Below are positions 1 through 32,000 of a stretch of 32,000 bases of DNA, piece after piece. Each line of letters begins with the position of its first letter. Position 1 is the stretch's first letter. The translations under genes and the position numbers were made by a program. Under the pieces are notes generated by a model, which searched no databases, was not told where the DNA came from, and was given only the letters and a program-made list of their open reading frames with translations. Origin of the DNA: an uncultured archaeon (lineage in GTDB: Archaea; Asgardarchaeota; Thorarchaeia; Thorarchaeales; Thorarchaeaceae); NCBI GenBank assembly GCA_964354495.1, contig CAYHAA010000004.1, positions 60,001-92,000 on the forward strand, in the 5' to 3' direction.

Positions 1-507
1 GGGCTCATCAAGACCGCGATACGAGACCCCAATCCTGTGCTCTTTGCTGAACACAAACTGGTGTATGACAAGAAAGAAGAAGTGCCTGATGAGGAATACC
101 TCATTCCATTCGGGCAGGCGAAAATCAGAAGAGAGGGGACAGACGTCACGCTCTGGGGTACCTTCTTCATGCTTCACAAGGCACTGGAAGTCGCTGACGA
201 ATTGGCGAAGGAAGGAATAAGCGTTGAAGTGATTGACCCCCGCACACTGGTTCCCCTTGATACCAAGACACTCATCGAGTCTGTAAAGAAGACTGGCAGA
301 TTAGTGCTTGTCACAGAAGAAACAAAGACGGGAGCGACCACAGCCGAAGTTGCAGCCATCGTTCAGGAGGAGGCTTTTGACTGGCTCGATGCACCCGTAA
401 AAAGAGTCAATGCACCAGATACACCAGTTCCATTCAGTCCGCCTCTTGAAAACTACTTCATTCCTGACAACAAGAGAATTGCAGAGGCCATTAGGAACAT
501 CATGTAG
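1..507 (+). CDS. pdhB: 2-oxoacid (pyruvate/acetoin) dehydrogenase E1 beta subunit, C-terminal part (5' end outside window)
   Basis: Frame 1 is open from base 1 (GLIKTAIRDPNPVLFAEHK). Typical E1-beta motifs: EVIDPRTLVPLD, VKKTGRLVLV, FDWLDAPVKRV, DTPVPFSPPLE. Substrate (pdhB versus acoB) cannot be resolved by eye. Confidence 0.9.
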   Translation, partial: GLIKTAIRDPNPVLFAEHKLVYDKKEEVPDEEYLIPFGQAKIRREGTDVTLWGTFFMLHKALEVADELAKEGISVEVIDPRTLVPLDTKTLIESVKKTGRLVLVTEETKTGATTAEVAAIVQEEAFDWLDAPVKRVNAPDTPVPFSPPLENYFIPDNKRIAEAIRNIM

Positions 508-516
508 GTGAAGACG

Positions 517-1758
517 ATGACCACAACTATGATCATGCAGCGAATGAGTGTTGCTATGGAATATGGCGTGATACTCAAGTGGCTAAAGAAGGAAGGTGAC
601 GAGGTCAGGAAAGGCGACCCAGTTGTTGAGATTTTCGGAGAGAAGAACGAGTTTGAACTAGAAGCACCGGACGATGGAGTCCTCCTCAAGATACTCTGCG
701 ATGTGAATGACGAAATCCCAATCAGCGAGCCAATAGCATTCATCGGTAGACAGGGAGAAGCAATCCCCGATGTCAGACCAAAGAAGCTGAATGCTTCAGT
801 AACGGCTGTTGCCGCTCCGGCAAAGATGCAGGTGACAAGCAGCGTAGCCGCACAAATAGCTACAACCACTCAGACTAAGTCGCAGCATGCTCTCTCCCGT
901 CTTCCGGGCGGGAGAATCAGGGCGTCACCGAGAGCCAAGAAGAGGGCTGAGGAACTTGGTATTGACCTATCAGTTGTGACGGGCACAGGTCCTGACGGAA
1001 GAATCGTGGAGAAGGACCTGACTACAAGAAAGGGTGCGACCCCTCAGGTCACAGTGTCAGATGAACGGAAGATTCGCATGGTTGAAACACTCACTCCTCT
1101 TCGAAGGACCATCGCTAGAAGAATGACACAGAGTTCTCAGAACCCGCATATCACAATGATCACTGAGATTGATATGACTGAAGCTGTAGCTCTTAGGGAA
1201 GACCTCAATAGGAGAATCGAGAAGAGCCATGGAATTAAGGTCTCTTTCAACGATATCATCGTCAAGGCTGTCGCGGACACCCTGGAGAAATTCCCTAGAT
1301 TCAATGCCACTCTCTCTGGCAATGACGTCATCATATTCGATGATATCAATATTGGCGTGGCTATGGCAACCGACCAGGGCCTCATCGTGGTCACGGTCAG
1401 ACAGGCGAATAAGAAGTCAATCACTGAGATAGCCCTTGAAACAAAGGAAAAGGGGAAGAAGGCGAAGAGCAACGAACTCACTCCAGAGGAACTTTCTGGC
1501 AGCACCTTCACAGTGTCAAACCTAGGACCATTTCAGGTGGACTTGTTTATTCCAGTCATTAATCCACCAGAGACCGCCATTCTTGCTCTCGGACAGATCA
1601 AGAAACAGCCAGTTGTGGTTGACGACACGATAGCAATCAGGTTCATGATGATGGCTAGCTGCGCTGTTGATCACAGGGTACTAGACGGAGCACCAGCAGG
1701 TCAGTTCTTGTCAGCTCTGAAGGAAACGCTTGAGAATCCCTTCATGATGAAAATGTGA
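517..1758 (+). CDS. pdhC: Dihydrolipoamide acyltransferase (E2), single lipoyl domain
   Basis: Lipoyl domain (KWLKKEGDEVRKGDPVVEIFGEKNEFELEAPDDG), subunit-binding domain (RASPRAKKRAEELGIDLSVVTGTGPDGRIV), catalytic domain with TFTVSNLG and DHRVLDG. ATG 517 follows AGGTGA; GTG 508 is an alternative start. Confidence 0.92.
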   Translation: MTTTMIMQRMSVAMEYGVILKWLKKEGDEVRKGDPVVEIFGEKNEFELEAPDDGVLLKILCDVNDEIPISEPIAFIGRQGEAIPDVRPKKLNASVTAVAAPAKMQVTSSVAAQIATTTQTKSQHALSRLPGGRIRASPRAKKRAEELGIDLSVVTGTGPDGRIVEKDLTTRKGATPQVTVSDERKIRMVETLTPLRRTIARRMTQSSQNPHITMITEIDMTEAVALREDLNRRIEKSHGIKVSFNDIIVKAVADTLEKFPRFNATLSGNDVIIFDDINIGVAMATDQGLIVVTVRQANKKSITEIALETKEKGKKAKSNELTPEELSGSTFTVSNLGPFQVDLFIPVINPPETAILALGQIKKQPVVVDDTIAIRFMMMASCAVDHRVLDGAPAGQFLSALKETLENPFMMKM

Positions 1759-2016
1759 TGAGGGAATATCACTCTAAGATTCAATGACAAGGCAATCTCA
1801 TTGAACTCAGTGGACCTTAAATCATGAAATCGACACATCATCCTGCACGAATCACTCGTGTCAACCCTCGAAATACGACATCTGCTCAGCCTCACCTGTT
1901 GCTCTGAGGCGCTCGGCCGATGGCGAGCAACTCTCTTTAGCTATCGGCTCAATCTCCTGCTTGTTCAGCCATCATTTCTCAACAGATTAATGAGAGATAA
2001 TGTTCATTGGCTCAGC

Positions 2017-2820
2017 ATGTCTTGGCGATTGCTGAAGGATCTTGGTTCTGATGTCTACAAGAATCTCGCCATGGACGAGGCAATAGCCAAGACCGACCTC
2101 GGAGAGAACAATGCACTCAATACGATTCGATTCTGGAAATCACAACGGGCAGTCGTGATCGGGAGATTCCAGTGCGTGCACAAGGAAGTTGACCTAGCGT
2201 ACTGTGAAGACAATGGTATCGCCATCGCCAGAAGATTCACGGGTGGTGGAGCGGTATTCCATGATATGGGCAATCTCAACTTCGCACTTCGACTTCATCA
2301 ATCGCACCCGTATGTCCCTAGGGGCTTGAAAGAACTCTATCAGGCATTCATAGGCAGGGTGACACAGAGTCTAGTTTCACTTAACATTCCAGCCAAGTTT
2401 GACCCCGTGGGTTCGTGCATCAGAATCAATGAGAGGAAAATCTCAGGCTCAGCAGGATGGATAAAGCGAGGTGTTTCGTTCATCCACGGCACACTACTCG
2501 TTGATGCAGATCTGGATATGCTTCAGAGATGTCTTGTTCCACGAGAGGGGCAGCAGGCCTATCTCAGAAACAAGACAAGAATCCGATGTATGGACAGCAA
2601 GCATGACGCAGTCACAAACATCAGCCTTGAAGTTAAGGACTGCCCAACAGCAGATGAGATACGAGCAGCGATTATTGAAACCCTAGAAGTGATGACAGGA
2701 GTCACAGTCGCAGAGGGGCATCCCACGAAGAATGAGAACGATGCTGCACAGGCTTTATATTATTCACAATATACGCAGCTCTCATGGAATTTGGGAACGC
2801 CAGCCACAGCCACACCATAG
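2017..2820 (+). CDS. lplA: Lipoate-protein ligase A family, catalytic domain only
   Basis: NLAMDEAI, RRFTGGGAVFHDMGNLNF, RKISGSA and HGTLL motifs. Start placed at ATG 2017 (MSWRLL); the upstream extension in the ORF track does not look like LplA. Confidence 0.88.
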   Translation: MSWRLLKDLGSDVYKNLAMDEAIAKTDLGENNALNTIRFWKSQRAVVIGRFQCVHKEVDLAYCEDNGIAIARRFTGGGAVFHDMGNLNFALRLHQSHPYVPRGLKELYQAFIGRVTQSLVSLNIPAKFDPVGSCIRINERKISGSAGWIKRGVSFIHGTLLVDADLDMLQRCLVPREGQQAYLRNKTRIRCMDSKHDAVTNISLEVKDCPTADEIRAAIIETLEVMTGVTVAEGHPTKNENDAAQALYYSQYTQLSWNLGTPATATP

Positions 2821-2835
2821 TCGAGGAACAGTACA

Positions 2836-3180
2836 ATGACAGATGATGTTGAGAAGACCCTGAAGAGCTTCATGAGGCATTTTGGTGCCCTGAACAGAGA
2901 TATCCCTGAGACTAGGAATGCTTTCACAGACCTTGAGAAGACCGTGCATAAGGATGGAGTACTCTCCGCAAAATTCAAGGAAATCATTTGCATCGTTGCA
3001 TCGATTCTATCTCCCTGTGAGGAGTGCATTGTCTACCACACCAAGCAGGCGCTCACCCTTGGAGCCACACGACACGAAATAATGGAAGCCTGTTCAGTTG
3101 CCATCGTCATGGGCGGAGGACCAGCGGCTTCACATGTTTCAGTGGTTCAAGACTGCCTTGACGCATGGGCTCCTAGATAG
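2836..3180 (+). CDS. Carboxymuconolactone decarboxylase / AhpD-like protein with CxxC
   Basis: LSAKFKEIICIVASILSPCEECIVYHTKQALTLGATRHEIMEA matches the AhpD/CMD core (E...CxxC...H...GAT.EI.EA). Confidence 0.88.
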   Translation: MTDDVEKTLKSFMRHFGALNRDIPETRNAFTDLEKTVHKDGVLSAKFKEIICIVASILSPCEECIVYHTKQALTLGATRHEIMEACSVAIVMGGGPAASHVSVVQDCLDAWAPR

Positions 3181-3185
3181 AGGAG

Positions 3186-4229
3186 TTAGTCGAATTCAGT
3201 AAAGAGGACCTTGATGGCTTTCTGTTTCTCCATCAGATCGAAACCTTCCTCCCAGAGATCAAGGGGGATTTTGTGTGTGATTAGGGGAGCCACCTTGACC
3301 TTCTTGGATGCCATCAGACGGAGCGTCGTGACCCATGTTGATGGAAGTGTCCCCCAGGTACCAGACATTGTGAGTTCTTTCAATGCGATTGCATCAAGGT
3401 CGATATTGAGTGGTCGTCCACGGATTCCGAGAAGAGTGACATGCCCAGCAACCTTGACAAAGTCAAGCGCCTGATTGCATGCAATACATGCACCTGAGGC
3501 TTCGATGACTACATCAGCACCACGGCCATCGGTTTCATCCATGACTGTCTTGACGGGGTCAGGATCAAGCTGGACATTAAGAATCAAGTCAACACCAATC
3601 TTCTTTGCAATATCGAAGCGCCATTGGTCAGCAGAAACCCCCGTCACAATGACTTTTCCAGCACCCATAGCCTTGGCAACTTGAGCTGCAAGCAGACCCA
3701 TAGTTCCGGGTCCCTGTACCACAACCACATCTCCGGGAGTGACTGGAGACTTTTCGATGACTGAATGTACGACACAGGCGGTAGGTTCAGCCATTGCCGC
3801 CTCCTTCAGGGCGACGCCCTTCGGTATCTTGTGAATGATGTACTCGGGTACAGTAAGATACCTCGCGAAAGCACCATTGGCTAGTGATGTGCCGAGAATC
3901 CGTTTCTTCTCCGAGGTGCATCTGTTCATATGTCCGGTCTTGCACTGATAGCATTTCCCACAATACGCGGTTGCAGGAGATACAACAAGGTCGCCAACCT
4001 CAATCCCTGTGACATCATCTCCAACTTCCACAACTTTGCCGGAGTATTCATGCCCAAGCACAATCGGAGGAGTGTAGAACGTCTGGTCATGTTTGATGTG
4101 AACATCAGTACCACAGATTCCTGCAGCGGCAACTTCTATCAATACCTCATCCTTTCTGGGGCGAGGTTCTTCAATCTCCCTCAGTTCGAGATTTCCAGGA
4201 CCTCTATCGGTCTTCATCAAAGCTCTCAC
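3186..4229 (-). CDS. Zn-dependent medium-chain dehydrogenase (threonine/sorbitol/butanediol dehydrogenase-like)
   Basis: GICGTD, GHEYSG, structural Zn site CGKCYQCKTGHMNRC, Rossmann GPGTMG. Confidence 0.92.
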   Translation of the reverse strand: MRALMKTDRGPGNLELREIEEPRPRKDEVLIEVAAAGICGTDVHIKHDQTFYTPPIVLGHEYSGKVVEVGDDVTGIEVGDLVVSPATAYCGKCYQCKTGHMNRCTSEKKRILGTSLANGAFARYLTVPEYIIHKIPKGVALKEAAMAEPTACVVHSVIEKSPVTPGDVVVVQGPGTMGLLAAQVAKAMGAGKVIVTGVSADQWRFDIAKKIGVDLILNVQLDPDPVKTVMDETDGRGADVVIEASGACIACNQALDFVKVAGHVTLLGIRGRPLNIDLDAIALKELTMSGTWGTLPSTWVTTLRLMASKKVKVAPLITHKIPLDLWEEGFDLMEKQKAIKVLFTEFD

Positions 4230-4292
4230 AGTCTACGACCTCAAATGAGCTGCACACAATCTGTTATAGAATCTTATGGATATGTTCGAATG

Positions 4293-4574
4293 CTAGCAGC
4301 CTTTGTGTTCTAAGGAGTTGAAGAACTGGGGGGGTTCACTTCCCTCATCGACGGAGCGCACTCGGAATCCTGTGCCCTGTTCATCACGGAGTTTGCTTGC
4401 AGTGTGTGCTCCCACAAAGCGCTTCCGAACCGGTGCCTCTTTTCCCAGCCACAAATAGACATTCTTGCCTTCATCATCAACGACACAGAGTACACGCTCA
4501 GATGTCAGACTGTTTCGCGTTATGCACACTGATTCTGATGTTCCATCATCATGCATTTCGAGAGCATTCGCCAT
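4293..4574 (-). CDS. Single-domain gelsolin-family protein (ProGel-like)
   Basis: LTSERVLCVVDD..KNVYLWLGKEA..RKRF..A..A..LR....RVRSVDEGSEPPQFF matches the gelsolin repeat pattern (L.S..vF.LD....iYvW.G...........A......V.EG.E...F). Confidence 0.8.
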   Translation of the reverse strand: MANALEMHDDGTSESVCITRNSLTSERVLCVVDDEGKNVYLWLGKEAPVRKRFVGAHTASKLRDEQGTGFRVRSVDEGSEPPQFFNSLEHKGC

Positions 4575-4756
4575 TTGAGGTTCCTCGAGATGTGCAGTCG
4601 TGTGGATGGCACCATGTGGGCAAAAGCGCTATACTAGTTTCATATGCATTTAGTCAAATACTTTGCCCATGAAGCTCCGCCGAGCGTGCAAGGACTGGAC
4701 GAGGAATTCACTTCACTAAGAGCGTGGGTATTACACAGCTAGTTCTCACCTAAGAT

Positions 4757-5125
4757 CTAGACACGCTCAAATCTGGCCCTGAGTGTGCCGCCACAATAGG
4801 TGCACTTGGCCTCTAAGGGGCCGACCCAGTCAATTGATTCTTGGGAGATGGATGCACCACAAGAAGGGCATCTCTCTGGAAGCCGGACTGTGGTCATTTC
4901 AGTGCCATCATCTCTTGTCTGTCCGCGCTGACGATCTGGAATGACAAAGGCAGGCGCATCCATGGTGAAACCGCGTGCAACATTTCCAGCCATACGAGCA
5001 CCACTTCGACAAACCGTTACAGCAATGATGATAAAAAACACTACGAACATGATTGGGACGATCAGGAATAACGTACCAAACACTCCAAAGATGTCCGAGA
5101 AAATATCCCAGGGATAGAATTGCAC
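4757..5125 (-). CDS. Membrane protein with C-terminal zinc ribbon
   Basis: N-terminal hydrophobic helix (IFGVFGTLFLIVPIMFVVFFIIIAVTV), C-terminal CPSCGA...CTYCGG. GTG start preceded by GAGGTGA. Confidence 0.75.
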   Translation of the reverse strand: MQFYPWDIFSDIFGVFGTLFLIVPIMFVVFFIIIAVTVCRSGARMAGNVARGFTMDAPAFVIPDRQRGQTRDDGTEMTTVRLPERCPSCGASISQESIDWVGPLEAKCTYCGGTLRARFERV

Positions 5126-5313
5126 TTATGATTCACCTCAGACTGAAGAGCCTTGTATTCTGTCGAAGACTGACACTTTATAACTTTTGTACCCTGCATT
5201 CTACTATCGAGCCCGCCTCGCTCGAAATCTTTCGAATCTGGTGACTTAAGATAAGAAGGGTGAGCAATGCTCCATCGCACTGTGACGCACACCTCAATAT
5301 CGAGTTGCGGAAC

Positions 5314-5321
5314 TTATAAAA
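5314..5321 (+). promoter_or_regulatory. Putative archaeal TATA box
   Basis: TTATAAAA about 45 nt upstream of ATG 5365, with GGAGAG before the start codon. Confidence 0.45.
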
Positions 5322-5364
5322 GATACACAGATTAGACATCAGAATCAATTGGAGAGTAACAAAA

Positions 5365-5724
5365 ATGCAGATACCTACATTTCTCCTACGGAAACTCTAC
5401 ATAAAGGGAAGCCTCAAGAATGACGGTGATGGTTTCACGTTCAAACTGAAGAACACAATATCGTCAGGCACGGCTATCCGCATTGAACCCGTCAAAGTCA
5501 ATGGGAAGGAGTACCCGCTTGATGCGACAATCATCAGTTCATCAGATGGAAAGGTGACTGGAAGCGAGATCTCTGAGAAGAAATCATTCCCAATCAAGGT
5601 CGGATTGGATATCTCGATTCATGTCAAGGGAGCCACTCTTCCGGCTGGAGAGCACAAGATAGACATATCGTTGACGACAAAGGAAGTTGGAAAGCTCGCC
5701 TTTGATGTCACTGACTCAATTTAG
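5365..5724 (+). CDS. Hypothetical beta-sandwich protein
   Basis: 119-aa ORF with alternating beta-strand pattern, its own TATA-like box and RBS. No function recognised. Confidence 0.75.
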   Translation: MQIPTFLLRKLYIKGSLKNDGDGFTFKLKNTISSGTAIRIEPVKVNGKEYPLDATIISSSDGKVTGSEISEKKSFPIKVGLDISIHVKGATLPAGEHKIDISLTTKEVGKLAFDVTDSI

Positions 5725-6050
5725 GATATGATTGCAGGGGACAAAGAACCCTCTGCAACACACTCTCTTTAGGAGGCCCCATCAAGTTGAAAGAAGATAG
5801 GCAGATTCATCAAGAGCACGATAATGCACACGAGGAACTCGAGAGCATAAACTATTATCTTCTTATCTGGCTCTACGAATAATCGTCCGGCGATTTCCTG
5901 TTCATTGCTGGACAGACTGCTGGGAATCGTTTTGTGCTGTCCATGCGTCGTCTTGGGCATTCTTTCCGGCAATAATTGACAAGAACCAGGTCCGGATTGT
6001 AATGACAACAGTTTTCTGCATTGTGCACATCCATTTCACGGGTTGAAAAA

Positions 6051-6962
6051 ATGTACGTGAAAATTCGCACGGATGGGTCACTTGGTATCGGCCGCGGTAC
6101 TGAAGGTGACGCTGAGATCACAATGGGATTTGGCGAGGCTCATATGATTGCTGCTGCATTAGAGAAACTAGCGCAGACTGCACGAAATCACAAGCAGACC
6201 TACATCAAGACCACGAATGTAGGCGGAGGCAACAAGATTGATTTTGTGCGTGCAGATGATGGTATGATCACAATCTCTGGAGATAGGCAGACATACATAT
6301 GCACAGAACCAGAGATACGGGAACTCGCTGGAAAACTGAGGCATCTACCACCAGTGCAAGTTGCTCCACCATCAGATTACGTTAAGAAAATTGCCCCATC
6401 ACAAGGCATCTGTCTTGTAGTTACAAATGGGGGGAACTCAATAAAGCTGAGACTTCCTGAGGCTGCAATCCTCAAGACTTCAGTTCAAAGCAGCATTGGT
6501 TCACGATACTACGATGAGGTAATCATAGTAGGACAGAAGAGGGTTGGCATCACCAGAACAAGCGACCTGAAGTGGCAGATCCAGAGCGAAGAAGGCATAG
6601 TGAAATTCACCGCTTTTGAGATTGAAGCATTGGTAGCAGGACTGCACAATGGCATCCTAGATGTGGTTATGGACCTCGTGAAGAGCTTCGGTAGCGATGA
6701 CATATCTGACATCCGCATCAAGAGTGTTTTGCAAAGAATTGAGCAGGAGACCTCGAAAGTATTCGGAGAGGATAAGACTCACAAGGGCGTCGTGAGGGAA
6801 CTCTCGAAGAGAACCCGAAGCATAATCGGAATTGGAGAGTACGCAGACGAAAGAGCCACACGCTTCATCGATATGTGCAAGTATGTCTACAGCAAGCTGG
6901 ATACGAGATATCTGGAGAAACTGTTTGACCTGTTTGCCACAGCATTTGTGACCGAAGGCTAG
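6051..6962 (+). CDS. Hypothetical protein with four internal beta-strand/helix repeats and a helical C-terminus
   Basis: Long ORF; ATG 6051 preferred over TTG 6021. Repeated x-hydrophobic-xxx-E(A/I)xxL motif (see findings). Confidence 0.8.
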   Translation: MYVKIRTDGSLGIGRGTEGDAEITMGFGEAHMIAAALEKLAQTARNHKQTYIKTTNVGGGNKIDFVRADDGMITISGDRQTYICTEPEIRELAGKLRHLPPVQVAPPSDYVKKIAPSQGICLVVTNGGNSIKLRLPEAAILKTSVQSSIGSRYYDEVIIVGQKRVGITRTSDLKWQIQSEEGIVKFTAFEIEALVAGLHNGILDVVMDLVKSFGSDDISDIRIKSVLQRIEQETSKVFGEDKTHKGVVRELSKRTRSIIGIGEYADERATRFIDMCKYVYSKLDTRYLEKLFDLFATAFVTEG

Positions 6963-7080
6963 ACATGGCAGATTTGCAGTGCTCATCTTCGACTGATCCA
7001 ATCTCATGATGGCTGTTTGTCAAAAGGCAGCTCTTCCGGTTGGAAACAGCAAGAACCATCTGCCTGCGTCCTGTTCTTGA

Positions 7081-8517
7081 CTACTCCAACTCATTCCCAG
7101 AAGACTCGATAACAGCTGTAGACCAAGGGTAGCGAGTCAGAATACGTTCCATCAATTTCTGGACCTTCCTCTCCTCAGAGGTGCCTGAATACGCGAGCAA
7201 TACAACAAGACCACCTCTGGTTCTCTTGAACTTCTGATACATAGTCTTCGTTGTGTTGATAGAGTCGCAGACAACCATTACTTCAGCATGAGGAATATCC
7301 AAATCACGCTCACCTACGGGCGACATGACAAGCACGCTCTGGCTCGTAGCTTCTCTGAACGAGCGAAGTATCTCACCTTTGTCATGAGTCTGCCCTGTTA
7401 TGGTAAACACGGATAGACCTGCTTTCGTAAGGACATCCTGAACCTGTGAAACCATCTCAAGATAGGAAGTCAGCACAAGCGTCTTTTTATGTTCAACAGC
7501 AATCTTCAGTACTCGAGTGGTCTTGGCCGAAACGGATGGGAGAGTACGCCTCAAGTCACTGATGTTGAAATAGTGTTTCAGATAGTCACCATAAAACATG
7601 CGTAGAAATTGCTTCGGAGGCATTGCGTAGATGTACTTTCGCAGCATCAGGAGCCCTGAGTATCTACCCTTTATCTCCTCTGTCACTGGGAGCCGTTCTA
7701 GGAGGAGATGTATCCTCCGAGTATCTCCAGCGACCATCTCAAGATTGCCCTCTGCTTCCAGCTCATTCATTATCTCATTTCGGCTGTCACGAATGAGCTC
7801 GTCTATGACCTTAGAGATCGAGCGTATTTTATGATCTGTGACTCTGCTTACAGTGAGAAAGGTCGGTTCAAGGAAGTCTTCGACATCCGTATCGTAGAGG
7901 TCTTCCATTGTGATGAGTTCTGCACCCGGAATGTACTCCCGTAGAGTAGAGAGCTCATCACGTATCTCGATTTGCTCTTTTGTGAAGACTGCATGATCGT
8001 CTCTGAGGGTTCCACTCATACCAATGATCCATTTTCGCTTGAGATATGGAAGAAGAGTCGCCCATGGAAAGACAAGAGCCGATTTTCCACTGGAACGCCG
8101 AACAAGTGTATCCACCTCATTGATTAGTACAATCCGGAATCTATCAAACAAAGATGGTTCCTTCTGAAACATGGCGGTCAGGACTTGAGGTGTAGTTACA
8201 ATCACTCGTTTTTCCCGAAGGTCGTAGATACGGCGGCCTGACTGTACTCTGGAGGACAGCTCCCCGAGCTCATCTTCAATCCCACCATATTCGCCCTTCA
8301 GATAGTCAATGGTTTCGGCTAGGGAAGAGGATGAATGCACAACGATGAGAATCCCCGTGTCAGGGAATCGTTGCGCCACAATTTGATGAGTGATGAACCG
8401 CTTTCCAAGCCCGCAGTCCAGCTCCAAAAGGACTGGTATATCCTTCAGTCCACTGACCCTATCAAGAATATAGGTTTGATACCCTCGTGGAGTATACTTC
8501 TTTTTGAGCCCGGACAT
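7081..8517 (-). CDS. SF2 helicase-like protein (Hef/FANCM-like), catalytic motifs degenerate, no nuclease domain
   Basis: SF2 motifs in order: PRGYQ, LDCGLGKR (I), IVTTPQ (Ib), INEVD (II), IGMSGT (III), GERDLDIP (V), QKFKRTRG (VI). Confidence 0.75.
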   Translation of the reverse strand: MSGLKKKYTPRGYQTYILDRVSGLKDIPVLLELDCGLGKRFITHQIVAQRFPDTGILIVVHSSSSLAETIDYLKGEYGGIEDELGELSSRVQSGRRIYDLREKRVIVTTPQVLTAMFQKEPSLFDRFRIVLINEVDTLVRRSSGKSALVFPWATLLPYLKRKWIIGMSGTLRDDHAVFTKEQIEIRDELSTLREYIPGAELITMEDLYDTDVEDFLEPTFLTVSRVTDHKIRSISKVIDELIRDSRNEIMNELEAEGNLEMVAGDTRRIHLLLERLPVTEEIKGRYSGLLMLRKYIYAMPPKQFLRMFYGDYLKHYFNISDLRRTLPSVSAKTTRVLKIAVEHKKTLVLTSYLEMVSQVQDVLTKAGLSVFTITGQTHDKGEILRSFREATSQSVLVMSPVGERDLDIPHAEVMVVCDSINTTKTMYQKFKRTRGGLVVLLAYSGTSEERKVQKLMERILTRYPWSTAVIESSGNELE

Positions 8518-8680
8518 TATACATTCATCCGTGTGATGAGTTATGAATTCATCTAATGGTTGCTGCTAGCTGGACAATCGGAACTTAGAATGGCTTGAAT
8601 ATTCATGCGAGCAAACAACCTTTCAAATGCATCTCAGACTCAGATTATCGCATTCGATGAACCAAACACGCATCATTGAA

Positions 8681-9547
8681 CTACAATCGTTCGCCATTCT
8701 CAGGAGTGTCTACATGATCTTCAGAAGTGAGCGATGGCGGGCCGCCTATAGGCTGGTGGAGAGTTCCCTCTTTGGTTTCAGGCCCCCGTGGGATTGCCTT
8801 TCCGTGTACCCAGATTGTATCTGATGGAATTGTTGTGTCTTTTGGAACAACGGTATTAGCACCGACAATCACATTATCGCCAATGTTAGCGCCGGGGAGG
8901 ATGACAGCATTAGCTCCGACAGTAACATTGTTGCCCAATCTGACTGTCTGGAGGTAGAGCCGCCTACCCTCATACACATGGCCACTCAATATTGCATTGT
9001 AGCCGAAGAAGCAATTGTCCCCGATGATAGTCCGCTCAGGGTTGAATAGACGACCATTACCAACAATTGTACTCCTGCCAATCTTTGTGCCAAAGGCTTG
9101 GTGTCGAGGCCTTGTGTCTAGGAACACTGAGAAGAACCCAGCGAAGTATGGAAACAGGACGTAGTATACCTCGTAGTATTCGTAGAGCAGCCAGGCCTCT
9201 GAATCAGCATCATAGTAACCATCTTCCAGAAACGGAATGGCCCGTCGAGAGAGTTTGAACGTCCCAAGTAAGAATCCGAGAAACACTGCATAGCAAGTCA
9301 GACCTACAGGGACAAAGAGCACAAAGACCCAGAAGTATTGGATAACAAGTGGATCGAAGGTTCCAGTGAGCAGCGGATATGCCAACTCATAGAGTGTTGC
9401 AAAGGGAAAACCAAGACTATTCAAGAAATTAGTGAAATGCAGCAGGAAATAACCAAACAGTAGAATTGCAGGAATTGCTGCAATCGTCAGGCTCACCATG
9501 ATAGAGAGTACCATGTAGGCAGTATATGCAAGTGACCTGGTTCTCAT
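8681..9547 (-). CDS. Membrane protein with left-handed beta-helix (hexapeptide-repeat acyltransferase-like) domain
   Basis: Several N-terminal TM segments followed by hexapeptide repeats (TKIGRSTIVG, TIIGDNCFFG, VRLGNNVTVGANAVILPGANIGDNVIVGANTVV). Confidence 0.82.
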   Translation of the reverse strand: MRTRSLAYTAYMVLSIMVSLTIAAIPAILLFGYFLLHFTNFLNSLGFPFATLYELAYPLLTGTFDPLVIQYFWVFVLFVPVGLTCYAVFLGFLLGTFKLSRRAIPFLEDGYYDADSEAWLLYEYYEVYYVLFPYFAGFFSVFLDTRPRHQAFGTKIGRSTIVGNGRLFNPERTIIGDNCFFGYNAILSGHVYEGRRLYLQTVRLGNNVTVGANAVILPGANIGDNVIVGANTVVPKDTTIPSDTIWVHGKAIPRGPETKEGTLHQPIGGPPSLTSEDHVDTPENGERL

Positions 9548-9690
9548 AGTCTACACTTCGGGAAACCCTTAGTTATGTGATTTAGTATTATGTTTTGTTA
9601 AAGGGCAAAGTAAAGTGCTCTTCTCAACAGACCTTTTAGAAAGAGATATAGAGAGTCCTTTGAAATCGCACAACTATCTGACTAGGAGAC

Positions 9691-10926
9691 ATGACCATGG
9701 GTTACGACATAATCGTGGTTGGCACAGGTCCTGCGGGACTGATGACCGCTGAGCGTGCATCCATGCAAGGACTGAAGACGCTAGTACTGGAGAAACGTGC
9801 TGCTGCAACAGACTCGTTGATGGGGGAGCTCGTGACAGACAATGCGCTGAATCTTCTCAGAGTCAAGCCAGACTCCGAATATGTCGGGAACAAGTTCACT
9901 TCGATTGTTGGAGAGAGCCTTGATACAGGATCAAACATCGTAGTCGATAGGACCCTTCTTGGTAATTCCTTCCTCCTTGATGAGCATAACTGCAAAGAGC
10001 TCATGCGAGATAGAGCTCTGGCGGATGGTGCAGAGTTCAGATACAATAGTAGTGTCAAGTCAGTTGTCAAAGAAGGAAACACGGTGGTCGGCGTCAAATA
10101 CAACAGCAACGACGAAGACAGAGCGGGCCTATCTGTGGGTGCAGATGGCTCCTTCAGCAAGGTCTCAGAAACTGCGGGCTTTACTCACCCAAAGTGGCTT
10201 CTCAGCTACGGGCACAGATTCAAGCTTGCAAACTGCAAGAGTATTGACCCGAACGTCGCATACTTCTATGTTGGCAAGGACGTCGGACTCGGATACCTTT
10301 GGCTATACCCAAGATCTGAAACCGAAGTGAATCTCGGAATTGGAAGGGTGCCGTCATCAAAAGTGAACTGGCACAGCCTGCCACCAATGCAGGATGTACT
10401 CAGGAAATATATGAAGACACATCCTGAAACCGCGAACGCCAAGATTGTTTCTGTCAATGGAGGTGTCGTTCCCTGCGCAGGAATCATACCAGGATTCACT
10501 GATGCAGGCGTAGCACTCTGTGGGAACGCAGCAGGTCAGGTCTCGTCGATAGTGGGGGGTGGTGTCACGACATGTCTTCATGCGGGACAAGTTCTGGCGA
10601 AACATGCAAAGAGAATGGTAGACAGCAATGACTTCACCAAGAAGAGCGTGTACCTCTATGAGAAGGAGTACAGGAGGTCCAAACTCGCCTCGAACATCAC
10701 TAACACTGGAAAGGGAATGTGGGCAGTATCCAAGTACTCTATGCTCAATGACCCAATTGCCGCAGCTGAGATTGTGCTTGGAGAGCTTGATGCGAGAACG
10801 CTCAATGAGCTTATCCAAGGTCATGCGAGCATTGCTACGTACATGACACTCATGACGGGCTTCTTGCCAATGGTAGTAAAAATCGGAGTCGGATACCTGA
10901 AAGCAATCGCGATGACAAGCCTTTAG
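9691..10926 (+). CDS. Geranylgeranyl reductase family FAD-dependent oxidoreductase
   Basis: DIIVVGTGPAG, VGADG, GYLWLYP (the PxxYxWxFP-type GGR motif) and GNAAGQVSSIVGGG. Start at 9691 or 9697. Confidence 0.85.
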   Translation: MTMGYDIIVVGTGPAGLMTAERASMQGLKTLVLEKRAAATDSLMGELVTDNALNLLRVKPDSEYVGNKFTSIVGESLDTGSNIVVDRTLLGNSFLLDEHNCKELMRDRALADGAEFRYNSSVKSVVKEGNTVVGVKYNSNDEDRAGLSVGADGSFSKVSETAGFTHPKWLLSYGHRFKLANCKSIDPNVAYFYVGKDVGLGYLWLYPRSETEVNLGIGRVPSSKVNWHSLPPMQDVLRKYMKTHPETANAKIVSVNGGVVPCAGIIPGFTDAGVALCGNAAGQVSSIVGGGVTTCLHAGQVLAKHAKRMVDSNDFTKKSVYLYEKEYRRSKLASNITNTGKGMWAVSKYSMLNDPIAAAEIVLGELDARTLNELIQGHASIATYMTLMTGFLPMVVKIGVGYLKAIAMTSL

Positions 10927-10941
10927 CTCAAAGAGCTTGAA

Positions 10942-11070
10942 ACAGGGACAACCCCCCCCCCCCACGCCACCGTGCTTCGTATACCGGTGTTCTTACCGGC
11001 ACGCCCTGTACCATGCTGCCGTGGATTACCTTAAGGGAATCCACCCCGGTAGCAGCACTTAGCCGCAGCC
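10942..11070 (-). ncRNA. Candidate structured non-coding RNA of unknown family
   Basis: GC-rich island between convergent genes with nested stems read by eye: GUGCUGC/GCAGCAU, GUGGAUU/AAUCCAC, CGUGC/GCACG, CGGU/ACCG, ACAGGG/CCCUGU. G-U pairs favour the minus strand. TATATT lies about 30 nt upstream of the first G. Confidence 0.5.
10952..10963 (+). repeat. Poly-C homopolymer (12 nt)
   Basis: Counted directly: C x12. Confidence 0.9.
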
Positions 11071-11141
11071 TTTACTATTATCGAACTTTACTTGAATATA
11101 GCTCGTCAGACTCTGGAAAACGAGTTCTGATAACACTGACC

Positions 11142-12251
11142 TCATAGCCCAGATAGGGAGCTTACGGTAGTCGACGCTTGCTCTACTACCCAAGTCTTGT
11201 CCTTTGAGAGTGTCACAAATATGTCATCACAGGCTGCCTGAAAATCCTCATACAGCCCATACTCGCCTCCAGCGGCATATGGATGACCACCGCCATTAAA
11301 GAACTTCGCCGCCATGTTACACAATACAGTTTCTCGTCCTCTCCGTATTCCGAGCATTCCGCCTAGGCTCAACATGAGAAGTAAATCTGCAACCTCCAAA
11401 GACTCACCATCAAACCTCAGATTCTCAGGATCAGAAGCAAACGTGCCCATATCCGTGGAGGTCAGGCCATTGGGAATCTCAACTATCCGAACAAGTCGAT
11501 TATAGAGAACATGGTCACTATGTCCTGCAAGCGCCTTTCGCATCTTCTTAGCTTTCTCTTTCCGATAATGGTCAACACGTTTGTCTAGTAGTTGGTCCCT
11601 GAACTTCTTGTTTGCATCATCCCAGACTCCGACCACTCCACTCTCGGCAAGCTTTGAGAGGACTGGATAGAGTGCGTCTAGAACCTCTTCACCTTTATCA
11701 ATGGCTCCGAATCGAAGGACTGACACAGCATCAGTAAGCGCGTTAGCAGCAGGTATCTCCCTGAGATTAAAATCGGTATCGTGAGCGATTCTTGCAAGCT
11801 CAGCACAGACTTCATCGCGGGGCATCAAGACCTTCTGTGCTATCTCGGCTGCACAGTAGTCATGGTTAATCTTCAATACGGGTCTGTTGGGAAGTGAGAG
11901 TATAGCTTTGATTGACTGTTCAGACCATTGGTGATGATCTAACCAGACTAGGCGGCATCCCTGAGTCAATGCACGTGAGAGACCCTTGATAATGACGTCT
12001 TGCGTTGTTTCATCCATTCCAAGGTCGGTGACAACAATCAGTGTATCACGACGTGACGCAACTCCCGAGAACACCTGCTCGAACGCACCATAGTCAGTGA
12101 GATTCACACTGAACTCAAGCGTTTTTGACTTAGCGTACCTCCACACGATAGCAGCCGATGCTAATCCGTCAACATCCTTATCGTGGGAGAATGAGAGGAG
12201 AGAAGTAATCCTCTTTGTTTCTGCAGACCCGCTTTCTTGTCCTTCAGCCAT
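11142..12251 (-). CDS. DHH-family phosphoesterase (NrnA/RecJ-like)
   Basis: SHDKDVDG, VTDLG, LDHH, AHDTD and C-terminal GGGHPYAAG. Confidence 0.88.
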   Translation of the reverse strand: MAEGQESGSAETKRITSLLSFSHDKDVDGLASAAIVWRYAKSKTLEFSVNLTDYGAFEQVFSGVASRRDTLIVVTDLGMDETTQDVIIKGLSRALTQGCRLVWLDHHQWSEQSIKAILSLPNRPVLKINHDYCAAEIAQKVLMPRDEVCAELARIAHDTDFNLREIPAANALTDAVSVLRFGAIDKGEEVLDALYPVLSKLAESGVVGVWDDANKKFRDQLLDKRVDHYRKEKAKKMRKALAGHSDHVLYNRLVRIVEIPNGLTSTDMGTFASDPENLRFDGESLEVADLLLMLSLGGMLGIRRGRETVLCNMAAKFFNGGGHPYAAGGEYGLYEDFQAACDDIFVTLSKDKTWVVEQASTTVSSLSGL

Positions 12252-12342
12252 TTTGCGTTCGTCTTGTTGTTGAACATATGCCTTTTTTCTCTTCTGGAAA
12301 ATACCGGGGAGATACGAAAGTGTTTTTTGACGCAGAGTAAGA

Positions 12343-14214
12343 ATGAGGAACGGGATGAACGACTCTCAACATAGGACCATGATGAGCGGCAATGAGGCAA
12401 TTGCTCGCGGAGCAATAGAGGCAGGGATTGGATTCTGTTCCTCCTACCCAGGAACTCCAGCAACCGAGATTGCAGCAGAATTGTTTGATCTTGCGGATAA
12501 GCACGATATCTATGTAGAATGGAGCACAAATGAAAAAGTAGCACTTGAGGCTGCCGCTGGAGCCAGCTGGGCAGGGATTCCCGCTTTGTGCTCGATGAAA
12601 TCGCTCGGCCTCAATGTGGCTTCCGATTTTCTTCTTAACGTGAATCTCTCGGGCACAGGAAAGGGGGGGCTTGTCATTGTGGTATGCGATGATCCGAGAG
12701 GGCACAGTTCCAGCAACGAACAGGACTCCAGATTCTATGCAAAGGCTGCCCAAATCCCGTTGCTAGAACCTTCAACATATCAAGAGGCAAAGGATGTCAC
12801 ACGATTTGCATTCAGACTCTCCCAGCAGTTCGAAATACCAGTCATAGTGAGGAGTACCACAAGGCTCTCTCACTCCCGAGGGCTGGTCAAGAAAGGGATG
12901 GTTTCAAAGAGGAAGAAGACAGCCAGTGCTCTACCTGAGAAACTGTACAATGTACCCATGCCGCACTTGAGGCATAGAGACCTGTTAGAGAAGATGGACA
13001 GAGTCGTCGCGGAGTTTGACACATCAGGTCTTAACTCGCATGACAACATAGAAGATATGGAACTACTGGTCATCTCAAGTGGCATCTGCTCAATGTATGT
13101 GCAGGAGGCTTTACACCTTCTCGAGTCCACGAAGACGGGGCATCTGAACATCGTGACGACACATCCATTGCCTAAGAAGACTATAACTAGTCTGCTCGAA
13201 AAGGCCAATCGAGTTCTCTTCGTGGAGGAAACTGACCCCTTCGTAGAAGATGAAGTCAGATCTCTTTCGGCGGACCTTGAGGAACTACCAGCGTTTTATG
13301 GCAAGCGGACAGGACACGTTCCAAGTTACGGAGAGATGAATACAGATACTGTCAAAGCAGCCATTGGAAGGATAGATGGAACTAGTGTGGATGAGAAACG
13401 ACTTGGACAGGCAGCAGGAGCAGACCTACTCATCAATAGACCCTTGAGCTTCTGTGCCGGATGTACCCATCGTAATTTCTATTGGGCCATCCGAAAAGTC
13501 AAGAAGAGGAGGGGTGGAAAACTTGTGGTTGCAGGTGATATTGGTTGCTACTCACTCGGTGTATTCTATGATGAGGCTATGAACACTATGCAGGCAATGG
13601 GTTCTGGGATTGGAGTGGCCTGTGGCCTCAGCAAACTTGAGAGATTCGGTTTTGATTCCAAGATTGTTGCTGTTGCAGGCGATTCAACATTCTTCCATGC
13701 TTGCTTACCAGGACTAGTCAATGCAAGACATAAGAACGCCAATCTCACCTTTGTCATTCTGGACAATGCAACGACTGCAATGACTGGCTTCCAGACACAT
13801 CCCGGATCCCGCCATCAAGCGGAGGGCCTCAGACGAGTGGAGATAGAGGGTATTGTGAAGGCTCTGCAGCCAGACGTCTATGCCAAAGGAAACGCGAATG
13901 ATATCAAAGGTCTTATTGACCTCCTTCACTCGACTATCAACAAAGACGGTTTGAAGGTTCTTCTTCTGGATAGCATCTGTAGGCTTGATCGGGACACAAG
14001 AAACCAAGAATCAAAGAATGGTGCATTCCTAGTAGATCCGGAAATCTGTAGAGGTGAGAAATGTAGAATATGCTTTGCGGACTTCGGTTGTCCCGCAATC
14101 AGTTGGGACAGCGCAATAGGGCAACCGGTCATTTTGGATTCAATGTGTGCCAGATGCGGAGCCTGTGTTGATGTCTGTCCTCACGATGCAATCAGGGGAG
14201 AGAGATTACAATGA
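12343..14214 (+). CDS. iorA: Indolepyruvate:ferredoxin oxidoreductase alpha subunit
   Basis: MSGNEAIARGA, YPGTPATEI, EWSTNEKVALE, DDP..HSS.NEQDSR, FCAGCTHR, GDIGCY, GDSTFFH...LDN and a C-terminal ferredoxin (CARCGACVDVCP). Start may be at a downstream ATG. Confidence 0.95.
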   Translation: MRNGMNDSQHRTMMSGNEAIARGAIEAGIGFCSSYPGTPATEIAAELFDLADKHDIYVEWSTNEKVALEAAAGASWAGIPALCSMKSLGLNVASDFLLNVNLSGTGKGGLVIVVCDDPRGHSSSNEQDSRFYAKAAQIPLLEPSTYQEAKDVTRFAFRLSQQFEIPVIVRSTTRLSHSRGLVKKGMVSKRKKTASALPEKLYNVPMPHLRHRDLLEKMDRVVAEFDTSGLNSHDNIEDMELLVISSGICSMYVQEALHLLESTKTGHLNIVTTHPLPKKTITSLLEKANRVLFVEETDPFVEDEVRSLSADLEELPAFYGKRTGHVPSYGEMNTDTVKAAIGRIDGTSVDEKRLGQAAGADLLINRPLSFCAGCTHRNFYWAIRKVKKRRGGKLVVAGDIGCYSLGVFYDEAMNTMQAMGSGIGVACGLSKLERFGFDSKIVAVAGDSTFFHACLPGLVNARHKNANLTFVILDNATTAMTGFQTHPGSRHQAEGLRRVEIEGIVKALQPDVYAKGNANDIKGLIDLLHSTINKDGLKVLLLDSICRLDRDTRNQESKNGAFLVDPEICRGEKCRICFADFGCPAISWDSAIGQPVILDSMCARCGACVDVCPHDAIRGERLQ

Positions 14215-14831
14215 GAGAACCCTTCAATATTCTCGTGGCCGGTGTAGGAGGGCAGGGAAACCTTGTCTGTGGAAGGGTACTGGCAGATGCTGCAATACGA
14301 CAAGGCCTACAACCAGTAGTTGGTGATACCTTTGGGGCATCGCGACGAGGAGGCAGCGTCTTGACGCACCTTCGTATTGGAACCAGGGACTGGGCACCAC
14401 TTATCCCCAAGGGAGAAGTCGATATCTTGCTCGGACTTGAGCCATTGGAGGCATTCAGAGCAGCCGCGGAGTACGCAGGGGGACGCACCATAGCCATAAC
14501 CAGTCTTACTAAGGTTCCAACAGCGGACATTAACTCTGGAGAGATTGAGTATCCACCACTAGAGAGAATCTCAGCAGCACTTGCAGGACTCTGCAGGCAG
14601 GTATACATGCTTGACACAGATGCAGCACTTTCCCGAATCGGTTCTCCTCGTGTGCTGAATTCCTTCATGTTGGGTTCTATGTCAAGTCTTCCACAAAGCC
14701 CTCTGACTCGAACCAACATTCGAAAGTCCCTGCAAGCACTTCTGGGCTCTGAGGCGGCCAATTTGGCCGCCTTTGATGAGGGAGTTAATGTGCTTCAAGC
14801 AAATCAGAGCATGACCAGAAGCGCTTTTTAG
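14211..14831 (+). CDS. iorB: Indolepyruvate:ferredoxin oxidoreductase beta subunit
   Basis: ILVAGVGGQG, GASRRGGSVLTHLRIG, LLGLEPLEA; ATGA overlap with iorA. Confidence 0.93.
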   Translation: MREPFNILVAGVGGQGNLVCGRVLADAAIRQGLQPVVGDTFGASRRGGSVLTHLRIGTRDWAPLIPKGEVDILLGLEPLEAFRAAAEYAGGRTIAITSLTKVPTADINSGEIEYPPLERISAALAGLCRQVYMLDTDAALSRIGSPRVLNSFMLGSMSSLPQSPLTRTNIRKSLQALLGSEAANLAAFDEGVNVLQANQSMTRSAF

Positions 14832-14911
14832 GGTGTTTGCACGGAATCCGAATTGGTGGAGTTCCTAGAATCCTCTGCAGAACCGCTAATCGGGAAAGAG
14901 CAGGACTGACC

Positions 14912-15358
14912 ATGAGCAAAAGAAAGAAGAGCAAGTCAATTGAGGATGTTACAGTTTCAGAACTACTTGATGATTTTGTGAGCCTGGAGGAACCCGACAA
15001 TCGTTACGAATCAACAGAGGTGACCGACGAGGACTATGTGACGTCCATGCTCAAGAAAGATGCAAAGAAGACACTAGCCAAGTACAGAAAGGAACCGGAA
15101 ACTTCCGCCAACGAGAGGTCGGAAGAGAAGAACACACCCATCAAGAGAAAGAAGAGAGAGGATGCACCTGTACTGTCTGAGAGACTATCTCCCATGAGGA
15201 GATGTCAAAGCTGCTACTTCTGCGTGGCAGTCCGTACTGTCGGTGGTTCAAGCTGGTGTAACTGCACAAATCCCGGCAGGTCAACTGAAGGGAGCCCTGA
15301 AAAGCGATGGATAAAGAGTAGACTCAATCTACTCTGTTGGAAGACAAAGCAGCAGTAG
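14912..15358 (+). CDS. Hypothetical protein, charged N-terminus and Cys-rich C-terminus
   Basis: ATG 14912 (MSKRKKSK); C-terminal CQSCYFC...WCNC...CW. Confidence 0.65.
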   Translation: MSKRKKSKSIEDVTVSELLDDFVSLEEPDNRYESTEVTDEDYVTSMLKKDAKKTLAKYRKEPETSANERSEEKNTPIKRKKREDAPVLSERLSPMRRCQSCYFCVAVRTVGGSSWCNCTNPGRSTEGSPEKRWIKSRLNLLCWKTKQQ

Positions 15359-15450
15359 GCTACATCACTCACATCTTGAAGTAATAGCAGTCCGTAGCAA
15401 GACTCTGGACTGATTCGCATTACCAGCACACGCGAAGACTAAGCATGCAC

Positions 15451-17766
15451 CTAGATTTCTGTCTTCCTGCCCTCTTGGGCCTTTCGAGCCTCGCGCCACA
15501 TTATCTCAGCAAGGACAGTGAACATATCTGCGACACCATCGCCCGTCTTAGCAGAGCTCTCCATATAGACGAAGCCCTGATCTTCCGCCCAGCGCTTAGA
15601 TTCATCAGAGGGTACTGCACGATCAGGTAAGTCCGTCTTGTTACCAACACAGACTGTGGGTACGCGAGCACCAACGGACTCATCTGCCTCTTGCACCCAC
15701 TTAGACAACTCTGTGAACGAGCGTCTTCGGGTGACATCGAAGACAATGATAACACCAGCTGCTCCGGAATAGTACATTTTGCGTACTGCCTTGAATCGGG
15801 CCTGGCCAGCAACGTCCCATGCTTGGATTTTGATACCAGTGGCATACTCAGCATCAGGGGGTGATATGTGAGTGAGTTTCACAGCGAACTGAGACCCAAT
15901 AGTGGTCTTGTAGTCACGCTCAAAGGTACCTGTGACATATCGATTGACGAGGGTAGTCTTTCCGACCGCACCTTCTCCAACAACCATTAGTTTGAACAGA
16001 TACTGATATGAATCAGGAGCAGAGCCGGGTCGTGGAGCCTTAGGTCGTCTGTTCCGAATTTCTGTGACGATGGCACTCTCAGTATCACTCGTTTCAACAA
16101 TCGCTGGAGCCACAACAGGAGCAGGCTCAGCCATGAGCTTCTCAACATCGTCAAACTCGGTCATTGCCTTTCTGGACTCATCTGCTCCGAACAATTGGTC
16201 CAAAAGTTCCTCTGCAGCCTTCAGCGAGTCAGTACTGCCCTCTGGCATGGTTTCCTCAAGAATCTTGGCAGCAGCCGCTTTCTGCGCAATATCCTTGAAC
16301 CCTGTACCAACAACCGGCCCGAAGAGAAACTCCTCTTCTATTAGGGTTTCTTTTGCGGAAACAGTGGCAGTGGGCTCGATTGGTACCGGGGGTGTGGCCG
16401 CATGAGCTGCGACAGCTGCGCCCATTTTGACAAGAATAGCGGTTTCTGGTGTGGTGACTTGCCTTACCTGACCAGACACGTCGGTCCACATCAACACAAT
16501 GGGACGAATGATTACGGTCCCCTCTTTCTTTGGATTCAGCTGAATCCCAATGCTCTTGTTCTCTCCAGGAGCTAGGTCAAATCGAAGCTGCTGTGGCTCA
16601 ACATCCATGTCATCTTTCGGAAAGTGATAGATCTTGCCAGCGATACCATTCACCGGTTCATCACTGACGTTATAGACTGTGAGCTTTCCTCGGAGAGCAG
16701 TCCCAGTCTTTGCCTCGGGATTGACCTCAAAGACAGGAATAATCTTGTAAAGACCCTCAAACACCTTGAGAGGTCCATTGGAAACGCCGACCTGTACCTC
16801 TTTCCGTCCGTCGCCTCCTGCGTCACCCACATTGATTGCAAGAATCTTACTTCCGATGTCAATCTCTGAAAGCAGTAAGAGGTCCGCCATGTAAAGACTG
16901 TAGAATCGTACCTTATGATCTTGGGTGGCTACAATAACCTCGTCCAAGTGGTCTGCGTTGATTTCTTGAACCCGCACAGACATGGCATTTACGTTTTCCA
17001 GCTTGGAGAACAGATCGAGTTTACTCTCTTCATTGCGATATACGCGGATAGAACCATCACGTGTGACAACAGCCAATTCCATCTTACGATCGCCAAGCAT
17101 GTCTCCAGACGCCAGGGATACGATCGGACTGGGAAGCTCAAGAACATCAATTTGGTCCAAGGAGTGGTCCCGCACTTTGAAGACTCTCAACGTGTTATCT
17201 CTGTTGCCTGTGACTATCTCATCAATCTCATCGCCATCGACATCACAGATCCCGATTGCTAGGGGCATATCATGGAGTCGGTGCATAGAAAACTGCGTAA
17301 TGTTGTTTTGAGTGTCCATATTGAGTATCCGCAATGTAGAGTCGCTGCCACCGACCATGATCTCATTCTTCTCATCACCGGTCACGTCAGTCACACGGAC
17401 CGTTGTAACGAATCTGTCCACGGCATACTCGCCAAGTATTTCGAACTGACCCTTGAGAGCATACCTGAACACTTGAACTGTACCAGCAATACCTGGTGTC
17501 TCTTTTGGGCCAATAGCACGACCAACTATGACCTCCATCAGCCCATCGTTGTTCGCGTCAGCAATCTCGATAGAGAGGATGCTGCCGCCAACATCGTATT
17601 GAGTAAGGAACAAGATCTCTGCATGATTCGCGCTATATAGCCGGAGGACACCATCACGTCCACCAGTACACAACTCCATTGTTCCAGAACCAGTGACATC
17701 GCCGACTGCAATCGCACTGGTGCTCTGATCGTCTTTTATTTCGAAGAGTGTCTTTGGCGAACCCAA
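15451..17766 (-). CDS. Fusion protein: 7-bladed FG-GAP-like beta-propeller, Ig-like domain, linker and Rab-like small GTPase
   Basis: Seven D(V/A)xGDGxxE-hydrophobic-G-xxD-xx-LR repeats. GTPase domain about 15451-16008 with GEGAVGKT (G1), TIG (G2), WDVAGQ (G3), NKTD (G4), SAK (G5). TTG start. Confidence 0.9.
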   Translation of the reverse strand: MGSPKTLFEIKDDQSTSAIAVGDVTGSGTMELCTGGRDGVLRLYSANHAEILFLTQYDVGGSILSIEIADANNDGLMEVIVGRAIGPKETPGIAGTVQVFRYALKGQFEILGEYAVDRFVTTVRVTDVTGDEKNEIMVGGSDSTLRILNMDTQNNITQFSMHRLHDMPLAIGICDVDGDEIDEIVTGNRDNTLRVFKVRDHSLDQIDVLELPSPIVSLASGDMLGDRKMELAVVTRDGSIRVYRNEESKLDLFSKLENVNAMSVRVQEINADHLDEVIVATQDHKVRFYSLYMADLLLLSEIDIGSKILAINVGDAGGDGRKEVQVGVSNGPLKVFEGLYKIIPVFEVNPEAKTGTALRGKLTVYNVSDEPVNGIAGKIYHFPKDDMDVEPQQLRFDLAPGENKSIGIQLNPKKEGTVIIRPIVLMWTDVSGQVRQVTTPETAILVKMGAAVAAHAATPPVPIEPTATVSAKETLIEEEFLFGPVVGTGFKDIAQKAAAAKILEETMPEGSTDSLKAAEELLDQLFGADESRKAMTEFDDVEKLMAEPAPVVAPAIVETSDTESAIVTEIRNRRPKAPRPGSAPDSYQYLFKLMVVGEGAVGKTTLVNRYVTGTFERDYKTTIGSQFAVKLTHISPPDAEYATGIKIQAWDVAGQARFKAVRKMYYSGAAGVIIVFDVTRRRSFTELSKWVQEADESVGARVPTVCVGNKTDLPDRAVPSDESKRWAEDQGFVYMESSAKTGDGVADMFTVLAEIMWREARKAQEGRKTEI

Positions 17767-17937
17767 GTAAGTTACCTTCTCGTGATATGCTTAGCACACG
17801 ATGTTTATCGAGGACTATAAAGAGACCTCAATATGTATACCTACACCCCTATTCAGGGTGCTTTTTCTACTTTGTGCGCTTAACCTCCTCACTCAGAATA
17901 CAGGTTTAGAGCACAGTATTTAACAGATAATTGATAC

Positions 17938-18759
17938 ATGACCACAATGGATGCAGAAATGTTCAAACTCTCGGTCCGAAATCTGACAAAGGCATATCCA
18001 AATGGCGACTCAGGAGAAACCCAGGTCCTAGATCACATATCCTTTGATGTATCTAAGGGTGAATTCTTGGGTATCGTCGGACCAAGCGGGTGCGGCAAGA
18101 CAACGCTCCTCAAAATCATTGCAGGACTACTCGAGCCTGATCAAGGACAGGTACTCATCGACGGGCAAGAGGTGGAAACAGGTCATAATCGTGTAGGCTA
18201 CATATTCCAACAGGAATCATTGTTTCCTTGGAGGACAGTGAGGCAGAATATCGAGTTCGGCCTGGAGGTAAAGGGAGTCCCAGAAAAGGAGCGAAGAGAG
18301 AAGTCCGACGAGATTATTAAAATCGTGGGAATGGAAGGTCTTGAGAAGAATTACCCGCATGAAATATCTGGAGGCCAAGCAAGGAAGACGGAGATGGCGC
18401 GTAGTCTTGTGGTGTCGCCCGATATACTAGTCGCTGATGAAGCTCTCCTTAATCTCGATGCACAGACCAGAAACTATCTCCAAGAGGAGTTCCTCAGAAT
18501 TCGGGACTTGACTGGGTCGACGATTGTATTCGTTTCCCATAATGTTGATGAAGCAGTCTTCATGTCAGACAGGATTCTAGTACTGAGCAACCTGCCTGCA
18601 AGAGTCATCGCTGAATATAAAGTGGAGATTTCAAGACCTCGAATAAGAACCTCACAGGAGTGCCTCTCCTACCGTAGTAAGATCCTTGATATCCTAAGTA
18701 TTGAACAACAGAAAGCAATGAGTAGATCATTCAGACCGAAACAGTCTGTCTCCACCTGA
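17938..18759 (+). CDS. ABC transporter ATP-binding subunit (NitT/TauT/SsuB type)
   Basis: GPSGCGKT, FQQESLFPWRTV, ISGGQ, ILVADE, VSHNVDEAV. Confidence 0.93.
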   Translation: MTTMDAEMFKLSVRNLTKAYPNGDSGETQVLDHISFDVSKGEFLGIVGPSGCGKTTLLKIIAGLLEPDQGQVLIDGQEVETGHNRVGYIFQQESLFPWRTVRQNIEFGLEVKGVPEKERREKSDEIIKIVGMEGLEKNYPHEISGGQARKTEMARSLVVSPDILVADEALLNLDAQTRNYLQEEFLRIRDLTGSTIVFVSHNVDEAVFMSDRILVLSNLPARVIAEYKVEISRPRIRTSQECLSYRSKILDILSIEQQKAMSRSFRPKQSVST

Positions 18760-19564
18760 GCAAGTATTTCTCAATGTACAGGAAGAGGTAGCTAATGAGG
18801 AAGCCAACCAGGCCGATAAGGAGCATGCTTGCTATGACAGCGCCTGTTTGGCCTATTTGCTGCATAATAAGGACAAGGTAACCAAGTCCGAGCCCACCCC
18901 CAATCATCTCAGCTGCGACAAGACACATCCAACCGATGCCGAAGCCAATTCTGAGACCAGCGAACACCTCTGGTCCTGCTGAGGGAATCACCACTCTTGA
19001 GAGAATGTGCCATTCGGTTGCGCCAAAAGTCTTGGCAACATCAATATGCACGGGCTCTGTTCGTTTGACGCCCGTTGTTGTATTGATGAGAATAGGAAAG
19101 AAAGCTCCGACCCATATGATGAAGACCTGGGCACCCAACATGTTTGAACGGAAGAGAAGTATTGCGAGAGGAATCCACGCAATTGGAGGAATGGGACGCA
19201 TTGCCTCCACAACAGGGCCGAGCACGGAATCGAACAAATGATAGCGTCCTATCAGAATACCCAATGGGATTCCTGTGGCGGCAGCAAATGCAAAGCCAAT
19301 AATCACTCGTGTCAGACTCATCTGTATATGCTCTGACAGGAGATGACCGTCACTATCGCCCACGAGCGCTAGTCTTACTAGAGCATCAACTACATCAAGT
19401 AACGAAGTCTGTGTCAGGTATGCTATGAGCTGCCAGAGCACGATGAGGATGGTGGCGGGTATGATGATTCTAGAAATAATCCACTGAAAAGAACCACGAA
19501 GGTTCTTACGGCCGTGCGTGGCGCCTGTGAACCTAGTATTTTGCTCCGTTTCTGATAGGGACAT
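18731..19564 (-). CDS. ABC transporter permease (NitT/TauT/SsuC type)
   Basis: SLTRVIIGF, RPIPPIAWIPLAIL, EAA-like loop VAKTFGATEWHILSRVVIPSA, LVAAEM. Confidence 0.93.
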   Translation of the reverse strand: MSLSETEQNTRFTGATHGRKNLRGSFQWIISRIIIPATILIVLWQLIAYLTQTSLLDVVDALVRLALVGDSDGHLLSEHIQMSLTRVIIGFAFAAATGIPLGILIGRYHLFDSVLGPVVEAMRPIPPIAWIPLAILLFRSNMLGAQVFIIWVGAFFPILINTTTGVKRTEPVHIDVAKTFGATEWHILSRVVIPSAGPEVFAGLRIGFGIGWMCLVAAEMIGGGLGLGYLVLIMQQIGQTGAVIASMLLIGLVGFLISYLFLYIEKYLLRWRQTVSV

Positions 19565-19588
19565 TCTACTCGGGGCTGCTAGGAGATG

Positions 19589-20611
19589 CTACGCTTTTTT
19601 GTCTATCGTTTCGCTATGCCACAAGTGAAGACCATCAACATAGGTCGTGTTTATGAAAGCATCCAGGAACGCTGAGGTGTCAGAAGGTATCTTCTCTGGA
19701 AGAAGTTGTTCTTCGTCGATAAGAAAATCCAGATAGATCTCTAGCGCAGTTCTATTCACATTATAGTCAAAGATGATGCGATTGAAAGCTGTCGTTACCG
19801 GGCTTTCCTCCATCTCAAGCCAGTCCACAGCAATTGCTATTGCCTCCTCTGTATTGTTCAGAATCCACTCTTCAGCTTCCACATGGATATCTACGACCTT
19901 CTGCACGATATCCGGATGAGCAGTAAGAAACGCGTTATCAGAAGCGACCACACAACAGGGATGACGCGGCCAGATATCGCTCGAGAGAACTAGTGGCACT
20001 GCTTCACCATCATACTCGGCCTTTGCATTGAATGGTTCCCATGCAATGAAGGCAGGATTTTCAGCTGTGAGGAGATCAGCCATGAGGGACGGTTGTGTTG
20101 TCAGTGCCGTGATGTTTGAATAGCTGAGACCAGATTGATTTAGGGCTAGGCGAAGCAGAAAGTTTTGAACCGATGAAGGACCAGGTTGATGGACACCCTT
20201 GCCAACAAGATCACCAATAGTTGTGACGTGCCCAGCATCATATTCTTCTTTTGATACCATTATAGCAGAACCCTCAAGATTCGCCGCAGCCAGAACTGTG
20301 ATTGGAATGTCCTGGTTGATACGCTTCACAATCGCAGGAGCAGCTCCCAAGTAACCCATGTCTATCTGCCCTGCAAGGAACCCATCCATTTCAAGACCTC
20401 CATTACCGTACTGGACAAGCTCCACGGTAAGATTCTCTCGTTCAAATAGGCCGTTCTCCAGAGCTACACGTAGAGCAAGCTGATGGAGGTCCTTGGAGAG
20501 GTAGCCAATTCGCACATCCGGAGTCGGTGTTGGATTCCAGAGAATAACGAATCCGATTGATACAATGACAATGGCAATTACCCCGACTGCAATAGCTTTG
20601 TCTCTTTCCAA
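19589..20611 (-). CDS. ABC transporter substrate-binding protein (SsuA/NrtA type), N-terminal membrane anchor
   Basis: N-terminal TM helix, VRIGYL..LHQLAL, WEPF, WPRHPCCV. TTG start. Confidence 0.9.
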   Translation of the reverse strand: MERDKAIAVGVIAIVIVSIGFVILWNPTPTPDVRIGYLSKDLHQLALRVALENGLFERENLTVELVQYGNGGLEMDGFLAGQIDMGYLGAAPAIVKRINQDIPITVLAAANLEGSAIMVSKEEYDAGHVTTIGDLVGKGVHQPGPSSVQNFLLRLALNQSGLSYSNITALTTQPSLMADLLTAENPAFIAWEPFNAKAEYDGEAVPLVLSSDIWPRHPCCVVASDNAFLTAHPDIVQKVVDIHVEAEEWILNNTEEAIAIAVDWLEMEESPVTTAFNRIIFDYNVNRTALEIYLDFLIDEEQLLPEKIPSDTSAFLDAFINTTYVDGLHLWHSETIDKKA

Positions 20612-20717
20612 CTTTCGATGCCTCTGAGGTCATGAATCGCCAATTCGCATATGAGGGTTGAGAATAAGGCTTCCGGTGCCATCAAGTTGATTAGTACGAG
20701 GGCATTAGGGTTTCAGC

Positions 20718-21092
20718 ATGTCACTCAGAGACCGGATACCAGATCAGTTGAGAATTGGTGATGCAATGATTGGAATCACCATGGAAGAGGACTTGGCTGT
20801 ATTTCCGACGAGTGAATACGTGCTTCTTGAGATCTCCCATAAAGCTGGAAGAGTGAATATTCCGAGGATTGTCAATACACTTCAGGGGCTCGTAAGGGAT
20901 GACCGGAGAATGGTTGCAATCAGGGGATTTGGCTTCAAGGGAATAGGTCTCGCTGTACGTGTCGCTCACGAGCTCAAAATGGGAGAGAAGAAGTTCACCT
21001 ATGAGATGACCTTTGATACGTTCGACGCAACAGACCCGGAGGATAACAGTCCAGTTACAAGTGTGCAAATCATCGTGCTTCCGCCAAAATAG
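20718..21092 (+). CDS. Alba-like (Alba/Rpp20/Rpp25 fold) nucleic-acid-binding protein with N-terminal extension
   Basis: MVAIRGFGFKGIGLAVRVAHELK...TFDTF...VTSVQIIV parallels Alba (V.IKARGRAISKAVDVAE....IGTE....VS.IEI.L). Confidence 0.65.
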   Translation: MSLRDRIPDQLRIGDAMIGITMEEDLAVFPTSEYVLLEISHKAGRVNIPRIVNTLQGLVRDDRRMVAIRGFGFKGIGLAVRVAHELKMGEKKFTYEMTFDTFDATDPEDNSPVTSVQIIVLPPK

Positions 21093-21097
21093 TCACC

Positions 21098-21721
21098 TTG
21101 AGGCAGAATTCCATCGAAAAAGAGCGTGACCATGTGACCAAGCCTTCCAAGGAGATGCGGAATGGGCATCGTGTAAGAACCAGATTGTCAAGGATTCATT
21201 TCCCTGAAGTCTGTCCGGTCTGTTCTGATGGAGCGGAGGATCTTGTGTTTATCACCGTCATGGAGCAACAGCGCCCTGACAGCTATGAAACGACATCGAT
21301 GATCAAGGGAGAAGACAAGGCATCTATAGCACTGGAAATAGCAAGAGGAGCCACTACCTTTCCTGTTCCTACCTGCTTGAGACACGGTGGCAAGAGCGTG
21401 AGGAGTGTCCGAACCAAGCTCGTTGCAGCAGCGGGCTTCTTCATCTTCTTCTATCCGATTCTTTTCTTTCTTCTCCAGATTAATACTGCATTAATCTATT
21501 CAAGGTCTGTGACAGAGCCAGTCGTTGGACTGCTGGTTTTCACCGCTGCTCTTGCCGGTATGTTTCTCTATGGTCTCTTCCCAAGAGCTCTTGAACGAGC
21601 ATTGAAGTTCGAGAATATAGACAGGGCTAAAGACGAAGTGGAAGTCATCATGACAAACAGTGATTACAGAGGAAAATTCATTGAGTTGAATGAGATGTTT
21701 GCGGAGAGTGTGGAAGATTAG
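21098..21721 (+). CDS. Hypothetical membrane protein with putative Zn-binding motifs
   Basis: CPVC and TCLRH motifs, then two TM helices. Start uncertain; a downstream GTG or ATG is possible. Confidence 0.7.
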   Translation: MRQNSIEKERDHVTKPSKEMRNGHRVRTRLSRIHFPEVCPVCSDGAEDLVFITVMEQQRPDSYETTSMIKGEDKASIALEIARGATTFPVPTCLRHGGKSVRSVRTKLVAAAGFFIFFYPILFFLLQINTALIYSRSVTEPVVGLLVFTAALAGMFLYGLFPRALERALKFENIDRAKDEVEVIMTNSDYRGKFIELNEMFAESVED

Positions 21722-21827
21722 GATTGACTGCAGAGCCGGTAGCACTGGATTGATGGATTGGTAATCTTCAAGAAGCCTTGTATTGAGAATACATCGGCAA
21801 TGTTGGAGTAACTGGGAGAGCAACGAC

Positions 21828-23018
21828 ATGAGAATAATATTCATCGCAGTCTTCCTATTGGGTTTCGTCCTGGTTAGCATGGGCTCTTGGACACCTTTCC
21901 AGCAAGTTTGGCAAGACGATGCTCTTCGCAGAGCTGCTGCTCCAAGTCAAGCTACCGAGCCTCTCTGGATTGACGGAAATGCCGAGCTCTCACAACAAAG
22001 CAGAGGAGGCGTTGGAACCAGATCTGAACCGTACATACTCTCGGGGCTGAACATCGTCACGTCGGGTGTCTGTGTCTACATATATGGCACAACAGCATTT
22101 TTCGTCATCAAGGACTCTGAGTTTGAGAGCACTGGTCAACTGGCAGCAGTCATAACATTCGACAGCGTTGAAAACGGAATGATTGAGGGGTGTTATCTGA
22201 GAGGAGGATCGAGTGGCGTGCGATTCGGATTTTCTGTGGACTGCACTATAAGAGAGAGTGTCTGCACTGCCAGCTCCAATGCGATTTCTATAACGAACTC
22301 CTACAACTGCACAGTCAGTGACTGTAGCGTGCACGCCAACAATGTAGGAGTCTTAGTAGCAAATTCGAATAGATCACTGATTGTCGACAGTTCTATCTAC
22401 AGGAATTCCCAAACAGGAGTGCTCATTGGAACCAACTCCTACGCAAGTACTGTTTACCAGAACAGTATTGGTTGGAATGGGTGGAATGGTTCGGGGTACA
22501 CGAACGCATTCGATGGTGGCAACAATACGCAATTCACCAATGGTATTGATAGCGGAAATGCTTGGTCAGACCATAGCGGCTCTGGAGCCTATGATATCCC
22601 GGGCACATCTCTGTCCATCGATGTATTCGCCACAATACTCACGGATGCAGAGAGTCCAACGATGAATGCGCCAGCTGACAGAGTCTTCGATGTGGAGAGC
22701 ACCGGGGAAACCCTGACATGGATAGCAACAGACGATTTCCCCTACTCTTATCTTCTCTCCATCGATGACATCCCTTACGATATCGAAATGTGGGATGGAC
22801 GGGAGATCACTGTTATCCTGGATGGTTTGCCTGCTGGAACGCATATCCTAGTCATGAATGTGACAGATGCGTCGGGCAATGTTGCGAGCGACGAAGTGAC
22901 TGTCACGGCAGTTTCGTTCATGCTTGGGGGCTTGGGAACCGAATGGGTCTTGTGGGGATCCATCCTGACCGTGGGCGTCCTTATTCCAGTCATTGCAATA
23001 ATCAAGAAGATGCAATAG
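21828..23018 (+). CDS. Secreted, membrane-anchored protein with right-handed beta-helix (NosD-like) and Ig-like domain
   Basis: Signal-like N-terminus MRIIFIAVFLLGF, PLWIDGN, GTRSEPYI, parallel beta-helix repeats (NCTVSDCSV, NRSLIVDSSI), GNAWSD, Ig-like LTWIATD, C-terminal TM helix followed by KK. Confidence 0.82.
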   Translation: MRIIFIAVFLLGFVLVSMGSWTPFQQVWQDDALRRAAAPSQATEPLWIDGNAELSQQSRGGVGTRSEPYILSGLNIVTSGVCVYIYGTTAFFVIKDSEFESTGQLAAVITFDSVENGMIEGCYLRGGSSGVRFGFSVDCTIRESVCTASSNAISITNSYNCTVSDCSVHANNVGVLVANSNRSLIVDSSIYRNSQTGVLIGTNSYASTVYQNSIGWNGWNGSGYTNAFDGGNNTQFTNGIDSGNAWSDHSGSGAYDIPGTSLSIDVFATILTDAESPTMNAPADRVFDVESTGETLTWIATDDFPYSYLLSIDDIPYDIEMWDGREITVILDGLPAGTHILVMNVTDASGNVASDEVTVTAVSFMLGGLGTEWVLWGSILTVGVLIPVIAIIKKMQ

Positions 23019-23148
23019 GAAGAACACGAAAAGAGTGAAACTCTGAGTATAGCGACTGACTGATGTTTTGATAGTCATGCCACTAAATACATAAGCAGCC
23101 CACTGAGAGCCTGCCTTGTATCTTCTCCCAACGTAGGTGAAACTGATA

Positions 23149-23724
23149 ATGGCGATGGATTTCGCACGTGGCATAACTGAATTTCGCTGGCATGGTCGCG
23201 GTGGCCAAGGTGTGGTCACGAGCAACCAGATGCTCGGCAAGGCCGCCCTCTCGGAGGGCAACTATATACAAGCATTTCCAGAGTTTGGACCTGAGAGAAC
23301 AGGTGCACCAGTGAGGGCGTTTTTGAGAATTAGTAAGAAACCCATCCAGGTGTATGCTCAAGTGTATGCGCCGGATGTAGTGGTCTGCATCGACCCCTCC
23401 TTACTTGAAGTCGTGAATCCAACCGAGGGATTAAAGGCCGACGGAACCCTCGTACTCAATACCAGCAGCGAGCCAAAGGACATACGCAAGAAGTTTGGCT
23501 TCAAGGGTGGAAAAGTCGTGACTGTTGATGCGAGCAAGATCGCAATGGAGGTCTTAGGGCGTCCATTTTACAACATGCCCACTATGGCTGCAGCAGTCTC
23601 TGGTACAGGTGTTGTGGCAGTGGACACTGTAATTGGAGAGGTCCTTACGCGCTATCCTGGAAAGGTTGGAGACCTGAACAAAGCAGCAATGGAGAGAGCT
23701 ATCAAGGAGGCAAAGATAGGATGA
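23149..23724 (+). CDS. porC: Pyruvate/2-oxoacid:ferredoxin oxidoreductase gamma subunit
   Basis: EFRWHGRGGQGVVT, FPEFGPERTGAPV, PDVVVCIDPSL. Start at ATG 23149 or 23155. Confidence 0.95.
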   Translation: MAMDFARGITEFRWHGRGGQGVVTSNQMLGKAALSEGNYIQAFPEFGPERTGAPVRAFLRISKKPIQVYAQVYAPDVVVCIDPSLLEVVNPTEGLKADGTLVLNTSSEPKDIRKKFGFKGGKVVTVDASKIAMEVLGRPFYNMPTMAAAVSGTGVVAVDTVIGEVLTRYPGKVGDLNKAAMERAIKEAKIG

Positions 23725-24023
23725 GTGAGAAATACAATGAGATACCAATGGCAGGCAATATCATTGAACCAGGCAATGCTATGAGATACAAGACAGGAGG
23801 TTGGCGTGCAGAGAGACCGATTCACAAAGACGAAACCTGCCTCTGGATCAAGAATGGTACGTGTGGTCGTTGCTGGATCTTCTGTCCCGATAATGCGGTC
23901 GTGCTGACCGAGAAAGATGGCAAGTATGCCTATGCCTACAACTATGATTACTGCAAAGGATGCGGGATCTGCTCGAACGAATGCCCCACTGATAGCATCC
24001 ATATGGAGAGTGAGAGTAAATGA
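23721..24023 (+). CDS. porD: Pyruvate/2-oxoacid:ferredoxin oxidoreductase delta subunit (ferredoxin-like)
   Basis: KTGGWRAERP, CGRCWIFCPD, YDYCKGCGICSNECP. Confidence 0.95.
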   Translation: MSEKYNEIPMAGNIIEPGNAMRYKTGGWRAERPIHKDETCLWIKNGTCGRCWIFCPDNAVVLTEKDGKYAYAYNYDYCKGCGICSNECPTDSIHMESESK

Positions 24024-25213
24024 CAGTACCAAGAGAGAAGATTATTGTTGAAGGGCTGACTGGTGATGCTGCAATTGCACAAGCGCTCAGACAAGCAGAC
24101 CTTGATGTTCTTTCAGCATACCCGATTACTCCTCAAACCATCATTGTGGAGGACTACCAGAAGTTCGCGGCAGACGGACAAGTGAAAGCAAAGGTCATTC
24201 CTGTTGAGTCTGAGCACTCAGCAATGAGCGCATGCGTCGGAGCTTCTGCGGTTGGAGCACGGGTTGCGACAGCCTCAGCGTCCGCCGGACTAGCATTGAT
24301 GTGGGAAATACTCTACTGTGCAGCCTCAATGAGGATGCCAATCGTCTTCACAGTTGCAAACCGAGCCCTATCAGCACCTATCAATATTCACAATGACCAC
24401 AGTGATGGTATGGGAATGCGTGATAGCGGATTCATTCAACTCTACTGCCAGAGCTGTCAAGAAGCCTATGATACCACCCTGATGGCATTCAGGCTGGCAG
24501 AACACCATGATGTACTCCTACCAGTGATGGTAGGAATTGATGGCTTCATCGTGAGCCACAACGTCGAACGCGTAGAGATGCTACCTGATGACGAGGTGAC
24601 GAAGTTCGTCGGTGTGAGGGATCCAGTCCAGATACTCGACCCTGACAATCCGATTACCATGGGACCGCTGGCATTAACAGACTACTACTTCGAATTCAAG
24701 GAACAGCAGGACAAAGCAATACATAACGCGCCTAGGGTGTATAAGGAGGTCGAAGCTGAGTTCGAAAGACTCACTGGGCGCAAGTACGGGATGTTCGAGA
24801 CCTACAAGACGAGAGATGCAGATATCATCATCGTAGCCATGAGCTCGATGGGGGGAACCGCGAAAGTTGTCGCGGATGTTCTTCGTGAGAGAGGCGACAA
24901 GGTAGGCGTCATCCGACTCAAGATGTTCCGTCCCTTCCCGGCGAAAGAGATTGCAAAGGCGCTTGGAAACGCCAAGGCAGTGGCTATCTTTGAGAAGGCA
25001 ATGTCCTTTGGGGCAGCTACTCATCCACTAGCATTGGAGGTCAGGACAGCACTATATGAAGCGAAGAACCGCCCGATGATCACTGACTTCGTTGTAGGGC
25101 TAGGCGGCCGCGATGTCCCACCAATCACCTTTGTTGAGGGTATTGATAAGACAAAGGAGTACCTGAAGAAGGGCGAGGCTCCAATGTATGAAACACTGGG
25201 GGTGCGCAAGTAA
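24020..25213 (+). CDS. porA: Pyruvate/2-oxoacid:ferredoxin oxidoreductase alpha subunit
   Basis: AYPITPQT, ESEHSAMSAC, NRALSAPINIHNDHSD, FRPFP, GLGGRD. Confidence 0.96.
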   Translation: MTVPREKIIVEGLTGDAAIAQALRQADLDVLSAYPITPQTIIVEDYQKFAADGQVKAKVIPVESEHSAMSACVGASAVGARVATASASAGLALMWEILYCAASMRMPIVFTVANRALSAPINIHNDHSDGMGMRDSGFIQLYCQSCQEAYDTTLMAFRLAEHHDVLLPVMVGIDGFIVSHNVERVEMLPDDEVTKFVGVRDPVQILDPDNPITMGPLALTDYYFEFKEQQDKAIHNAPRVYKEVEAEFERLTGRKYGMFETYKTRDADIIIVAMSSMGGTAKVVADVLRERGDKVGVIRLKMFRPFPAKEIAKALGNAKAVAIFEKAMSFGAATHPLALEVRTALYEAKNRPMITDFVVGLGGRDVPPITFVEGIDKTKEYLKKGEAPMYETLGVRK

Positions 25214-26172
25214 TGGCAACAGAGAACAAACCAGCTGTGTCAATCAAGGAAATGCTCAAGAAACAACCAATCCTAACTTCGGGGCATCGAATGTGCGCAG
25301 GATGCGGTGCGCCCACCGTAATCAAGCTCATGGGAATGGCGCTTCGTGGCCCAACTATCGTGTGCAACAACACAGGTTGTCTTGAGGTCGCCACTACAAT
25401 CTATCCGTATACAGCATGGAAGATTCCATGGATACATGTGGCCTTTGAGAATGCCGCTGCAGTAGCCTCAGGTGTCATCGAGGCAACCAAGATCATGCAT
25501 GAAAAGGGACGCTTTAAGCATGAACATGTCGATGTCATAGCATTAGGAGGGGACGGTTCCTCCTTTGACATTGGTTTTGGGGCGATAAGCGGTGCGCTGG
25601 AACGAGGTCATGACATGGTATACATGTGCTATGACAACGGTGCGTATCAGAACACAGGAATCCAGAGATCGGGTGCTACATTCACAGGTCAAGAGACCAC
25701 AACCTCATGGGCAGGTAGTGCCATCCCAGGTAAGCTGGAGAGGAAGAAACCCCTTGCAGAGATCATGGCAGCACACAGGATTCCGTATGTGGCAACTGTC
25801 GAGCCTTCCAACTATCGTGACTTCATCACAAAGTTCCGGAAAGCGCTAGAGGTTGAGGGGCCCGCGTTCATCCATGCATTCTCTCCATGTCCGAGAGGCT
25901 GGAGGTCAGCAACACGTGAAACCATATCACTGTCAAAGCTGGCTGTTGAGACCGGACTTCATCCGCTCTATGAAGTCATCAATGGTGAGGAGTGGATCCT
26001 GTCAGGACCCAGCAAAAACCTCAAAGAATTGAAACCTGTAGATGAGTACTTCAAGACACAGGGCCAGTTCAAGCATCTATTCAAACCCGAATGGGCAGAC
26101 TTCAGAAAGAGCATCCAAGAAATGGTCACACATGATTGGGAACTCTTGAAGAAGCGCTGCGGTGTCCCGTAA
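25213..26172 (+). CDS. porB: Pyruvate/2-oxoacid:ferredoxin oxidoreductase beta subunit
   Basis: GHRMCAGCG, TGCLEV, AFENAAAVASG, GGDG..FDIG, YDNGAYQNTGIQRS, PCPRGW. Confidence 0.96.
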   Translation: MATENKPAVSIKEMLKKQPILTSGHRMCAGCGAPTVIKLMGMALRGPTIVCNNTGCLEVATTIYPYTAWKIPWIHVAFENAAAVASGVIEATKIMHEKGRFKHEHVDVIALGGDGSSFDIGFGAISGALERGHDMVYMCYDNGAYQNTGIQRSGATFTGQETTTSWAGSAIPGKLERKKPLAEIMAAHRIPYVATVEPSNYRDFITKFRKALEVEGPAFIHAFSPCPRGWRSATRETISLSKLAVETGLHPLYEVINGEEWILSGPSKNLKELKPVDEYFKTQGQFKHLFKPEWADFRKSIQEMVTHDWELLKKRCGVP

Positions 26173-26273
26173 TTCTAGCTTGTGGAGCGCACACGCGCTC
26201 CATCTCTCTTCTTTTGTCGATGGATATATCTGCGCCAGACCCTCTCTGTCTTTGATTCTTCAGAGGGATTCCA

Positions 26274-27515
26274 ATGAAGGCGATAATGTACAACCTCAAG
26301 ATCTCGACTGCAATTCGCAAGAAAATGATGTTAGCTGGAAAATACAGCATGATTAAGTTTCGTTCCGACTGGCCAGAGCCAACCATCAAATTCCCAAAAC
26401 AGGTGAAGGTTCAATCCACCCTAGCGGGCATATGCGCATCTGACATTCATCAGATTAACGTTGATCTCTCATATTCTGCGACCATTCTGGCAAGGAAAGA
26501 GAACCCGTTCCCATTGGGTCATGAGGTCGTCGGGATTGTTGAGGAAGTAGGAGCAGAGGTCACCGAACTGAAGATTGGCGACCGAGTATGTCATTCGCCT
26601 GTCGCATCATGTGAGGCATATGGTTTTGAATATTGCAGGAGCTGCAGAGAAGGTAGACCTGAGACCTGTCAAGCAATTGCAGGCATAGGCGACGATTCAG
26701 AAATGGAGCAGCAATATGGGGGCCGTCTGAATTTTGGCGGATTTGGCAGCGGAGCATTCAGTGAGCATTTCATCACCTACGAGAGGCAGCTGAGGAAAGT
26801 TCCAGAGGGAATTCCCGATGAGGTAGCAGTTCTAGCCGAACCTCTTGCTGTTGCTATCCACGCAGTCAAGAGAAGGCAACCATCGGACGACGACACTGTC
26901 CTTGTCTTGGGAGCTGGAATAATAGGACAAATGGTCGTTAAGGCCATTCGAGGCCTTGGGTCAAAATGCAGACTCATCGTGCTGGCGCGATATCAGTTTC
27001 AGGCAGATGCATCTAGACGTCTTGGCGCTGACGAAGTGATTCTTGATGCGAAGAAGGAAGTAGTCTATCAGAGGGTCGCAGATCTGACTGGGGCGCATCT
27101 TGTCAAACCTGCAATAGGCAAGAAAATCATCTTTGGAGGGTCTGGGCCGGACATCGTCATTGACAGCGTTGGTACTGACTCGACCATAGACGATGCTCTG
27201 CATCTTGTCAGGAACAACGGGACAATTATTATAGTAGGCATGGGTTTTGGAGTCACAAAGAAGACCGACTGGGTTCTAGGGATCTACAAAGAACTTGACA
27301 TTCTTGGTTCAATGATGCATGGAATTGAGGACGACAAAGGAAGGTCCATCGATACATTCGAGCTTGCCTTTGAATTGATGAAAGAAAATCCATCTTCTTT
27401 TGATGGACTAGTCACACACAGCTATGACATCGACCAATACAAGACTGCGTTTTCCACTTCATCAAGCAAGGGAAAGAACGGAGCAATCAAGGTGGCATTT
27501 CGTTTCAATGATTGA
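26274..27515 (+). CDS. Zn-dependent medium-chain dehydrogenase, long form
   Basis: GICASD, GHEVVG, Cys cluster SCEAYG...CRSC...C, GAGIIG. Confidence 0.9.
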   Translation: MKAIMYNLKISTAIRKKMMLAGKYSMIKFRSDWPEPTIKFPKQVKVQSTLAGICASDIHQINVDLSYSATILARKENPFPLGHEVVGIVEEVGAEVTELKIGDRVCHSPVASCEAYGFEYCRSCREGRPETCQAIAGIGDDSEMEQQYGGRLNFGGFGSGAFSEHFITYERQLRKVPEGIPDEVAVLAEPLAVAIHAVKRRQPSDDDTVLVLGAGIIGQMVVKAIRGLGSKCRLIVLARYQFQADASRRLGADEVILDAKKEVVYQRVADLTGAHLVKPAIGKKIIFGGSGPDIVIDSVGTDSTIDDALHLVRNNGTIIIVGMGFGVTKKTDWVLGIYKELDILGSMMHGIEDDKGRSIDTFELAFELMKENPSSFDGLVTHSYDIDQYKTAFSTSSSKGKNGAIKVAFRFND

Positions 27516-27612
27516 AGACTCTAGACTCTTCGATATGATTCATTACATCCTCCTGAGATCATCTTCCTAAGAACAGGAGGACTTATTCAGGAGGGAAGTA
27601 CTAAAATTCATA

Positions 27613-28425
27613 GTGACAGATAGGCTAGTCCTCGACATTGGTAGACCTCTCATCATGGCACATCGTGGAGAGTCTGGAAGCATTCCTGAGAATACTATGG
27701 CCGCTCTTGATTCAGCCATTGGAGTAGGTGTTGATGTTATCGAGTCTGATGTCCGATTGACGAAAGATAATCAGATTGTTCTCTTTCATGATGAAGACCT
27801 AGTACGTACAACAAGTGAGCATGGGACAGTCCGTTCGTACACACTTGATGAACTACTATTGTTTGATCTTGGCCATAACTTCACAACAGACAATGGAACG
27901 ACATTTCCATTCAGGGGGAAAGGATTCAGGATTATCACGCTGAAGGAAGCCTTTGAGAGATATCCACGTATGGTTTTCAACTTGGACATCAAAGACACAT
28001 TTCCATCGGCACCAGAAGAGCTGGCACGTCTCATATCAGATATGGACAGAAAGAACTTAGTGATGGTTGGATCGTTCCATAGTAGTCAACTAGAGCAGTT
28101 TCGGAAACTGGCACCTGATGTACCGACAAGCGCTCACCCGGGTGAAGTCAAGAGATTCTTGCTCAGAACAAAGATAGGACTTCCTCGAATTAGGAGCGAG
28201 AGTATCCAGTATCGAGCATTCCAAGTACCAATGAAATCAGAACCGATGACTATCGTGACAAAGAAGTTCATCAAGAAGGCACATGAACACAACATTGCAG
28301 TTCATGTCTGGACAATCAATGACGAGGCCACAATGGAGCGTCTGCTTGATCTCGGAGTCGATGGGATATTCACGGACCGCCCTTCAATTTTGAAGGGAGT
28401 GCTTCAGAAAAGAGGCTCTCTATAG
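27613..28425 (+). CDS. Glycerophosphodiester phosphodiesterase (GDPD)
   Basis: AHRG..G.IPENT, IESDVRLTKD, LFHD, VHVWTIND, GVDGIFTDRP. GTG start. Confidence 0.93.
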   Translation: MTDRLVLDIGRPLIMAHRGESGSIPENTMAALDSAIGVGVDVIESDVRLTKDNQIVLFHDEDLVRTTSEHGTVRSYTLDELLLFDLGHNFTTDNGTTFPFRGKGFRIITLKEAFERYPRMVFNLDIKDTFPSAPEELARLISDMDRKNLVMVGSFHSSQLEQFRKLAPDVPTSAHPGEVKRFLLRTKIGLPRIRSESIQYRAFQVPMKSEPMTIVTKKFIKKAHEHNIAVHVWTINDEATMERLLDLGVDGIFTDRPSILKGVLQKRGSL

Positions 28426-28571
28426 TGGCACCCATGGCGGACTCATACACTAGAATCCGGCTAGCCGAAATAGCTTAATATGTTTCAAGCGGGAGCCTGC
28501 AATAAGTCCAAGCCGGACTACTAGTAGTTTGGGACCGTGGACTAGAAAAATCAAACTGGAAGAAAGTATCA

Positions 28572-28709
28572 ATGACTTGTCCGGAATACAAAGCGTCCGA
28601 AGGGAAGTGTGGTGTTGATGGCTTCAAGTTTTATAGCGGCATGAATAAGCCCTGCGAGGTTCCTGGCATAACCAAGGCGAAGTGCCCGAGATTCGCTATG
28701 TCGAAGTAA
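28572..28709 (+). CDS. 45-aa four-cysteine microprotein (absent from the ORF track)
   Basis: Translated by hand: MTCPEYKASEGKCGVDGFKFYSGMNKPCEVPGITKAKCPRFAMSK*. It fills an otherwise empty gap and is followed by a hairpin. Confidence 0.65.
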   Translation: MTCPEYKASEGKCGVDGFKFYSGMNKPCEVPGITKAKCPRFAMSK

Positions 28710-28732
28710 TCCGCAACAAAGCTCAACAAGAG

Positions 28733-28752
28733 AGGGCAGCGAATGCAGCCCT
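28733..28752 (+). terminator. Hairpin downstream of the microprotein, between convergent genes
   Basis: AGGGCAGC-GAAT-GCAGCCCT (7 of 8 pairs). Confidence 0.35.
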
Positions 28753-28795
28753 AAAGCCTTTCTAATAGACCTAGTTTTCTCAACATGTGGAGAAT

Positions 28796-29544
28796 CTAAT
28801 TCTCAAGTGACCCACCAACAGTCCCAAGGCCATGATAAGAGATATCCAGCAGAGGCTGGCTTATGGATCTCGTGGTATAGATTGACGGTTCTGCCACTCC
28901 GCTGCTCGCAAGAAACCACCCTATCATTCATGTATATGTGAACATAGTTGCTGGGGGATCAAGAGGCGACCATTAGTTCCAAGGGGTAAATCAATGTCAA
29001 CGAACAGGTCAATATCAAGCGAGGTCGTCACATCCAACCCTGAGTCGGTGAAGGCCACATCCTCGGTGAAGGTGAAGTGTAGGTTGCCAATGCCGCTCAC
29101 AATGAACTCGTGTCCGGCCAGCACAGCCCCGTTGCCATAGACCACAGATACATTGACCGACCCTGAGACGTAGATGTCATACGACGCTCCATTCCCAAGC
29201 CTGATATCAATCAGCTCGATTCTATGACCGGAGCCCTCGCTCACACTCACAGCGAACTGGAGAAAGTCCTGTAGCGCCTGATAGTGGGCATAGTGATGGT
29301 TGCCCGGAGTATACTGCGTGACATCGACAGCATACATCAGGTCAGCGTCATCTACAAATGTAATCGTCACATTTGTGTCCACTAGCTCATCAAGGTCAAT
29401 GAACACATACCGAGTTTCGCCTGACGGGTACTGCTACTCATAGTGAAAGACAGTCTGCGTGGCTGGCAGTCCAACGAAGACCACCAGCACTCCGACTACC
29501 GTGATGAGTATGATGCCTGCTCCGACCACTCGTTTCGCAACCAT
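28796..29544 (-). pseudogene. Membrane-anchored beta-rich protein gene interrupted by an in-frame TAG and possibly a later frameshift
   Basis: ATG 29544 with GAGGTGA RBS gives MVAKRVVGAGIILITVVGVLVVFVGLPATQTVFHYE*(TAG 29436-29434)QYPSGETRYVFIDLDEL..., in frame with track ORF 28924-29406. A protein-like continuation in another frame runs to 28796. Confidence 0.6.
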
Positions 29545-30050
29545 GGCTGCTCACCTCACATATCTACACTGTATCATATATCCTCACCGCATGTTTCCTG
29601 TAAGGACTGGTATTCACATCACGAGCATTGCCATCTCAAGACTCAGTGTGACCGTTGAGAGGCTTCTGACCATCCTTGTGGCAGACTTCACACCAGCGAC
29701 ATCTCCAGCATCTAAGAATCGCATCTGCCTACCCGCGACTGCCCTCAGGGCGCCACTTGTCAGGACCGAGAGGGTCATTGCGGTGAGAAAAGCCTCTCCG
29801 CCTCCGATGGGACGCTCGCTCTTATCGAATCTGAGAACACTGTTTTTGAGTTTATTTTATAGTTGGAGCAGTGAGAAACAGCATTTGGCTATTCCATTCA
29901 GCATTATGGAAATAGATGATGGGTTAACTTGAGTCACACTATAACAGCAGATACCAGAAAAAAGCAGCAAACTCGTGACGCTTTGTGGACTAGGGAAAGT
30001 ATTATCTATTCCTTCACTTCGCCTGCAGGACTGAGCCGGTGATTCTAAGT

Positions 30051-30317
30051 ATGGTGAAGGCGTACATTCTGATCAAAGCCGACGTTGGACAGGAAGATAG
30101 TGTTCTCAGGGAGGTACTCAAACTCTCGGTTACAGAAGAGGCACACAAGGTCTTTGGGCCCTATGATATTGTCGCGGAAGTGCGAGGCCGTGACATGGAA
30201 ACCCTCGTGGAGGTAATCACCGAAAAGGTCCGCAAAATCAAAGGTATTGCAGACACACAGTCAATTCTCGTGGTAGACAGCGAGATAGATATGACCTCGA
30301 CGAGCTTGGCATCCTAG
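30051..30317 (+). CDS. Stand-alone Lrp/AsnC ligand-binding (RAM) domain protein
   Basis: VKAYILIKAD.G, VFGPYDIVAEV, KVRKIKGIADTQS; no HTH domain. ATG 30051. Confidence 0.9.
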   Translation: MVKAYILIKADVGQEDSVLREVLKLSVTEEAHKVFGPYDIVAEVRGRDMETLVEVITEKVRKIKGIADTQSILVVDSEIDMTSTSLAS

Positions 30318-30321
30318 AAGA

Positions 30322-30342
30322 ACTCGCAAAAGAAGAGCGAGT
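30322..30342 (+). terminator. Hairpin immediately after the RAM-domain gene
   Basis: ACTCGC-N9-GCGAGT, starting 5 nt after the stop codon. Confidence 0.3.
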
Positions 30343-30422
30343 CTGTCCAAGAATTTCTTAATAGCAGTGATTGCTAGGATGCTCTAGGGACAATACTATA
30401 TCTAAGGAGGCCCTGTTCTATA

Positions 30423-31217
30423 ATGAAGACCCTATCAAGGAAAGCGTTCATGCTGATGTTGCTCGATGATTCAGGGGAGGTCAGTCCAGTACCATTGGAT
30501 CCTGGACTAGTAAACAGCGATAATGCTGCAATCGTACTCGATGAATACAACGACACATGCTGGACGTGGATTGGCCGCCATGTCAGCATGCCAACCAGAA
30601 TGCATGCAATACGCATGGCGAGAGGAATCCAGAAGTCTGGATACAAGATCGGTGTGACCACTATTGGGCTTGCTTCTGGAAAGATTGTGGAAATGATGGA
30701 GAAGGATGACACTGACCCAGATGTCGCAAGCAACATCATGTCCTTCAGAAACACACTAGACCAAAGATGGAGCTTTGATGACAAGGTACTGGCCTACAAG
30801 AGGGAAGCATCAGCTGCACGTGAGAAGCCTATTGCTGGAGCTCCAACCAAGAAACGTGTTCCAGAAGCTGAACCTGTGGCAAGAGCTAAGCCCGTTAGAG
30901 AGGAAAAAGCAAGGCCACAGTATGTAACGCCAAGACCAGAACCTGCTCCTAGTTCAGCACCTGCACCATCAGTGACGTTGGCTGAGAAGAAAGCAGGATA
31001 TCTCATGATGGCCACAATCAAGAACTCAGACATAGTCTACACTGAAAGAATTGACCGAAGTGGAACACCCGGAATGAAGATCGAAGTTCCAGGAGTGATG
31101 GTGATTGAGGTTCTCATGAAAGACCATGAAATCAGTATCACACCAGGAGACTTTGGTGGTTCGGAAGTAGCTCTAAAGATTAAGTCTGATTTCATGAAGA
31201 TGGTCAAGACTCTATGA
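30423..31217 (+). CDS. Gelsolin-like domain, Pro/Ala/charged linker and unknown C-terminal domain (1DGelX-like)
   Basis: VNSDNAAIVLDEYNDTCWTWIGRHVSMPTRMHAIRMA matches the gelsolin L.S..v..LD.....(Y/W).W.G pattern, then a PEPAPSSAPAP linker and a compact alpha/beta domain. Confidence 0.65.
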   Translation: MKTLSRKAFMLMLLDDSGEVSPVPLDPGLVNSDNAAIVLDEYNDTCWTWIGRHVSMPTRMHAIRMARGIQKSGYKIGVTTIGLASGKIVEMMEKDDTDPDVASNIMSFRNTLDQRWSFDDKVLAYKREASAAREKPIAGAPTKKRVPEAEPVARAKPVREEKARPQYVTPRPEPAPSSAPAPSVTLAEKKAGYLMMATIKNSDIVYTERIDRSGTPGMKIEVPGVMVIEVLMKDHEISITPGDFGGSEVALKIKSDFMKMVKTL

Positions 31218-31253
31218 ATCTAGACTAGCAGAAAGTGCCGCAGGATGCCGGAA

Positions 31254-32000
31254 TCAACAGCTGCGGCATTCGCTTTCTTTTCCTTTAATTAGCTCTCGGT
31301 TCCAGTATCTATAGGCGCTCTTGAAACCCAGTTTTGTATAGAGACTCTTTGCCTCAGTATTACCTGTTTCGACCTGGAGATAGGCACGCTCAGCCCCGAA
31401 CTCCTGTGCCCATGTGCCCAATTCCCTGCTTATTGCGGTTGCAGCTCCTCTATTCCTCATGTCGGGAAGTGTAGCTACGCTGAACACACCCAACCAAGGG
31501 CCCTCAACAACTCCAAAGCCAACTGATGCAATGGCTCCATCTATTGAGGCCTTGGCGTAAGTGTGGGGTTGATTTGTTCTCTTCATGATTGCGAAGCGAG
31601 TAGTCATTGTTGAGGGCTCATGGCCTGATGCTATGCCGTAGGTATCAATCCACTCATCAGTCATCTCGGGGAGTGTTTCGGTTTCACATTCAGATCGAGC
31701 TCCAGCAAGCGTCGATAGGTCAGCGGTCCAGACATCTACTTGAAGGCCTACTGAAAATCCCCTCTGTGCCAACTCTTCGTCAAGTTCCCTCGGCTGACTT
31801 GCTTCGGTCATCTGAAAACTAGGAGTGAGGTCTCTACAAACATAGAACTCAACTGCTGAGTCAATGGCAAGAGAAAGTGGCAGACCGGGAAACTTCAGGG
31901 GTAGTACACTGTTTGCGCGTCTGGTCACCCCATGGTCGGCCCTCAGTAGCCAACCGCCCAGCCGCATCTTCTCCTCAGCCACCCAGGCATTGTGACTGAG
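31254..32000 (-). CDS. GNAT-family acetyltransferase (5' end outside window)
   Basis: Frame is open to the window edge (LSHNAWVAEE...GGWLLRA..GVTRRANSV). Acetyl-CoA motif VATLPDMRNRGAA, AYLQVETGN..A..LYTKLGF. Confidence 0.9.
   Translation of the reverse strand, partial: LSHNAWVAEEKMRLGGWLLRADHGVTRRANSVLPLKFPGLPLSLAIDSAVEFYVCRDLTPSFQMTEASQPRELDEELAQRGFSVGLQVDVWTADLSTLAGARSECETETLPEMTDEWIDTYGIASGHEPSTMTTRFAIMKRTNQPHTYAKASIDGAIASVGFGVVEGPWLGVFSVATLPDMRNRGAATAISRELGTWAQEFGAERAYLQVETGNTEAKSLYTKLGFKSAYRYWNRELIKGKESECRSC

Follow-up and report, generated by a model that had tools for sequence, protein, structure and literature searches.

Several bacterial small RNAs are transcribed divergently from the gene of their own regulator, as in the pairs OxyS/oxyR, GcvB/gcvA, and SgrS/sgrR. 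In archaea, the Hgc RNAs (HgcC, HgcE, HgcF, and HgcG in Rfam) were found through composition, as GC-rich RNAs in the AT-rich Methanocaldococcus and Pyrococcus. Riboswitch-controlled antisense RNAs are also known, including AspocR with its B12 riboswitch in Listeria and the S-box antisense RNA of the ubiG operon in Clostridium. To our knowledge, almost nothing is known about Asgard archaeal non-coding RNAs other than the universal ones. The SECIS elements of Asgard archaea have a quartet at the base of a 7–15 bp upper stem and an A-rich apical loop, and are located in the 3′ UTR of a gene with an in-frame UGA (PMC11227280).

Here we describe an intergenic element in the genome of an uncultured member of the Thorarchaeia. 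The analyzed stretch of DNA, hereafter the window, comprises 32,000 nucleotides of contig CAYHAA010000004.1. As in systems of the OxyS/oxyR type, the RNA of its relatives shares a compact divergent promoter region with DNA-binding regulator genes; this arrangement is seen in the relatives but not in the present genome, from which the TrmB-like regulator genes have been deleted. Unlike those systems, the host is archaeal, the promoter is of the TATA type, the regulators are TrmB-like, and no Hfq-type module, seed, or target is known. The element resembles the Hgc RNAs in being a G+C-richer island of hairpins with its own promoter in a poorer intergenic background, but it matches them in neither sequence nor structure and differs from them in lineage and fold. 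Like AspocR and the ubiG S-box antisense RNA, it is a structured RNA directed from its own promoter into the 3′ end of a convergent gene. It differs from both in that no known aptamer class is matched, the candidate switch helix does not covary, and most members have a T run before the neighboring gene. Finally, it is similar to the Asgard SECIS elements (PMC11227280) as a conserved, hairpin-rich RNA element situated just past a stop codon in Thorarchaeia, but it contains no quartet, A-rich apical loop, or GAA_A bulge and lies on the strand opposite to that of the adjacent gene.

In all probability, the element is a genuine minus-strand gene whose product is a folded non-coding RNA that matches no described family. 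An initial annotation of this DNA had read it as an unannotated structured RNA with its own TATA box, and that reading is now supported by homologues, covariation, and promoter distance.

The RNA gene and its surroundings

The gene and its immediate surroundings are organized as follows, in positions of the window:

9691–10926, plus strand: convergent neighbor, a geranylgeranyl reductase family gene (Pfam GGR_cat and FAD_binding_3; NCBIfam TIGR02032)
10939–11070, minus strand: structured body of the RNA, containing the family helices P1–P4 (covariance-model match at 10939–11067 with 54.7 bits for model R1 and 69.4 bits for model R2; covariation)
10952–10963, minus strand: run of twelve G forming the apical loop of P4
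11095–11100, minus strand: TATA-like box TATATT of the RNA gene, of a kind common to the family, beginning 33 nt upstream of the model match
11142–12251, minus strand: upstream neighbor, a DHH/RecJ-like phosphoesterase gene (Pfam DHH; weak NCBIfam RecJ match), adjacent to the RNA in this genome only

When the sequence was read again, the minus-strand letters, TATA-like box, and G12 run reported in the initial annotation matched exactly, and the convergent gene pair that it had placed around the element corresponds to the reductase and DHH/RecJ-like genes. Read directly, the minus strand has TATATT at 11100–11095, then an AT-rich stretch, and then a G+C-richer body from about 11070 to 10939. 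The abrupt change of composition claimed near 11070 is borne out by a GC content of 0.63 at 10950–11049 versus 0.43–0.50 in the flanks. The poly-G tract is not an artefact of sequencing or assembly, as a run of five to nine G occupies the same loop in every family member seen; the twelve found here are the longest.

The element is present as a single copy in its own genome. Folding of this sequence by itself gives z-scores of −0.9 for the minus strand, which is not significant, and −2.2 for the plus strand. This weak signal is due to the G12 run, which pairs promiscuously with any pyrimidine stretch. The above-chance evidence for the RNA comes instead from the comparison of homologues. Elsewhere in the locus, a conserved promoter-like motif, AGAAAGAGATATAGA, is found at about 9620–9650, upstream of the reductase gene, both here and in most relatives.

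Homologues and distribution

BLAST retrieved eight relatives from the same genus with 75–78% identity. Their alignment contains a conserved upstream AT-rich box, compensated hairpins, the G run, and a downstream T run. A covariance model built from four of these relatives (R1) gave exactly one match per genome in 24 of the 27 genomes of the genus, as well as further matches in four other genera of the same Thorarchaeia family. A second model (R2), built from 60 matches, was searched against 150 Asgard genomes; it matched 14 of the 26 genomes of the element's own family and none of the 124 genomes from 26 other families. Turning off the search filters recovered weaker copies in additional genera, again at the same site. 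In a metagenome scan with the P4 pattern, every full-length copy lay beside both neighboring gene types, with no new context, and the matches to P4 only were unrelated terminator-like hairpins.

Homologues, for which the initial annotation had proposed a search, do exist in Thorarchaeia, with a single copy per genome. As judged from these distributions, the RNA very probably represents an undescribed family confined to one family of Thorarchaeia. A literature search found no description of this Thorarchaeia RNA.

Secondary structure and covariation

Covariation was counted over 40 distinct sequences in an alignment fitted to the covariance model. Standard pairing occurs in 92.8% of helix cells, and 27 of the 34 pairs show changes on both sides. 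None of 500 shuffles reached any of the observed values, and controls with slid partners paired in 35–48% of cells. The covariation through which the initial annotation had suggested checking its candidate is thus strong, and RNAalifold agrees: applied de novo to a plain MAFFT alignment of 20 members, with no model fit, it recovers P1, the core of P2, and both parts of P4. The family fold maps onto this copy as follows:

11052–11066, minus strand: P1, 5′ hairpin GCGGC/GCUGC with loop UAAGU (compensatory changes in all 6 model pairs)
11021–11044, minus strand: P2, hairpin GUGGAUU/AAUCCAC (94% of cells pair; double changes in 4 of 6 pairs; top variable)
11001–11020, minus strand: unpaired conserved junction with consensus GGGCAUGkUACAGGGCA (columns nearly invariant in alignments A2, A3, and A6)
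10983–11000, minus strand: P3, variable hairpin GCCGGU/ACCGGU (6 of 6 pairs covary)
10939–10978, minus strand: P4, 3′ hairpin GAAGCA.GG.GGCG / UGUCCCUGUUUC with the G run as its loop (double changes in 9 of 14 pairs)

The most conserved part of the family is P4, whose near-invariant sequence consists of ACGAAGCAGGG, a bulge, a short inner helix, and the G-run loop, closed by CCCUGCUUC. Conservation also extends to the linker after P1, which reads A-ACUCC-G across the family. In relatives, P2 could be extended by the flanking segments UCCG/CGGG, which are compatible with pairing yet almost invariant, and hence unproven as a helix. P3 is absent from locus L077 and from many members of genus g3; it is missing from several lineages and is therefore peripheral. 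An insertion that contains a second G run gives the 3′ hairpin two G-rich loops in one Thorarchaeia lineage (L103:3750–3879 and L131:3735–3877).

Scans of column covariation found no pairing partner for the junction, and an all-against-all scan for extra helices or pseudoknots returned only isolated, clade-correlated pairs. Likewise, pairing between the G loop and the pyrimidine-rich 3′ tail had a mean z of +0.3 over 35 loci. A C run matching the G loop occurs only in genus g3, in two cases inside the reductase coding sequence.

The five-helix fold drawn in the initial annotation survives in part. Two of its helices, GUGGAUU/AAUCCAC (equivalent to P2) and CGGU/ACCG (within P3), are conserved and covary. 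The other three are not retained: GUGCUGCU/GGCAGCAU and CGUGC/GCACG are peculiar to this genome, and ACAGGG/CCCUGU, which can form in about 74% of family cells, is matched at that level by 117 of 500 column shuffles. The pseudoknot or switch that had been proposed between ACCGG and CCGGU performs no better than shuffles (263 of 500). For the present copy alone, the two folds are about equally stable, at −33.3 kcal/mol for the family fold versus −32.5 kcal/mol for the earlier one.

The pairing of the junction CAGGG with the CCCUG of P4 bears on a different reading, in which the RNA would be a riboswitch-like aptamer that determines whether transcription stops after P4 or continues into the reductase gene to give antisense RNA. 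Aptamers typically combine conserved junction nucleotides with peripheral hairpins that vary or can be lost, a pattern seen here. The RNA is directed from its own promoter into the 3′ end of a gene, and the pairing of CAGGG with CCCUG could provide the alternative conformer. We nevertheless regard such a switch as highly improbable. The alternative helix shows no covariation and is broken exactly where the competing P4 is compensated (L083 and L089), the CAGGG of the junction is not conserved in genus g3, and there is no likeness to any Rfam riboswitch. In addition, we know of no dependence of archaeal termination on hairpins.

Strand, promoter, and 3′ end

The modelled helices contain 123 G-U cells versus 18 A-C cells, and folding is more stable on the minus strand in 35 of 36 sequences. 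Together, these observations favor the minus strand as the functional one. The argument from G-U versus A-C pairs, first made for this copy, consequently holds family-wide. A plus-strand function would have to be a structure in the reductase 3′ UTR or a long leader of a TrmB-like operon; it would draw on the fact that the reductase and TrmB-like genes are co-directional in relatives, with the element between them, and on an A run past the reductase stop codon that can be read as a plus-strand TATA box. This is barely credible in view of the pair counts and stabilities above, and the inner helix of P4 contains two G-U pairs in most sequences. It also sits poorly with the persistence of the element here, where no TrmB-like gene lies downstream, and with a TATA box held at a fixed distance on the minus strand.

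At 32 of 35 loci, the start of that AT-rich, TATA-like box precedes the first hairpin by 27–34 nt. This agrees with the initial claim that the RNA has its own TATA-like promoter and fits the predicted start near 11070. Transcription would begin approximately 25 nt downstream of the box at 11095–11100.

At the other end, most of the genus has a run of T6–T8 located 18–25 nt after P4 and before the reductase stop codon. In this genome and at loci L074 and L075, no T run occurs before a T5 at +57 to +59 after P4. The corresponding feature is:

10878–10882, minus strand: first T5 run downstream of the RNA, antisense within the reductase gene, and the likely 3′ end here if termination occurs at this run

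The transcript may extend to this T5, for a length of about 190 nt. As a result, the RNA of this genome may be longer than that of its relatives and partly antisense to the reductase gene.

Comparison with known RNA families

Rfam 15 gave no match in the whole window at gathering thresholds. When the threshold was relaxed to E ≤ 10 over 10800–11250, the only match was a chance one to SNORD60 (15 bits, E 6.2) inside the DHH coding region. ARAGORN found no tRNA or tmRNA gene in the window. The initial annotation had been unable to match the element to tRNA, 5S, SRP, RNase P, or SECIS, and had named a hit to an Rfam family as an outcome that would count against it; the Rfam, ARAGORN, and motif checks lead to the same absence of matches.

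Identity with 5S, SRP, or RNase P RNA is ruled out, as the genome encodes all three elsewhere (5S on contig C24, 53 bits; SRP RNA on C3, 91.6 bits; RNase P RNA on C7, 157 bits) and the element matches none of them. An Asgard eukaryote-like SECIS is excluded by the absence of the (A/G)UGA_GA quartet and the A-rich apical loop, by the strand, which is opposite to that of the reductase gene, and by the lack of an in-frame UGA in the latter. In euryarchaeal SECIS elements, a GAA_A bulge separates the lower stem from a short G/C upper stem; here, the GAA of ACGAAGC is not bulged but forms covarying pairs at the foot of P4. For box C/D sRNAs, the C box RUGAUGA and the D box CUGA are both missing from the family consensus as well as from the RNA body of this copy. 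A box H/ACA sRNA was rejected by inspection, which revealed neither tandem G-A pairs nor an internal loop that is large and symmetric; ACA follows P2 in only some members of the genus (as CACAAC) and in neither genus g3 nor this copy. A cis-acting riboswitch or leader is excluded because the gene that follows the RNA in its direction of transcription is oriented convergently, both here and in relatives. A U6-like reading (5′ hairpin, GAUACAGGG, AGC, bulged hairpin, U tail) was dropped, given that ACAGGG is not conserved in genus g3.

The searches for universal RNAs also revealed two features elsewhere in the genome. Contig C7 has two archaeal RNase P RNA matches above the Rfam threshold, at 28603–28942 and 31249–31574 (157.5 and 110 bits), which are on the same strand and 2.3 kb apart; a duplicated gene would be unusual. 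The SRP RNA match at C3:175418–175729 scores 91.6 bits, just below the Rfam gathering score of 96.5, and a second, partial match (C3:174398–174504, 35.7 bits) is located on the opposite strand at a distance of about 1 kb.

Genomic neighborhood in relatives

Among the 69 Thorarchaeota loci searched, 46 have a model match. In nearly all of these, the RNA is convergent with the reductase gene and its 3′ end lies 20–45 nt past the reductase stop codon. On the other side, relatives have two or three paralogous genes of approximately 300–350 codons, which are divergent from the RNA and have no Pfam or NCBIfam match. The predicted structure of a divergent neighbor (pLDDT 82.7) comprises a winged helix, a coiled coil, and a PLD-like domain, and matches TrmBL2 and TrmB over its full length (Foldseek E 2.6e-11).

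Two conserved sequences are associated with these TrmB-like genes. A 24-nt element (ACTAACTTTATGACTGTATACAAC and variants) is situated at a fixed distance between them and the RNA TATA box, ending 8–10 nt upstream of the box in most Thorarchaeia genera (e.g. L105:2692–2790). It contains the palindrome TGTATACA and could be either an operator or the region in which the divergent TrmB-like gene starts. In addition, a covarying palindrome, TACTCA-N4-TGAGTA, overlaps the TrmB-like start codon (e.g. L078 and L105), with a compensatory variant, TACCCA...TGGGTA, at L084. This palindrome is either a candidate operator or a candidate hairpin masking the start codon.

The rearranged loci L092 and L129 separate the two sides of this neighborhood. 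In both, the RNA is apart from the reductase gene yet still divergent from a TrmB-like gene, and the 24-nt element, TATA box, fold, pyrimidine-rich tail, and T run are all intact. Of the independent rearrangements, two keep the RNA with the TrmB-like gene and one, that of the present genome, keeps it with the reductase gene. Since one syntenic neighborhood is common to all copies, the argument from context rests on few independent events. Within this limit, the fact that the RNA stays together with TrmB-like genes suggests that both are regulated from a promoter region in common. A 491-codon gene, apparently for a membrane protein, lies between the reductase gene and the RNA at L129:1177–2652 in one metagenome-assembled genome.

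The position of the RNA relative to the reductase gene raises the question of cis-antisense regulation, in which the RNA would pair with the 3′ UTR or last codons of the reductase mRNA and alter its stability or termination. The nearly constant 20–45 nt spacing from the stop codon fits this mechanism, and no T run crosses the RNA gene on the plus strand, such that the reductase transcript probably reads into it. The T5 of this genome and of L074 and L075 falls inside the reductase gene, and adjacency to that gene has been kept here while the regulators were lost. However, a covarying fold of four hairpins with conserved junctions would be needless for a pure antisense RNA, the T6–T8 run ends the RNA ahead of the stop codon in most of the genus, and L092 and L129 maintain promoter, fold, tail, and T run away from the reductase gene. 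No complementarity between the RNA and the reductase 5′ region was seen by eye. On balance, we consider cis-antisense control of the reductase gene improbable.

A natural deletion variant

The DHH gene adjoins the RNA in this genome because of a deletion, which was located by similarity to the sister genome G012:

11101–11104, no strand: deletion junction, with about 2.95 kb lost (TrmB-like genes and 24-nt element)

The distance between the DHH gene and the RNA is about 3 kb in both G012 and G004. On alignment with G012, similarity covers the 3′ flank of the DHH gene as far as about 11103 and begins again with the TATA box. Relative to these two genomes, the alignments show a precise deletion in which both the TATA box and the RNA were left in place. 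Neither TrmB-like paralogue was found anywhere in this genome, which is 97.7% complete, and the 24-nt element is absent from it in a search allowing up to 3 mismatches. The RNA therefore persists here without its usual upstream neighbors.

This copy is also an outlier in sequence. It scores 54.7 bits with R1, versus 100–150 bits for its genus, and is 64% identical to the sister's copy, versus 92% for the adjacent gene. The ACUCC before P2, near-invariant in relatives, is reduced to AC. In P4, an extra bulged C is needed and one inner pair is lost. All four family helices can still form.

These departures could mean that, in this genome only, the gene is a decaying relic of a family that is functional elsewhere, having become silent or useless after the regulators and upstream promoter region were lost. 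The deletion reaches within about 3 nt of the TATA box, no TrmB-like paralogue was found in the genome, and the loss of ACUCC, the additional P4 bulge, the growth of the G run to twelve, and the missing T run before the reductase gene would be expected of a decaying gene, as would the low score and the low identity to the sister. Set against this are the retained fold, at −33.3 kcal/mol with four helices formable, and two observations on the sister genome. Its P1 reads GCAAC/GUUGC, a compensatory change which implies that the structure was under selection until recently. Its copy, with the regulators retained, is even more divergent (31.9 bits with R1), and fast evolution therefore predates the deletion. 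Decay of this copy is accordingly a serious alternative, but still an unlikely one.

Proposed function and significance

The explanation that we prefer for the observations as a whole, though tentatively and with less than even confidence, is a structured RNA gene of about 130 nt that is linked to regulators, acts in trans or binds protein, and is represented here by a divergent copy. Covariation supports a fold of four hairpins with strongly conserved unpaired junctions and a near-invariant 3′ hairpin that displays a G run. The conserved junctions, the near-invariant P4 with its exposed G run, and the dispensability of peripheral hairpins suggest that the RNA is recognized by a protein or by a second RNA, and do not point to simple antisense pairing. 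A regulator-linked RNA that is trans-acting or protein-binding is our best guess for its mode of action, and the recognition surface would be formed by the invariant junction nucleotides together with the P4 stem and G loop. In ordinary Thorarchaeia, synthesis of the RNA would be controlled with, or by, the divergent TrmB-like regulators at the short promoter that they share. The copy studied here, with those regulators deleted, may have become deregulated or may be decaying.

More specific proposals can be made for the conserved parts. The RNA might form the core of a ribonucleoprotein specific to Thorarchaeia, or belong to a new class of ligand-sensing RNAs, with the junction as a tertiary core and the G loop docking a protein or a pyrimidine-rich RNA; we give this rather little weight. 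It is speculation that the G loop mimics a Shine-Dalgarno sequence, for which the G run alone would pair, with flanks that vary between genera.

The family has several uses for the study of these organisms. Its covariance model is ready for use in annotation. The natural deletion variant helps to separate the parts that belong to the RNA gene (TATA box and fold) from those that belong to its neighbors (24-nt element and palindromes). As a single-copy structured RNA that is tied to TrmB-like regulators and conserved throughout one family of Thorarchaeia, the element provides an entry point for studying gene regulation in a barely cultivated lineage. If the proposal of a ribonucleoprotein core or ligand-sensing RNA is true, it would represent a new functional class of structured RNA, distinct from ordinary base-pairing small RNAs, in the archaeal lineage closest to eukaryotes.

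Follow-up and report, generated by a model that had tools for sequence, protein, structure and literature searches.

A cytoplasmic FG-GAP-class beta-propeller and Ig-like domain joined by a motif-bearing acidic linker to a Rab-like GTPase in Thorarchaeales

Asgard small GTPases are central to debates on the origin of eukaryotic membrane trafficking and signalling, and almost none of them has a known partner. In the window analysed here, a stretch of 32,000 nucleotides from an uncultured archaeon (GCA_964354495.1, CAYHAA010000004.1:60001-92000), one gene fixes the partner of such a GTPase covalently, since the Rab-type switch forms one chain with a platform of propeller and Ig domain and with a linker bearing conserved motifs. 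A preliminary description of this locus, made from the sequence alone, regarded the chain as a Rosetta-stone fusion hinting at an archaeal precursor of GTPase-gated coat or tether complexes. The question raised is whether the resemblance to eukaryotic coat proteins reflects ancestry, or whether the protein is better understood as a creation of its own lineage. The gene and its parts are as follows.

15451-17766, minus strand: whole gene, a 771-residue open reading frame (P0001), start codon TTG at 17766, stop codon at 15451-15453
17774-17821, minus strand: putative promoter and ribosome site, read from the sequence
16747-17766, minus strand: seven-bladed beta-propeller of the FG-GAP class, cytoplasmic, residues 1-340
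16417-16746, minus strand: Ig-like beta-sandwich packed on the propeller, weakly ASH/DUF1573-like, residues 341-450
16012-16416, minus strand: acidic Ala/Pro-rich linker, variable save for three islands, residues 451-585
16297-16329, minus strand: linker island 1, F-x-F-G-P-x-x-G-T-G-F, residues 480-490
16186-16227, minus strand: linker island 2, S-L-K-A-A-E-x-L-L-D-Q-L-F-G, residues 514-527
16024-16080, minus strand: linker island 3, E-S-x-x-V-x-E-I-R-x-R-x-P-K-x-x-x-P-G, leading into the G domain, residues 563-581
15454-16011, minus strand: Rab-like small GTPase, complete, belonging to the Thor-Rab subgroup and ending in a short basic tail, residues 586-771

The reading frame was intact upon translation (0 internal stops). 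It belongs to the minus strand, a detail missing from the preliminary description; the strings quoted there for the seven blades, the sandwich and the GTPase are all present in the translated protein. Orthologues have lengths between 757 and 826 residues and share their start residue with it. Full-length matches formed more than 160 clusters (90% identity level), 62-97% identical and retrieved from NCBI, JGI, ENA and Logan, which places the architecture far beyond chance. The full-length fusion was found on long contigs, the longest measuring 3.16 Mb, and some of these represent whole genomes in a single contig. Another run supplied an 11.4-kb contig that covers the whole gene at ~98% identity, and a contig from a second study joins the GTPase, the linker and the Ig domain. 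Versions devoid of GTPase were all either labelled partial or located on short contigs. A chimeric assembly, considered in the preliminary description, or a mis-joined gene call uniting what are in reality two separate genes, is refuted by these data: the same architecture recurs among independent sources and on the long contigs, the contigs from the two other studies cross domain junctions with no visible joint, and the frame is free of stops. The protein is one cytoplasmic chain, in which propeller and Ig-like domain are followed by an acidic linker with conserved motifs and by a Rab-type GTPase.

The gene order at this locus, namely DHH, two 2-oxoacid:ferredoxin oxidoreductase subunits, the fusion gene in convergent orientation and a divergent ABC transporter, was conserved in 8 genera. 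These neighbours offer no functional hint, and no roadblock or longin gene (GEF-like or GAP-like) is adjacent. The upstream ABC-ATPase gene is divergent from the fusion gene, and inspection by eye pointed to a putative TTTATA box (17816-17821) some 50 nt ahead of the start codon and a putative GAAGGT at 17774-17779; possession of its own promoter and ribosome site by the fusion gene is possible. One metatranscriptome run yielded a single 217-nt contig at 16369-16574, too little for an expression claim.

Of the 85 genomes in its own family, 77 contained the gene as a single copy, as did the only genome sampled from the sister family (78 of 86 for the order); at E<=1e-20 it was detected in 0 of 314 genomes from the rest of the phylum. 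The gene is specific to Thorarchaeales (Thorarchaeia, Asgard archaea), where it is strongly conserved and near-universal. The survey across Asgard archaea proposed in the preliminary description thus spoke against a wider occurrence, as the fusion was seen in a single order. A literature search found no description of a propeller-Ig-linker-Rab architecture.

Each propeller blade carries a signature resembling D-x-x-G-D-x-x-x-E followed by G-x-x-D-G-x-[LI]-[RK]-[VLI]-[FY]. An AlphaFold2 model of residues 1-450 (pLDDT 92.3, pTM 0.86) showed 28 strands within residues 1-340, arranged as seven blades of four, and an all-beta sandwich after them, bearing out the succession of domains proposed earlier. 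The FG-GAP_3 model of Pfam (PF13517) scored 64.2 bits over 5 stretches (cut-off 26.9). Proteins of the FG-GAP/VCBS family are typically secreted or exposed at the cell surface by means of a signal peptide or an anchor. The 771-residue protein contains neither signal peptide nor transmembrane segment, its N-terminus is not hydrophobic and its highest KD19 value is 1.38; a cytoplasmic location is implied by the C-terminal GTPase. Its mid-sized nearest relatives with a source name were signal-less Asgard propellers, including a Freyarchaeota fusion of a propeller with a Ser/Thr kinase. A cluster of 81 signal-less cytoplasmic propellers of the FG-GAP class was found among Promethearchaeota, and the same genome encodes a stand-alone propeller paralogue of 337 residues. 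No GTPase gene lies beside the unfused relatives P0148 and P0128 or beside this paralogue, three loci only, which is no evidence of absence.

The sandwich folded alone reached a pLDDT of 94 (AlphaFold2). The ASH model (PF15780) remained below its threshold (23 bits, cut-off 27) with E<=0.01 in 16 of 21 members, the fold matches were generic, and a profile of this domain retrieved nothing significant among PDB sequences (best E 0.15). It is a generic sandwich, weakly ASH-like. The pTM of the joint model suggests that its orientation relative to the propeller is fixed.

The largely disordered 135-residue linker contains 25 D+E, 13 K+R, 23 A and 13 P, and matched no Pfam family. Averaged over positions, the frequency of its commonest residue was 0.64; the corresponding values were 0.82 in the propeller and 0.91 in the GTPase. 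Among 122 full-length members, island 1 was conserved at a level of at least 60% and its GTGF at least 90%; P0119 lacks it, as does the divergent sister lineage P0124/P0272. Island 2, probably an acidic amphipathic helix or a short linear motif, was conserved at least 90% in the same members, with A518, E519, L521, L522, L525 and F526 invariant among 20 diverse ones, and is likewise not conserved in P0124/P0272. Islands 1 and 2 cannot, therefore, be essential to every member. The P-K...P-G...D-S-Y-x-Y-L-F-K part of island 3 is retained in P0124.

The GTPase with G1-G5 motifs, catalytic Gln and Rab-family-like motifs that had been read from the sequence was confirmed by the Pfam Ras model (PF00071; residues 592-754, 155.8 bits, cut-off 21.6) and by the positions of its motifs: G1 GEGAVGKT at 597, G3 DVAGQ with the catalytic Gln at 651, G4 NKTD at 709 and G5 SAK at 738, the switch-I T being located in YKTTIGSQF. 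All G motifs and the catalytic Gln were invariant among 20 diverse members. The segments IGSQF, KIQAW, RFKAV, YYSGA and IIVFDVT resemble the RabF1-5 consensus, and the hydrophobic triad through which Rabs bind their effectors is kept (F627, W650, Y665/666). Among the best 60 PDB matches, Thor-Rab (7EZB, E 6e-43) was followed only by Rab/Ypt/Sec4 proteins (Rab14, Rab1, Sec4, Rab11). The Roc model also matched (106.4 bits), a behaviour common among Rab-like domains; Pfam found no COR domain, and only an 11-residue tail follows the G domain. In the GTPase phylogeny, the fused G domains formed one group (support 98/95), adjoined by a stand-alone paralogue of 51% identity (support 85/56), and fell within the group holding this genome's Thor-Rab orthologue; about 17 further Rab-like paralogues are encoded by the same genome. 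The basic C-terminal tail is free of prenylation Cys, and the last 12 residues lack Cys in 121 of 122 full-length members. Neither a transmembrane segment, a lipid anchor nor an amphipathic N-terminal helix was recognised, and the sequence offers no sign of attachment to a membrane.

Both eukaryotic complexes in which propellers of this class occur are tied to small GTPases, the BBSome to ARL6 and KICSTOR to Rag through GATOR1. An ancestral relationship, in which propeller and sandwich would be an archaeal precursor of BBSome-type subunits and the fused GTPase an ARL6-like recruiting switch, draws on these ties and on several matches. Pfam models BBS2_Mid (57.7 bits), Beta-prop_BBS7 (57.8 bits) and Itfg2 (36.1 bits, spread over short stretches) all exceeded their cut-offs of 27, while PHTB1_N (24.5 bits, cut-off 28.6) and BBS1 (15.3 bits) stayed below threshold. 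Among solved structures the best fold matches were BBS2/9/7/1 and ITFG2; BBS2, BBS9, BBS7 and BBS1 headed the PDB and Swiss-Prot searches with alignments spanning the propeller and the Ig/GAE domain. BBS2 had the highest Z (36.0) at 17% identity, with generic WD40 propellers within 2-3 Z units. Searched against PDB sequences, the family profile retrieved only ITFG2 (E 2e-8, profile positions 5-81) and BBS7 (E 5e-4), and no integrins. A 2026 preprint gives a structural cluster labelled BBS7/ITFG2 as exclusive to Asgard archaea and eukaryotes, so that the family may still have a specific tie to the cytoplasmic propellers of eukaryotes; the main text of Köstlbacher et al. 2026 (PMC12962969) contains no mention of BBS, ITFG2 or propellers. 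A literature search retrieved no relevant paper linking Asgard archaea with the BBSome or Bardet-Biedl syndrome, or with KICSTOR.

However, prokaryotic proteins fit the same module equally well or better. In the AFDB clusters, FG-GAP/VCBS/CARDB/Ig proteins of prokaryotes ranked first, aligned over residues 1-450 (Foldseek E 5e-20 to 1e-17), and BBS2 appeared only at rank 9 (E 4.7e-18, TM about 0.59, rmsd about 21 A). Bacterial FG-GAP+ASH/DUF1573 clusters of the ESM Atlas superposed over residues 1-440 with TM 0.70-0.75 and rmsd 3-4 A, their two domains being placed relative to each other as in the fusion protein. At the sequence level, scores fell from 373 to 113 bits beyond the family, the next matches being FG-GAP proteins, and prokaryotic single-propeller relatives scored 67-113 bits versus 36.6 for ITFG2 and 22.3 for BBS7. 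Secreted prokaryotic FG-GAP proteins also passed the BBS2_Mid, BBS7 and Itfg2 cut-offs, P0237 reaching 84.9 bits on BBS2_Mid, so that passing the BBS models does not discriminate. A homologue search with the N-terminal alignment returned family members only and no named outgroups, and a whole-protein search of the protein atlas gave no usable match. PF23743 matched 0 of 14 well-known control genomes, a count that by itself proves no specificity. Pfam detected no platform, coiled coil or alpha-helical BBS domain after the sandwich, the G domain is Rab-like and not Arf/Arl-like, membrane determinants are lacking, and the family is limited to one order, other than that generally regarded as closest to eukaryotes. 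The BBSome likeness noted at the outset is thus real in Pfam and fold comparisons, but it is not specific, being common to prokaryotic FG-GAP proteins, and it does not show ancestry. The Rosetta-stone reading found no support in view of the closeness to FG-GAP proteins in fold and sequence, the restriction to one order and the lack of membrane determinants, and descent of this kind appears very improbable. The result that had been named as contrary to it, a propeller grouping with generic prokaryotic extracellular FG-GAP/VCBS repeats and a CARDB-like sandwich without affinity to coat proteins, is largely what was obtained.

Our data are best explained, with a probability of roughly 60%, by a lineage-specific nucleotide-gated scaffold produced by domain shuffling, made up of a prokaryotic-type propeller and a G domain of the Thor-Rab group; we do not read it as a proto-coat. 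The shuffling would have taken place in the thorarchaeal lineage, where a duplicate of a Thor-Rab-like gene may have been fused to an FG-GAP-propeller/Ig module. Such modules are common in bacteria and are present in several Asgard lineages without export signals. In Liu et al. (bioRxiv 10.1101/2020.10.19.343400), multidomain architectures of Asgard ESPs are described as mostly lineage-specific and generated by domain shuffling, some of them with prokaryotic domains. The G domain would alternate between GTP and GDP forms, the propeller-Ig module would serve as a protein-binding platform, and the tether, with its LLDQLF helix and GTGF motif, would couple the two. Coupling may occur in cis, the bound nucleotide deciding whether a docking contact is freed or imposed. 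It may also occur in trans, through contacts leading to oligomer assembly or partner recruitment. A complex prediction of residues 1-450 against 560-771 with GTP and Mg (score 0.00, mark 0.32) speaks neither for nor against binding.

Other ways of using the same chain have to be weighed against this nucleotide-gated scaffold. The linker may be a passive leash between two independent modules, the Rab-like domain acting on outside effectors and regulators as a stand-alone Asgard Rab would, and the propeller-Ig part bringing a fixed partner or cargo, in the manner of the adaptor permanently joined to the Rab in large Rabs such as Rab44, Rab45 and CRACR2A, with no regulation in cis. Such an arrangement is consistent with the length, acidity and general variability of the linker, with the sister lineage that keeps the domains without islands 1 and 2, with the full effector-binding triad and switch motifs of the G domain, and with the many Rab-like paralogues of the genome, the regulators of which are presumably shared. 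However, a passive tether would need none of the three islands, which the main family conserves at a level of 90% or more. Split propeller and GTPase forms were also absent from the more than 160 clusters and 79 genomes, which argues that physical coupling matters, and we consider the leash rather unlikely. A sensor can also be imagined, with occupancy of the propeller by a ligand or cation tuning the GTPase. Loops of the Dx[DN]x[DN]G type in FG-GAP blades bind Ca2+ in integrins, and blades 2 (D-A-N-N-D-G-x-x-E, invariant) and 4 (D-V-D-G-D-E-I-D-E, largely conserved) resemble this consensus; the remaining five blades deviate from it, however, and in many FG-GAP propellers the same loops are structural, which makes a sensor hardly probable at all. 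A broader evolutionary proposal can be formulated, in which the signal-less cytoplasmic propellers of Asgard archaea would be the stock of the BBSome (BBS1/2/7/9) and KICSTOR (ITFG2, KPTN) propellers. This is quite doubtful; if true, the thorarchaeal fusion would record that propellers of this class were already working together with Ras-superfamily switches before eukaryotes arose.

As a nucleotide-gated scaffold or otherwise, the fusion protein constitutes a tractable and highly constrained test case for what archaeal Rab-like switches control, and it should be expressible in E. coli, like Thor-Rab. It also calls for caution, since matches to BBS2, BBS7 and ITFG2 by Pfam or Foldseek are insufficient alone to identify a eukaryotic signature protein; ordinary FG-GAP propellers of prokaryotes give such matches too.

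Comparison with known systems places the G domain closest to Thor-Rab (PDB 7EZB, 7EZD and 7EZE; Tran et al. 2024, Commun Biol, PMC10933270), its best PDB sequence match, with which it shares the G1-G5 and RabF-like motifs and the absence of C-terminal prenylation cysteines. Thor-Rab is, however, a stand-alone protein of about 180 residues, whereas 585 residues precede the G domain in the fusion, whose beta2-beta3 interswitch hairpin is also longer than that of Thor-Rab by an insertion of 4 residues. The Asgard small-GTPase fusions listed in that study (PMC10933270) involve longin or roadblock domains only. With respect to the BBSome (BBS2/7/9/1; PDB 6VBU, 6VOA), identity was 11-17% and rmsd 20-30 A over both domains, whose relative orientation differs. 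Its subunits possess GAE, platform and helical domains, and a coiled coil in BBS2/7, while nothing of the kind follows the sandwich here. ARL6 is a separate Arl-type GTPase, whereas that of the fusion is Rab-like, covalently attached and without membrane anchor. ITFG2 of KICSTOR (PDB 9V6E, 9O5A) has neither Ig domain nor GTPase. Bacterial proteins combining FG-GAP/VCBS with ASH/DUF1573/HYDIN-type or other Ig domains display the same two-domain module, orientation and Pfam repeats, as exemplified by AFDB clusters D3FDA8 and A0A2V9RZ13 and by ESM Atlas clusters from Acidobacteriota and Verrucomicrobiota. A surface location of several of the AFDB/Atlas FG-GAP clusters is suggested by their dockerin and S-layer-type Ig domains, and the secreted relatives P0135 and P0237 carry signal peptides or membrane anchor segments; the fusion protein has neither and bears a cytoplasmic GTPase. 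In large Rabs (Rab44, Rab45/RASEF, CRACR2A/Rab46) and in ROCO proteins of the LRRK2 type, a Ras-superfamily G domain shares its polypeptide with repeat domains for protein interaction, which unites switch and scaffold in a single chain. The C-terminal position of the Rab domain in large Rabs is that of the fusion, by analogy only, but Pfam found neither EF-hand nor coiled coil as in large Rabs, and neither COR nor kinase as in ROCO proteins. By this analogy, the design logic of the fusion would be nearer to that of multidomain GTPases such as large Rabs and ROCO proteins than to that of a vesicle coat, a likeness of design and not of common descent.

The gene that the preliminary description read as a BBSome-like coat module joined to its own switch is located on the minus strand. 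Apart from this correction of strand, the observation held: the open reading frame and its domains were confirmed, and every domain string quoted was recovered in the translation. The layout is as follows:

15451-17766 (-), fusion ORF of 771 codons with a TTG start and no internal stops, encoding protein P0001
P0001 residues 1-340, propeller
P0001 residues 341-450, Ig-like sandwich
P0001 residues 451-585, linker
P0001 residues 586-771 (15454-16011, -), GTPase

Pfam assigned a Ras-family domain to residues 592-754 (155.8 bits) and five FG-GAP_3 repeats to the propeller, which was also above the cut-offs for BBS2_Mid (57.7 bits), Beta-prop_BBS7 (57.8 bits) and Itfg2 (36.1 bits); an ASH match at residues 353-418 was sub-threshold. 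The AlphaFold2 model of residues 1-450 (pLDDT 92.3, pTM 0.86) displayed 28 strands arranged as seven blades of four, and after them an all-beta sandwich that reached a pLDDT of 94 when modelled by itself. The GTPase is complete as described, with G1 to G5, the catalytic glutamine and the Rab-family-like segments all present. Blade 2 (D-A-N-N-D-G-x-x-E, invariant; 17532-17558, -) and blade 4 (D-V-D-G-D-E-I-D-E; 17217-17243, -), and none of the remaining blades, resemble the Ca2+-binding loop of integrins; they are putative metal-binding sites.

The full-length architecture, at 62-97% identity, was common to more than 160 clusters (90% identity) from NCBI, JGI, ENA and Logan assemblies. Where a source was named, the label was almost always Thorarchaeota and the annotation only 'GTP-binding protein'. 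With one representative genome per species and a threshold of E<=1e-20, the gene was present as a single match in 77 of the 85 genomes of the window's family, as well as in the only genome that represented a sister family within the order, and in none of the 314 remaining genomes of the phylum. Completeness was 52-93% in the eight family genomes that gave no match, and versions lacking the GTPase were labelled partial or lay on short contigs. An 11.4-kb contig from an unrelated run covered the entire gene at about 98% identity, and one contig from a second study connected the GTPase through the linker to the Ig domain. The full-length clusters, the near-universal presence among family genomes and these independent contigs spanning the domain junctions exclude a chimeric assembly. 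Among 27 Ras-family matches in the host genome (3.3 Mb, 97.7% complete), that of the fusion gene was the only one joined to a propeller.

The gene appears to be monocistronic, with a TATA-like box about 50 nt upstream; it converges with 2-oxoacid:ferredoxin oxidoreductase genes on one side and diverges from an ABC transporter on the other. This order is kept in eight genera of the family without providing a functional hint: the block at 11142-21721 is collinear with the loci extracted from them (L012-L019) and comprises, in order, a DHH phosphoesterase, oxidoreductase alpha and gamma subunits, the fusion gene, an ABC ATPase, a permease, an NMT1-type binding protein and an unknown protein of 124 aa. 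A further unknown of 207 aa, following the block, was matched in five of the eight genera. Between the oxidoreductase gamma gene and the 3' end of the fusion gene lies an ORF of 173 aa (14837-15358, +) with only weak Pfam matches (Myb_Cef, Myosin_TH1). No tblastn counterpart was found in the syntenic regions of the eight other genera, where the two genes lie immediately side by side; the ORF may be a lineage-specific insertion or spurious.

How far the propeller-Ig module looks coat-like depends on the proteins with which it is compared. In AFDB fold clusters (2.3 million), the top matches to the model were prokaryotic FG-GAP, VCBS, Calx-beta, IPT/TIG, CARDB and bacterial-Ig proteins (E 5e-20 to 1e-17) that aligned across residues 1-450, with BBS2 at rank 9 and PTHB1 at rank 16. 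Bacterial FG-GAP clusters of the ESM Atlas carrying ASH/DUF1573/HYDIN-type Ig domains resembled propeller and Ig together (TM 0.70-0.75, rmsd 3-4 A across both domains); BBS proteins aligned at an rmsd of 20-30 A because their domains are arranged differently. As judged from predicted structures, the BBS specificity of the fold is gone once libraries hold prokaryotic proteins. The sandwich has a generic Ig fold with a continuum of matches that includes, for instance, a TRAP-complex lumenal domain (TM 0.78-0.81); among the family sandwiches, ASH was sub-threshold in 16 of 21 members and neither CARDB nor adaptin-ear was matched in Pfam.

Comparison at the sequence level points the same way, towards a prokaryotic FG-GAP-like propeller. 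An exhaustive phmmer search with residues 1-450 against 1.84 billion representatives returned only three full-length family clusters; the next matches, down from 373 bits to 113, were FG-GAP proteins, and relatives of single-propeller size scored 67-88 bits. Secreted prokaryotic FG-GAP proteins, such as P0237 (84.9 bits, with InlB-type repeats and a C-terminal anchor) and P0135 (with a signal peptide and DUF11), also pass the BBS2_Mid, BBS7 and Itfg2 cut-offs. The preliminary description had set its coat reading against a grouping with generic prokaryotic extracellular FG-GAP/VCBS repeats, and fold and sequence largely place the propeller there, save in one respect: in P0001 neither signal peptide nor membrane segment was found, and the C-terminal GTPase implies a cytoplasmic location. 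Its closest mid-sized, source-named relatives are Asgard proteins likewise devoid of a signal, namely a Promethearchaeota protein (796 aa), a Freyarchaeota propeller fused to a Ser/Thr kinase and a Helarchaeales FG-GAP protein.

There is nevertheless a small probability that the propeller-Ig module and its GTPase are a forerunner of GTPase-gated coats. Small GTPases are linked to both eukaryotic complexes built with this propeller class, and the only solved proteins found by the family profile from sequence were ITFG2 (36.6 bits) and BBS7 (22.3 bits). A 2026 preprint has, by its cluster label, a 'BBS7/ITFG2' structural cluster exclusive to Asgard archaea and eukaryotes (bioRxiv 10.64898/2026.10.28.762692). 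Against this, prokaryotic FG-GAP proteins match the fold at least as well and the sequence much better, and pass the same BBS models, so that the archaeal proto-coat is not borne out and the gene is not evidence for one.

Other propellers were observed in Asgard genomes. Two Candidatus Freyarchaeota proteins (P0206/P0273, 742-859 aa) combine a signal-less FG-GAP propeller with a C-terminal Ser/Thr kinase (Pkinase 167.8 bits), which suggests a propeller that can be reused in the cytoplasm, as an input or scaffold module, with eukaryote-like signalling domains. The host genome itself (G000) encodes a stand-alone propeller paralogue of 337 aa without Ig domain or GTPase (L002:1180-2193, -; G000:C12, ~89.1-90.1 kb), which is 28% identical to P0001 residues 96-333 (Beta-prop_BBS7 29.9 bits, FG-GAP_3 37.9 bits) and flanked by genes for a CDP-alcohol phosphatidyltransferase and an HD-domain protein. 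Weak propeller matches (E 2e-6 and 5e-5) lie in open frames of 2671 and 2283 aa (G000:C3:101793-102431, locus L003; G000:C4:109847-110443, locus L004, ~18 kb past the window end), which may be giant FG-GAP/VCBS-type surface proteins.

The closest solved relative of the G domain was Thor-Rab, a crystallised stand-alone thorarchaeal Rab-like GTPase (PDB 7EZB; E 6e-43), followed only by Rab/Ypt/Sec4 proteins. The nearest paralogue in the genome, a stand-alone protein of 195 aa (51% identity), is nearer to Thor-Rab (187.5 bits) than the fused domain is. In an unrooted maximum-likelihood tree that combined 13 fused G domains with 16 paralogues of the host genome, all fused domains fell on the same side of one branch (support 98/95) and adjoined the 195-aa paralogue (85/56), both being enclosed in a group with the Thor-Rab orthologue (86/83). 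No other part of the protein is as constrained as the G domain (mean top-residue frequency 0.91). The beta2-beta3 interswitch hairpin of this domain (I-S-P-P-D-A-E-Y-A-T-G, residues ~632-645), part of the usual effector-binding face, has four residues inserted relative to Thor-Rab, and this insertion is kept across the fusion family. The last 12 residues lack cysteine in 121 of 122 family members, and Thor-Rab likewise has no prenylation signal (Tran et al. 2024, PMC10933270). Elsewhere in the genome, several of the Rab-like genes occur in pairs 0.1-3 kb apart (G000:C1:214886-218492, C1:564385-566770 and C11:69879-70918), the first including the apparent Thor-Rab orthologue (C1:218007-218492).

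The linker, of 135 residues, is acidic, rich in Ala and Pro and without any Pfam match. It contains three conserved islands:

residues 480-490, island 1, F-x-F-G-P-x-x-G-T-G-F
residues 514-527, island 2, S-L-K-A-A-E-x-L-L-D-Q-L-F-G
residues 563-581, island 3, E-S-x-x-V-x-E-I-R-x-R-x-P-K-x-x-x-P-G

Short hydrophobic motifs that stay conserved in acidic, disordered sequence typically mark docking sites. The divergent sister lineage P0124/P0272 lacks islands 1 and 2.

In the best-supported account, P0001 is a self-contained scaffold with a built-in switch that would gate it. A Thor-Rab-like gene would have been duplicated in the thorarchaeal lineage and one copy fused to a prokaryotic-type FG-GAP propeller/Ig module working in the cytoplasm. 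The G domain would cycle between nucleotide states, the propeller-Ig module would serve as binding platform, and the linker motifs may couple platform and switch, either in cis or in trans. Such an origin agrees with the general statement that most multidomain ESP architectures of Asgard archaea arose by domain shuffling and are lineage-specific, prokaryotic domains being included in some (Liu et al., bioRxiv 10.1101/2020.10.19.343400). No description of the propeller-Ig-linker-Rab-like architecture was found in the searchable literature. P0001 belongs to the Rab-like GTPases of Asgard archaea and carries a domain fusion that is lineage-specific and undescribed; it should serve well for the experimental study of an archaeal Rab-like switch. 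By analogy, its design may be likened to that of large Rabs and ROCO proteins, although it is a member of neither family.
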